A stretch of DNA of 64,000 nt, from positions 2,285,721-2,349,720 of the forward strand of contig NZ_JALIHL010000001.1 of NCBI RefSeq assembly GCF_022869225.1. Reading direction: 5' to 3'. Source of the stretch: Chryseobacterium sp. (lineage in GTDB: Bacteria > Bacteroidota > Bacteroidia > Flavobacteriales > Weeksellaceae). The position numbers and the translations under genes are program-made. This document shows positions 1-64,000 of the stretch, one piece after another (position 1 is the stretch's first letter; every line of letters begins with the position of its first letter). Below the pieces are notes generated by a model. The model was not told where the DNA came from. It did no database searches and saw only the letters and a program-made list of their open reading frames with translations.

Positions 1-407
1 ATATATTTTTTTAAGCTTTCAAATTTTGAAGGAGATAAAGTGAAACCTGTTGCCTGGTTCAAAAGAAGATCATTCCCATCGTAGTTTTTCCAAACCTGAG
101 GGTTTACATTTTCTCCGCTGAAATCCGGCGATGTATCATAATGTGAAATAAACCCGATCGTAGGTCTGTCATCATTTTCCAGGTTAGAAGGAACATAGCC
201 CATAATATATCCGTTATCATCAATGGATACATTATCTAAACCGATGGTTTTCAACTCTTCAGCAATATAATTCGCAATATCCCACTGTCTGGAAGTAGAA
301 GGTGTAGCTTCACTTTCAGCATCACTGGTTGAATATATTTTTACATAGCTCAGAAAACGGTTCAGTAATTTCTCTTTCCACAAGGGGTTGAATTCTATTG
401 TACTCAT
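1..407 (-). CDS. pepT: Peptidase T (tripeptide aminopeptidase), 5' part, runs off the window
   Basis: Manual translation from ATG at 407: MSTIEFNPLWKEKLLNRFLSYVKIYSTSDAESEATPST...GFISHYDTSPDFSGENVNPQ; typical PepT N-terminus with HxDT metal ligand. Not in the ORF track. Confidence 0.9.
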   Translation of the reverse strand, partial: MSTIEFNPLWKEKLLNRFLSYVKIYSTSDAESEATPSTSRQWDIANYIAEELKTIGLDNVSIDDNGYIMGYVPSNLENDDRPTIGFISHYDTSPDFSGENVNPQVWKNYDGNDLLLNQATGFTLSPSKFESLKKY

Positions 408-596
408 CAGATTTATCATAAATTTTAACAAAGTTAGCAAATTTGAAGCTCAGAACGCATTATTTGCGGCTGAATATGAATTATCGAAATTTTAAATCGG
501 ATATAAACCTCTGGAAATCAAAATAGTGTTAGATTTGTATGTACCGGATATAAAATTGTTTAGTTTTATTATATTTGAGAAAATCAAAAAGTAAAA

Positions 597-1444
597 ATGT
601 TTCTTACCGAATGTCCTAGAGATGCAATGCAGGGATGGGGAGAGTTTATCCCTACCCATAAAAAAATAGATTATATCAACTCCTTGATGGATGTTGGTTT
701 TGATGTTTTGGATAGTCTGAGTTTTGTTTCTCCGAAAGCAATTCCACAAATGGCTGACTCTGATGAGGTTGCGGAAAATATTGATAAATCCCGTTCGAAG
801 ACTAAAGTCTCTGCCATTATTGGAAACTATAGAGGCGCTGAAAAAGCGCTGAAGCATCAGTCTGTGGATATTCTTGGGTTTCCTTTCTCTATTTCTGAGA
901 CGTTTCAGCACAGAAATACCAACAAGGCCAGGAAGAGGCTTTTAGTGAAATTATTAAAATGCTTGAATTGGTCGGAAGAGAAGGAAAACAGCTTAATATC
1001 TATTTCTCGATGGCTTTTGGAAACCCGTATGGAGAAATGTGGAAATGGGAAGATGTGGACCACTGGGCCCAACGATTTTCAGAAATAGGAGTGAAAGATA
1101 TCCTGCTTTCTGATACAACAGGAGTAGCAACTCCTGAATCCATTGCTCTTTTATTTGAAAAAATACCTTCAAAATATCCTGAAATTAACTTTGGAGGTCA
1201 TTTCCATAACCGGTATGAAGATTCTTATTCAAAATTAAAAGCGGCTTACGATCAGGGATGCCGGAGGTTCGACAGTGCTATCAAGGGAATCGGCGGATGC
1301 CCTATGGCTAAAGATGACCTGGTGGGAAATATGCCTACAGAGCAGGTGATCAATTTTATGAGCGTAGAGAAAGTGGATCATAAACTGAACCTTCTGAATT
1401 TTGAAAGCTCTTATAATAAGGCTAAGGATATTTTTCATTTTTAG
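597..1444 (+). pseudogene. HMG-CoA lyase family protein, frameshifted (real lesion or sequencing error)
   Basis: ORF 597-1088 (ECPRDAMQG) and ORF 959-1444 (HFHN, GGCPMA) are two halves of one protein. One added base near 926 restores NTNKSQEEAFSEIIKMLE. Confidence 0.85.
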
Positions 1445-1447
1445 CGG

Positions 1448-2431
1448 ATGAAATCATTGTATATTATTACATTGATGCTGTGTTCTTCCTTATTTTTATC
1501 CCAAAAAGTGGATAAACTGTTCAGTGAAGAGAGGTTTACAGATATTATTGCCTTAGAACATGAAAGTCCAAACTTTTCCGGACAAGAGCTGTACCAGCTG
1601 GGATTTGCTTTTTTCAGAGCAGAAAATGATGATAAAGCGATTGAATATTATGATAAAGCGCTGAAAAAAGGATTTGATAATCCCATTGTTTTTTTTCAGA
1701 AAGGGCTTTCGGAAATGTATCTTAAAAAATATGACGAAGCACTTAAAAATATCAGCAAAGCCATTGAAGCAGCCCCATTAGCCGAGTTTTACTATGAAAA
1801 ATATCGTATACTGTATACACGGGAGGATTATATAAATGCTGAAAAAACATTTTTAGAGGCATTAAACAAATCTGTGAAGAAAGACAAATGGTATGTTGAA
1901 ATGGTAATGGCAGCAGGAAACTTTTATTATACCAGAAAAGATTTCGCAAAATCTGAGACAATATATCGGGACGGAATTGCAGAATTTCCAAAAGAATATG
2001 AATTGTATACAAAACTTATCAAGGCCCTAAACGCTCAGAATAAGTTTTCTGAAGCTGACATTTATTTTGATAAAATGAAAGTGTTTTATGAAAATAAAGA
2101 ACTTTCTGAGGATGAAATGAAGTTTAAAAATTTGGCTGTAGATGAGTTTGAATGGAAGAATCAGTGGATAAATGTCCATAAATACTTTGTAAAGCCTAAG
2201 AATACGCTGGAGGGTTTATATATCCTTTATCTTATTGATAAAAAAGGAGAAAAAGTAGAACGTAAGTTTAAAATTGAAAAGACCCTTCAACTTGGGAAAA
2301 CAGATCCTGAATTTGTTATTTGTGAAGAAATAAAAGATGGGCATACCACTTATCCAATTGGATTTAAAGATGATCGTTTCACTCTCGAAAGTTTAAGGCG
2401 TGAAATTGTTAAAGTTTTAGATAATGCATAG
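1448..2431 (+). CDS. Secreted tetratricopeptide-repeat protein
   Basis: Signal-peptide-like N-terminus; repeated TPR-like helices (YQLGFAFF..AIEYYDKAL; FFQKGLSEM..ALKNISKAI). Confidence 0.75.
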   Translation: MKSLYIITLMLCSSLFLSQKVDKLFSEERFTDIIALEHESPNFSGQELYQLGFAFFRAENDDKAIEYYDKALKKGFDNPIVFFQKGLSEMYLKKYDEALKNISKAIEAAPLAEFYYEKYRILYTREDYINAEKTFLEALNKSVKKDKWYVEMVMAAGNFYYTRKDFAKSETIYRDGIAEFPKEYELYTKLIKALNAQNKFSEADIYFDKMKVFYENKELSEDEMKFKNLAVDEFEWKNQWINVHKYFVKPKNTLEGLYILYLIDKKGEKVERKFKIEKTLQLGKTDPEFVICEEIKDGHTTYPIGFKDDRFTLESLRREIVKVLDNA

Positions 2432-2473
2432 AAGGCGGCAGGTTCAGTAAAATTTAAATAAGCTATTGTAATA

Positions 2474-3316
2474 ATGACAACGACCCCAATAATTTCAGTA
2501 TCCGAATTAAAAAAACTTCCAACAGAAAACCTCATCATCCTTGATGCAAGAGCAGGAAAAGATGCTGAGCAGGCTTATCTTGAAAAACACCTCAAAGGAG
2601 CCCGCTTTATCAGTCTGGAGACTCATATGGCGGAGATAGGGGAGAATGCTGCTTTTGGAGGAAGACATCCGCTTCCGCCAGTTGAGAAATTTGCTGAAAT
2701 ACTTTCTGATCTGGGAATAGCAAATGATTCCCAGATCGTGGTGTATGATGATAAGAGTGGAGCAAACGCGGCAGCAAGAGCGTGGTGGATGCTGAGAGCA
2801 TTCGGGCTGGAAAAGGTACAGGTCCTTGATGGAGGGATACAGGCTGCTGAAAGAGAGGGGGCTGCATTTTCATCAGGGGAAGAGACCGCTGAAAAAGCTT
2901 CTCGAATTAAAAAAGAATCCTGGGGTCTTCCCGTGTCAACTCTTGAAGCGGTTGAAAATGAACTGAAAAACAATTCTTCTACTGTAGTGGATGTAAGAGA
3001 TGCCTACCGATACAGGGGAGAATCCGAACCGATTGATTGGGTTGCCGGACATATCCCGGGAGCGATTAATATTCCTTTTTCTGAAAACCTTGATGAAAAT
3101 GGAAACTTCCTGAAGCCGGATGTTTTAAAGGAAAAATATACCCAACTTTTAAAAAACAAACCCGAATCCCTGATTATTCATTGCGGTTCCGGAGTTACAG
3201 CATGCCACACTATTTTGGCACTGGACTATGCCGGGCTTACCATCCCGAATCTTTATGTAGGTTCATGGAGTGAATGGAGCCGGAGAGAAGGAAAAGAGAT
3301 CGCAAAAGAAATTTAA
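2474..3316 (+). CDS. Sulfurtransferase, tandem rhodanese (SseA/MST-like)
   Basis: GRHPLP, RAWW, GHIPGA, active-site loop CGSGVTAC, YVGSWSEW. Confidence 0.92.
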   Translation: MTTTPIISVSELKKLPTENLIILDARAGKDAEQAYLEKHLKGARFISLETHMAEIGENAAFGGRHPLPPVEKFAEILSDLGIANDSQIVVYDDKSGANAAARAWWMLRAFGLEKVQVLDGGIQAAEREGAAFSSGEETAEKASRIKKESWGLPVSTLEAVENELKNNSSTVVDVRDAYRYRGESEPIDWVAGHIPGAINIPFSENLDENGNFLKPDVLKEKYTQLLKNKPESLIIHCGSGVTACHTILALDYAGLTIPNLYVGSWSEWSRREGKEIAKEI

Positions 3317-3322
3317 AGAATA

Positions 3323-3347
3323 AAACCCCGGATATCGTCTGGGGTTT
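3323..3347 (+). terminator. Probable intrinsic terminator after the sulfurtransferase
   Basis: Hairpin aaaccccgga-tatcg-tctggggttt followed by a T-rich tail. Confidence 0.6.
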
Positions 3348-3520
3348 ATATTTTATTGGAGATATTCCATTGTTTTGAGAGGAAGCTGGATTGGAAGAAG
3401 GGAAGTTCTTGAAGCCCATAGAAGAATTGAAGCTTAATTTTAGAGTATCATTTCCACTAAATCATAGCAAGGAATTAAATAATCATATAACTTCCAGCTT
3501 CATTATTCTGACTTCCAGCT

Positions 3521-3847
3521 TTACAGCATTCCTAATTCAAACTTAGCTTCTTCGCTCATCATATCCTTATTCCAGCTCGGCTCGAATGTAAGCTCTAAAT
3601 CAACACTTTTTACATTTTCCACTTCTGCTACCTTATCTTTTACTTCCTGAGGAAGAGTTTCGGCAACAGGACAATTGGGAGTCGTAAGTGTCATTACAAT
3701 TTTTACGTCTGCATCATCGGAGATCTGTACATCATAAATCAGCCCTAATTCGTAAATATCCACTGGAATTTCAGGGTCATATACGGTTTTCAGTACCTTG
3801 ATGATTTCTTCACCAATGTCAGCAATTTGATCGTCTGTAAATTTCAT
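3521..3847 (-). CDS. DUF59/PaaD-like Fe-S cluster assembly protein (SUF-associated)
   Basis: VYDPEIPVDIYELGLIY, MTLTTPNCP, FEPSWNKDMM. Confidence 0.92.
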   Translation of the reverse strand: MKFTDDQIADIGEEIIKVLKTVYDPEIPVDIYELGLIYDVQISDDADVKIVMTLTTPNCPVAETLPQEVKDKVAEVENVKSVDLELTFEPSWNKDMMSEEAKFELGML

Positions 3848-3850
3848 TTT

Positions 3851-4552
3851 TTAATCTAGATTGATATTCCTTTTCAACAAATCTTCCTGACGCATGCGCC
3901 GGAAAATATTTGCCAAAGTTAAGACATCTTTTTCACAATAGTCAACAATTCGCTGCAAGTCTTTTTCTATGTAGTAGATTGATGAAACCATTGAGCCGTC
4001 AATATCGTCCTTTGGAGTAGGAATACCAAAGACATGAGCCAGCAGCTCAAGGGATATAAAACTTTTATAATCCCCGAATTTCCATAGTTCCATCGTATCC
4101 AGATGAGGGATTTCCCAGGGTTTTTTTCCATACATCTGAAACGGGGACGGAGGCTGCATCCCGTTGATTAAATACCGCCTTGCGATCCAGGGAAAATCAA
4201 ACTCCTTTCCGTTGTGGGCACATAGAATAACATCACGAAGTCTGGGACTGTTGAAAATCTCTCCAAACTCCAGAAGCATTTTCTTCTCATCGTGGCCAGA
4301 AAAGCTTTTTATTTTTAACGTTTCATTTTTTTCGAGCATTCCGATGGTAATGCAGATAATTTTTCCAAATTCAGCCATAATGCCGGCCCTTTCATAAAAC
4401 TGCTCTGCGGAAATATCTTCTTTTCTCTGGAATTTTGTTTTTTTATCCCACAGGTACTGCTCGGTTTCGGATAATTCATCCCAGGACCCGGCTTGCGGAA
4501 CGGTTTCAATATCAAGAAATAAAATTTTTTCTAATGGTATATTTTGTATCAT
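3851..4552 (-). CDS. 3'-5' exonuclease, DEDD/PolB-exonuclease-like
   Basis: Exo I FLDIETVP, Exo II HNGKEFDFP, Exo III YCEKDV. Confidence 0.88.
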   Translation of the reverse strand: MIQNIPLEKILFLDIETVPQAGSWDELSETEQYLWDKKTKFQRKEDISAEQFYERAGIMAEFGKIICITIGMLEKNETLKIKSFSGHDEKKMLLEFGEIFNSPRLRDVILCAHNGKEFDFPWIARRYLINGMQPPSPFQMYGKKPWEIPHLDTMELWKFGDYKSFISLELLAHVFGIPTPKDDIDGSMVSSIYYIEKDLQRIVDYCEKDVLTLANIFRRMRQEDLLKRNINLD

Positions 4553-4635
4553 CTCTTGTTTTTTTCTAAGTTGAAATATATGACATAATAAATGAATAAT
4601 CCAAAACGTTTTAAAAGGAGATAAATTATATTCTT

Positions 4636-5412
4636 ATGAAGAATCTATTTCTTATAGGAGGCAGTATGAGCTTACTATTAATGACTTCATGCAATAGTTC
4701 AGATGAAAACTCTGGTTCTAATGCAACAGTGAATGTAAGGCTTACAGATGGCCCTGCAGCATATACTGCCGTTAATATTGATATTCAGAAAATTGAAATT
4801 AATACGAATGGCGGATGGACTACGTTGAATTTTCCCAAACCGGGAGTCTACAACCTTCTGAACTTTAAAAATGGAACAGATGTGATTTTGGGACAGGCGG
4901 AGCTTCCGGAAGGCAAGGTTTCTCAAATGAGAATGGTGCTTGGTTCCAATAACAGCATAGTGGTCAATGGGACAACCTATCCCTTACAGACTCCATCTGC
5001 TCTGCAGAGCGGTTTGAAGTTTAACTGGAACCAAACGTTATCAGCCAATGGAGCCTATACCGTATGGATAGATTTTGATGCCGGAAGATCTGTGGTCGCG
5101 ATGGGTAACAACTCTTATATTTTGAAGCCTGTCATCAGGGCTTTCTCCGAATTGACAAACGGACAGATAAAAGGATATGTACTGCCTCAGGCTGCAAAAG
5201 CCTCCGTTCACGCCATTATGGCGTCAGATACTATTGCAACTGCAATCCCTAATCCTGATGGTTTTTTTATGCTGTCGGGACTTCCCCAGGGAAATTATAC
5301 CGTTTCCTACGATGCAGCAGGAAATACAGGTTATGTGGATGAAAGTACAAATAATGTCTCTGTGACTTTTGGAAAGGTTAGTGATCTTGGAACCAAAACA
5401 CTGCATCAGTAA
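4636..5412 (+). CDS. DUF4382-like lipoprotein with C-terminal carboxypeptidase-regulatory-like domain
   Basis: Lipobox LMTSC; VRLTDGP, IDFDAGRS, YILKPVIR motifs. Confidence 0.75.
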   Translation: MKNLFLIGGSMSLLLMTSCNSSDENSGSNATVNVRLTDGPAAYTAVNIDIQKIEINTNGGWTTLNFPKPGVYNLLNFKNGTDVILGQAELPEGKVSQMRMVLGSNNSIVVNGTTYPLQTPSALQSGLKFNWNQTLSANGAYTVWIDFDAGRSVVAMGNNSYILKPVIRAFSELTNGQIKGYVLPQAAKASVHAIMASDTIATAIPNPDGFFMLSGLPQGNYTVSYDAAGNTGYVDESTNNVSVTFGKVSDLGTKTLHQ

Positions 5413-5437
5413 TATCAGTCCATGTAAAAATTTATAC

Positions 5438-5465
5438 CCCTTATAGAACCTAAATTCTATAAGGG
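5438..5465. terminator. Bidirectional terminator between convergent genes
   Basis: Perfect 11-bp stem cccttatagaa-cctaaa-ttctataaggg. Confidence 0.7.
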
Positions 5466-5482
5466 CTTATTGTGTGTTCAGC

Positions 5483-5830
5483 TTATCCTACCTGCATTCC
5501 GTTTTTCGTAGGCAGGGAAGGTGTTAAAAGGGTAACCTCTTTTTTATCTTCGCCGTATAATCCCAGGACAAGGCACTCGCTGAAGAAGTTGGCAATCTGT
5601 TTTTTAGGGAAATTAACAACCGCCAGAATCTGTTTTCCCACCAATTCTTCTTTCTGATACAATGAGGTGATCTGTGCGGATGATTTTCTGATTCCTAAAT
5701 CTCCAAAATCTATTTCCAGTTGATAGGATGGATTTCTTGCTTTTTCAAAATCATTGACTGAAAGGATGGTTCCGCACCGGATATCTATCTTTTCAAAATC
5801 TGCCCAGGTGATGTCTGGTTTTAAGTTCAT
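5483..5830 (-). CDS. csaA: CsaA-like tRNA-binding/chaperone OB-fold protein
   Basis: DFEKIDIRCGTI, SSAQIT, VVNFPKKQIANFFSECLVLG. Confidence 0.88.
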   Translation of the reverse strand: MNLKPDITWADFEKIDIRCGTILSVNDFEKARNPSYQLEIDFGDLGIRKSSAQITSLYQKEELVGKQILAVVNFPKKQIANFFSECLVLGLYGEDKKEVTLLTPSLPTKNGMQVG

Positions 5831-6336
5831 GGTAATGTGTTGATTAAAAGTTCTACTTCTGTTTTCTGTTCTGCATATTTTTGCTGTAATACTGAGCCTT
5901 CACCCATTCTTTTGTAATATTCCAAGGCTTTCCCTCCGAAGAATTTTTTATGAAAATCTGAAACTTCCGGTATCTGCGGAAAGACTTTGTGAAAAAGCAT
6001 TTCATAATAGGCCTGAAATTCTCTTTCATTTTTATCCTCTATCACCTGCCCCGGAGCTTTCTGCCTCACATGGAGCATTTCATGGGCAATCATATTCAAT
6101 ACCAGATTCAGATCAAAATCAAATAAATTTTTCGGGATCATTACTGTTTGCGGGCGTCCCAATTCCCCTTCAGCCGTAAGAAGCATTGAAGTAGGGGAAA
6201 GTTCCTGTCTGAATCCAAACCCTGCAAAGTTTTCATGTTCCAGATTAAAAGAATGGATCAGATACCTAGCCGCATCCAAAATCTGGTCATGTTCTTTATA
6301 AGCATCAAGGTGTAAATGGATCTGCTCGAAATTCAT
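5827..6336 (-). CDS. Hypothetical protein with HExxH zincin-like motif
   Basis: AHEMLHVRQ followed by NEREFQAY; overlaps the csaA start by 4 nt. Confidence 0.7.
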   Translation of the reverse strand: MNFEQIHLHLDAYKEHDQILDAARYLIHSFNLEHENFAGFGFRQELSPTSMLLTAEGELGRPQTVMIPKNLFDFDLNLVLNMIAHEMLHVRQKAPGQVIEDKNEREFQAYYEMLFHKVFPQIPEVSDFHKKFFGGKALEYYKRMGEGSVLQQKYAEQKTEVELLINTLP

Positions 6337-6902
6337 CTGAATAGGTTGAATAACAAATGTATTAAAATATTGAGAATTATGATATATTTTAATTATTCGA
6401 AAGTACAGGGGGAAAAAATGATTGTTTTGACCTTTCAGTTCGCCTCATCATACGGTTTTTGAATTAACGATTAGTGGGGATTTTGTATATTTGCAAAGTA
6501 AATGATAATTCGCAAAGTAAACGATAATATTTGCAAAGTAGACAATAATTATTTTTAGACTTTTAAGATTCATGGTATTTTTAAAATAGGACTTGTAATT
6601 TAAAAGATAAATTATTTAAAAAAAAGCGTAAAGATCCGTCATAATGGAGTTATATTAAAAACTTTCCATCTCCTGCTCCCATTCTAACAACTTTCCCCAA
6701 CTTTTCTTTGTCTTTAAAAGCAAAATTGCAAATGATCAACATTTTTCTACCGTTCTCACCATCACCAATTTATTGGATTAGATAAACGATAATTAACTTT
6801 CCTACACTTTTTATATAGGATATTCTAATTATGAGTGTTTTTAGTATGATAAAACTCATATCACTTCTTTTAATAAATCTTTTAGTCGTGAACTAAAAAG
6901 AA

Positions 6903-6910
6903 TACTTTTG
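6903..6910 (+). promoter_or_regulatory. Bacteroidota primary-sigma -7 element of the T9SS/Rhs operon
   Basis: TACTTTTG matches TAnnTTTG, 40 nt upstream of ATG 6950; no clear -33 element. Confidence 0.55.
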
Positions 6911-6949
6911 CAGCCATTTTAATAACATTAACTCAAAAACAACACGGGA

Positions 6950-8551
6950 ATGAAGAAACTTTATCTCGGTGCATATACATTATGCACAGTTTTAGGTGTG
7001 TCTGCTCAGGAAGTGGTTTGGCAAAAGGACATCAAATCCTCTACTCAGGATTTCCTAAGTCAGGTGACCACCACTATCGATCAGCAGTATCTCATCACAG
7101 GAAGCTCTATTCGGAGCGACAAACAGCAAACTTTAGGTAATAAACAGAACAACGGCTACGATTTCCATGTGGTAAAACTCAACCAACAAGGAGAAGAAGC
7201 TTGGGAAAAGTATTTCTCAGGGTACAATCATGATTATTTGTCGGCAATAGTAAGCACTCAGGACGGAGGATTTCTATTAGGAGGAACATCCTATTCCGGA
7301 AAAGGATTGGATAAAAAAGAAGATTCTAAAGGCGGATCTGATATTTGGCTGATCAGAATCAATGAATTTGGCGATGAGCTCTGGCAGAAGACTTTAGGAA
7401 ACTCCTATGATGAAGAAGCTAAAGCAGTGATTCAAAGTACAGACCTAGGCTTTTTTGTAGCTGGAAATGTACAGAACTCTTCTAAAGGCTATGGTTCTAA
7501 AGATGTCTGGATCATCAGACTGGATAAAGACGGAAAAGAATTGTCCCAACTGGTATTAGGCGGAGAAGGTTTAGATGACGTAGAGAAAATGATTCCAACG
7601 AAAGATGGCGGAGCATTATTAGGGATTTATTCCAGGAGTTCCGAGGTTCGTGTTTCAGGATCCGGGAATAATCCTCGTGAAACTTCTTCAACTTCTGCAT
7701 CCAGCACTGCAAAATCTACAGAAAATTTCGGTGAAGGTGATTATTGGATCATTAAACTGGATAAAAACGGGAAAGTAGAATGGGAAAAGAACTATGGTGG
7801 TAAAGCAGATGATCATATCAGAACTTTGGCTTTAATCGCAAATGGCTACATCATTGGTGGAGAATCCAGATCCGAAAGATCAGGAAACAAAACAGTCTGT
7901 ACCCAAGAAGGAACAGACCTTTGGTTAATTGCACTTAATGAAAGAGGTGATGAACAGTGGCAAAAATCTTACAATTTCAAAAATCGGGATATTTTAATGG
8001 GAATGAGCGTTATTCATTCCGCAGATGACAAAACTTCCAAAGGAATTTTATTGGGGGGTTACACCCAAGCCGAAGGAAGAATAGAAAAAGATGATGAAAC
8101 CTTCTGGATGTTGTATTTAGATGGCAACGGAAATGAACAATGGCGAAAACATGTAGCAGGAGAATCCAGGCAGAAAGAAGAAAGACTTTCAGATCTGAAG
8201 TTAAACAGGGATGGTTCAATTATTCTAGCCGGAACCAGTGCTAAAGAACTTGGAAAAGAGAACTGGAAGATTGTAAAGCTGGGTGATAAACAGGTGAATG
8301 ACCTGATTGCAAAATATGATATCAAGATTTATCCGAATCCTGTATCAGATTATGCTTATGTAGAAATCGGTTTTGACTTTAAAGAGGCTGATATTATGCT
8401 GTATGATATGAGCGGAAGACAGCTTCAGAACTTTAAAACCAAGAACAGAGTGACGAAGGTAAACACTCAAGCTTTGGTACAGGGAGCTTATCTGGTAACT
8501 GTAAAAACCAATACAAATAAAACTGCAAATTCTAAAATTATTAAAAAGTAA
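6950..8551 (+). CDS. T9SS type A sorting domain protein with beta-propeller-like repeats
   Basis: Signal peptide (..SAQ); repeated D(F/I/Y)W(L/I)(I/V)(K/R)LD..G...W.K..GG units; CTD IKIYPNPV..YDMSGR..GAYLVTV..KIIK. Confidence 0.9.
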   Translation: MKKLYLGAYTLCTVLGVSAQEVVWQKDIKSSTQDFLSQVTTTIDQQYLITGSSIRSDKQQTLGNKQNNGYDFHVVKLNQQGEEAWEKYFSGYNHDYLSAIVSTQDGGFLLGGTSYSGKGLDKKEDSKGGSDIWLIRINEFGDELWQKTLGNSYDEEAKAVIQSTDLGFFVAGNVQNSSKGYGSKDVWIIRLDKDGKELSQLVLGGEGLDDVEKMIPTKDGGALLGIYSRSSEVRVSGSGNNPRETSSTSASSTAKSTENFGEGDYWIIKLDKNGKVEWEKNYGGKADDHIRTLALIANGYIIGGESRSERSGNKTVCTQEGTDLWLIALNERGDEQWQKSYNFKNRDILMGMSVIHSADDKTSKGILLGGYTQAEGRIEKDDETFWMLYLDGNGNEQWRKHVAGESRQKEERLSDLKLNRDGSIILAGTSAKELGKENWKIVKLGDKQVNDLIAKYDIKIYPNPVSDYAYVEIGFDFKEADIMLYDMSGRQLQNFKTKNRVTKVNTQALVQGAYLVTVKTNTNKTANSKIIKK

Positions 8552-19129: not shown

Positions 19130-19975
19130 TTAACTAAATATTTTTTGAGAAAATTCTGCGGTGATGCTTTCCGTCTGGTTGATCTGAGCAGCTCCCATAG
19201 CCGCTAATGCAATAGCGGTCTGCTTGTCAAGTGTTTTTCTGATGATATTGCCGTTGGTAGCGCGCAATATTTTACAGAAGTGATAAGTGAAATACCCTCG
19301 TATCTGCCCGCTGATACTTCCTTCCATAGATACCTGATTGTCTTTGGCTGCAGCCCATAAAGTATGATTCATTCCGGCAACAGGAATAAGAGCCTTAGTG
19401 AGGGCCGTTGTTTTTTTAGCATTTTTAGAAGATTCTATTTCACTGGCATAGGTCAGATAAAATTCATCCTCGAGCATTGGGGGAATAAAACGGGCGGTTT
19501 CATTAAGGAGGTCCGCTTCCAGTCCCAGGTCCATTTTTCTGGTTCCTGTTCCGGAATAACAGCAGTCGAAGATGACTTCCATATTGACTCCGGCTTTTAG
19601 CTTACTAAGAACCGCTTTAAAATCATCATCCCGAATGACACCGGCACTTGCGTAATCATGCGGACAAATGGCTTCGTCCAGACCGTCCAGTTCAAGATCT
19701 GACCCGATATTGGCCACTCTGGTTCCGTGTCCTGAATAATAAAAAACAAGAGAATCTCCATTTACACTTGTGCTGATCAGAGATTTCAGATAGTTCAGTA
19801 TATTGGCTCTTGTGGCATTTTGATTGGTCAGGATTTTAATCTTTGCCGGACTAAAACCACAGATCACCAATGTATTTGCCATATCTCTTGCGTCATTTAC
19901 ACAACCATTGAGGTCTGGTCCTCCGTATCCGATGGGTGCATAATCATTGATTCCTACGATAAGTGCTTTTTTCAT
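19130..19975 (-). CDS. Caspase-family (C14, metacaspase-like) protease
   Basis: Probable start MKKALIVGINDY at 19975; LNGCVNDA, catalytic His YYSGHG, DEAICPHD, IRDDDF, catalytic Cys FDCCYSG. Confidence 0.92.
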   Translation of the reverse strand: MKKALIVGINDYAPIGYGGPDLNGCVNDARDMANTLVICGFSPAKIKILTNQNATRANILNYLKSLISTSVNGDSLVFYYSGHGTRVANIGSDLELDGLDEAICPHDYASAGVIRDDDFKAVLSKLKAGVNMEVIFDCCYSGTGTRKMDLGLEADLLNETARFIPPMLEDEFYLTYASEIESSKNAKKTTALTKALIPVAGMNHTLWAAAKDNQVSMEGSISGQIRGYFTYHFCKILRATNGNIIRKTLDKQTAIALAAMGAAQINQTESITAEFSQKIFS

Positions 19976-20150
19976 TGTATTAGTTTTTAAAATAATCCCT
20001 ACTCTGTTTCGGCTTTTCGGGTTCGGCCTTCCTGTATTTTTTCTATGACAAAATTCCGTCATTCTAAAGGACGAAAACAGAGGAGAAAACCGTATTTTGA
20101 AAAAGGAAAAACACTTTTTTAATTGTATATGAGAATGTTATGAAATAAAA

Positions 20151-20177
20151 ATCCGGCAGCTTGAAAAGCTGCCGGAT
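20151..20177 (-). terminator. Terminator after the response regulator
   Basis: Perfect 12-bp stem atccggcagctt-gaa-aagctgccggat with an A-run on the left (U-tract on the minus strand). Confidence 0.8.
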
Positions 20178-20245
20178 GGGTAAGTATAATGTAAAGATAT
20201 TTGTTTTTTTAGATAAGGAATAAGATTAACAATTGGGATAATAAA

Positions 20246-20890
20246 TCAACATAGATCGTGTTTTAAGGCAAAGAGTACCAGACCTGCCCTGTTTTTTATA
20301 TCCAGTTTTACAAAAACAGAGTCTCTATAGCCGTCTATTGTTTTGGGGCTAAGGCACATCCTATCGGCAATTTCCTTATAAGTAAGTTCACTGCATGCCC
20401 ACTTTATAAACTCTTTCTCTCTGTCTTTCAGCTCTGAAAGAAGGGATGCATTTTTTATTTCTTCCGTTTTTACTTTTAATAATTTCTGAGCCACAAAATC
20501 AGTATAAAAACTCCCTTTTTCAAATACGGTGTCTATGGCCTGAAAGAGGATAGAAGGCTGCATGTCTTTCAGCAAATATCCTTTAGCTCCCGCTTTTAGC
20601 ATTCTGATGAGAACTTTTTCATCATCATCCATTGTCAGTGCAATGACTTTGATGTCGGGATAATGCTCGGTAAGCCACTCTGTAGTTTCTATACCATTTT
20701 TATAAGGCATATTAACATCCATCAGTACTACGGCCGGTAATTCGGAAGCTTTTTCTATACCGGCAATGAAATCTTCTCCATTAGGATGATTCATAATTAC
20801 CCTATATTGAGTGTTTTCTGCAATCATATTCTCCAATGCTTTGGAGATTAACGTATGATCATCGACAATGGCTATGGGAATGGTTTTCAT
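20246..20890 (-). CDS. NarL/LuxR-family response regulator
   Basis: IVDDH, LMDVNMP, GYLLK, C-terminal HTH LTYKEIADRMCLSPKTIDGYR. Confidence 0.95.
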   Translation of the reverse strand: MKTIPIAIVDDHTLISKALENMIAENTQYRVIMNHPNGEDFIAGIEKASELPAVVLMDVNMPYKNGIETTEWLTEHYPDIKVIALTMDDDEKVLIRMLKAGAKGYLLKDMQPSILFQAIDTVFEKGSFYTDFVAQKLLKVKTEEIKNASLLSELKDREKEFIKWACSELTYKEIADRMCLSPKTIDGYRDSVFVKLDIKNRAGLVLFALKHDLC

Positions 20891-21669
20891 AATAAATTTT
20901 TGTGATAGGTTATCAAAGTTTGTGTTCCTTTATTCAATTCTGACTGTATAGACAGCTCTGCATGAATCAGTTTGGCTCTCAGTTCCATATTTTTCAATCC
21001 TGAACCGTCCTGAATACTGCTGGTATCAAAGCCTTTTCCGTTGTCAGAAATACTGATGTGCAGCATTTCACAGTTATCTTCCATTTGTATGGATACATTT
21101 TTGGCTTTGGAATGTTTCAGGATGTTGTTGATGCTTTCCTGGACGATTCTGAAAAGGATCAGACCGTGTTTAGGGGAAATATCAATATCCTGCTTCTGGG
21201 TGATGAATTCTATTTTTAATAATTTCAATTTTTTTATCCTATGAACTTCTCTTTCTATGGAGTCCGCCAGTCCGAAATGAATGATCTGTTCAGTGATCAG
21301 CGTTTTGGACAGGTTTCTTATGTCCTGTATGCATTCGCCCAATAATTCATTCAGCTCATTCAATTCTTCTTTTTCTGCATTTTTTAACTTGGTGATAAGC
21401 TGGTTTTGCCGTAACCGGACAACAGAAAGCTTTTGTCCCAGATCGTCATGTAATTCCTGCCCGATATAATTGAGTGTCTGCTCCTTCATTTCTACTTGCG
21501 ATGTGGCCAGTTCCTTTTCAAACCGCAAATCTTTTTCTTTTTGCGCGATCAGCAGCGTTGTTTTTTTCTTGATGAAAACCACATAAATGAAGATCATTGT
21601 CAAAACAACGATGAATAAAGTAACTGTAAAGATGATGACCAAATTATTCTCTTCCATATCTAGAAGCAT
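20887..21669 (-). CDS. HisKA_3-type histidine kinase with a single TM and no sensor domain
   Basis: One N-terminal TM, coiled coil, ELHDDLGQ, QESINNILKH, DNGKGF, GSGLKNM; likely start 21657. Confidence 0.93.
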   Translation of the reverse strand: MLLDMEENNLVIIFTVTLFIVVLTMIFIYVVFIKKKTTLLIAQKEKDLRFEKELATSQVEMKEQTLNYIGQELHDDLGQKLSVVRLRQNQLITKLKNAEKEELNELNELLGECIQDIRNLSKTLITEQIIHFGLADSIEREVHRIKKLKLLKIEFITQKQDIDISPKHGLILFRIVQESINNILKHSKAKNVSIQMEDNCEMLHISISDNGKGFDTSSIQDGSGLKNMELRAKLIHAELSIQSELNKGTQTLITYHKNLL

Positions 21670-22314
21670 TTATATGATTCTGTCCTGTTTGTTCCAAATT
21701 AAACCTAGTATGAGTATACTGTTGCTGGTCAGATTCAACATAAATAAAATCAGGAAATAAATACTCTCCGAAACAGTAGCTCTGAAAAAGAGAATGGGAA
21801 TACTTCCAATAAATAAGATCAGTAAAGCCACTGAAATCCAGAACGGCAGATAATTGTTAATTTCCAATATCTTATCCGAATTAAAGGTTTGATACAGGAA
21901 CAAAATAATTGAAAATAACAACAGGAGGATATCTACATAAAGCATGTTAAAAGAAAAATGATGGAGCAGGTGATCTTCTGTGTAAAACATTACAGCAATA
22001 TTGAGGACAAAAAGAACCAGGATGCCGGCCTGGATCTTTTTGAGCAGAGGAACATACAATAATTGGTAATAATAAAGTAAATACAAAAAAAATACAATCA
22101 TTAAAAAGCCAATTACATAAAATAGGTCCGTAGGCTGGCTCGTCAGCTTGTAATAGAAATAACAAAAAATATCAATCAGGGAGAACAGCAGATATCCTAT
22201 GATAAAAAATAAATTCTCCTTTCCGGTTTTTCTATATTTTATAATCATTAAAATCATCACGACAATGGACAGGATCATAGATATCTGTTTCCCTATTTCA
22301 ATATTCCAGTTCAT
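21670..22314 (-). CDS. Seven-TM membrane protein, putative accessory sensor
   Basis: Seven hydrophobic segments incl. FWISVALLILFIGSIP; abuts the kinase ORF. Confidence 0.75.
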   Translation of the reverse strand: MNWNIEIGKQISMILSIVVMILMIIKYRKTGKENLFFIIGYLLFSLIDIFCYFYYKLTSQPTDLFYVIGFLMIVFFLYLLYYYQLLYVPLLKKIQAGILVLFVLNIAVMFYTEDHLLHHFSFNMLYVDILLLLFSIILFLYQTFNSDKILEINNYLPFWISVALLILFIGSIPILFFRATVSESIYFLILFMLNLTSNSILILGLIWNKQDRII

Positions 22315-22325
22315 AGTGCTGTTTT

Positions 22326-22868
22326 TTATGGCATCGATACTGACGACGCTTTTGGCGGAGGTGCCAGATTGGTCATGTTCATAGATTCTATAGAAGATAC
22401 ATCTGTATTTTCCTCTGAAGTGTCCGTTCTGGACATTGCATTGTCTTTTTTTCTTTTTTGTGAAGTGGGAACTAAAAATATCGTTTGATAGCCTGCATAT
22501 TCAGGTTTTGCCATTCTGTTTTTAGGATGGTTCATTGGATATTTTCCCATGTAGATCCGGATTCCTACCTTTTTTAATTTCTGTTTTTTGGCATTTTCTT
22601 TTACATATTTGATATATCCTTCCATCTCTTCCAGAGAAAACCAATACCATCGTGAATCCGGTTCACCGTTCCGGTATTTAGTGAGAATCACGTTATTGGT
22701 TCTGGAATATTCATCAAAAAGGACCCGCCCTTCGCGGTAGCTGATCAGTTTCTTTTTATAACTGTCATTCACGGGTTCGGAGCAGCGAGTACAGCTTAGC
22801 AAACAAAAAGCCAGAATAAGAGCTGCACAAAGCAGACTTAAGGTTTGAGTTAAAAAGGAAGTTTTCAT
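22326..22868 (-). CDS. Hypothetical lipoprotein heading the signalling operon
   Basis: Lipobox LLSC; motifs WFSLEEMEGYI, GIRIYMGKY, TIFLVPT, C-terminal NMTNLAPPP. Confidence 0.75.
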   Translation of the reverse strand: MKTSFLTQTLSLLCAALILAFCLLSCTRCSEPVNDSYKKKLISYREGRVLFDEYSRTNNVILTKYRNGEPDSRWYWFSLEEMEGYIKYVKENAKKQKLKKVGIRIYMGKYPMNHPKNRMAKPEYAGYQTIFLVPTSQKRKKDNAMSRTDTSEENTDVSSIESMNMTNLAPPPKASSVSMP

Positions 22869-22894
22869 TTTTATGGTTTTTAATTTTTATCTAG

Positions 22895-22902
22895 CAAAAT
22901 TA
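22895..22902 (-). promoter_or_regulatory. -7 promoter element of the lipoprotein-7TM-HK-RR operon
   Basis: TAATTTTG on the minus strand matches TAnnTTTG. Confidence 0.6.
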
Positions 22903-23120
22903 GCTAATGGGTCAACTATAAAAAAGGGTGAAAACACTGTTTTTTATCCTTTACTAAATGTACGACTTTTTGATATTCAGATGGATATGAATCATCATGT
23001 TTGTTTTCCTTTTCAAAAAATTATTCCAATTGTACCCCTCGAAATAAAAAAATCTGTGTCTCTGTTTATTCATAAGGTCTCCCGACATTGAGTCTGAAAT
23101 AAAATTCAAAAACAAGAAGC

Positions 23121-23995
23121 ATGAAAATCACAATAGTGGGCTATAAAAAAGAGGAAAGACTCTCGCAGGGAGTGGCCAATGATGAAGATACGGAACTGAT
23201 CAGTTTTTTAATAAACAAAGGCTTAGACATCGTTCCAACAATCTGGAATGATAAAAATGTTGATTGGAGCAGTTTCGATGTCGCTGTTATCAAATCTCCC
23301 TGGGATTATTACAACCATTTAAATGAATTTCTGAACTGGCTGGGCAGCCTTGAAAAACAGGGGGTCAAAGTTCTGAATCCTGTTGAGGTGATCAAATGGA
23401 ACAGTGATAAACATTATCTGAAAGATATTGCAGATAAGGTCTTCCGGTAATTCCCGCTGAATACCTTGAAAAAGGTTCCGGATTTGACAATCATTTCTTT
23501 GATTATTTCAATACCGGGAAACTGGTAGTAAAGCCTTGTGTAAGTGCAGGAGCACAAAATACAGTCGCTGTTGGCAGAGATGATTTCAACGAACGTTCTG
23601 TAGAAATTGAAAACCTCCTGAAAGTGCAGGATTATATGGTGCAGCCTTTTGTAGAAGAAATCAAAAATGGAGAATGGTCATTTATCTTTTTTAATGGAAA
23701 ATACAGCCATTGTTCGTTAAAAACACCTAAACAGGGAGACTTCCGGGTGCAGCATTACCATGGCGGAAGCATCAGCTATCCAACGCCAGATTCCAAACAT
23801 ATAGAACAGGCCGGAACCTATCTGAAAAGTTTACCCCAGCCAACGCTGTATGCAAGAGTGGATGGTGTGCTCATTAATAATTTATTTAGTTTAATGGAGC
23901 TGGAACTGATAGAGCCTTATTTGTTCCTGGATGGAAACCGTGATTTCCTTGGAAATTACTATCAGGCTTTGATGGGTTTAATGGTTGATTTGTAG
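23121..23995 (+). pseudogene. ATP-grasp (RimK/glutathione-synthetase-like) protein, frameshifted
   Basis: KSPWDY and WNSDKHYL in ORF 23121; VKP..SAGA, YMVQPF, YARVDG, MELELIEP downstream. One added base at gataaggtctt (23436-23439) restores DKGLPVIPAEYL. Confidence 0.82.
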
Positions 23996-24036
23996 ACTGT
24001 TATATGGCTGTTTCGTGTCCTGGATATTTTGATGAC

Positions 24037-24378
24037 TCAGATTTTAGCCCTCTCTTTTTCAATCTGATGCTCTCCCCACTGTCTTAAATGATCAATAAAA
24101 GGAATCAGCTCAGCACCGATATCCGTTAAAGAATATTCTACCTTGGGAGGAACTTCATGATAGATTTTTCTATGGACAAGCCCGTCGTCTTCCAGTTCGC
24201 GTACTGTCTGTGTAAGCATTTTGGGAGTGATATCTGACAGGGTTTTTCGCAATTCTCCATAACGCATCACCGGATTCATATGCAGGTACCATAAAATCCG
24301 GCCTTTATATTTTCCTCCGATCCGCTTAAAAGCATAATCAACCGGGCAGGAAGGTTCGTTCAAGAGCTTTTTTTTCAT
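24037..24378 (-). CDS. HxlR-family winged-helix regulator
   Basis: CPVDYAF..IGGKYKGRILW, RYGEL, ITPKMLTQ, YHEVPPKVEYSLT. Confidence 0.93.
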   Translation of the reverse strand: MKKKLLNEPSCPVDYAFKRIGGKYKGRILWYLHMNPVMRYGELRKTLSDITPKMLTQTVRELEDDGLVHRKIYHEVPPKVEYSLTDIGAELIPFIDHLRQWGEHQIEKERAKI

Positions 24379-24423
24379 TTTAACACTTTTTTAATGTATT
24401 GATAATCAATAATAGTATAAATT

Positions 24424-24483
24424 AAGTATGTAGGATACAAAAAAGTACATACTTGCGACAAAGATACGTTGAGACTACATTTG
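24424..24483 (+). promoter_or_regulatory. Oxidoreductase promoter with overlapping inverted-repeat operator
   Basis: TTG at 24453 and TACATTTG at 24476 (20-nt spacer); IR aagtatgta-N13-tacatactt at 24424-24454. Confidence 0.65.
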
Positions 24484-24507
24484 CTTTATAATTTTAAATA
24501 AAAAAAA

Positions 24508-25455
24508 ATGAAAGCTGTTATTATAAACGAAGCAGGAAGTATAGAAAAACTTCAATTCACAGAAATGGAGAAGCCAACAATTTCTAAAGATGAGGTTTTG
24601 GTAAAAGTAGTGTCCATAAGTATTAACCCTGTTGATGTGAAAGCAAGAGCTTATGAAGGAGTCTTAAGCTGGATCTTTGGGGATAAGAGACCTGTTATTT
24701 TGGGATGGGATATCTCAGGGGAAGTAGTGGAAGCCGGAAAAGATGTAACCCGGTTCAAAGCCGGTGATGAAGTATTCGGAATGGTGAACTTTTTTGGAAA
24801 TGGACAGGCCTATGCAGAGTATGTAGCTGCTCCGGCCGCTCATCTTGCATTAAAACCGCAAAATATAACCCATCCGCAAGCCGCGGCGGCATCGATGGCT
24901 GCTTCTACAGCTTATCAGGCTCTGGTAGATGTCGCTAAAATAAAAAAAGGGAATAAAGTGCTGATCCATGCGGCTTCAGGAGGAGTCGGGCATTTTGCCG
25001 TTCAGATTGCGAAACATTTCGGAGCCTATGTCATAGGAGTGTCATCCGCTAAAAACAGAGACTTTGTACGGTCATTGGGAGCTGATGAACACATTGATTA
25101 TACAGCAGAAAACTTTAGCGAAAAACTTCAGGATATAGATATTGTAATCGATACGATTCAGGGGCAGACCTTATTGGATTCTGTAGAAGTGGTCCGCCAG
25201 AACGGAATCATTATAACACTTCCGTCTCCGGAAATTCCAGCAGAGGTCACGGAAAAAGCGGAGCAAAGGAAAGTGAATATAGAGTTTATGATGGTTGCCT
25301 CGCAGGCGGTGACCATACATGCGATCGCAGATTTATTGAGCGAGGGGGTTTTACAATCTTCGATCTATAAAATGTTTTCATTCGAGGACATAAAAAAGGC
25401 ACATTCAGAGGTTGAAACCAACCGTGTGGTGGGGAAAGTAGTGGTCAATATTTAA
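24508..25455 (+). CDS. NADP-dependent oxidoreductase (MDR/quinone oxidoreductase)
   Basis: SINPVD, LGWDISG, VLIHAASGGVGHFAVQIAK, GKVVV. Confidence 0.93.
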   Translation: MKAVIINEAGSIEKLQFTEMEKPTISKDEVLVKVVSISINPVDVKARAYEGVLSWIFGDKRPVILGWDISGEVVEAGKDVTRFKAGDEVFGMVNFFGNGQAYAEYVAAPAAHLALKPQNITHPQAAAASMAASTAYQALVDVAKIKKGNKVLIHAASGGVGHFAVQIAKHFGAYVIGVSSAKNRDFVRSLGADEHIDYTAENFSEKLQDIDIVIDTIQGQTLLDSVEVVRQNGIIITLPSPEIPAEVTEKAEQRKVNIEFMMVASQAVTIHAIADLLSEGVLQSSIYKMFSFEDIKKAHSEVETNRVVGKVVVNI

Positions 25456-25458
25456 AAA

Positions 25459-25489
25459 AACAGGTCCGGAAAAATACTCCGGACCTGTT
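25459..25489. terminator. Bidirectional terminator
   Basis: Perfect 12-bp stem aacaggtccgga-N7-tccggacctgtt between convergent genes. Confidence 0.8.
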
Positions 25490-25564
25490 AAACAAGATTA
25501 AGTGTAAAATTTAGCCTTTAAGGTAAAAAGGATAATTCAAATGTGTACAGATTTTTATTGATTC

Positions 25565-26398
25565 TTAATTTATGTTTAGGGGAATTGACAATAAAGGGAT
25601 TTTGTTTTTATAAGCCATTATGGCTGTTTTGCTTCTGTGGAAAAGAGATTCCAGTAGATTGTATTGGTGGGGAACCATCGTGAGAAGATCAATATGGGCC
25701 CGTTTGATTTCTTCTTCAATGGCTTTTATCACTTCAAAGGACTGGATCATTTTAAAGCTGTATTTGATATCATCCGGGTCATATCCGGAATTAAGATCGG
25801 CATCATGGATGACTTCCGTAAAATCTTCCAGGCGTTCATTCACATTGAAGACTTCAACTTCTGCATTGAATTCATGGATAAAAGAGTAGATATCATTCAT
25901 CGCTGACCAGGTCATGTTTCGGTGGGCGTCATATGCAAAAAGAATCTTTCGGACCCCGGTATATTCTATGTGGGCCGGAATGATCAAGATCGGTTTTTTG
26001 ATCCGGTGGATAGCCTTGATTACGGTATTTCCCAAAAGTCTTTGTTCAAGGGTCTTTTCTGCCATACCCATCACAATACAATCCCCGTTGTGGATCTGTA
26101 TGCAGTTTTCCAGTTCTTCGATAAAATTTCCGGAAGCAAGATGATGCGCGGTTTCTACAGCATATAAAGAACTTATTTCAGAAGCTTTATCGGAGATCTT
26201 TTTTTGATTTTTAAGGGTTTGTTCATAAAAGAAATCAGCGGAAGCCTGCGCATGTAAGGCATGAATGGAGACCGTCTGCAAATTGAACAGAACCATTTTA
26301 TAATTATTTTCTTTGGCCAGAGACGCTGCATAATGAGTGGCATTTTCTGCTTCCCGGGAGAAATCTGTGCTGACAATTATTGTTTTCATTGTACCCAA
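25565..26398 (-). CDS. Universal stress protein (tandem USP)
   Basis: IIVSTDFS, IVMG, LLGNT, PILIIP, ILFAYD. Confidence 0.9.
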   Translation of the reverse strand: MGTMKTIIVSTDFSREAENATHYAASLAKENNYKMVLFNLQTVSIHALHAQASADFFYEQTLKNQKKISDKASEISSLYAVETAHHLASGNFIEELENCIQIHNGDCIVMGMAEKTLEQRLLGNTVIKAIHRIKKPILIIPAHIEYTGVRKILFAYDAHRNMTWSAMNDIYSFIHEFNAEVEVFNVNERLEDFTEVIHDADLNSGYDPDDIKYSFKMIQSFEVIKAIEEEIKRAHIDLLTMVPHQYNLLESLFHRSKTAIMAYKNKIPLLSIPLNIN

Positions 26399-26618
26399 AT
26401 TGATCCTGCAAAACTATAGAGGAAAGATCTCGTATACTATTAAAAACAGGGTGACATTGCATAAAACGACTCTGAAATGTATTTTTCAGGTGATGAAACG
26501 TTAGCCTTCATTTTAAGTCTCTTATTGAACACTTCAGGTCCCGTTTTGGCAGTCTCATTGAAAATAGAAAAGATTCTTGTAAAATGTATTTTTATCTTTA
26601 CATGTACAAGTACAGCAT

Positions 26619-27737
26619 ATGAATAGGATTTCTAAGATTAGAAAAAACATCGTACGGAGTAAAAAAATCTTTTCTGCCATGAAAAGAAGGCTGATCATCT
26701 GGCTGATGGCGATCATTACTTTTTGCATTTTTTCCTATCTGATCAATCCGTTTGATCCTGCCTGGGAAGGCTATTTAGACACTCCATTGAAAATGATCAT
26801 TGAAGATCTTTTGTGGGTTTTCTTTTTCTCGGTGATCATTTCAGAAGTCAGCCTATTTATAGACCGGATCCTGAATAAGCTGCTCCCCTGGAAAAACAGA
26901 ACCGTAAAGCGGTTATTGATTCAGGGAGGGCTCCAGATTGTGGGAAGTATACTTATTGTGATCGTGATCAACTTCATTATTGAGAGTACTTCCGACAGCA
27001 TACCCGATATGGATGCCCGAAAAGAATACACTTTACTGGGGCAGTGGGTAGCCACCAATATTGTAATATCCCTTATCATCAGTGCTTTTAATACCGTTGA
27101 TTATCTGCTTGAAAACTGGAAAAAAACAGCGGAGGAGGCAGCCCAGCATAAACTGAGAGCTTCCAAGCATAAACAGGCCGCGATGGCCGCGGAACTTCAG
27201 GCCCTTAAATTGCAGATCGATCCCCATTTCATTTTTAATAACCTGAGCGTGCTGTCAGAGCTTATTCTCGAAGATCAGCAGCTGGGTTATGAATATTCAG
27301 AGAAGTTTGCCAGGGTATACAGGTATCTGCTTGTCAATTCAAAAAAAGATATCATTGTTCTGGAAGAAGAGCTGAGGTTTTTAGACTCCTATATTTTTTT
27401 AATAGAAAAGAGAATAGGCCAAGGGGTCATCTTTAAAATTGAGATTCAGGAAGAATACAGGGCGATGTATACCCTTCCGCTATCCGTTCAGCTGCTGGTT
27501 GAAAATGCGATTAAACATAACCAGACTTCAAAAGCCCACCCTCTGGAAATAGAGATTTATACCACTCCATCCGGAGAGCTGGTGGTGTCTAATACCGTTT
27601 TGCCTTTGATCAATAAGCCGGACTCTTCAGGAGTGGGGCTTACCAATATCAGTGCAAGATATGAGATTCTGGGATATACAAAACCGGTCATAGAAAAAAC
27701 TGAAGATAAATTTATGGTAAAACTTCCCTTGATATGA
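26619..27737 (+). CDS. LytS/YehU-type membrane histidine kinase
   Basis: Four N-terminal TMs, LKLQIDPHFIFNNL, VQLLVENAIKHN, SGVGLTNI. Confidence 0.93.
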   Translation: MNRISKIRKNIVRSKKIFSAMKRRLIIWLMAIITFCIFSYLINPFDPAWEGYLDTPLKMIIEDLLWVFFFSVIISEVSLFIDRILNKLLPWKNRTVKRLLIQGGLQIVGSILIVIVINFIIESTSDSIPDMDARKEYTLLGQWVATNIVISLIISAFNTVDYLLENWKKTAEEAAQHKLRASKHKQAAMAAELQALKLQIDPHFIFNNLSVLSELILEDQQLGYEYSEKFARVYRYLLVNSKKDIIVLEEELRFLDSYIFLIEKRIGQGVIFKIEIQEEYRAMYTLPLSVQLLVENAIKHNQTSKAHPLEIEIYTTPSGELVVSNTVLPLINKPDSSGVGLTNISARYEILGYTKPVIEKTEDKFMVKLPLI

Positions 27738-28498
27738 AGATTAATAAAATTTTAATAATAGAAGATGAAAAGCCCAATGCTGACCGGCTGAAAAGGCTTT
27801 TGCTTAAGCTAAGACCCCATGTGGAAATAGCCGCTGTAGAAGATTCGATTATCTCATCAGTAAACTGGCTTGAAAACAATGCCGCTCCGGATATGATTAT
27901 GATGGATGTACGTTTGGCAGACGGATTGAGTTTTGAGATATTTAACCAGTTTGACATAAGAAGTCCGGTGATTTTTACAACTGCTTATGATGAATATGCA
28001 GTGCAGGCATTTAAATACAACAGCATAGATTATCTCCTGAAACCTATTGAGGAAGAAGAGCTGGACCTTGCTTTGAGACGGTATGAGACCTTTATAGAAA
28101 CAGTCCCTTTTATAGGAACGGCTATTGAGGGGTTAATTAATTATATGCAGCCTAAAGACTACAGAAAACGTTTTCTTATTCCTCACCGGGATGGCTATAA
28201 AACGGTTTTGGCTGAAGATATCCTGTATTTTTATACAGAACTGGGAATCAGTAAGGCCATGCTGAATACCGGGACTGTAGAAAACGTCCCTCAGACCCTT
28301 GAAGAACTTGAAAAACAGCTTGATCCCAAGTTTTTTTTCCGGGCCAACAGACAGTTTATTATTCATGTAGACTCCGTAAAGCAGATTCTTAACCATTTTA
28401 ACGGTAAGCTTAAACTGGAACTGAGAAAGCACCCGGATATGGAAGTGATTGTAAGCCGGGAAAAGGCTTCCGTATTTAAATCCTGGATGGATTATTAG
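27734..28498 (+). CDS. LytTR-family response regulator
   Basis: IIEDE, MMDVRL, TTAYDEY, YLLKP, FFRANRQFI. Confidence 0.95.
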   Translation: MKINKILIIEDEKPNADRLKRLLLKLRPHVEIAAVEDSIISSVNWLENNAAPDMIMMDVRLADGLSFEIFNQFDIRSPVIFTTAYDEYAVQAFKYNSIDYLLKPIEEEELDLALRRYETFIETVPFIGTAIEGLINYMQPKDYRKRFLIPHRDGYKTVLAEDILYFYTELGISKAMLNTGTVENVPQTLEELEKQLDPKFFFRANRQFIIHVDSVKQILNHFNGKLKLELRKHPDMEVIVSREKASVFKSWMDY

Positions 28499-28809
28499 TT
28501 CCTTGATTATTATATTGTTATGAGGTTGCTTTTATGGTGAGGCAACCTTTTTTATGGGTCATTATTTTAGCGGTAATGTTCTGCTGCCATACAACGTTTC
28601 CGATGTAATGGAACCGGACGCATTTGAATGAAAGCCATATTTTGAGAATCAGGGTGAAATTACCTTTATATAAGTAAAATACGGGGCTTTCCTTTCATTT
28701 TTAGTATCATACGCTTCACCTGCGATTAATTACGTTTCACCAGATTTCTGAATGAATCTCCTTATTGTATGAGCTTATTTTGCCTCTGTAAAATTTAAAA
28801 ACGAAGGTT

Positions 28810-29928
28810 ATGAATTACAGAAAAGGATATCTGGTGCTTTCACTCACAGCCGCAGCAGTATTGTACTCATGCGGCTCAGGAAATGGGCAGGAGAATGCTC
28901 AGCAGGTACAGGCGCTCCCTACAGATTTTATCCAGGTAAAAACAGGGAATGAAGATATCTCTACCGGATATCCGGGAAGTATAGAAGGGCAGGATAATGT
29001 GGAGATTAAAGCCCAGGTGACAGGATACCTGGAGGCTGTATATGTGAAAGAAGGACAGTATGTGAGTAAAGGGCAGACATTGTTCAGAATTAATCCTGCG
29101 GTGTACAACGAACAGGTGAATACTAATGAAGCCGCCTTAAAAGCGGCATTGGCTGCTCAGGAAACAGCAAGGCTGGAGGTTGAAAAATTAAAACCTCTTG
29201 TAGAAGGGAAAGTCGTTTCCGATATGCAGCTGAAAACAGCTCAGGCCAGCTATAAATCAGCCTCAGCACAGGTGGCCCAGGCCCAGTCTTCGCTGGGGTC
29301 TTCAAAGATCAATGCCAATTTTACTTATATCAAAGCACCTGTGAGCGGATACATAGGAAGAATTCCGAACAGGGTGGGAAATCTTATCAGCCCTTCCGAT
29401 GCGTTACCGCTTACCACTCTTTCTAATATAACAAGCGTGAATGTTTACTTCGCCATGAACGAAGCTGATTTTATAGGCCACAGCCGTGCCGCTGCATCAG
29501 GACAGGATCCGGAAAATGTGGAGCTTATTTTGGCAGACGGTTCTACCTATCCTTATAAAGGGAGACTGGAAAGTGCCAGCGGAAATTTTGACAGAAACAC
29601 AGGAAGCATCCAGATGAAAGCTGTTTTCCAGAATCCTGATCGGCTATTGAGATCAGGAGGAACGGCAAGAGTAATGATTCATAATGCTCTGGATGGAGTG
29701 ATTACCCTTCCCAAAACCTCTGTAAAAGATATTCAGGATAAATTCTTTGTGTATAAACTGGAAGGTAAGGATAAGGTGAAAATGACCCAGATTGAAATTT
29801 CAGGAGGAAACACCCAGGATTACTTTGTAAAAGAGGGCGTGAATGCAGGAGATAAAATAGCAGTCAACAGGATTGATGCCCTTACAGACGGGGCATCGGT
29901 TGTTGCTAAAGTGACTCCTTCGAAATAG
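28810..29928 (+). CDS. RND efflux periplasmic adaptor (MFP)
   Basis: Lipobox LYSC; biotinyl-lipoyl motifs VKEGQYVSKGQTLF and IKAPVSGYIG. Confidence 0.93.
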   Translation: MNYRKGYLVLSLTAAAVLYSCGSGNGQENAQQVQALPTDFIQVKTGNEDISTGYPGSIEGQDNVEIKAQVTGYLEAVYVKEGQYVSKGQTLFRINPAVYNEQVNTNEAALKAALAAQETARLEVEKLKPLVEGKVVSDMQLKTAQASYKSASAQVAQAQSSLGSSKINANFTYIKAPVSGYIGRIPNRVGNLISPSDALPLTTLSNITSVNVYFAMNEADFIGHSRAAASGQDPENVELILADGSTYPYKGRLESASGNFDRNTGSIQMKAVFQNPDRLLRSGGTARVMIHNALDGVITLPKTSVKDIQDKFFVYKLEGKDKVKMTQIEISGGNTQDYFVKEGVNAGDKIAVNRIDALTDGASVVAKVTPSK

Positions 29929-29956
29929 TTATATAATTATTCTTAGAAAATTCGAA

Positions 29957-32900
29957 ATGTTAAAAAAGATAATAGACCGTCCGGTACTGGCGACGGTAAT
30001 CTCCCTTATTATTGTCATATTAGGGATCATAGGATTAAACCAGCTGGCGGTGACCAGATTTCCGGATATTTCCCCACCTACCATTACTGTTTCGGGTTCT
30101 TATCCGGGAGGAAACAGTGAAACGGTGATCCGTTCCGTAGTGACTCCTCTGGAAGAGCAGATCAATGGGGTGGAAGATATGCAGTACATGAAATCTACGG
30201 CAAGTAATGATGGTACATTTACGATTTCGGTCATATTTAAACAGGGAGTCAATGCGGATCAGGCGGCAGTAAACGTACAGAACAGGGTACAACAGGCCAC
30301 GCCGATACTTCCTCAGGAAGTCATCAGAATGGGACTGACAACATCCAAGCAGCAAAATAGCATGGTGTTGATCTTTAATATTTATACCGATGACAACAAA
30401 AAATATGATGAAACGTTTCTGCAAAACTATGCCAATATCAATCTTATTCCGCAGGTCAAAAGGGTAAAGGGGGTAGGGCAGGCCCAGATCTTCGGGATCA
30501 AAGACTATTCCATGAGAATATGGCTTAACCCGCAGAAAATGTCTTCTTACGGGCTGGAACCTTCTGATATTTCCAGTGCTATTGCAGATCACAGTTTAGA
30601 ATCTGCCCCCGGTAAATTAGGAGAAGAATCCGATGCGGCGCTTGAATATGTCATCCGGTATAAAGGGAAAAAGAATAAACCGGAGCAATATGAGAATATT
30701 ATTGTTAAAAATGAAGGAACCCAGGTTGTCCGGCTTAAAGATGTAGCCCGCGTGGAATTCGGATCGATTTCCAACAGTGGAGATAATCTTTCCAATGGGA
30801 AAAATGCGGTTACCGTGGCAATCATGCAGACCACAGGCTCCAACGCCAATGAAATTGAGATAGGGGTCAATAAAGCAATTGATCAACTGTCAAAATCATT
30901 TCCTCCGGGAATAAAATACACGAAGGTAATGAGTACCAAAGAAAGGTTGGATGAAGCAACAGGGCAGGTAAAATCTACATTGATAGAAGCATTTATCCTT
31001 GTATTTATTGTCGTGTTTGTCTTTTTACAGGATTTCAGATCTACGGTCATTCCTGCTATTGCCGTTCCTGTAGCGATTATCGGTACTTTCTTTTTCCTTC
31101 TGGTATTAGGGTTTACCATCAATGTACTGACTCTTTTTGCTCTTGTACTGGCAATCGGTATTGTAGTAGACGACGCTATTGTCGTGGTGGAAGCCGTTCA
31201 CAGTAATATGGAAGGGACTGATCTTTCAGGAAGGGATGCTACTCATAAAGCAATGAATGAAATTACGGGGGCTGTAATTTCGATTACGCTGGTGATGTCT
31301 GCAGTGTTTATTCCCATAGGCTTTATGTCCGGTTCTGCAGGGGTATTCTATAAGCAGTTTGCTTATACATTGGCAATTGCCATTATTATTTCAGCAGTGA
31401 ATGCACTTACATTGACCCCGGCTTTATGTGCTGTATTTCTGAAAAACAGCCATGCAGGAGAAGGAGGAAAACCCAAAGGATTCGGACAAAGATTTGCTGT
31501 AGCATTTAATGCAGGATTCAACAATATGACAGACCGCTATGCAAAGGGGGTGAAGTTCTTAATAGGCCGCAAATGGATCGCAGCAGGATGGGTTGCCGGA
31601 ATTATAGGGCTTTCAGCATGGCTCTTGTCCAGTACTCCTAAGAGTTTTGTCCCAATGGAAGATGATGGTTTCTTTATGTATTCATTAAGTATGCCTCCGG
31701 GAACCGGACTCACAAAAACAACCGAGGTTTCCAATAAGATGAATGCTCTTTTAAAAAGTATAGATGCCGTTCAGGAAAATACATCCATCACGGGATACAA
31801 CCTCTTAAGCAATAGTGCAGGTCCTGCCTATGCCATGGGGTTTGTCAAATTAAAACCTAAAAAAGAAAGAGGAGCCGTTCAGGACATTGATGAGATCATG
31901 AACATCGTGAACGGAAAACTGGCGGTCATTAAAGAAGGAACCGTAATGAGCTTCAGAATGCCTCCGGTAGAAGGATATGGAGTGACCAATGATGCGGAGA
32001 TTGTACTTCAGGACCGTATGGGCAGGGATCCACAGGTGCTGAAGGCTAAGGCAGATGATCTTATCGGGCAGCTGATGCAGACTCCGGAAGTAGCCTATGC
32101 CTATACCATGTTCAGGGCAGATTATCCTCAGTTAGAACTGGAAGTCAATGAAGATAAGGCAAAACAGCTGGGAGTGAGTATTTCTAATCTATTAGGAACG
32201 GTACAGACTTATTTCTCCGGGGATCAGTCTCAGAATTTCTCAAGATTTGGAAAGTTCTACAGAGTGAATATCAAAGCAGATGGGATCTTCAGAATGGACG
32301 AGCAGGCGTTTAATGATATTTTTGTGAAGAACAGCAAAGGTGAAATGGTTCCTGCAAGTACACTGATCACTTTGAAAAAAGTATATGGCCCGGAATCTGT
32401 AAACCGGTACAATCTTTATAACTCGCTGAACATTAATATAGTTCCAAAACCAGGGGTCAGTAACGGAGAACTGATGGGAAAAATAGAAAAAACATTAGAG
32501 AAACTGCCGTCTGATTATAGTTATGAATGGACCGGGTTGAGCCTGGAAGAAAAGTCAGCAGGAAGCCAAACGGCTGTCATCCTCGGATTGTGTTTACTTT
32601 TCGTATACCTGCTTCTTGCCGCTCAGTATGAAAGTTACATTCTTCCTTTAGCCGTAATGCTTTCTATTCCGACAGGAGTAGTAGGAGCATTCTTAGGAAT
32701 AAAAGCGATTGGATTTGATAATAATATTTATGTTCAGGTAGGATTGATCATGCTTATTGGGCTCCTTGCCAAAAATGCAATCCTTATTGTGGAATTTGCC
32801 GTGCAGCGGAGAAAAGCAGGGCTGTCTATTCTGGATTCCGCATTGGAAGGCGCTAAAGCGAGGCTGCGCCCGATCATTATGACATCGCTAGCCTTCATTG

Positions 32901-33109
32901 TGGGGATGATTCCTCTGATGATTTCTACCGGAGGAATGGCTTCAGGGAACAAATCGATCAGTGTAAGTGCTGCGATAGGAATGTTGAGTGGAGTTGCTTT
33001 AGGGGTTTTTATAATTCCTGTGCTGTATATGTTCTTTCAGTATCTGGATGAAAAATTTTCATCCAAAAAGAAATACAGTACCATAGAAACCGCTATGATT
33101 CAAAAATGA
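29957..33109 (+). CDS. RND efflux permease (HAE1/AcrB-like)
   Basis: RFPDISPP, proton-relay residues IVVDDAIVVVE, GLLAKNAILIVEF, RLRPIIMTS. Confidence 0.96.
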   Translation: MLKKIIDRPVLATVISLIIVILGIIGLNQLAVTRFPDISPPTITVSGSYPGGNSETVIRSVVTPLEEQINGVEDMQYMKSTASNDGTFTISVIFKQGVNADQAAVNVQNRVQQATPILPQEVIRMGLTTSKQQNSMVLIFNIYTDDNKKYDETFLQNYANINLIPQVKRVKGVGQAQIFGIKDYSMRIWLNPQKMSSYGLEPSDISSAIADHSLESAPGKLGEESDAALEYVIRYKGKKNKPEQYENIIVKNEGTQVVRLKDVARVEFGSISNSGDNLSNGKNAVTVAIMQTTGSNANEIEIGVNKAIDQLSKSFPPGIKYTKVMSTKERLDEATGQVKSTLIEAFILVFIVVFVFLQDFRSTVIPAIAVPVAIIGTFFFLLVLGFTINVLTLFALVLAIGIVVDDAIVVVEAVHSNMEGTDLSGRDATHKAMNEITGAVISITLVMSAVFIPIGFMSGSAGVFYKQFAYTLAIAIIISAVNALTLTPALCAVFLKNSHAGEGGKPKGFGQRFAVAFNAGFNNMTDRYAKGVKFLIGRKWIAAGWVAGIIGLSAWLLSSTPKSFVPMEDDGFFMYSLSMPPGTGLTKTTEVSNKMNALLKSIDAVQENTSITGYNLLSNSAGPAYAMGFVKLKPKKERGAVQDIDEIMNIVNGKLAVIKEGTVMSFRMPPVEGYGVTNDAEIVLQDRMGRDPQVLKAKADDLIGQLMQTPEVAYAYTMFRADYPQLELEVNEDKAKQLGVSISNLLGTVQTYFSGDQSQNFSRFGKFYRVNIKADGIFRMDEQAFNDIFVKNSKGEMVPASTLITLKKVYGPESVNRYNLYNSLNINIVPKPGVSNGELMGKIEKTLEKLPSDYSYEWTGLSLEEKSAGSQTAVILGLCLLFVYLLLAAQYESYILPLAVMLSIPTGVVGAFLGIKAIGFDNNIYVQVGLIMLIGLLAKNAILIVEFAVQRRKAGLSILDSALEGAKARLRPIIMTSLAFIVGMIPLMISTGGMASGNKSISVSAAIGMLSGVALGVFIIPVLYMFFQYLDEKFSSKKKYSTIETAMIQK

Positions 33110-33186
33110 TACGGCAATATGAGAGTCATAAGCAGCTGACGATCAAAAGAATCAATAAAAAAATTCGGAAGAAAATCAATTGAAAA

Positions 33187-34602
33187 ATGAGAATATTTAA
33201 TATAAAAAGTTTTGTCGCTTCCGGTGCAGTGGTATTGCTGGTGGTGTCCTGTACCGTAGGAAAACCTTATACAAGGACGGACCTTCAGGTACCGGAGAGC
33301 TACAAAGAATCTGTACAGGTAACCGGTGATACGGTAGTCCTTCCTTGGAAGACCTTCTTCAAGGATCCAACATTAATAAGGCTGGTTGATAAAGCGCTGT
33401 CCAGAAATAACGAAATCAATATCGCATTAAAAAATATAGAACAGCTGGATCTTATTTACAAACAAGCCAAGCTGTCGCTGCTGCCCACCCTCGATTTCAA
33501 TGCGGGAGCCAATAGAAGCTGGGCTTCTAAGAACAGTCTGAACGGATCCCTGAATGAGCAGTTTCTGGGAACTAAATACATCGATGATTTTACGGCAACC
33601 CTTCAGCTTTCATGGGAAGTGGATATCTGGGGAAAATCCAAAATGCAGAAAGAATCTGCCGCTGCGGAATATTTTGGACAGAAGGAAAACCTGTATGCTA
33701 TAAAAAGCAGAATTGTCGTTCAGGTGGCACAGGCTTACTATAATTTAATCAGCCTCGATGAGCAGCTGAAGATTGCTGAACAGAATATTGAATTGAGCAA
33801 CAGTACCCTTAAAATGATGGAGCTTCAGTTTAAAGCAGGGCAAATCAACTCATTAGCTGTTCAGCAGTCAGAAGCACAAAAGAAAACAGCAGAGTTGCTG
33901 ATTCCTCTTGCCAAGCAGAATATTGCGGTCCAGGAAAATGCACTGAGTATTCTTTGCGGTGAATATCCCAATACCATTGAAAGAACGGGAAATCTTAAAA
34001 CCATGATTCCTGAAAATAAACTGTCCGAAGGAGTTCCTGCCCAGTTGCTGAGCCGAAGACCGGATCTGAAGGCTGCAGAATTCAATGTGGTCAGCCTGAA
34101 TTCAAAAACAGGGCTGGCAAAAGCAGCCATGTATCCGAGTATCAGTTTATCACCACAGATAGGAGTGAACTCCAATAAGTTGAATACATGGTTTGATATT
34201 CCGGGATCGGTTACGAAGACGATAGCCGCTAATCTGGCAGCCCCGATCTTTCAAAAAAAACAGCTGAAAACAGCGTATGAAACAGCCCTGATAGAACAGG
34301 AAAAAGCGGCGATCAACTTTAAGCAGTCAGTTATGACTGCTGTAGGTGAAGTCTCAGATGCAATGGCCCAATCTAAAGGTGCTTCCGAAAGACTGCAGCT
34401 TTTGGAGCAGAGAACAGCTATTTTAGATAAAGGAATCAATGATGCGCTTAAACTGTATAAAAGCGGAATGGCTACTTACCTTGAAGTGATCACGGCCCAG
34501 AATAATAAACTTCAGAATGACCTTGAGGCGATCAATGTTAGTCTTGAAAAATTAAATGCTGAGGTTGACCTGTACAGAGCATTAGGCGGAGGTATAGAAT
34601 AG
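33187..34602 (+). CDS. Outer-membrane efflux factor (TolC/NodT family lipoprotein)
   Basis: Lipobox VVSC, SWEVDIWG, LLSRRPDL, LYRALGGG. Confidence 0.95.
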   Translation: MRIFNIKSFVASGAVVLLVVSCTVGKPYTRTDLQVPESYKESVQVTGDTVVLPWKTFFKDPTLIRLVDKALSRNNEINIALKNIEQLDLIYKQAKLSLLPTLDFNAGANRSWASKNSLNGSLNEQFLGTKYIDDFTATLQLSWEVDIWGKSKMQKESAAAEYFGQKENLYAIKSRIVVQVAQAYYNLISLDEQLKIAEQNIELSNSTLKMMELQFKAGQINSLAVQQSEAQKKTAELLIPLAKQNIAVQENALSILCGEYPNTIERTGNLKTMIPENKLSEGVPAQLLSRRPDLKAAEFNVVSLNSKTGLAKAAMYPSISLSPQIGVNSNKLNTWFDIPGSVTKTIAANLAAPIFQKKQLKTAYETALIEQEKAAINFKQSVMTAVGEVSDAMAQSKGASERLQLLEQRTAILDKGINDALKLYKSGMATYLEVITAQNNKLQNDLEAINVSLEKLNAEVDLYRALGGGIE

Positions 34603-34622
34603 TATCATTAAAAGAGAAATGA

Positions 34623-34647
34623 AAAAGGAAGCAGGTCGCTTCCTTTT
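34623..34647 (+). terminator. Terminator of the RND operon
   Basis: aaaaggaagc-aggtc-gcttcctttt followed by T-runs. Confidence 0.8.
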
Positions 34648-34810
34648 ATTTTTATATATAACCGGACCATTATTCATTTTCTCGTTCACTAGGCTTAAAT
34701 TTTTTATATTGTAAATCAGTTGTTTATGAAAATGTTTGTTCTTTTTTTCAAAATGAATGCAAGATTTTCAAAAAACAGGATTTATATACATGAGTACTCG
34801 AAAATAAGTA

Positions 34811-35416
34811 ATGTTTAATGTAAAAAATAATGTAATGAAGAAATTTAAAGTACCCAGAATTTTTATGGCTGTTGCACTACTATTGGCCGGCCTCAGTTTA
34901 TTTTCATGCCTTAATACGGACGGACCGGATATCCCGCCTGTAAAGCTGGAGGATCTTAAAGGAAATTATAAGGGCAGGCTTATTACGGTTCAAGGTGGAA
35001 CCAGAACAGAGAAAACCATAGATTTTAAAGTGAAAACAGATACCATTGTGTTTGCAGAATTTCCGGTTAAAGAAATTGTGGCCTCTGTGGTTAAAGATCC
35101 GGTAAAGACAGAATTGGCAATTAAAGAAATGGGAAAAATAAAATATGATCTTAAATATGCAGCAATGGTTAATACCTATAATAATGTAGTGGAATTGATT
35201 TTTACCCCTAAAATTTTGGAGCTAAAAATTCCTGTAGATGGAGCCGTTAAAAATACTACAGTTCAGCTGGCTGCTAAACAGAAAGGATATTTTGTGGGCA
35301 TGGATCAGTCATTAAGATTTGCTGTGGAAGCAGAAAAGATTACGGTAGATGGCGTAGTACTGAGTCCTTTTGAAACGATCAGTTATAATTTTCCATTTTG
35401 CGTAAAAGCTAAATAA
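34811..35416 (+). CDS. DUF4840-like lipoprotein
   Basis: Likely start 34835, lipobox LFSC followed by acidic LNTD. Confidence 0.65.
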   Translation: MFNVKNNVMKKFKVPRIFMAVALLLAGLSLFSCLNTDGPDIPPVKLEDLKGNYKGRLITVQGGTRTEKTIDFKVKTDTIVFAEFPVKEIVASVVKDPVKTELAIKEMGKIKYDLKYAAMVNTYNNVVELIFTPKILELKIPVDGAVKNTTVQLAAKQKGYFVGMDQSLRFAVEAEKITVDGVVLSPFETISYNFPFCVKAK

Positions 35417-35511
35417 TAGATATAATCATAAAATGGATTGCATTTTGTAAGATGCAATCTATTTTTGCTTGGAATTTTAATCAATATTCAGTCAGGATAC
35501 TGCAGCAGTAC

Positions 35512-36078
35512 ATGGAGGAAAATAAAGAACAGATTTTGGTAAAGCACCTTCTTTTGAAGGAAGAAACTGCCTGGAAAGAGCTTTTTGGGGCTTATTCCGG
35601 TAATCTGGCTTATATCTGTTCGCGCTACATGACTGAGAAAGAAGATGTACATGACGTACTCCAGAACAGCTTTATCAAAATGTTTCGTTCCATAGAATCT
35701 TTTGAATACAGGGGAAGCGGTTCCCTGAAGGCATGGATGACCCGGATTACAGTGAATGAATCTTTGAAGCACATTCAACAAAGAGCAGATTTTAAATCAA
35801 CAGTTGAAGTTGATGATCTTCCTGATCTTCCCCATGAAGAGGAGCCGGATTTTGAAGAAATTCCGCAGGCGGTTATTATGAAAATGATCAGAGCTCTTCC
35901 TGACGGGTATAGAACGGTTTTTAATCTGTATGTATTTGAGAAAAAAAGTCATAAAGAGATTGCCCGGCTTTTAGGAATTGCAGAGAATTCTTCTGCCTCA
36001 CAGTTTCATCGGGCAAAAGGACTGCTTGTTCAGAAAATAAAAGAGTTTACAATGTCAAAAAAAGCACAATATGAATAA
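35512..36078 (+). CDS. ECF RNA polymerase sigma factor
   Basis: Probable start MEENKEQ; DVLQNSFIKMF, AWMTRITVN, LPDGYRTVFNLY..SHKEIA. Confidence 0.93.
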   Translation: MEENKEQILVKHLLLKEETAWKELFGAYSGNLAYICSRYMTEKEDVHDVLQNSFIKMFRSIESFEYRGSGSLKAWMTRITVNESLKHIQQRADFKSTVEVDDLPDLPHEEEPDFEEIPQAVIMKMIRALPDGYRTVFNLYVFEKKSHKEIARLLGIAENSSASQFHRAKGLLVQKIKEFTMSKKAQYE

Positions 36079-37426
36079 TGAGTGGTTAAATAGCCTGCGT
36101 AGCAGAATGGAAGACCATGAAGAAAATGTTCCGGAGGAATTGTGGGATGACATCAGAGACGAATTGTTCTCTGAAAAAGACCTGGATCATGTGATCCCGG
36201 CTATTGTTCCTGAAGAGCAGGAGATAACGGGAAAAGATACTGTAGGAAGAGGTTCCAGACGTTTGTTTTACCGTATTGGAGCAGCAGCAGCGGCGGCTGT
36301 ACTGTTCTTTGTTATGATGAAGATTCTGCCTGATACAGAAAATGAGAAGATTTTTTCAAAGAAAAATGGTAAAGAAAGAAATAAGGTGAACCCGGCAGCA
36401 GAAAAATCAGTAATCCAGTCCAGTCACACTGTTGAAACCGGTTTTGCATCCGGGCTCTCTTTAACAGAGCCAACAACAAAATTTTTAAAAGATAAACATA
36501 GCAAGCTGTTATTGAATGAAGAAAGTAATGAAAAAAGCATCCAGCGTATTTTAGAGCTTAACAGAGCAGACCTGTTGTTTCATCAGAAACCGCTGGGTTT
36601 TCAGCAGTTGCCTTCCGCTAAAGAGCTGATAAGCCTTCCGGCTCAGGAGAAAGGAGCAGATGAGGTTCTTTCTGCACCAGAAAAGCAGCCGGAAAAATAT
36701 GCTGACCACAGAAAATCTAAATCTGCAGAATCCTGGATGCTGAGCATGCTCACGGGCAATGCCTCCCCGAATGGGGCAGAACAGCAGTTTCCCGGTTATG
36801 CTTCTATGAGCGGTAAACCCATGAATATTGGGGAAGTATGGAGTACATCCACTTATGATGAGAATCCTTTAACACAAGTATTACTGGCCAACCAAAGCCA
36901 GCCGGTGGAAGCGAGGATCAGACATAAAGTTCCTGTAACGCTGGGATTATCCCTGTATTATAATTTAGGGAAAAGATGGGGAATAGGAACAGGGCTTAAC
37001 TATACAAAACTGGCTTCAGAGCTGCACTCAGGAAGTGCTGCCAATTATATCAAAGGAGAGCAGACCATTCATTATGTGGGAATTCCTGTCCAGGTTAATT
37101 ATAATGTAGTTCAGAAGGGCCGGTTTACAGGATATATAACAGGAGGAGGGCTGGTTGAAAAACCTGTTGCAGGAAACCTTACCACTTCCTATGTGGTGAA
37201 CGATGAAGTGAAGGAAAGCTCAAGAGAGAAACTGGATACCCAATCGCTGCAGTTTTCAGTCAATACAGCTGTGGGGCTTCAGTTGAAAGTCATTGACCGG
37301 CTGGGGGTGTATGCAGAACCGGGAATTGGCTATCATTTCAAGGATAATAATTCTCTTAATACCGCCTATAAAGAGAAACCTTTACAATTTAATATGAAAT
37401 TCGGGATCAGACTGCTGCTTGATTGA
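36071..37426 (+). CDS. Putative anti-sigma factor: N-terminal helix, one TM, low-complexity linker, C-terminal outer-membrane beta-barrel
   Basis: WLNSLRSRM..PEELWDDI, TM IGAAAAAAVLFFVM, barrel-like strands HYVGIPVQVNY, LGVYAEPG, terminal FGIRLLLD; overlaps the sigma stop. Confidence 0.75.
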   Translation: MNNEWLNSLRSRMEDHEENVPEELWDDIRDELFSEKDLDHVIPAIVPEEQEITGKDTVGRGSRRLFYRIGAAAAAAVLFFVMMKILPDTENEKIFSKKNGKERNKVNPAAEKSVIQSSHTVETGFASGLSLTEPTTKFLKDKHSKLLLNEESNEKSIQRILELNRADLLFHQKPLGFQQLPSAKELISLPAQEKGADEVLSAPEKQPEKYADHRKSKSAESWMLSMLTGNASPNGAEQQFPGYASMSGKPMNIGEVWSTSTYDENPLTQVLLANQSQPVEARIRHKVPVTLGLSLYYNLGKRWGIGTGLNYTKLASELHSGSAANYIKGEQTIHYVGIPVQVNYNVVQKGRFTGYITGGGLVEKPVAGNLTTSYVVNDEVKESSREKLDTQSLQFSVNTAVGLQLKVIDRLGVYAEPGIGYHFKDNNSLNTAYKEKPLQFNMKFGIRLLLD

Positions 37427-37468
37427 ATGTGGACCACCTAAAACTAAATCAACCATAAATATTTAAAT

Positions 37469-38431
37469 ATGAAAGCAAAACTCATTTTTTTTACTTTTTT
37501 ATTCTTCAGTATGCTGAATATCAAAGCGCAGTGTAATCCCACGATTACCAGCCCGAGACTTGGATTAAAATATCCGGATAAGATCTTATTCTGTGATACG
37601 GAAGATGAAATACTTTCTACACAGGCGTTCGGGAGCTATCAGTGGTATAAACAGCAGTGGACCTGGCAGACTCCCAATAACAATCCCTGGGAACTCATTC
37701 CGGGAGCAACATCACAGCAGCTAACGATTAATGGCAATGATCAGCTGTATTATTTTAAAGTAGCCGTGGCTTTGGGTGATTGTACTGCGGAAAGTCCAGC
37801 TATCATGGCAGACGGGTTTGTCTATGGCCTTCCTGCGATGATGTCTACCTATACACCGGGAACTTATGAACAGGTAGGCGGCGGAGAGGTCAATGTATGC
37901 AATGGAGCTTCCGTACAATTTGATGATATATTCCCTTTGGTATATGGAACTCATACCTGGCTAAAATGTGTTCCGGCCACCAACCCTCCGTCAGCGGGTG
38001 ATCCTTGTATAATTCCCGGTGCCTCCGGAGATTCTTATATCGCAACAGAATCAGGTGAATATGGCTTTTATGCCTGTACGGAATATTGTCCGGACCAGTG
38101 TCATCTGTTAGCTCCGTTTGCATTTGTTAAACTGAATTTCGGGAACTGGGATTTCTGTGAAAATTTAGGAACAGGAGAAGCAAAACTTAAAGATAACAAT
38201 CTGAAAATATATCCCAATCCTACAGCACAGTTCCTTTACATCGGGAGAGAGTCTGATAAGGTCTATAAAGAAGTTTCCATCATCGATATGTCCGGAAAAC
38301 TTGTTTTGCAGAAAAGTGACCATCAATATAACCAGGCGATCGATATAAGCAGGCTGGTTCCGGGGAATTACATTATTATTTCCAAAGGTTCAGATGGAAG
38401 TGTTTACAGAAATAAAATGATAAAGAAATAA
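37469..38431 (+). CDS. Cys-rich T9SS type A cargo protein
   Basis: Signal peptide ..KAQC, multiple Cys, CTD LKIYPNPT..DMSGK..GNYII..MIKK. Confidence 0.88.
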   Translation: MKAKLIFFTFLFFSMLNIKAQCNPTITSPRLGLKYPDKILFCDTEDEILSTQAFGSYQWYKQQWTWQTPNNNPWELIPGATSQQLTINGNDQLYYFKVAVALGDCTAESPAIMADGFVYGLPAMMSTYTPGTYEQVGGGEVNVCNGASVQFDDIFPLVYGTHTWLKCVPATNPPSAGDPCIIPGASGDSYIATESGEYGFYACTEYCPDQCHLLAPFAFVKLNFGNWDFCENLGTGEAKLKDNNLKIYPNPTAQFLYIGRESDKVYKEVSIIDMSGKLVLQKSDHQYNQAIDISRLVPGNYIIISKGSDGSVYRNKMIKK

Positions 38432-38473
38432 ACGATTAAATAATTAATCTTTTTGTTAGTTTTAATAGTGGTT

Positions 38474-38504
38474 AGATCGGTGCAAAGTTGATTTGTGCCG
38501 GTCT
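38474..38504. terminator. Terminator between convergent operons
   Basis: agatcggtgcaaa-N5-tttgtgccggtct followed by a T-run. Confidence 0.7.
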
Positions 38505-38508
38505 TTTT

Positions 38509-38985
38509 TTATGAATGGGCTGATGATGTCCGGGCTGATAGGTAGTCTTTTAACTTGTCAGGATGTAAAGTACCAATATATATATCCTTTTTTCCTTTTT
38601 CTTTTATTTTTAGCGCAAAATTACCTCCCGTTGAATAGCAGGTGGCATGGCTGTTCTTTCTGATGCCCCATCCTCCAAAATCAGCAATGGGGTTGTATTC
38701 AACAACTTCCAGGTCTATGCCGTCATGAACGGAAATTTCCCTGTACCTGAGCTGGAAAGGATAGAATTTGTATTTTATAACTGTATTTGAGACCGATACA
38801 TCCAAATAAGCAACATAAAATAAAAGAAAGATTAGAAAACAAAAAATAAATGTGACAGAGGCAAGCCCGTAATCAGATTCTTTGACAATGAACAATAAAG
38901 ACGTACCAATGCCGGTTAAGAGAACAATAAAAGCTATGATTTTAATCCAGCCCTGAGTAAAGTATTGTTTTTCATGGTATTCCAT
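38509..38985 (-). CDS. 2-TM membrane protein with GGWGIR domain (DUF6141-like), candidate immunity
   Basis: EKQYF, two TMs, YPF, YNPIADFGGWGIR, IGTLHP. Confidence 0.65.
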   Translation of the reverse strand: MEYHEKQYFTQGWIKIIAFIVLLTGIGTSLLFIVKESDYGLASVTFIFCFLIFLLFYVAYLDVSVSNTVIKYKFYPFQLRYREISVHDGIDLEVVEYNPIADFGGWGIRKNSHATCYSTGGNFALKIKEKGKKDIYIGTLHPDKLKDYLSARTSSAHS

Positions 38986-39821
38986 CTTAATGAGCTCATA
39001 TTAAAGTTATAAGGAATTAAATAAAGGATCAAAGCTCCGGACATTGCAAAAAAGAAGCTGCCCAAACCTAATACTATAAAAATAAGAAAATGAAATAAAA
39101 TGCCGAGCCCGCATGCCAATATTCTGGCTTCTTTCCTCAAAAACACGGCAATGCTTAAAAAAAGCTCGAGAATCATTGACCCCCAGGTTAATACAAATAC
39201 GGTATATTTATTTTCTACAAGAGGTAAGAGTATGGTTTTCAAATAACCTGGAGCTCCAAAACTACTATGATTGATCCAGTAGTACATAGCGGTTCCATCC
39301 CACCATTCTTCAACGGGGAATTTTCCTACGGCCGCATTGAAATAGAGGACCGCAACCTGAACTTTAATCACGAAAAAAAAAGATTTACCGATAAAGTTTT
39401 TTATTTCTGAAGATTCTTTAATCTGATACAGCCAGTGGTTTTTGCGGTTGTCAAGAACGGTTACCGGAATAAGAAGCAGCGCGATTATAGAACTTATCTG
39501 GTCTCCGCCATCAACAATAATGGCTGAATTTAAAAAACTAAAGGTAACCCACCAGTGGAGTATTCCGGTTATTCTGATACAATAGCCGCTTATCGTAAGA
39601 AGCAGTATCACTATAGACAATGAAATAGACCAATTCAGATTGTCGTAACCGAATAAATGGAATAAATTAAAGCTGTTCCCCATATCTTCTGCCTTAAATG
39701 TCCTCTGCAAAAAAAGATTATCAGGATTGTTGAAAAGAAAGTTGGTAAGAGTTCCCAATGCAATTAATGATCTTCCCATGCCTAACACCGGGGAAAAAGG
39801 AGTGCTTTTATGATTCATCAT
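38934..39821 (-). CDS. sdpB: SdpB-family (HTTM) maturation membrane protein
   Basis: GRSLIALGTL, VDGGDQI, QVAVLYFNAAVGK..EWWDGTAMYYW, FHFLIF. Confidence 0.85.
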   Translation of the reverse strand: MMNHKSTPFSPVLGMGRSLIALGTLTNFLFNNPDNLFLQRTFKAEDMGNSFNLFHLFGYDNLNWSISLSIVILLLTISGYCIRITGILHWWVTFSFLNSAIIVDGGDQISSIIALLLIPVTVLDNRKNHWLYQIKESSEIKNFIGKSFFFVIKVQVAVLYFNAAVGKFPVEEWWDGTAMYYWINHSSFGAPGYLKTILLPLVENKYTVFVLTWGSMILELFLSIAVFLRKEARILACGLGILFHFLIFIVLGLGSFFFAMSGALILYLIPYNFNMSSLRWNTMKNNTLLRAGLKS

Positions 39822-40351
39822 TATATAATTTCAGTAAAACAAACAGTATATTCTTTATTGACCCGGGAAGGATATTTGGACCATGCCCATGGTATCGTAG
39901 GCTGGGTAACAATCATATATTGCCCTTTGTCAAGAGTATTGATCTGCAGGTTTTTTTTGTTGACTTTATTGAAATTTTGCTTTTTAATTTCAAGCTTATT
40001 CAAAGAATTCGTTTTTACCCAGTTGTTTTTTGGAAGAGTAGAAAGCATGGTAGATACATCATATCCAAGCTTTCTACTTTTTCTGGAAAGTCCACATAAA
40101 TTATCTGTCTCAGAATTGAGTGAACTTACTCTTATTGGGGTATTGTTTACTACCTTGTAGATGGTCACCATATCTTCTCTAGGGTTTCTTGTGAAGAATG
40201 ACCATCCTTCAGGCAGTAAAGTCCTGAATGTCTGCTCTATTCCAGGACTTATAGATATGCAAGTTTGTCCTGATAGGCTGCTAACAAATGTAAATACAAG
40301 CAGAAACCCTATAAATACTACTACAATTGATTTTATCAGTATAACTCGCAT
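39821..40351 (-). CDS. sdpA: SdpA-family antimicrobial peptide system protein
   Basis: N-terminal TM, PEGWSFFTRNPRE, GLSRKSR, PTIPWAW. Confidence 0.85.
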   Translation of the reverse strand: MRVILIKSIVVVFIGFLLVFTFVSSLSGQTCISISPGIEQTFRTLLPEGWSFFTRNPREDMVTIYKVVNNTPIRVSSLNSETDNLCGLSRKSRKLGYDVSTMLSTLPKNNWVKTNSLNKLEIKKQNFNKVNKKNLQINTLDKGQYMIVTQPTIPWAWSKYPSRVNKEYTVCFTEII

Positions 40352-40359
40352 CGGTATCC

Positions 40360-41157
40360 TTAATTAATATTTGAAATTTCTAAAACGACCTGCTCTCTGA
40401 TGGTCTGGCTGAAAGAAGATTTCTTAGGACCCCAGAATTTTACTTTAGCATATACCGCAGCATAAGCCATTGCAACCGCTGCAGCATTAACGATCACACC
40501 GTAATTAACGATGGCAACTCCGTCCCAGATGGCTACAGCTACCACGGCAGCTAGCCAAATACACATATTTTTTGAGCTTAGATCCACCTTGTTGGAATTG
40601 GTAACCAGATTTCCTACATCTTTAAGATATTCATTGAGACCGTCTGTGGTATCCAGATTATATTTGGTAATATCTATTTTTTGCTGTACATCATTGATTT
40701 GATTAATTGCTGCCTGATATTTAGGAGAACTGATGATGGCTGCTTCAGCCAGGGTAGCCCCAACATCCATAATATTATCAATATCAGTTAAATTCTTGCT
40801 TTCTACAGCTTTTTTCAGTTGATCAAAATAACCAGGATTCAATGCCTTGATCCCTTCAATGATATCATTGTTGAACTCAAGCTGCCCTTTTTGTGCAGCT
40901 AAAGGCATGGTTGCCACTTGTTTTTTAATATCACTAAAGTGCGGAACTTCGTCAGCCACTTTTCCCTCAAAGAGGAATATTCCCCTGTAATATTCTTCTC
41001 CGGAGTAGTCAACGAACTTTGAAGCTGTTGATGAGCTCTTAACGGATCCATTAGAAGACTGATCTCTCAAACCATCTTCTATTTCACTACTGGCACAGTT
41101 TAAAAAAAGGCCAAAGACTGCATACGCAATCAAAAATCTAAAGATTTTGTTTTCCAT
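40360..41157 (-). CDS. sdpC: SdpC-like toxin precursor (putative lipoprotein)
   Basis: YSGEEYYRGIFL resembles the B. subtilis SdpC pro-region; hydrophobic Ala/Val core C199-W242; position next to sdpA/sdpB. Confidence 0.75.
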   Translation of the reverse strand: MENKIFRFLIAYAVFGLFLNCASSEIEDGLRDQSSNGSVKSSSTASKFVDYSGEEYYRGIFLFEGKVADEVPHFSDIKKQVATMPLAAQKGQLEFNNDIIEGIKALNPGYFDQLKKAVESKNLTDIDNIMDVGATLAEAAIISSPKYQAAINQINDVQQKIDITKYNLDTTDGLNEYLKDVGNLVTNSNKVDLSSKNMCIWLAAVVAVAIWDGVAIVNYGVIVNAAAVAMAYAAVYAKVKFWGPKKSSFSQTIREQVVLEISNIN

Positions 41158-41200
41158 GTTAAAAAGTTTTGGTGTTTAAAAATGTTAATTAGTCTTTACT

Positions 41201-41231
41201 CAAAAATAATAAAATATCTTAAAATAACAAA
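41201..41231 (-). promoter_or_regulatory. Consensus Bacteroidota promoter of the sdp-like operon
   Basis: TTTG (41231-41228), 19 nt, TATTTTTG (41208-41201). Confidence 0.65.
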
Positions 41232-41570
41232 TAAATAATAAAATAATACTAAATAAATTATGTTTTGATTAAAAATATACTTATTATTTAGACATATTGA
41301 TAATCCTTCAAATCCTTTTGCAGAGCGGATTTAAGTCTTTCCAGCGTGATTAATTGTTCCGGTTAAAAATTATTTCGTCTGTTCTAAAAATTGGGAAATT
41401 TCTGTAGAATTTTCGGTTTTTCTCTACCTATTTTTTAACCAAATAGGTTGTATTTATTCTTTCTTTATCCTGATTATTAAAAAAAAGAGGCTGATTATAA
41501 GTGTGTTATTGGTGCTGAATTATCATTTAATCGTGAATAAAATTGTCTTATATTTACAAAAAACACGCCT

Positions 41571-43106
41571 ATGCTGATCAAAATTTATGGAAGCGCAATT
41601 CATGGAGTTGCTGCTCAAACAATTACTATTGAAGTAAATGTAGATACGGGAGGAGTCGGATATCATTTGGTAGGACTTCCTGATAATGCTATCAAAGAAA
41701 GCTGCTACAGGATCTCTGCAGCCCTTAAAAATGTAGGATATAAAATTCCGGGAAAAAAAATTACCATTAATATGGCCCCTGCAGACCTCAGGAAAGAAGG
41801 TTCTGCTTATGATCTGAGTATAGCCATAGGCATTTTGGCTGCTTCAGACCAGATTCAGGCAGAAGAAATTCATCACTATATCATTATGGGTGAGCTTTCT
41901 CTGGATGGAAGTTTACAGCCTATTAAAGGAGTCCTCCCGATTGCCATTCAGGCCCGTGAAGAAGGGTTTAAAGGAATTATCCTTCCGCTTCAGAACGCCC
42001 GTGAGGCAGCTATTGTAAGCGGACTTGATGTATACGGAGTAGAGAACATCAAAGAAGTCATCGACTTTTTTAATGAAGGAAAGCCACTCGGAAAAGTAAT
42101 ATTGGACATCAGGAAAGAGTTTCATGAAAAGATCAATGATTTTCCCTTCGATTTCTCTGAAGTGAAAGGGCAGGAGACGGCCAAAAGAGCAATGGAAGTC
42201 GCTGCAGCCGGAGGGCATAATATTATTCTCATAGGACCTCCCGGAAGCGGAAAAACAATGCTGGCCAAAAGAGTCCCCAGTATTTTACCTCCACTGACAT
42301 TGAAAGAAGCTTTGGAAACAACAAAAATACATTCGGTAGCAGGAAAAATTGGATCAGAAGCTTCTTTAATGACCGTTCGTCCGTTTAGATCACCTCATCA
42401 TACGATTTCAGATGTGGCATTAGTAGGAGGGGGAAGCTACCCCCAGCCGGGAGAAATTTCCCTTGCCCACAATGGAGTCTTGTTCCTGGATGAAATGCCG
42501 GAGTTTAAAAGGACTGTTCTTGAAGTAATGAGACAGCCTTTGGAAGATCGGGAGGTAACTATTTCAAGAGCAAGATTTACCGTAAACTATCCTGCGAGCT
42601 TTATGTTGGTCGCCTCCATGAACCCCAGTCCCAGCGGTTTTTTTCCGGATGATCCCAATAACACGTCCTCTGTATACGAAATGCAGCGGTATATGAACAA
42701 ACTTTCCGGACCTCTCCTGGACCGGATTGATATTCATATAGAAGTTCAGAAGGTTGAATTTGAGCAGCTTTCAGAGAAAAGAAAAGGCGAGAAAAGCAAA
42801 GAGATAAGGGAGCGGGTTTTAAGAGCCAGGGATATTCAGAATGAGCGGTATCAGCATCTTAATATCAGCTGCAACGCCCAAATAGGCCCCAGAGAAATTG
42901 AGGTGTACTGTGAATTGGATACTGCCTCTTTCAGCCTTATCAAACGCGCCATGGAAAAGCTCAATCTTTCTGCCAGGGCATATGATAGGATATTGAAAGT
43001 CGCCAGGACGATAGCTGACCTTGAAGAATCTGAGAATATTCTGTCTTATCATATTTCCGAAGCGATACAATACAGAAGTCTGGACCGGGAATTCTGGAAT
43101 GGATAA
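41571..43106 (+). CDS. comM: YifB/ComM Mg-chelatase-like AAA+ ATPase
   Basis: VGLPDNAIKES, INMAPADLRKEG, GPPGSGKT, PFRSPHHT, SGPLLDRID, LSARAYDRILKVARTIADL. Confidence 0.95.
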   Translation: MLIKIYGSAIHGVAAQTITIEVNVDTGGVGYHLVGLPDNAIKESCYRISAALKNVGYKIPGKKITINMAPADLRKEGSAYDLSIAIGILAASDQIQAEEIHHYIIMGELSLDGSLQPIKGVLPIAIQAREEGFKGIILPLQNAREAAIVSGLDVYGVENIKEVIDFFNEGKPLGKVILDIRKEFHEKINDFPFDFSEVKGQETAKRAMEVAAAGGHNIILIGPPGSGKTMLAKRVPSILPPLTLKEALETTKIHSVAGKIGSEASLMTVRPFRSPHHTISDVALVGGGSYPQPGEISLAHNGVLFLDEMPEFKRTVLEVMRQPLEDREVTISRARFTVNYPASFMLVASMNPSPSGFFPDDPNNTSSVYEMQRYMNKLSGPLLDRIDIHIEVQKVEFEQLSEKRKGEKSKEIRERVLRARDIQNERYQHLNISCNAQIGPREIEVYCELDTASFSLIKRAMEKLNLSARAYDRILKVARTIADLEESENILSYHISEAIQYRSLDREFWNG

Positions 43107-43137
43107 CGGATCCGGACATCTTTTTCTGAGAAAAATT

Positions 43138-44100
43138 TTATACCGTGCCTACTTCCAGATCTATTTTAAGATTGATCGAAAAAGGATCGTTGTATACTTT
43201 GGGAACCCACTGAAACTGATCATTCACCTTATTAATATATCCTATGCCGGGCCATGGAAGATGGGCAGAGCAGATAAGTGTTCTGTTTTTATAACAATTT
43301 TCAAGAACTTTCTTACGGGTTTCAACTCCTGTTTCAAAGTCAATATCCCATTGGGTGCCCCAGTCCGGTTTTGCAATAAGCAGAGGAGAGTGAAAAATAT
43401 CTACCACGTTGGTGATTGATATATTTCCGTCATTCACTGTATAAATAATATGACCTGGAGTATGTCCCGGAGCCGCCTCTGTTTGGATGCATGAGAACAG
43501 CCTATCTCCCATTTCAAATTTTGTAAGTCGGGCATCTATGGCTGAAAAGACTTTCCTAACCAAAGGAATGCTTGGCTTTCCTCCTTCAGGGTTTTTGCTT
43601 TTTTGAAAATCCGGTTCATCATCTGTCCAGAATTCAAATTCCGGGTTGGAAATATAATAATGCGCATTCGGAAATACAAAATCATCATTTTTAGAAAGGA
43701 TCCCACCGATATGGTCTCTGTGAGCATGTGTAATCAGAATATCAGTGATCGAATCTGGAGTAAATCCCGCAGCACTAATGCTATGTAATAGTTTTCCTGC
43801 ATTTTCATCATCATAAAACCCCTCTCCGGTGTCTACTAAAATAGTACGATCATCCGTTTTAACAATCATCACATTGATAGGAGCTTCATAATAAGCCTCG
43901 GATAAATAAAGACTGCGAAGTTCATTTTTTACAAGGTTTTGAGGGATGCCGGGGGCTAAAATAGGCTGGTGATATCCAATGCCAAAATATCCGTCAGAAA
44001 GTATAAAAATATCCAGTTCATTGCATGGAATATGTATGAATCCATGGTCTCTCTTCAGTTTTTGATCCATATTAATAATGAAGGGTGTTTTGTTTTTCAC
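43138..44100 (-). CDS. Metallo-beta-lactamase-fold hydrolase (MPH/AHL-lactonase-like)
   Basis: LVDTG, THAHRDHIGG, APGHTPGH, DIFH, HLPWPG. Confidence 0.88.
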   Translation of the reverse strand: MKNKTPFIINMDQKLKRDHGFIHIPCNELDIFILSDGYFGIGYHQPILAPGIPQNLVKNELRSLYLSEAYYEAPINVMIVKTDDRTILVDTGEGFYDDENAGKLLHSISAAGFTPDSITDILITHAHRDHIGGILSKNDDFVFPNAHYYISNPEFEFWTDDEPDFQKSKNPEGGKPSIPLVRKVFSAIDARLTKFEMGDRLFSCIQTEAAPGHTPGHIIYTVNDGNISITNVVDIFHSPLLIAKPDWGTQWDIDFETGVETRKKVLENCYKNRTLICSAHLPWPGIGYINKVNDQFQWVPKVYNDPFSINLKIDLEVGTV

Positions 44101-44609
44101 AAATTTAGAGAATATTTCAATACATTGATGTCATTACAGGGGTGTGCAGAAGAATTTTGCTTTTTAAATGTGCAATATGTTGTCATTCACTTTTTATTGT
44201 TGCATCTTTTAGAATATCAATTCCGGAATGGGGTACATGATAGTAATTATGTAACGCATGGTTTAAATTATTATGTTAAGTTTGATTACCATATTATCAA
44301 AAATATAACATTATGAAAATAACATCTTCGGATAGTTCTTGATTTTTATTGTCTATAAAATAAAATATTAGCGGTTAAAAGGTGTTTGCTGTATTTTAAT
44401 AATAATTACTCCAAACGCCTGTAAGACCCTGAGTCAGGAATGCCAAGTCTCTGATATAAATTATCAGGAAACACATTTAGTCTATAAACTGTGTCTATTT
44501 TCCATGCCCGTTTGAATCTGTTTGGTAAAGCCATTTCTGTAGCTTTAAATATGACATTACGGATGAAAGGGCAAATGCCAAAAACTTTTAACCAATTTAC
44601 TGTATTATA

Positions 44610-45443
44610 ATGTCAAACACAACACCCACACTGGAAGGATCTTCAGTAGGTTCTGCCGTTTTGCTGTCTGCCGAGGACAGGGAAAAACTTTTACATAGAT
44701 TTAATAAAACCGGATGGGATTACCTGGAAGAGGAAACGCTGGTGTCTCTTTTCCGGAAACAGGCTGACCTTCATCCTGAACATACCGCAGTGGTATGCCG
44801 GGGGCAGTCAGTAACGTATAAAGAACTTGATAAAAGAAGCAATCAGCTGGCCAACCAGCTATTGGAGAAAGGGATAAAAGAAGGAATGTATATTCCGGTA
44901 TGGCTGGACCGTTCGTTAGAATGGGCAGTGGCAATTCTCACAGGGGCAAGCGCGCCTTATCAGTGGTGGTCCGGACTGGTAAAAAATTGTGTGGAATTCA
45001 AATCTTACCCTGCATTAACAGAGCTCAGAGAGGGTCTTATCACAGTAGACTATATGACCAAAGCCATGGCTCATATCACAAAAAATAAAGAAGCAATAGG
45101 TAAAAAATTCAACTTGATTGCCCGCCCGGAAACCAATCTTACCCTTGAAGCATTCTTTGGACTCATGAAAAAATACTATCCGTTCACCTTGAAAGGGCTT
45201 CCTTACAAAGAATGGAGAAAACAATGGGAGGATGACAGCAAAAACCGCCTGTATCCGCTGACCAGCCTTTTCAAAGATAATATGCATGAAGGATTGTCTA
45301 CCGTGGAGCTTCACCAGAATACCTATGTGTGGGACTGTTCCAATGTTATTCAGTTCCTGGAAGGATCAGGGATCAAGGAACCTGTATTTGATAAAAACAT
45401 GCTGGATTCCTATTTGAAGTATCTGGGAATACCGATTTCATAA
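44610..45443 (+). pseudogene. Internally deleted NRPS: adenylation N-terminus fused in frame to thioester-reductase C-terminus
   Basis: A1 motif VTYKELDKRSNQLA..LDRSLE..AIL joins TGASAPYQWW..VDYMTKAM near 44940; no A3-A10 motifs, PCP Ser or Rossmann motif. Confidence 0.8.
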
Positions 45444-45460
45444 CTATTTTGTTTGAATCT

Positions 45461-45491
45461 AAAATCCGGACAGCGGAGCTGTCCGGATTTT
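45461..45491 (+). terminator. Terminator after the NRPS remnant
   Basis: 14-bp stem aaaatccggacagc-gga-gctgtccggatttt. Confidence 0.82.
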
Positions 45492-45782
45492 TTAAGACAA
45501 TATTCTGATAATAAAGAATTAATATGAAAGCATCCGGTAATCATTTTATTTTTTGTCCGGATTCAAGAAAGAGGAAGTTTCCAGATGGCAGGAAAAGCCC
45601 TGCTTTATTTGGAGGATTTTTGCGGACTGATAAGAGTATCTCAGCTTTGTTTCAAATAAAAAGTAATTGTACCGGGTAAATAATACGTCGAGTTTTGTCG
45701 CAACGCCCAAAGATCTTTGCCTGAGACAAAAGGGAGAAATCCATACCGTATTTTGTTTAAAATAAACGATAAAGAATAGTAA

Positions 45783-46076
45783 ATGAATAATTTTATTGTA
45801 TTGGCTAAACATTTTGTAGCTAATGAAAGCGCAGTAGTAGATATTAAGCCGTTCGGATTTGGAAGTACGTTGGGGTCATTGGTATTTCAAAATAAATCCG
45901 GGCAGTCCGCAACATTTTTATGGCAGAAAAACCCGATCCCTGATAGTACGGAGAAAGCAGGATATTTCAAAGAAGTCGCCAATGAATTAGGGGTAAAAAT
46001 AGCTCATTATGATGGTTTCATCACGGTTACCAATGGGGGAGGAGTGCAATATCTGAAAGGAGAAGTAAAGATTTAA
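45783..46076 (+). CDS. Hypothetical protein
   Basis: 97-aa ORF in intergenic space with plausible composition; no motif recognised. Confidence 0.6.
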   Translation: MNNFIVLAKHFVANESAVVDIKPFGFGSTLGSLVFQNKSGQSATFLWQKNPIPDSTEKAGYFKEVANELGVKIAHYDGFITVTNGGGVQYLKGEVKI

Positions 46077-46094
46077 AAGTATAAAAAGAGGATT

Positions 46095-46569
46095 TTAAAT
46101 TCCCTTTTTACCGTCCAGGATCACCTGAATCATTTTAGTCTTTCTGTTTTCCCGTGTTTCCGGCTTTTTGGCCTCTTCGATCCAGCGTATATATTCTTTT
46201 ATGAGTATAGCTCATTTTGTCAAATAGGCATTTGGCATTTGGATTTTCCTTAAAGACTAAGGCAATATCATCTGCAATTTCTACAGTTCTTTCTTCTTTA
46301 TCTTCAGTAAGGGAAACTGAAACCTCATCTCCAAAAGTTTTGCCTAGCTGTCTTCTAATCTCCTGGGTCAAGCCTAGAATATGACAGTCGGTTTTCATTT
46401 TGACAAGACTTCCCCGGTATTCCGCCTTATTGTCAAAAACGGCTTTGATCTTTACCCTTCCTTTAGTATTGAAAAGGTCTCCCGTAGAAAAAGGAAATTC
46501 TATGAAAGCGGCATTCATTGCTCCATGCTGTTTTATAATGGCTGTAAATTCTATAGGGGAAAGGCTCAT
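46095..46569 (-). pseudogene. DUF1905 + YdeI/OmpD-associated protein, frameshifted near the 3' end
   Basis: GRVKIKAVF..YRGSL..IRRQLGK. Correcting the run at 46197-46200 gives SYTHK(K)EYIRWIEEAKKPETRENR, stop at 46095. Confidence 0.8.
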
Positions 46570-46599
46570 GATGGGATATTTCAATATTCAAAAATAAAA

Positions 46600-46626
46600 A
46601 AACCGTGAAAGTAAATTCCACGGTTT
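46600..46626 (-). terminator. Terminator after the S46 peptidase
   Basis: aaaccgtg..cacggttt hairpin with an A-run on the left. Confidence 0.6.
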
Positions 46627-46646
46627 CAAAAATTGATCAAAAAAGA

Positions 46647-48854
46647 TTATTTTTTCTTTGTTTTCTTAGGAGTTGTTGTAGTTCCTGAGTTTTTAGTTTT
46701 TGTATCAGCCGGAGTGTTTTCACTTCTTACAAGCTTTAATTCATCAACTAATCTTCTTGCACCCGCAAACTTATCAATAGTCCAAAGAACAAAACGAACG
46801 TCTACGTTGATGGTTTTTTGCCATTCAGGTTCAAATACGATATCACCGCTTAATGCTTCGCTGTTTCCGTCAAAAGCAATCCCAATAAGGTTTCCGTCCC
46901 CATCAATTACAGGAGAACCAGAGTTCCCACCGGTAATATCATTGTTAGAAAGGAAGTTGACTGGCATATAACCGGCAGCATCAGCATACTGTCCGAAATC
47001 TTTAAGGTTATAAAGGTCGATCACTCTTTGAGGAAGATCGAACTCTTCATCACCTTTCTTGTACTTGCCTACAAGACCAGTCATATCAGTATAGTAATTA
47101 TCTGTAATTCCAAAATAGTTTCTGTCATTTCTGATAGGAAGTTTGTCTACAGTACCATAAGTTAACCTCATTGTAGAGTTAGCATCCGGATAGAATTTTT
47201 TCTCAGGCATAGCCTTTACTAGTCCTGCCAAGAACAGACGGTTGTTTTTCGCAAAATTGTCATCTACCTTCACATATCTTTCATTGCTCATCTTGATATC
47301 AGCAACAATTCCGTTTGCTGTTTTCCAAAGTGGATCAGCATCCAGTTTTAATGCATCAGGATTCAATAAGAAGTTGGTTGCAGAAGTTTTGTTCGCAAAA
47401 ATTGAAGAATAAGCAAGGTTTGAAACGGTTTTAGCATCTAATCCCAGAATGGTAGCAGAAGCCACTTCCGTGTTTTTCACTCTTGCCTGGTAAAGGCTTG
47501 TCATCGCAGCAAGCATTTCTCCTTCCAAAGACGGATTGAAGTTTTCATAAGCCGCTTTAATAGCTGCTTCTGTTTTAGCTTTCATGGCCAGTCTTCCCTG
47601 CATATCCTGAGCAGCATAAGCTTTAAGGGCAGATCCTACCTGTAGAGCAAGGGTCATATATTTTACATTTCTTGAAAACTGGGAAGCATAGTTTCTTTCA
47701 ACATTTCTGTCTGAAACCTGTCTGTAGTAAGCATCAATATCTTCCAAAATGCCATCATAAGCATCATTTCCTGGCATTGCAGACCATTTTCTGTAAGTAT
47801 CCTCAATTTTCTGCTTGTCGGAAATCGTTCCGTTTTTATTTACCGCATCAATTGTTCCCTGTCTGTTTTTCCAGTAGTTGGCTACAGAAGCATATTGAGA
47901 AGCATAGTTAAGCTGAGTTGCTTTATCCTTATCCATATACTTTTTCATAACATCCATCGCCACTTTAGAAGCTTCTACCCATGCCGGGTAATCTTTGTTT
48001 ACCATTTGCTGAATTCCGTAAGAAGTCAGGTAACGGTTTGTTCTACCAGGATATCCTAAGATCATAGAGAAATCACCAGGCTTAATTCCTTTAAGAGAAA
48101 CCGGAAGAAAGTGCTTAGGCTTCAAAGGAGTGTTGCTTGGAGAATATTCAGCAGGGTTTCCTGCAGCATCAGCATAAACTCTGAAAACCGTGAAGTCTGC
48201 AGTATGTCTCGGCCACTCCCAGTTATCGGTATCACCTCCAAATTTTCCTAATGAAGAAGGTGGAGCTCCTACTAATCTGATATCTTTATAATCCTGGTAT
48301 ACAAAATAGTAAAATTCATTTCCATTGAAGAAATCTTTTACCATTACAGTATATTTTCCGTTTTCAGAGTTTTCAGTTTGGATGGCTTTGGTTTCAGCAT
48401 CGATAACCGCTTTTCTCTCCGCTCCGGTCATATTGTTGTTTAGCTTAGACGTGATTCTTTGGGTAGCATCATCCATTCTCACTAAAAATCTTACATACAG
48501 ATCTTTTGCGTTGAATTCGTCTTTTTGTTTCATTGCCCAGAAACCATTCTTCAGATAGTCTTTTTCTGGTGTAGAGGCAGCCGCAACAGCGCCGTAACCG
48601 CAGTGGTGGTTGGTAAATATCAGTCCTTTGTCAGAAACAATTTCACCAGTACAGAAACCTCCAAAGCTTACGATCGCATCTTTTAAACTTGAATTGTTTA
48701 CTGAATAAATTTCTTCAGGCGTAAGGTGTAGACCCTCTTTTTGCATGTCAACGCCGTTGAGTCTTTTGATGAGCATTAGCAGCCACATCCCCTCATCCGC
48801 CCTCATTTGAGCAAAGCTCAATAAGAAAGTGAATAGTAGAAATAGTCTTTTCAT
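46647..48854 (-). CDS. dpp7: S46-family dipeptidyl peptidase, DPP7-type
   Basis: DEGMW, FTNHHC, NWEWPRHTADF, ITGGNSGSPV; AFDGN rather than the DRN of Arg-type DPP11. Confidence 0.9.
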   Translation of the reverse strand: MKRLFLLFTFLLSFAQMRADEGMWLLMLIKRLNGVDMQKEGLHLTPEEIYSVNNSSLKDAIVSFGGFCTGEIVSDKGLIFTNHHCGYGAVAAASTPEKDYLKNGFWAMKQKDEFNAKDLYVRFLVRMDDATQRITSKLNNNMTGAERKAVIDAETKAIQTENSENGKYTVMVKDFFNGNEFYYFVYQDYKDIRLVGAPPSSLGKFGGDTDNWEWPRHTADFTVFRVYADAAGNPAEYSPSNTPLKPKHFLPVSLKGIKPGDFSMILGYPGRTNRYLTSYGIQQMVNKDYPAWVEASKVAMDVMKKYMDKDKATQLNYASQYASVANYWKNRQGTIDAVNKNGTISDKQKIEDTYRKWSAMPGNDAYDGILEDIDAYYRQVSDRNVERNYASQFSRNVKYMTLALQVGSALKAYAAQDMQGRLAMKAKTEAAIKAAYENFNPSLEGEMLAAMTSLYQARVKNTEVASATILGLDAKTVSNLAYSSIFANKTSATNFLLNPDALKLDADPLWKTANGIVADIKMSNERYVKVDDNFAKNNRLFLAGLVKAMPEKKFYPDANSTMRLTYGTVDKLPIRNDRNYFGITDNYYTDMTGLVGKYKKGDEEFDLPQRVIDLYNLKDFGQYADAAGYMPVNFLSNNDITGGNSGSPVIDGDGNLIGIAFDGNSEALSGDIVFEPEWQKTINVDVRFVLWTIDKFAGARRLVDELKLVRSENTPADTKTKNSGTTTTPKKTKKK

Positions 48855-48927
48855 TTTATAAAAAATTTTTGTGTCGCTAATTTACTAATTTTTACGAGAT
48901 TCAGTCCCGGATTGGTATGAAAATGGG

Positions 48928-49374
48928 ATGATAATGCGCATGAAAAAAATACTATTATCACTTTTTACAGTTTTGCTTTTAGGAGCAGTCTTCAATTGTT
49001 CCGCTGTACCGGATAAAAATCCGTCTCTGCAGAGACAGTGGATGCTGGTCTCTTTTAACGGGTTCACCAAAGATCAATTGATTGATCATAAAGCTGAAAT
49101 CGATCTGAAATCCAGGTTAGAAAACGGCAAAATACAGGGAAGTGCCTACATGGGCTGCAACAGAATGTCTTTTACTTCTGAGTTTAAAAAAGGAGGAAAG
49201 GTAAAAATTTCAAATGGGGCAAGTACAGCAAAAGCCTGCGAGAATATGGAGCTGGAAGCGGCTTTTCAGAAGAATTTTGACTCGATGACGAAATATTCAG
49301 TGGAAGGACATTTTCTTACGCTGTCTGATGAGCATGGAAATTCAATGAAGTTTGTTGCTGCTGATTGGGATTAA
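48928..49374 (+). CDS. META-domain lipoprotein
   Basis: Likely start 48940; VFNC; GSAYMGCNRM, STAKAC, LTLSD. Confidence 0.85.
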   Translation: MIMRMKKILLSLFTVLLLGAVFNCSAVPDKNPSLQRQWMLVSFNGFTKDQLIDHKAEIDLKSRLENGKIQGSAYMGCNRMSFTSEFKKGGKVKISNGASTAKACENMELEAAFQKNFDSMTKYSVEGHFLTLSDEHGNSMKFVAADWD

Positions 49375-49398
49375 TAAAAATATATTTACCAAATACAA

Positions 49399-49420
49399 AA
49401 GTCCGCTGTTCAGCGGACTT
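49399..49420. terminator. Terminator between convergent genes
   Basis: aagtccgct-gttc-agcggactt. Confidence 0.75.
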
Positions 49421-49464
49421 CTTTTGTTTGAAAAATCTAGATTGGCTATTAGTTTTTTGGGTTA

Positions 49465-49881
49465 TCAGTTTTTTGGGATTGTTTTTTTTATTTCTTCCAG
49501 TGTAGCCGTATTGGGCAATCCGGCAGTCATATGATTTGTGTTCCTAGAATTATCTGTATTACGAGATGCCTGTCTGTTAGGGATTGTTTTCTTTATTTCT
49601 TCAAGACTCGCCGTGTTGGGGAGCAGCTTTCCTGTATTATCAGTGGATATTTTGGGTTTTGTTTCCTGTTTTTTAACTTCCAGCCCCTGATCAGAAACCA
49701 GCCCTGTTTGTGCTTTTTTCTTCTCCGCGTTTTCCCGGGCTTCTTTCAGCAGTTTTGCTTCCTGTTCTTTGGCCTGTTTTACAACTTGGGTCTGATCATC
49801 CACTGGAGTTACCTGTTTATTTTCCTGAGCATAGATCATGGAGCTTAAAAATAAGAATGAGGCAATAAATACTGTTTTCAT
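49465..49881 (-). CDS. Secreted hypothetical protein with duplicated LPNTAxLEEIKKTIP motif
   Basis: Signal peptide ..YAQ; motif present twice; 6 nt downstream of the fibre gene. Confidence 0.75.
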   Translation of the reverse strand: MKTVFIASFLFLSSMIYAQENKQVTPVDDQTQVVKQAKEQEAKLLKEARENAEKKKAQTGLVSDQGLEVKKQETKPKISTDNTGKLLPNTASLEEIKKTIPNRQASRNTDNSRNTNHMTAGLPNTATLEEIKKTIPKN

Positions 49882-49887
49882 GATGAT

Positions 49888-52410
49888 TTATTTTATGTTG
49901 ACTAATACTTGAATTTTTCCGGTCTCCTTTTGATCATAATCCTGAAGCGATTTTCCGATGACCTGGCCTATTTTAACCTTTTTAAGATTAGCTTTCATGG
50001 CTACTCCCGGGATTGAAGAGGTAACAAGAAGATCCCCTCTTTTTATTTTTCCGTTTTCGAGGCATACTTTGGTGGGGATAACCCCAATGACCCCCATGGG
50101 AACTTTACCTGAAATATCTGTATCAATATGCTCTTCGGTGAGAAGTACCCCCGGTTTGGTAGCATATACGCCGGCAACAAGGTTAGAATAGGGTTTTGAA
50201 GATTTTTCTACTGTTCTGTCTGAATGTGTTGAAATAACCAGGATGTCACCGCTTTCATATTCTGAAATATTTCCTTCCACATCAAATGCTTCGGCAACGT
50301 CAGCACCGCTGTTTTGCGTGCCTCCATTAAAAAATCCTTTTCCGGTATTGTCTATACGGGCTACATTTACTGCTGTTGGATTTCCAGATCTGAATATAGC
50401 GATAGAACCGGTACTACGGGTTTCTGCTGTCAGCGGAGGGTTGGTATTGGCGGTATTATAATTGACGAATCTTGCTGCGCGTCCTGTCCCGAAGTTAGGA
50501 ACCCACGCATAGATGGCGCTTCCAGAGCCGTCTGCTGTTGTTTCAACACCATCTCCGGTATTCGATGCATTAGCCGTGATACCGTTTCCGTTTCCGTCTG
50601 CAATAGCGATCAGTGCAGGGCTGTTTCCGGCAGGATTGCTGGCATGGAACAATCCTGCAAAACCTCCGGTTCCCGAAGATATGCCATAAATACCTGCTGT
50701 TCCGAAATTAGAAAACTGAGAGTTTACTTCTCCTCTTACCGCTGCAGAAGTTCCTGTTACCCGGTCTACTTTAAAGTTTCCCGCGGTACCATTCCCTACA
50801 GTAGTTACTGTTATTACATCGCTGGTATTGGATTCATTAAAGATGTTAAATCGTCCGGCACGCCCGGTGGCGAAGGTGGGAACCCAGGCATAAAGAGCAT
50901 TTCCTGCACCATCAATATTAGTCTCTACACCATTGCCGTTTTTGCTTGCATTGGCTGTGATTGCATTTCCATTTCCATCGGTGATGGCTACCAAGGCAGG
51001 GCCGTTACCTGAAGGATTGGACGCGTGGAATAGTCCGGCGAAGCCGCCGGTTCCCGAAGAAACTCCAAAAATACCTGCCGCTCCAAAGTTTCCAAAAATT
51101 GTTTTCACTTCCCCTCTTACGGCAGCACCTACACTATTGGTGTTGTTGACAAGAAAAGAAGAAGCATTCCCCTGGGTGTTGTCAGGAATATTCCCGTTTC
51201 CATTAGTTTCTACTTCAAAAGTATTTTTGGCAGTATTGGTTTGGTTAAAATTTTCAAATCTTCCTGCGCGTCCCGTACTGTTATTTAACCCTACCTGTCC
51301 GTATACACCAATACCGGTTCCTGAAGTGTTGGTAGAAACAAATCCTCTCACTCCATATCCTCCGCCATCATTCCTGCCTACCACAGCACCGGCAATGTCA
51401 CTGGTGGTTCTTCCTACTATAGCCTCCCCATTTCCATTGTTATCTCCCACGATACCTGCAGAAGTCTGGGCGGAGGTAATACCATGTACTCCAAATCCGC
51501 TGCCTGTAGAACTTAATATCCCGGCTCCGCTACCTGAAGTGGTGATATTTACGACGGTACCGTTACCTACAGTGGAGGCATTAAGGACATTATTGTTATT
51601 GGAATTATTAAAAATTGCGATATTGGCTGCAATTCCGTTATTGCTGGTCGCATTCAGACCCGTTCCTGTATTACTGTTGGCATATACCCCGTATCCGTTT
51701 CCGCTGGCATTTCCATATACACCTAAGCCATTGGGGGTAACGCCATATACTCCCCATCCGCTTCCATTCTGGCTTCCGTACACTCCTACACCCAATCCGC
51801 CGGTCCCGTTATTGATCCCCCGTACTGCTGAAGAAAATCCTCCCGGGGCCGTGTTGCTCACAATTCCTCTCACTGCGGCAATACTGGAGGTAACCGTGCT
51901 GTTAATGCCTTCTAGCGAAGTTCCATCTCCATCATTCGTTAATGAAAACAATGTAGAAGCGTTGTTGACGGTGCTGGTATAAGGAATAGCAAAGCTGCCG
52001 CCGGTGCCTCCTGCAGATTTGGCATACATAGCGTAAGGTACACTGAGCAGCTGGCTGGTTCCTGTTATGGTATAAGTCGTTCCTCCGGTAGGGTCAGTTT
52101 CTGTTTTTAAATAATAGTTTCCTGAAGGCCAGTCTATCGTAGCGAACGTTCCCGAAAGAACAGTTCCTGTTCCTATTTCCAAACTGATAAGCCCATTGGA
52201 ATTGGTACTTCCTGTAAGTCTTTCAGAGTAGACGGCAGCTCCGGCAGGGGATCCCTGTAATATGCTTGCCCTTACTCCAATACTTTGATTGCTTAAAAGT
52301 TGTCCAGATCCGTTTCTTATAACAGCCTGGTAGCTCATTTTTTCCGGTGCCTGCGAGAGCCCCATAAAGAGACCCAGCAGAATCCAGGACAATAATAATA
52401 TTCTTTTCAT
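49888..52410 (-). CDS. Secreted Gly/Asn-rich fibre-like protein with C-terminal intramolecular chaperone (peptidase G2/IMC-like) domain
   Basis: QAPEKMSYQAVIR..LLSVPYAMYA N-domain; many GVYG/AVRG repeats; ADVAEAF..GDILVIS..GVYATKPG..GDLLVTS..IGKSL. Confidence 0.8.
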   Translation of the reverse strand: MKRILLLSWILLGLFMGLSQAPEKMSYQAVIRNGSGQLLSNQSIGVRASILQGSPAGAAVYSERLTGSTNSNGLISLEIGTGTVLSGTFATIDWPSGNYYLKTETDPTGGTTYTITGTSQLLSVPYAMYAKSAGGTGGSFAIPYTSTVNNASTLFSLTNDGDGTSLEGINSTVTSSIAAVRGIVSNTAPGGFSSAVRGINNGTGGLGVGVYGSQNGSGWGVYGVTPNGLGVYGNASGNGYGVYANSNTGTGLNATSNNGIAANIAIFNNSNNNNVLNASTVGNGTVVNITTSGSGAGILSSTGSGFGVHGITSAQTSAGIVGDNNGNGEAIVGRTTSDIAGAVVGRNDGGGYGVRGFVSTNTSGTGIGVYGQVGLNNSTGRAGRFENFNQTNTAKNTFEVETNGNGNIPDNTQGNASSFLVNNTNSVGAAVRGEVKTIFGNFGAAGIFGVSSGTGGFAGLFHASNPSGNGPALVAITDGNGNAITANASKNGNGVETNIDGAGNALYAWVPTFATGRAGRFNIFNESNTSDVITVTTVGNGTAGNFKVDRVTGTSAAVRGEVNSQFSNFGTAGIYGISSGTGGFAGLFHASNPAGNSPALIAIADGNGNGITANASNTGDGVETTADGSGSAIYAWVPNFGTGRAARFVNYNTANTNPPLTAETRSTGSIAIFRSGNPTAVNVARIDNTGKGFFNGGTQNSGADVAEAFDVEGNISEYESGDILVISTHSDRTVEKSSKPYSNLVAGVYATKPGVLLTEEHIDTDISGKVPMGVIGVIPTKVCLENGKIKRGDLLVTSSIPGVAMKANLKKVKIGQVIGKSLQDYDQKETGKIQVLVNIK

Positions 52411-52415
52411 GGTAT

Positions 52416-52892
52416 TTATTTTTTGAGGATTTTAAACGTTTTAACAGGGGTTCCGTTTTGGCTGATTCTGATGATATACAGGGCAGAGGGTAAGGAGGAG
52501 AAGTTCAGTTCGGATTTTGATTGTAAAATTTTGTCTTTTTTGATCAGTTTGCCTTGTGCATCAAATAATTGGTACTCCGAACCCTTATAAGTGTTGGTTG
52601 TAAAATCTAAATACAAATAATCTTTAAAAGGATTGGGGTAGAGTAAGATATCCTTCTGATCTGATGAAATTTCGTGGGTTGACAGGGTCGTGATTTCATA
52701 ACCCAGCTGCACTCCTTCCAATAGTTGAGCAGGAGTACCTTTATTTAGGTAAGCCGTCTGGCCTATGCTGTAAGAAACAGATCCATTGCCTGCTGATGCA
52801 TCCGTTCCCGTAGCCAGAACTGCTGACTGGGCATGAAAGATAACTATTGAAAATACAGACAAGGGGAGGCAATAAATAATTTTTTTTTTCAT
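52416..52892 (-). CDS. Small T9SS type A cargo protein
   Basis: Signal peptide, GSVSYSIGQ, CTD ILLYPNPF..FDAQGK..ALYIIRI..FKILKK. Confidence 0.9.
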   Translation of the reverse strand: MKKKIIYCLPLSVFSIVIFHAQSAVLATGTDASAGNGSVSYSIGQTAYLNKGTPAQLLEGVQLGYEITTLSTHEISSDQKDILLYPNPFKDYLYLDFTTNTYKGSEYQLFDAQGKLIKKDKILQSKSELNFSSLPSALYIIRISQNGTPVKTFKILKK

Positions 52893-53041
52893 AAATAACA
52901 GTTTTAGGTTAATAAACAGAAAGGAAATTTGGGAAGACTAAATTACTGCCTATCAGAATCTGATGACAGAAAAATAGACCAACGGAAGAAATAATCGACC
53001 AATGGCATTTTGCAAATTATTATTGAAATTGGAACGTATTT

Positions 53042-53749
53042 TTAAGGCTCAAAAAAGGAGAGGTTATCTTTGTAGGTTCTGCCTATAGGAAGCTTGATCT
53101 GATGGGTTAATTCTATTTCATGACAGCTTTTTCCACGGATGAGATGACGGGGTATCGCATAGCTCCGGTGTATCCTTACAAAAGAATCAAAAAAGTCTTT
53201 ATGAAGGAGGTTTCCTAAAGAATCCAGGATACAATGGTTTTTTTCAAGAGTGATGATCCGGGTATAATCCTTTAAAGCTTCGAGATACAGAATATCGGTT
53301 TTCCTGATCTGAAAAATACTGCCGCCTTCTTTTATTTTAATAAAATTTTCCCCAAAAAGGGCATCATAGCAATCACATTTTTCTCTTACTTTAAAAAAAT
53401 CAAAAAGTTTCTGCATAGAATAATGAAACCGTTCCGAAGTCAGAGGTTTTGTAATAAAGTCTAAAGTGTCGATTTCAAAAACGGAAGCGGCTAGTTCCGG
53501 ACGGGAGCTTACAAAGATACAGGCGGGAATTTTATGGGCTATTTTTCTGAATTCCAGTCCGTTCATTCCTTTTAAACTGGTTTCAGTGAGCAGAAGGTCT
53601 ACAGGGCGTTCAAGATAAGGAATCGCTTTCTCTGCCGAATCCAGAGCAGCGATTATTTCTATGTTTTCATACTGTCTTATGTAATGCTGAAGAACCAGCC
53701 TGTCCAGTTCATCAGCATCAATAATCATACACGTGATAGGTGTAATCAT
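53042..53749 (-). CDS. Orphan LytTR response regulator with atypical receiver
   Basis: LytTR motifs ILYLEALKDYT and FVRIHRSY; phospho-site region reads DLLLTE. Confidence 0.88.
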   Translation of the reverse strand: MITPITCMIIDADELDRLVLQHYIRQYENIEIIAALDSAEKAIPYLERPVDLLLTETSLKGMNGLEFRKIAHKIPACIFVSSRPELAASVFEIDTLDFITKPLTSERFHYSMQKLFDFFKVREKCDCYDALFGENFIKIKEGGSIFQIRKTDILYLEALKDYTRIITLEKNHCILDSLGNLLHKDFFDSFVRIHRSYAIPRHLIRGKSCHEIELTHQIKLPIGRTYKDNLSFFEP

Positions 53750-53939
53750 GATCCTCTGGATGTTAGTTTTTAATATATAATGATTTAAATCAAAAAATTA
53801 TTATAAAGTTATTGATTTTTATCAAAAAAAGGATATTGAACTTAAAATTATATTAAAAATTATCCTTAAGTACAATTTGATTTTGTTTTTTTTCTGAAAA
53901 ATATTAACTTGTAAAAATCATAAACATAGACAGAACTTA

Positions 53940-55163
53940 ATGTTAGAAAAGAAAGAACATAACTATGAGAAAGCGGTCTTGGTGGGGATTATTACTCAAA
54001 ATCAAGATGAAGAAAAACTGATGGAGTATATGGATGAGTTGGAGTTTTTGGCTTTCACAGCAGGAGCAACCGTACAAAAACGTTTCACTCAAAAATTAAC
54101 GCAGCCTGATTCCAAAACGTTTATCGGAAGTGGAAAAGCACTTGAGATAAAAGAATATGTAAAAGAAAACGAGATAGGAACTGTAATTTTTGATGATGAA
54201 CTTTCTCCTTCACAGCTTAAAAACCTGGAAAGAGAAATGGAAGTTAAAATTTTAGACAGAACCAATCTTATTCTCGATATTTTTGCTCAGAGGGCTCAAA
54301 CTTCCTATGCAAGAACTCAGGTGGAATTGGCACAATATCAATATCTTTTGCCACGACTAACAAGAATGTGGACTCACTTGGAACGCCAGAAAGGGGGTAT
54401 TGGGATGAGAGGTCCCGGTGAAACAGAAATTGAAACTGACCGCCGTATTATTCGTGACAGGATCACTTTGTTGAAAGATAAGTTAAAGACAATAGACAAG
54501 CAGATGGCAACGCAGCGTAACAATCGTGGAAAAGTTGTTCGTGCCGCTTTGGTAGGATATACCAATGTAGGAAAGTCTACCTTGATGAACTCCCTTTCAA
54601 AATCTGAAGTTTTTGCGGAAAACAAATTGTTTGCCACACTGGATACGACAGTAAGAAAGGTAGTGATTGGAAATCTGCCGTTTTTGCTTACCGATACGGT
54701 AGGATTCATCAGGAAGTTGCCTACTCAATTGGTAGAATCGTTTAAATCTACTTTGGATGAGGTGCGTGAAGCAGATCTTTTGATTCACGTGGTTGATATT
54801 TCCCATGAAAGTTTTGAAGATCATATAGAATCTGTGAATCATATTTTAATGGAAATCAACGCTCATCAGAAACCTATGATCATGGTTTTCAACAAGATTG
54901 ATGATTTCAGCTATGAGAAAAAGGATGAAGATGACCTGACCCCGTCAACACGAAAGAATGTGTCTTTGGACGAATGGAAAAAAACATGGATGGCAAAATC
55001 CAAGTATCCGACAGTTTTCATCTCAGCTTTGACTAAGGAAAATTTCCCGGAAATGAAAAGGCTCATTTATGACGAGGTCATGAAGATCCATATTTCCAGA
55101 TTCCCTTATAATGATTTCCTTTTCGAATATTTCGATGACGAAGACGAAGAAAATACCAATTAA
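53940..55163 (+). CDS. hflX: GTPase HflX
   Basis: GMRGPGETEIETDRR, GYTNVGKS, FATLDTT, DTVGF, NKID. Confidence 0.97.
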   Translation: MLEKKEHNYEKAVLVGIITQNQDEEKLMEYMDELEFLAFTAGATVQKRFTQKLTQPDSKTFIGSGKALEIKEYVKENEIGTVIFDDELSPSQLKNLEREMEVKILDRTNLILDIFAQRAQTSYARTQVELAQYQYLLPRLTRMWTHLERQKGGIGMRGPGETEIETDRRIIRDRITLLKDKLKTIDKQMATQRNNRGKVVRAALVGYTNVGKSTLMNSLSKSEVFAENKLFATLDTTVRKVVIGNLPFLLTDTVGFIRKLPTQLVESFKSTLDEVREADLLIHVVDISHESFEDHIESVNHILMEINAHQKPMIMVFNKIDDFSYEKKDEDDLTPSTRKNVSLDEWKKTWMAKSKYPTVFISALTKENFPEMKRLIYDEVMKIHISRFPYNDFLFEYFDDEDEENTN

Positions 55164-55792
55164 TGAAATATTACTTTTTCCTCCTGTTCCTTCTGTTTTC
55201 GGTTTTTGGATTCAGCCAGAAATCAAAAATAGATTTCAGAGCTATTGAGAAAGGTCTCAAAAGCACTGATTCTCCGTATAATTATGACAAACTTGTTTTC
55301 AAATATAAAGGGTTTCCCAGATCTTTAGACAGCATAGAGTCACAATATCTTTACTACGGAAGAAATTTTAGGAATGATAGGATCAATACTACGGATAACC
55401 GCTTTAAAAGTCTGGCAGAAGCTTTTAAGCAAAATAATTTCGAAGCATGTATAAAACAGGGAAAAGCCTTATATGATAAGGATCCTACCAATTTGGATAT
55501 CCTTCTGATCCTTCTCAGAGCATTTGACTCTTTAAAAGACGGGAACAATTTTATGTACCACCTCAGCCAGTTCCGTTCATTGGCAGACGGAATAAAGAGC
55601 TCCGGAGATGGAAAGTCTGAAAAGACCGCTTATCTGGTCAACTCTGTAGGGGATGAATACATTCTGCTGAACATTCTGAATATTGGACAGGATTATACAA
55701 GAGGTTCAAAACCCGCGAAAGACGGAATGTTTGATATCTGGGAAAAAGATGGGAGTAAAACCTATATCAAAGTACTTTATTTTGACTCATAA
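55163..55792 (+). CDS. DUF4919-like secreted protein
   Basis: Signal peptide, YLYYG, SSGDGKSEKTAYLVNSVGDEY. Confidence 0.7.
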   Translation: MKYYFFLLFLLFSVFGFSQKSKIDFRAIEKGLKSTDSPYNYDKLVFKYKGFPRSLDSIESQYLYYGRNFRNDRINTTDNRFKSLAEAFKQNNFEACIKQGKALYDKDPTNLDILLILLRAFDSLKDGNNFMYHLSQFRSLADGIKSSGDGKSEKTAYLVNSVGDEYILLNILNIGQDYTRGSKPAKDGMFDIWEKDGSKTYIKVLYFDS

Positions 55793-55811
55793 TTAATTAA
55801 AAAAACACTTA

Positions 55812-57098
55812 GTGGAATTATATTATTCATTTTCAGCATTAATCGTATTAGCATCTATATTTGCATACCTTAACTACAGGTTTTTAAAACTTCCAAGTAC
55901 CATCGGAATCATGGTGATCGCCATAGTGGTGTCTATTTTCCTGGTAATGTTTGGAGAAACGATACTTCCAAGGACTTTCGGACATCTTAATAACCTGATG
56001 AACAGTATTGATTTTACAGAAGTTTTGATGGGGGCTATGCTTAATTTCCTTCTTTTTGCAGGAGGAATTCATATTAACATTAACGATCTTAAGGAACAGT
56101 TCAGACCTGTACTGATATTTTCCACCGTAGGAGTGGTTATTTCCACTTTTGTGGTAGGTTTCGGAATGTTTTATCTGTTGCCTTTAGTGGGAGTTCAGCT
56201 TCCTTTTATTTACTGCCTTGTTTTTGGTGCTTTGATTTCGCCTACTGATCCGGTAGCCGTTTTAAGTGTCCTGAAGCAGGCCAATGTTTCAAAATCACTG
56301 GAGACAAAAGTAGCGGGAGAATCCCTTTTCAATGATGGTATGGCGGTTGTGGTCTTTACAGTGGTCTTACAGCTTGCTGTCGGAAAAGAAGTAGATCTTG
56401 GGGTTGAAAGTATCGGATTGCTATTATTGAGAGAAGCCGGAGGAGGAATCTTGCTGGGCGGACTGTTAGGATGGATTACTTCCAGATTGATGCGTGAAGT
56501 GGATGATTATATTATCTCTGTGCTGGTAACACTTTCAGTAGTGATGGGAGGATATCTTATTGCACGACAGATGCATATATCGGGTCCGCTGACAATGGTG
56601 GCGGCCGGATTATTTATGGGGAACTTTAATAGGAGTTTCAAAATGAAGTCCATCACTCAGGATTATCTGATCAAATTCTGGGAACTGATCGATGAAATTC
56701 TGAATGCTGTATTATTCCTGTTTATCGGATTTGAACTTTTGATGATTAAAGATCTGAAGCACTTTATGATTCCGGGATTACTGGCAATTGTTGTGGTTCT
56801 GTTGGCCAGATTTATTTCCATCTGGGGTCCTACCAAGTTTACCTCTCTGAGAAGGAGTTTTAGCCCGCAAACCGTAAAAGTTCTTGTCTGGGGAGGAATC
56901 CGCGGGGGAGTTTCCATTGCATTGGCAATGTCTATCCCAAAAAGTGAATACAGTGAAATTATTTTAAGTATTACCTATTGTGTAGTTGTGTTCTCTATTA
57001 TTGTACAGGGGCTTACTATTGCAAAAGTGGCCAATCCCAAGCAAATTGCTGAAGAAGATGAAGAGCAGGAGAATGTGGTCCTGGATGAAAATCCCTGA
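55812..57098 (+). CDS. CPA1 Na+/H+ antiporter (NhaP-like)
   Basis: ISPTDPVAV, GESLFNDG, GGIRGGVSIALA; many TMs. Confidence 0.93.
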   Translation: MELYYSFSALIVLASIFAYLNYRFLKLPSTIGIMVIAIVVSIFLVMFGETILPRTFGHLNNLMNSIDFTEVLMGAMLNFLLFAGGIHININDLKEQFRPVLIFSTVGVVISTFVVGFGMFYLLPLVGVQLPFIYCLVFGALISPTDPVAVLSVLKQANVSKSLETKVAGESLFNDGMAVVVFTVVLQLAVGKEVDLGVESIGLLLLREAGGGILLGGLLGWITSRLMREVDDYIISVLVTLSVVMGGYLIARQMHISGPLTMVAAGLFMGNFNRSFKMKSITQDYLIKFWELIDEILNAVLFLFIGFELLMIKDLKHFMIPGLLAIVVVLLARFISIWGPTKFTSLRRSFSPQTVKVLVWGGIRGGVSIALAMSIPKSEYSEIILSITYCVVVFSIIVQGLTIAKVANPKQIAEEDEEQENVVLDENP

Positions 57099-57145
57099 TG
57101 TAATGGGGTGGGAAATATAAATCAAAAATTAGCTGCCGGTTTACT

Positions 57146-57865
57146 ATGAGTAGTATGGTTAAAGAAATACAAGAAGCATTGGCTCTTTTATCCATTCCCG
57201 AAAAAGCAGAATTTTTTCCAAGGTTTTTCAAGACAGGAAAAGGAGAATATGGGGAAGGAGATTTGTTTTTGGGTGTAAAAGTTCCGGACCAGAGGTCTGT
57301 AGCCAAAGAATACTATTCAAAAATTAATGTAAAAGAACTGAGTGAACTGCTTTCTTCAAAATACCACGAACATAGGCTGACGGCTCTTTTCATGCTGATC
57401 TCAAAATTTGAAAAAACAAAAGATCAGGCCGTAAAAGAGGAGGTGGTAGCCTTTTATCTTAATCATTTACCGTATGTCAATAATTGGGACCTGGTAGATT
57501 CAAGCTGCTACAAAATATTGGGCAGATATGCTTTTGAAAACCAGAAAGAAAATCTGCTCAGAGACCTTTCGGAGTCTGAAGAGATGTGGCATAAAAGAAT
57601 TGCTGTAGTAGGTACCATGCATTATGTGAAAAAAGGAGTATTTGAACTTACCAGAGAATTGGTAACAAGAAACTTAAAACATCCGCATGACCTGATGCAT
57701 AAGGCCAACGGATGGCTGCTCCGGGAAATGGGACAGAAAAATGAAACGGAGTTAATAAGCTATCTGAACCAATACTACAAAGAAATGCCCAGAACCTGCC
57801 TCAGATATGCCATTGAAAAACTGGATGAAGACCTTCGACAGGATTATCTGAAAGGAAGGATATAA
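57146..57865 (+). CDS. DNA alkylation repair protein (AlkD-like HEAT repeat)
   Basis: FFKTGKGEYGEGD, VNNWDLVD, MHKANGWLLRE, RTCLRYAIE. Confidence 0.9.
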   Translation: MSSMVKEIQEALALLSIPEKAEFFPRFFKTGKGEYGEGDLFLGVKVPDQRSVAKEYYSKINVKELSELLSSKYHEHRLTALFMLISKFEKTKDQAVKEEVVAFYLNHLPYVNNWDLVDSSCYKILGRYAFENQKENLLRDLSESEEMWHKRIAVVGTMHYVKKGVFELTRELVTRNLKHPHDLMHKANGWLLREMGQKNETELISYLNQYYKEMPRTCLRYAIEKLDEDLRQDYLKGRI

Positions 57866-57964
57866 AGCAATTGGCCTTATCCGGACAGAAGACCTCCAAA
57901 ATAAAAACAAGGAGGTAAGAGATTTAATGTAGAATTGAGTAATTTTGTGTTTTTAAACTCAATC

Positions 57965-58633
57965 ATGAAAAAAAATCTCAAATTATATATTCTGTTTTTA
58001 CCTGTATTTTTTCTGACCAGTTGTTTTGATATTTTAGACAAGGTTCATGTAAAAGCTGACGGAACAGGAGAATATACGATTATTCTTAATGCCAGTAAAA
58101 GCAAAACAAGGCTGGCTTCAATTTCTAAAATGGAAAGCATTAATGGAAAAAAAGTTCCCAAAAAACAAGAAATTGAAAATAAAATCAATGAAGCCGCTAA
58201 AATTTTCAAGGGTACACCGGGAATCACCAATGTAAAAACATCGATGGATTTTGATAACTATATCATCAAACTGAGCTGCAGCTTCAAAAAGATTGAAAAT
58301 ATCAATGCGGGATTAGAAAAACTTAAAGCTCAGAATATAGTGGGAAAAATGATTCCGACCCAGATTTACAGTCAGAATCTTGAGAAAAAATCATTGGTAA
58401 GAAACAAAGTAAATACATTCAAAGCAGACTACGATAAGATGAGTAAGGCAGACAAAGAGGTCTTTAACGATGCCCGATATACTTCCGTCATGCAGTTTGA
58501 AAATACCGTAAAATCTCAGACAAACAGCTCCTATCTGCTTTCACCCAATAAGAAAGCCATAAAACTCGAGGCATATATTCTGGATTTAATTCTTCAAAAA
58601 AAACAAATACACAATACGATTCTATTTCAATAA
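57965..58633 (+). CDS. Hypothetical lipoprotein
   Basis: Probable start MKKNLK, lipobox LTSC. Confidence 0.7.
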   Translation: MKKNLKLYILFLPVFFLTSCFDILDKVHVKADGTGEYTIILNASKSKTRLASISKMESINGKKVPKKQEIENKINEAAKIFKGTPGITNVKTSMDFDNYIIKLSCSFKKIENINAGLEKLKAQNIVGKMIPTQIYSQNLEKKSLVRNKVNTFKADYDKMSKADKEVFNDARYTSVMQFENTVKSQTNSSYLLSPNKKAIKLEAYILDLILQKKQIHNTILFQ

Positions 58634-58650
58634 ATTTCTAATATTTAGCC

Positions 58651-60660
58651 ATGAAATCCATATTATTAAAAACACAAAAAATTATTTTTTTACTTTTTGG
58701 CTTTGCGGCTGCTTTTGCACAAAACAGTATGAAAATTCCCGGTGATGCCGTATTTTATATGGAGATCAACGGAAAACAGCTTAACAATAAAATCAATTGG
58801 AATAAGCTAAACCCTTTGTTACACGAATTAAGTAAAAAGAGCAAGGAAAAACCTTCATGGAATGATTATTCCAAAACCGGGATTAAATACGACGGAATTC
58901 AATATCATTATGCGGGTTTTAATGACTCTATAAAGACTTACAATACCCACTTTATCATAGATAACAAAGAGAAATTCCAGGAATTTATCAATTCCATCAA
59001 GAAAAAGGGATTGGAAGTATATAAGAAAACGAACTATTCTTATGTCGATATCGATGATGATATCTTTGTGGCATGGAATGGGGGACATGCGGTTCTTAGT
59101 ATGGTAAGCTATACGAAACCTTCTAAAGATCTTTGGGAAGATGCTGCTGTAGCAGACAGTACAGCCGTTGCTGTTGACAGTACTGAGGCTATGACTGACA
59201 GCATCTATGCTGAAGAACCGGAAAAACCTTTTGATTATAAAGAAGAAATAAAGTATCTGAAGGACGATATTAAATACCTGAAAGACAATATCAAGGAAAA
59301 TAACCTGGAAATTGCCCGGATTCAAAAAGATATTAAATACCTGGAAAAACATCATCAATATCCTCCGGATAAAGAAGAAGCTGAGCATTCTGAAAATGAA
59401 GAAGAAGCTCTTCCTAAAGAAGATGATGAAGCTGATAAGGCGTATCAAAAAGAACTTGACTCTATCAACAGAGAAAATTTCAAAATTGTAAAAAAATTGG
59501 CTGAAGGGCGATTTGATCAATATTTCAATTCAAATATGGAGGTTGAAGCGCCCAGGGAAATGCTTACTTTCAAAGATCCCCATTCGGATGTTTTTGTCTA
59601 CACCGATTATGGAAGAATCGTGAATGAAGGAATTTATGGGAAAATAATGAAAAGCTACGATTTTGCCAGAGCCTTTCAAAATATGTACAATTCAGATTAT
59701 GCCTACAATCTTTATTTTGACAAAGACAAAGTAAGACTGGTTAATAATTATCAGCATAAAAATGCTGAAATCCAGAAAAACTTTGCCTCCATTTATAAAG
59801 GGAAGAAAAATAAAAAGCTGTCAGCACTTATCAATGAAAAAAGTATTGGTTATTATATGATCAATGTAAACGGCGGAAAGTGCTTTGATCTCATGTACAG
59901 CCTTCTTCAGGAAACAGGAGACGGTGAATATAAAAAGGAAATGGAGCTGATGATGGAAACCATGAAAATTGTGTTGGATGAAGAGGCAATCACTAAAATT
60001 GCCCCGGGAAACGGAATTTTTGTTTTAAACGAACTGAAATCCAAACAAGTAGAGTATACCGATTATGAATATGATAATGATTACAATGAAAAAGAAGTAA
60101 AGAAAACCAAAGAGGTGGCTGTTCCTAATTTTACTTTTGCCTTTGCTACAGAGAATGAAGGCTATTGGAACCGTATTTTTAATGTATTGGCAACGAACAA
60201 AAAGCTGGCTAAGAATTTCTCGAAAAGTGGCAATTTTTATACGTTTAAAGATGATAAAAACGGAGGATATCTCGACCAGATGTTCTTTACGGTAAAAGAC
60301 GGGATTGTTTACCTGGTAAGCTCAAAAGAGAATATTATTTCAAATACTCAATCTGAAGTTTCCAAAAAGTGGGCAAAAGATTCATACAAATATCCTTTAT
60401 CCGGAAGATTGGATCTGAAGAGATTGTTAATTGGGCTGGATAAAGAATTCAAAAGTTCTTCAGAAAGGAAAATATTTGATCTTTTCAGAAAAAATGTAGG
60501 GGAAATGTATTATAAAACAGAGGTAAAAGGAGAAAGTATACAGACTGAAATGGATTATAACATCAAAGATTCTTCTGAAAACAGCTTAATGTATTTCTTT
60601 GATCTGTTTGATGATTTTTTTAAGAGTAAAGATTCAGAAAAAAAGCCGCAAATATTATAG
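58651..60660 (+). CDS. Secreted hypothetical protein (DUF4836-like) with coiled-coil insert
   Basis: Signal peptide ..FAQ; IPGDA; acidic YEYDNDYNE motif. Confidence 0.7.
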   Translation: MKSILLKTQKIIFLLFGFAAAFAQNSMKIPGDAVFYMEINGKQLNNKINWNKLNPLLHELSKKSKEKPSWNDYSKTGIKYDGIQYHYAGFNDSIKTYNTHFIIDNKEKFQEFINSIKKKGLEVYKKTNYSYVDIDDDIFVAWNGGHAVLSMVSYTKPSKDLWEDAAVADSTAVAVDSTEAMTDSIYAEEPEKPFDYKEEIKYLKDDIKYLKDNIKENNLEIARIQKDIKYLEKHHQYPPDKEEAEHSENEEEALPKEDDEADKAYQKELDSINRENFKIVKKLAEGRFDQYFNSNMEVEAPREMLTFKDPHSDVFVYTDYGRIVNEGIYGKIMKSYDFARAFQNMYNSDYAYNLYFDKDKVRLVNNYQHKNAEIQKNFASIYKGKKNKKLSALINEKSIGYYMINVNGGKCFDLMYSLLQETGDGEYKKEMELMMETMKIVLDEEAITKIAPGNGIFVLNELKSKQVEYTDYEYDNDYNEKEVKKTKEVAVPNFTFAFATENEGYWNRIFNVLATNKKLAKNFSKSGNFYTFKDDKNGGYLDQMFFTVKDGIVYLVSSKENIISNTQSEVSKKWAKDSYKYPLSGRLDLKRLLIGLDKEFKSSSERKIFDLFRKNVGEMYYKTEVKGESIQTEMDYNIKDSSENSLMYFFDLFDDFFKSKDSEKKPQIL

Positions 60661-61899
60661 ATGATTAAAAAGAAATATAGTGCTCCGTTCATTGTATTAC
60701 TGGCTGCAACAATTTATTTTGTATTTTTTTATAAGGACAAGACACTGAAGTTTGTTCCTAAAAATGCAGATGCAGTTGTTTTGGTCGATGTAAAGAAATT
60801 AACGGGGAAGTATCTCTATACTTTGGCTGTTCATCCTTCAGCATGGACTTTCTACAAAACAAAAAGGAAAGGCTCTGCTTCCCTAAAAGATTCCGGGATT
60901 AAAATTCCGGATTTCTTACAGGTTTTTCATCTTAAAGGCAGCAAATTCTCAGAGTGGTATACGGTTTTGGAGCTGAAGGATCAAAAAAAGCTGATTACTT
61001 TTTTAAAGAAGCACCAATTTATCAGCAAAGGGAAAAATCTCTTTCAAAAGGACCAGGTTTATCTTATCATAGAAGACGGGCACTGTATTTTCGGAACTTC
61101 AAATTCGGCCTTTACAACAATCCGTCAGCAGCTTCTTCAGGCTTCAGAAAAAAACACCTTTCATGCAGACCGGTTCATTCAGGGGACGGACGGAAGTATT
61201 TCCTTTATTTCCGGGCAGAAAATTCAAAATTTTTCTGTTGAACTGAAAGATGACGGCATCGAGATCAGCAACCATTCAAAATCAGAAAACTTGAATTCCC
61301 TGGCCTTAAAGCTGCAGCAGGGGAGTCATTTTTTAGAAATGGAATTAGATGCTGAAAATATAAAGAACGCGGGTCTTTTTTTTAGCAAAAGCAGGGCAGA
61401 CTTATCACAAATCAATTATTTCCGGGCCACAGCTGATCTTGAGCAGGTGAGTGATACCATTGTCAGCTACGGTTATGACGATGATTTTAATGAAATTGAA
61501 AAAAAGACCGTTCAAAAAATTATTCAGCCCAACTATATCATTGATCTTCAAAGCCGGGCCCCCGGAAAAACCTGGGATTATTTTCAGGCTAAGAAATGGA
61601 TTAATACCCGGAATCAGTTCACCGCGATTCCGTTCCAGCCCAATACGATCAGCCTAAGTGCCGGTGGAATTGTGATAAAGTCAATCAGAAAACCAATACC
61701 TTTATCTGCTAAACAAAACGAAAACTATATTTTCATAAGGAATATTCCTATGTTATCTTCTTCTTTAAGCGCTTTAAGTGAAACAGAGAAAAGACTCATT
61801 TCTGATATAGAGTATATATTGTATGGAAATAAAGCTCAGAATTATTGGGTCAAAGTAAAGACCAGGAATGGAAAATTACCCTTAATTTTGAGGAGGTAA
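60661..61899 (+). CDS. Membrane-anchored hypothetical protein, paralogue-like of the upstream gene
   Basis: N-terminal TM, VPKNADAV, YGYDDDFNE motif. Confidence 0.7.
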   Translation: MIKKKYSAPFIVLLAATIYFVFFYKDKTLKFVPKNADAVVLVDVKKLTGKYLYTLAVHPSAWTFYKTKRKGSASLKDSGIKIPDFLQVFHLKGSKFSEWYTVLELKDQKKLITFLKKHQFISKGKNLFQKDQVYLIIEDGHCIFGTSNSAFTTIRQQLLQASEKNTFHADRFIQGTDGSISFISGQKIQNFSVELKDDGIEISNHSKSENLNSLALKLQQGSHFLEMELDAENIKNAGLFFSKSRADLSQINYFRATADLEQVSDTIVSYGYDDDFNEIEKKTVQKIIQPNYIIDLQSRAPGKTWDYFQAKKWINTRNQFTAIPFQPNTISLSAGGIVIKSIRKPIPLSAKQNENYIFIRNIPMLSSSLSALSETEKRLISDIEYILYGNKAQNYWVKVKTRNGKLPLILRR

Positions 61900-61931
61900 A
61901 TCATTCCATCCCTAAAAAAGACTCTCAAGTA

Positions 61932-62270
61932 ATGGCCTCAACAGAAATTTTACTGCTCAAATCAATTACGCATTATTTTTTGCATCTGGTTTTCCCGGTG
62001 TTTATTGCCTTGATTTTTTTTCGCAAAAACTGGAAAAAGGCTTACCTTATTATGCTGGCTACAATGCTTGTAGATGTGGATCACCTTTTTGCCAATCCTG
62101 TTTTTGATCCTTCAAGAAATAGTATTGGGTTTCATTTTTTACATTCCTATTATGCGATTGCGGTGTATTTTCTGATGCTGTTTTTTAAAGGGAATATCAG
62201 AATTATTGCAGTCGGGCTGTTGTTTCATATGCTGACAGATTTTCAGGACTTTACCCTGTGGTCTCATTAA
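61932..62270 (+). CDS. DUF6122-like membrane protein
   Basis: Probable start MASTE; HYFLH, MLVDVDHL, RNSIGFHFLHSY, FHMLTD. Confidence 0.75.
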   Translation: MASTEILLLKSITHYFLHLVFPVFIALIFFRKNWKKAYLIMLATMLVDVDHLFANPVFDPSRNSIGFHFLHSYYAIAVYFLMLFFKGNIRIIAVGLLFHMLTDFQDFTLWSH

Positions 62271-62336
62271 AATATCATTAATATTTCCTTTTAATATTTC
62301 AAAAGTTATAGATTTTTTGTATTTTGTAGTCACTTT

Positions 62337-63407
62337 ATGAGACTTAAAGAACTTTTACATTATACTTATATTTTTCCTGTTCTTGCGGTAGGGTACTACT
62401 TTTCCGGAATGATAGGAGAAGGGGTTATCTATGATATTATTGCCGGAATTTTATTGATCGGGAGTGTGCTGTCGGCGGTACACCATGCTGAAGTGGTAGC
62501 CCATAAAGTAGGCGAGCCTTTTGGAACCATTATCCTGGCCCTCTGTATCACAATTATTGAAGTGGCGTTGATCATCTCACTGATGGTTGCCGGCGGAGAT
62601 CAGGCGATCACGCTGGCCAGAGATACCGTTTTTGCTGCCGTAATGCTTATTCTTAATGGAATTTTGGGAATCTGTATTCTGGTAGGTGGCGTTAAATACC
62701 ACGAACAGTTCTTTGCAAGAACTTCTGCCACAACTTACCTGGTAAGTATCGTTTCAATTTTGGTGCTTACCCTTGTTCTTCCAAATTTTACTTCAAGTGT
62801 CAACGGACCTTTCTATAATGAAGCTCAGCTTATCTTTATTTCCATTGCCTGCCTGGCCATATATGGCGTTTTTCTCATGGTGCAGACCGTACGGCACAGG
62901 AGTTATTTTATAGTACCTGATGAGCATCCTGAAGAACATTATATTCCTTCACTGACGAAAACAGTGATAAGTTTTGTCTTTCTGGTCGTTTGTCTGGCGA
63001 TTGTTGTGCTCATGGCAAAAGGATTATCCGATACCATTGAAAATATGGTACAAAGTTTAGGAGCTCCCAAGTCGTTGGTCGGAGTGATTATTGCTGCTGT
63101 AGTTCTTCTTCCGGAAGGGGTAGCGGCCATTCGTGCGGCAAGGGCCAATCAGATCCAGTCCAGTCTGAATCTGGCATTGGGTTCAGCGCTGGCCAGTATA
63201 GGATTGACAATTCCGGCCGTTTCAGCAGTATGTATCATGTACGATATTCCACTGGTGTTGGGATTGGATAAAAAAGATGTTATTCTGCTTTCTTTATCCG
63301 TATTTATTGTTATGCTTTCACTGAGCCGGGGAAAGACCAATGTCCTTTACGGAACAGTTCTTTTAGTGAATCTTGCAGCATATATATTTACGGTGATTGT
63401 TCCTTAA
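62337..63407 (+). CDS. chaA: Ca2+/H+ antiporter (CaCA, ChaA-like)
   Basis: HHAEVVAHKVGEPFGT, TIIEVALI, LLPEG..AA..NQIQSSLNLALGS. Confidence 0.9.
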   Translation: MRLKELLHYTYIFPVLAVGYYFSGMIGEGVIYDIIAGILLIGSVLSAVHHAEVVAHKVGEPFGTIILALCITIIEVALIISLMVAGGDQAITLARDTVFAAVMLILNGILGICILVGGVKYHEQFFARTSATTYLVSIVSILVLTLVLPNFTSSVNGPFYNEAQLIFISIACLAIYGVFLMVQTVRHRSYFIVPDEHPEEHYIPSLTKTVISFVFLVVCLAIVVLMAKGLSDTIENMVQSLGAPKSLVGVIIAAVVLLPEGVAAIRAARANQIQSSLNLALGSALASIGLTIPAVSAVCIMYDIPLVLGLDKKDVILLSLSVFIVMLSLSRGKTNVLYGTVLLVNLAAYIFTVIVP

Positions 63408-63541
63408 CCACTAACGTTTTCTTATCTACTGTCTTCGCAGGATTAACCGGTGATGTCTTTCGACCTTTGAACATTAAACAGCTTATAAAAAATGACAACA
63501 ATCTCCGAAGATTGTTGCCATTTTATTAATGTTTATATCGA

Positions 63542-63955
63542 TTAATCTTGCATTTCCCATAGCTCTCCTTCTCCTTGATAGCCATTTTGTAACCACATTT
63601 TATCAAAAGCATGGCTAAGGGTCTTACCGGCTTCTTTGCCATAACAATTGAAAGAAACTTTATTGGGACTGTGTACTTTCATTTCCCACTCTTCTCCTTC
63701 TCCTTGGATGCCTTTCTGTAACCATAATTTATCGAAGGCATGGCTTAAGTATAATCCGTTTTCTCTACTAATGCATTTTAATGCAACTCTATTATGGGAT
63801 AATTCTTCAAGAATGAAGACTTCACCTAATCCTTTAATGCCATTTTGAAGAAAAACATCTGCATTTCCGTGGCTTAAGAATTTTCCTTTTTCTTTTCCTT
63901 GAGCTTGTAATAATATTACTTTAGCTATTTTTACGTTTTCTTGAGTTAATTCCAT
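63542..63955 (-). CDS. Three-repeat beta-trefoil-like (fascin/lectin-like) protein
   Basis: Three units of about 43 aa with consensus GxxLSHxxxxxxLQxGxxGxGExW/F. Confidence 0.7.
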   Translation of the reverse strand: MELTQENVKIAKVILLQAQGKEKGKFLSHGNADVFLQNGIKGLGEVFILEELSHNRVALKCISRENGLYLSHAFDKLWLQKGIQGEGEEWEMKVHSPNKVSFNCYGKEAGKTLSHAFDKMWLQNGYQGEGELWEMQD

Positions 63956-64000
63956 GATTTCTAAGTTTTTTTTTGATTTCCTACTCTAGTTGCTTTTCGG

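Follow-up and report, generated by a model that had tools for sequence, protein, structure and literature searches.

Four tightly packed genes in a Chryseobacterium sp. genome encode a predicted lipoprotein, which we call X, a protein with seven hydrophobic segments (the 7TM protein), a histidine kinase and a NarL/LuxR-type response regulator. On balance, we favour reading them as a two-component system that depends on accessory proteins, with the 7TM protein as a presumed obligate partner of the kinase and X as a modulator. The module is widespread in Flavobacteriales, and our literature search found no paper on an X-7TM-kinase-regulator module. The locus lies in the window, the 64,000-nt stretch of DNA that was analysed:

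22326..22868, minus strand: X, ORF of 180 aa, predicted lipoprotein
21670..22314, minus strand: 7TM protein, ORF of 214 aa
20887..21669, minus strand: HisKA_3 kinase, ORF of 260 aa
20246..20890, minus strand: NarL/LuxR-type response regulator, ORF of 214 aa, with a receiver and a GerE helix-turn-helix
20151..20177, minus strand: intrinsic terminator found by terminator scan, a 12-bp stem with 7 G-C pairs followed by a T run

Gene organisation

In the ORF list the four genes occupy positions 22868-20246, with intergenic spacings of 11 nt, 0 nt and -4 nt, the last being a 4-nt overlap of the regulator start with the kinase stop. All four were found where an earlier note on this DNA had placed them, with the tight packing that it described. 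The regulator matches Pfam PF00072 at 2.3e-24 and PF00196 at 8.7e-10. The tight gaps and the strong terminator after the regulator gene point to a single predicted operon; the terminator stem is kept in five of six aligned Chryseobacterium species and altered in the most divergent one. No RNA run contained the window locus, and the three that contained its C. indologenes orthologue were low-depth contigs with even coverage everywhere. The four-gene arrangement is confirmed and is far beyond chance.

The 7TM stop codon, TAA, abuts the kinase ATG and the two genes share a frame. In other Chryseobacterium the kinase starts at a Met that matches codon 5 of the window kinase, so the gap between the two genes may really be 12 nt. 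A single gene broken by a stop, or a read-through 7TM-kinase fusion, was considered and rejected: every homologue is a separate 7TM protein of ~215 aa, the two genes overlap or have other spacing at other loci, and the topology is contrary, with the 7TM C-terminus inside and the kinase N-terminus outside.

The kinase carries no input domain

By Pfam, the kinase comprises HisKA_3 (PF07730, 2.7e-8, residues 69-124) and HATPase_c (PF02518, 2.7e-9) alone, with His74 in an ELHDD sequence within the HisKA_3 domain. At most nine residues precede the single hydrophobic segment, residues 10-33, which leads through a juxtamembrane helix of ~35 aa into HisKA_3 and HATPase_c; PAS, HAMP and GAF domains gave no match. 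The conserved His and HATPase_c, with a receiver and GerE domain encoded by the adjacent gene, make this a HisKA_3 kinase paired with a NarL-type regulator. Across 45 module kinases, lengths as called range from 234 to 273 aa and 42 have one N-terminal TM, the N-terminus of the remaining three having been shortened by ATG-only start calling.

The description of a kinase with one TM and no extracytoplasmic domain thus holds. As it has no input domain, its input has to come from elsewhere, and this argument of the earlier note is borne out. Intramembrane-sensing histidine kinases, as defined by Mascher, have a minimal extracytoplasmic part, no cytoplasmic input domain, and two TM helices with a short extracellular linker between them. 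The module kinases share the minimal outside part and the missing cytoplasmic input domain, but 42/45 have one hydrophobic segment in place of two helices and a linker.

The 7TM protein is a constant companion of the kinase

The order 7TM-kinase-regulator is conserved in 30/30 family loci and in 80/80 named loci of the orthologous group. Of 201 genomes sampled from the family, 43 carry a kinase orthologue, and each of these has the 7TM orthologue too; the two genes adjoin wherever coordinates were compared. It is because of this co-occurrence and adjacency that we read the 7TM protein as the probable kinase partner. X is present in 28/30 and 76/80 of the same loci, which upholds four-gene synteny; the six others (2/30 and 4/80) retain 7TM-kinase-regulator. 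Synteny, the C-terminal tail of X described below and kinase-7TM co-occurrence hold over ~98 distinct genomes. A matching architecture occurs at 15 of 19 loci from other Flavobacteriales families, and the window genome itself has at least four further modules of the same type.

The 7TM protein has the seven TMs ascribed to it, and is predicted to be N-out/C-in, with 8.7 K+R inside versus 3.3 outside. Conservation peaks at the end of TM5, cytoplasmic loop 5 and TM6 (E-x-F-N-S-D-x-I-L ... P-F-W ... G..P) and is lowest in the periplasmic loops. No Pfam match was found in any of 54 members, and a PDB profile search was also empty; as far as these profiles reach, the 7TM protein belongs to no described family. 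It and X are annotated only as hypothetical. The protein is always stand-alone, at ~215 aa, and 82 representatives drawn from 1.8 billion proteins included no fused 7TM-kinase relative. Identity with 7TMR-DISM_7TM (PF07695) was rejected, as 1/54 members matched at E 0.61 and hhalign gave probabilities of 0.6% and 0.1%. The earlier proposal of a split-off receptor is therefore not supported, given that no fused relative was among these representatives and that similarity to 7TMR-DISM is lacking. A YhhN/TMEM86 identity was also discarded: the 54 members matched 27 families at E up to 1, and the 25 of these that were listed did not include YhhN. The YhhN name of some 7TM orthologues is a UniRef label only.

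X and the 7TM protein are co-inherited: in Kaistella soli both are of one type and the kinase is of another, and at three of the four loci without X the 7TM protein has diverged further than expected from the kinase. At four of the 19 order-level loci an X-7TM pair occurs with no adjacent kinase or regulator, some with two tandem 7TM copies, so the pair may have its own function. X and the 7TM protein could then be a unit in its own right and not a dedicated receptor, perhaps an enzyme in the membrane, or a protein resembling a transporter, that works with a partner; the two-component system would monitor or simply regulate this unit, as BceS monitors BceAB. The one kinase-less pair whose neighbours were read sits in a housekeeping position, between rpsT and rho, and polar residues are conserved inside the membrane part (D/E in TM2, N in TM7), both as such a unit might have. 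However, neither Pfam nor PDB holds a similar transporter or enzyme family, no conserved catalytic-type His, Cys or Ser was found, and within the orthologous group the coupling to the sensor-less kinase is perfect (43/43). We regard an independent unit of this kind as decidedly improbable.

X and its C-terminal tail

X comprises a signal segment, an alpha/beta domain of ~100 aa, a variable charged linker and a conserved C-terminal tail. The N-terminal hydrophobic segment, MKTSFLTQTLSLLCAALILAFCLLS-C26, ends in the lipobox L-L-S-C26. A Cys occurs at the signal-segment boundary in 13/13 signal-bearing orthologues, and UniRef labels X orthologues 'Lipoprotein'. With a signal segment that ends in a lipobox Cys, X is a predicted lipoprotein, in keeping with the earlier note. 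Profile searches against Pfam, NCBIfam and PDB gave no match, and judged by sequence X belongs to no described family. Its AlphaFold2 model reached a pLDDT of 80.8 with an alignment, versus a poor 48.8 from the single sequence, and a Foldseek search of the model against PDB returned nothing below E 0.39. The tail is encoded as follows:

22353..22379, minus strand: tail motif N-M-T-N-L-A-P-P-P, X residues 164-172

This is the distinctive tail that the earlier note had singled out, and its conservation is now established. In general form it reads hydrophobic-N/D-hydrophobic-x-x-hydrophobic-x-P-P. P170 and P171 are invariant in 21/21 diverse orthologues, and the PP is kept in all X orthologues of the 28/30 and 76/80 loci. 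Across ~60 Chryseobacterium species NMTNL(A/S)PPP hardly changes, the one variant being NMMNLSPPP. Related tails are LNxGxxGxPP in Flavobacteriaceae and MDFxxPCPxxC in more distant modules.

The earlier note had proposed that X, or a C-terminal peptide cleaved from it, is an exported ligand for a 7TM receptor, giving quorum-like signalling. The lipoprotein-type signal of Chryseobacterium X, the nearly invariant tail on a variable, charged linker and the co-inheritance of X with the 7TM protein would all suit such a role. Yet a signal peptide is absent from 15/28 X orthologues in the family sample and from 3/4 paralogous copies in the window genome, an in-frame stop sitting just upstream of the start. 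X alternates between lipoprotein and cytoplasmic forms across lineages. In a census of named loci a Cys precedes the PP in 7/13 cytoplasmic-type tails versus 0/63 lipoprotein-type tails, a split expected if the two forms truly occupy different compartments. X is also missing from the six loci mentioned above. The tail, nearly invariant in Chryseobacterium and without specificity groups there, is conserved across genera, whereas pheromones diversify. Pfam identified no gene for processing or export in the operon, AgrB-like or otherwise, and the 7TM protein is least conserved in its periplasmic loops. In the alignment-based model, X residues 151-170 have a pLDDT of 77-89 and form two short strands; this confident placement makes the tail probably part of the X fold, and the model suggests a folded region, not a free peptide. 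We give the exported-ligand reading hardly any credence, and a secreted quorum signal is a very unlikely role for X.

X and the 7TM protein might instead constitute a new modular input device for kinases without a sensor, the tail on its flexible linker serving as a tethered ligand or plug for the 7TM protein, and repeated moves of X between periplasm and cytoplasm during evolution re-aiming one receptor core at cues outside or inside. We consider this rather improbable; if true, the multiple paralogous modules per genome would represent a major undescribed sensory system of Flavobacteriales.

Comparison with known systems

In SaePQRS of S. aureus, the lipoprotein SaeP and the polytopic SaeQ form a complex with SaeS; they are encoded upstream, behind an auto-induced promoter, and are dispensable for activation (PMC5083920). 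As in Sae, four genes here encode a lipoprotein, a polytopic membrane protein, a regulator and a kinase that has no sensor domain outside the cytoplasm, and in the window genome the lipoprotein and polytopic protein lie upstream of the kinase in one predicted operon. Not every member of the family shows this layout: 15/28 X orthologues have no signal peptide, and many lineages have the small protein in the cytoplasm. Compared at Pfam level, where X and the 7TM protein match no family, no sequence relation to Sae was detected. SaeQ has 4 TMs versus 7 here, and SaeS has two TMs and an OmpR-type regulator, versus a one-TM HisKA_3 kinase and a NarL-type regulator here. The Sae gene order, P-Q-R-S, also differs from that of the module.

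The LiaFSR and VraTSR systems of Firmicutes, which act in cell-envelope stress, likewise combine a HisKA_3 minimal-sensor kinase, a NarL-type regulator and a membrane accessory protein encoded directly upstream, and the NCBIfam LiaS model matches the kinase core at 4e-15. However, LiaS has two TMs and a HAMP domain and comes from another phylum, the accessory here is a 7TM protein plus X, and neither of these matched a LiaF-type domain in Pfam or NCBIfam. UhpABC of Escherichia coli resembles the module in that a separate polytopic sensor, UhpC, signals to a HisKA_3 kinase, UhpB, and on to a NarL-family regulator, UhpA; the UhpB model matches the kinase core at 9.8e-28. UhpC is a 12-TM MFS protein and UhpB has a multi-TM domain of its own, whereas the one-TM kinase of the module has an unrelated 7TM protein as its partner.

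Seven-TM input is joined to HisKA_3 in the 7TMR-DISM kinases of other Flavobacteriales, for example a 607-aa protein (locus L081). In these the 7TM part is fused to the kinase and follows an extracellular DISMED2 domain; compared by hhalign with two such fused modules, the 7TM family described here gave a probability of less than 1%, and PF07695 is absent from the window genome. The likeness to Agr quorum sensing is one of superficial layout alone (small protein, polytopic protein, kinase, regulator), and the earlier note was right to call its analogy with peptide quorum sensing organisational only. AgrD is a peptide precursor of ~46 aa, AgrB a peptidase, AgrC a kinase with its own 6-7 TM sensor, and AgrA a LytTR regulator. 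Pfam detected no AgrB-type peptidase, AgrD-type precursor or LytTR family in the operon; unlike in Agr, X is a 180-aa protein that is folded in the model, and the regulator is GerE-type. The Riemerella anatipestifer pair RAYM_RS09735/09740 was discarded as a described case, being a different, PhoR/OmpR-type pair.

In Firmicutes, sensor-less kinases that take their input from accessory proteins in the membrane have been studied well (Lia, Bce, Sae, Vra); in Bacteroidota they are hardly known. Here, two families without relatives in Pfam, NCBIfam or PDB are constant companions of a class of one-TM HisKA_3 kinases in Flavobacteriales. If the cue perceived by X and the 7TM protein were known, a large set of signalling genes now called 'hypothetical' in flavobacteria from the environment, fish or birds would become accessible.

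Promoter elements and a proposed mechanism

Upstream of X and of the caspase-like gene beyond the terminator, we identified the following elements:

22921..22937, minus strand: promoter motif GTGTTTTCACCCTTTTT, an imperfect form of the palindrome-like GGGTGwTTTCACsC
22895..22902, minus strand: -7 box TAATTTTG, read from the sequence, 26 nt upstream of the X start codon
20100..20114, minus strand: second, weaker motif copy GTGTTTTTCCTTTTT, upstream of the caspase-like gene

The Bacteroidetes -7 promoter box has the consensus TAnnTTTG, which TAATTTTG matches; both this box and the promoter motif are conserved in six Chryseobacterium species. The pattern GTGTTTT-N1-3-CCTTTTT has two copies in the 4.9-Mb genome, both at the window locus. 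In ~13/15 other Weeksellaceae genera the promoter motif aligns with a motif just after the regulator gene, and the distance from the CACsC core to the -7 box is 22-23 nt in the window genome and in other genera. Upstream of X, the motif was not found outside Chryseobacterium. We take the promoter motif as a candidate regulator-binding site and the second copy as a candidate link of the regulator to the neighbouring protease pair. The motif that directly follows the regulator gene could also, in several genera, work as a weak hairpin. In Kaistella and Marnyiella a tiny unit lies downstream of the regulator gene.

A candidate regulator site in the operon promoter implies auto-induction of X and the 7TM protein, which would suit a feedback brake of the SaePQ or LiaF kind. 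In such a brake X and the 7TM protein would not perceive the stimulus; induced by the regulator, they would push the kinase into a phosphatase state and reset the signal, and the kinase helix itself would respond to some property of the membrane, as in DesK. Some lineages do without X, just as activation does without SaeP and SaeQ (PMC5083920), and conservation of the 7TM protein is highest on the cytoplasmic side, SaeQ likewise being thought to act on the cytoplasmic part of SaeS. Three points weigh against a brake. The 7TM protein is never missing beside this kinase clade (43/43), which is stricter than a mere brake would need; the motif upstream of X is confined, as found, to Chryseobacterium; and a single TM helix with about 5-9 external residues makes a minimal sensor. 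We hold a brake to be unlikely, though deserving of some weight.

In the two-component system that we favour, the 7TM protein would switch the kinase via its single membrane helix and the adjoining juxtamembrane helix, probably acting through TM5 to TM7 and cytoplasmic loop 5, its most conserved region. X would be a non-essential co-factor of the 7TM protein, located in Chryseobacterium as a periplasmic lipoprotein, and its tail most likely a part of the fold or a docking element and not a released peptide. Once phosphorylated, the NarL-type regulator would bind the GGGTGwTTTCACsC-like element at a fixed distance upstream of the -7 box, autoregulating the operon and, in Chryseobacterium, also controlling the adjacent caspase-like and trypsin-like genes. 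By analogy with other kinases that have no sensor domain, our guess is that the stimulus is a membrane- or envelope-associated cue. Counter-evidence comes from the switching of X between lipoprotein and cytoplasmic forms, which is hard to reconcile with one fixed contact surface on the 7TM protein; such repeated switching across the membrane is a puzzle for how accessory proteins of this kind work.

An adjacent protease pair in Chryseobacterium

The unit beyond the terminator consists of two peptidase genes, each behind an RNA motif:

18046..20030, minus strand: protease unit, probable regulated target, Chryseobacterium only
19996-20030, minus strand: first DUF805b RNA motif (Rfam RF02914), preceding the caspase-like gene
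19130-19975, minus strand: caspase-like C14 peptidase (Pfam)
19081-19116, minus strand: second DUF805b RNA motif (Rfam RF02914), preceding the trypsin-like gene
18046-19056, minus strand: trypsin-like peptidase (Pfam)

The two RF02914 motifs score 42.9 and 48.1 bits, with a gathering score of 35.6. A trypsin-like orthologue occurs in 24 of 81 Chryseobacterium genomes, and all 24 also have X (Fisher p 2.6e-15). The protease pair adjoins the module in 5/5 Chryseobacterium loci versus 0/15 in other genera. The idea that the module acts upstream of the protease pair is thus supported for Chryseobacterium, where phyletic pattern and shared promoter motif agree, and does not extend beyond it, the link being genus-specific. 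Within the genus, the pair is a probable target of the module's regulator, and the module offers a handle on the control of an intracellular caspase-like/trypsin-like pair in which each gene lies behind an orphan DUF805b motif.

A role in anti-phage defence was discarded: PADLOC returned nothing for the four genes except a marginal match of a CARF model to the regulator (E 4e-4), and matched the caspase-like gene as a generic caspase only. Outside Chryseobacterium, the neighbours of the module are a YggS-like protein, a sigma-54-type regulator, a MATE transporter, a sirtuin and GpmI; judged from their sequences these are housekeeping genes, and we do not count them in the system.

Operon layout and gene products

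The module under study, encoding the predicted lipoprotein X, a seven-transmembrane (7TM) protein, a histidine kinase and a response regulator, lies on a 4.88-Mb Chryseobacterium chromosome, in the following order.

Features of the operon (window coordinates)
22326-22868 (-), X, ORF, 180 aa
21670-22314 (-), 7TM membrane protein, ORF, 214 aa
20887-21669 (-), histidine kinase, ORF, 260 aa
20246-20890 (-), response regulator, ORF, 214 aa
20177-20151 (-), operon terminator with a 12-bp stem, 3′ of the regulator gene (terminator scan)

X lies 11 nt from the 7TM gene, the 7TM and kinase genes are 0 nt apart, and the kinase and regulator genes overlap by 4 nt. The kinase ATG abuts the TAA of the 7TM gene in the same frame; as kinase orthologues begin at the methionine that is codon 5 here, the true gap may be 12 nt. 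By Pfam, the kinase comprises HisKA_3 and HATPase_c domains and nothing else, and the regulator a receiver and a GerE helix-turn-helix. Hydropathy gives the kinase one transmembrane segment (TM; residues 10-33) preceded by at most 9 residues, the 7TM protein seven hydrophobic segments, and X a single N-terminal one ending in L-L-S-C26. These results bear out an earlier note, made by a model from the sequence alone, which had described four packed genes with a one-TM sensor-less kinase, a protein of seven TMs and a lipoprotein-type X. The best NCBIfam matches of the kinase (MctS, UhpB, NarQ/X and LiaS) cover its core only and fall far under the cut-offs. All 45 module kinases examined measure 234-273 aa as called, and 42 have a single N-terminal TM, the remaining three being N-terminally shortened by ATG-only start calling.

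Conservation of the module

The 7TM protein occurs in 46 of 201 Weeksellaceae genomes (19 of 49 genera). The order 7TM-kinase-regulator was found in all of the best 30 family loci, with X upstream in 28, and in all 80 named loci (Chryseobacterium, Kaistella, Bergeyella and Amniculibacterium), with X upstream in 76, so the four-gene synteny, named as a check in the earlier note, is kept elsewhere; Marnyiella is also listed among X homologues, apart from these 80. Across the Flavobacteriales, a 7TM-family profile search reached 98 of 401 genomes, which belong to 28 of 105 genera and to four families or more. Other families gave 19 usable loci; at 15 of them, an X relative and a 7TM gene precede a one-TM kinase of ~260 aa, which the regulator follows in 14. 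The source genome holds four further modules, each with an X-like protein, a multi-TM protein, a one-TM HisKA_3 kinase and a LuxR-type regulator.

Further modules (genome coordinates)
2881091-2884788 (2878542-2884788 when described with its protease neighbours), module 1, which has an additional copy of the 7TM gene and is followed by two genes for M43 lipoprotein metalloproteases, hence protease neighbours there too
2725478-2728511, module 2
1196680-1199512, module 3
703921-706668, module 4

The 7TM protein as partner of a sensor-less kinase

No Pfam or NCBIfam model matched the 7TM protein, scanned singly or as 54 family members, and there was no match among PDB sequences. The family is small: 1.8 billion proteins yielded 82 representatives at 50% identity, and these always stand alone at ~205-230 aa, and none is fused to a kinase. 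Profile-profile comparison showed no similarity to 7TMR-DISM modules (probability <1%), and that family is absent from the source genome. With neither a fused form nor 7TMR-DISM similarity, the description of the protein as a "split-off" receptor is not supported. Lysine plus arginine, averaged over the 54 members, amount to 8.7 in loops 1, 3 and 5 and the C-terminus vs 3.3 for the even-numbered loops (2, 4 and 6) plus the N-terminus, an imbalance that predicts an N-out/C-in topology. The best-conserved stretches are cytoplasmic loop 5 with TM6 (E-x-F-N-S-D-x-I-L ... P-F-W ... G..P) as well as TM7, and the periplasmic loops are conserved least.

The module is an accessory-protein two-component system, a known kind, built from two undescribed protein families. 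We lean, with slightly better than even confidence, towards a joint model in which the 7TM protein would control the sensor-less kinase via the kinase TM and juxtamembrane helix, X would modulate the 7TM protein (on the periplasmic side in the source genome), and the phosphorylated regulator would act at a conserved promoter motif. The earlier note stands in part: it holds as to the 7TM partner, synteny, tail and protease link, and fails as to the ligand, the quorum signal and the split-off origin.

The closest known systems, SaePQRS, LiaFSR, VraTSR and UhpABC, appear to be alike in working and not relatives. SaePQRS combines a lipoprotein and a membrane protein with a kinase that lacks an extracytoplasmic sensor domain (PMC5083920). 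LiaFSR and VraTSR have a HisKA_3 kinase and a membrane accessory protein encoded upstream, and in UhpABC a HisKA_3 kinase receives its signal from a separate polytopic sensor. The main rival to the joint model, a feedback brake of the SaePQ/LiaF sort, seems doubtful to us. Intramembrane-sensing kinases are defined by two TMs; the module kinase fits that class in spirit, its one TM falling short of the definition.

Association of X with the 7TM protein

A kinase orthologue (≥46% identity) is found in 43 of the 201 family genomes; all 43 also hold a 7TM orthologue, adjoining the kinase wherever coordinates were compared. Four of the 19 order-level loci (L066, L068, L072 and L074, all Flavobacteriaceae) carry a lipoprotein-type X with one or two tandem 7TM genes and no adjacent kinase or regulator; at L072, the one such locus read, the pair sits between rpsT/proS and rho. 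From these loci, the pair may act without a neighbouring kinase. That X and the 7TM protein have an independent function, which the two-component system monitors, is the next rival, and an improbable one.

Together with the kinase-less loci, co-inheritance in a mosaic operon and 7TM divergence where X is absent make X and the 7TM protein seem to belong together. In Kaistella soli (L022/L093, compared with L010 and L012), X (50% identity) and the 7TM protein (72-74%) resemble the lipoprotein-type allele that one Kaistella group carries; the kinase is of a different type, at 67-71% identity to the signal-less group vs 50%, which suggests recombination inside the operon. Relative to what kinase identity would predict, 7TM divergence is somewhat greater at three of four X-less loci, a weak trend (mean residual -2.7 identity points) from pairs that are not independent.

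X and its conserved tail

X matched no Pfam or NCBIfam model, singly or as 21 family members, nor any PDB sequence; public names for X and 7TM relatives are "hypothetical protein", "Lipoprotein" and, rarely, "YhhN-like". An alignment-based AlphaFold2 model of X gives a small α/β domain (pLDDT 80.8, pTM 0.72) with no Foldseek neighbour in the PDB (best E 0.39). The tail singled out in the earlier note is real: P170 and P171 never vary among 21 diverse orthologues, and NMTNL(A/S)PPP is nearly invariant across ~60 Chryseobacterium species (single variant, NMMNLSPPP), with variable residues on either side. The tail reads hydrophobic-N/D-hydrophobic-x-x-hydrophobic-x-P-P in Weeksellaceae, L-N-x-G-x-x-G-x-P-P in Flavobacteriaceae and MDFxxPCPxxC in distant modules, including paralogues in the source genome. 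The linker ahead of it varies in length and composition. In the model, residues 151-170 have pLDDT 77-89 and short strands at 154-156 and 162-164, so the tail region is probably part of the X fold and not free-hanging, and may dock onto the domain.

X lacks a signal peptide in 15 of 28 family orthologues, with an in-frame stop a few codons 5′ of the start, in three of the four paralogous modules of the source genome (stop again just 5′) and in about half of its relatives in other families. Trees of X, of the 7TM protein and of the kinase imply at least 2-6 changes in signal state, and Kaistella has both forms. Cysteine directly precedes PP in 7 of 13 signal-less vs 0 of 63 lipoprotein-type X among the named loci (L082-L161), a split that fits a real compartment difference. 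The more distant modules carry PCPxxC in the tail; a redox or metal role of cytoplasmic tails is conceivable.

The proposal that X or its C-terminal peptide is a quorum-like ligand of the 7TM protein is very unlikely, since X is often signal-less and switches state, is absent from 2 of 30 and 4 of 80 loci retaining the other three genes, and has a family-wide tail, and since the operon holds no processing or export gene. Such a tail, invariant independently of a signal peptide, is the reverse of the pattern of a secreted specificity-determining pheromone. An invariant tail on a protein that switches membrane sides is the remaining oddity.

A promoter motif and candidate regulator site

Motif copies (window coordinates)
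22921-22937 (-), promoter motif GTGTTTTCACCCTTTTT, upstream of X
20100-20114 (-), weaker copy, past the operon terminator and ahead of the caspase-like gene

The sequence TAATTTTG, a match to the Bacteroidetes-type -7 box (TAnnTTTG consensus), lies 23 nt past the CACCC core of the motif upstream of X. The pattern GTGTTTT-N1-3-CCTTTTT occurs twice in the genome, at these two sites (shuffles, 0-1); having been built from them, it is informative only in its absence elsewhere. An alignment of six Chryseobacterium species shows conservation of the two copies. In ~13 of 15 other genera, the motif lies directly 3′ of the regulator stop codon as GGGTG(A/T)TTT(C/T)(A/C)C(C/G)C, which forms an imperfect palindrome (GGGTGA-TT-TCACCC) and precedes TAnnTTTG by 22-23 nt. 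Because it accompanies the system from genus to genus and keeps its place in the promoter, the motif is a good candidate for the regulator binding site. In these other Weeksellaceae genera, motif and box head a tiny unit, by our own estimate ~60-70 nt long and containing ACACAAATGATGAAAAA followed by a hairpin terminator, directly 3′ of the regulator gene (L036 and L039-L050; for example, L041 10062-10190); some loci have two or three motif copies. The unit has no conserved ORF and no Rfam match; it may be a small RNA or a leader, perhaps the system's ancestral target.

The protease pair and neighbouring DNA

Features downstream of the operon (window coordinates)
19996-20030 (-), DUF805b RNA motif (RF02914), 42.9 bits vs gathering score 35.6, directly 5′ of the caspase-like gene
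19130-19975 (-), caspase-like (C14) gene
19081-19116 (-), DUF805b RNA motif (RF02914), 48.1 bits vs gathering score 35.6, directly 5′ of the trypsin-like gene
18046-19056 (-), trypsin-like gene

The two protease genes, which the earlier note had placed under the module, adjoin it in 5 of 5 Chryseobacterium loci and in 0 of 15 other genera. X is present in 30 of 81 Chryseobacterium genomes; 24 of these 30, and none of the others, carry the trypsin-like orthologue (Fisher p 2.6e-15, genomes counted without phylogenetic correction). The link is thus real yet limited to the genus. DUF805b RNA is listed in Rfam as a cis-regulatory motif, and with one copy before each protease gene, each has its own structured leader.

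Divergent from the operon, ORFs 23121-23450 (+) and 23624-23995 (+) both match one 289-aa ORF of another Chryseobacterium (L032 9451-10320), so the gene appears split here, by frameshift, pseudogene formation or sequencing error. Resolvase/invertase fragments at 17207-17889 (-), with the N-terminal segment MTVGYARVS...IIMVYKTD tandemly duplicated in one ORF and a separate C-terminal piece following it, are a decayed serine recombinase at the edge of a low-GC (0.30) stretch.
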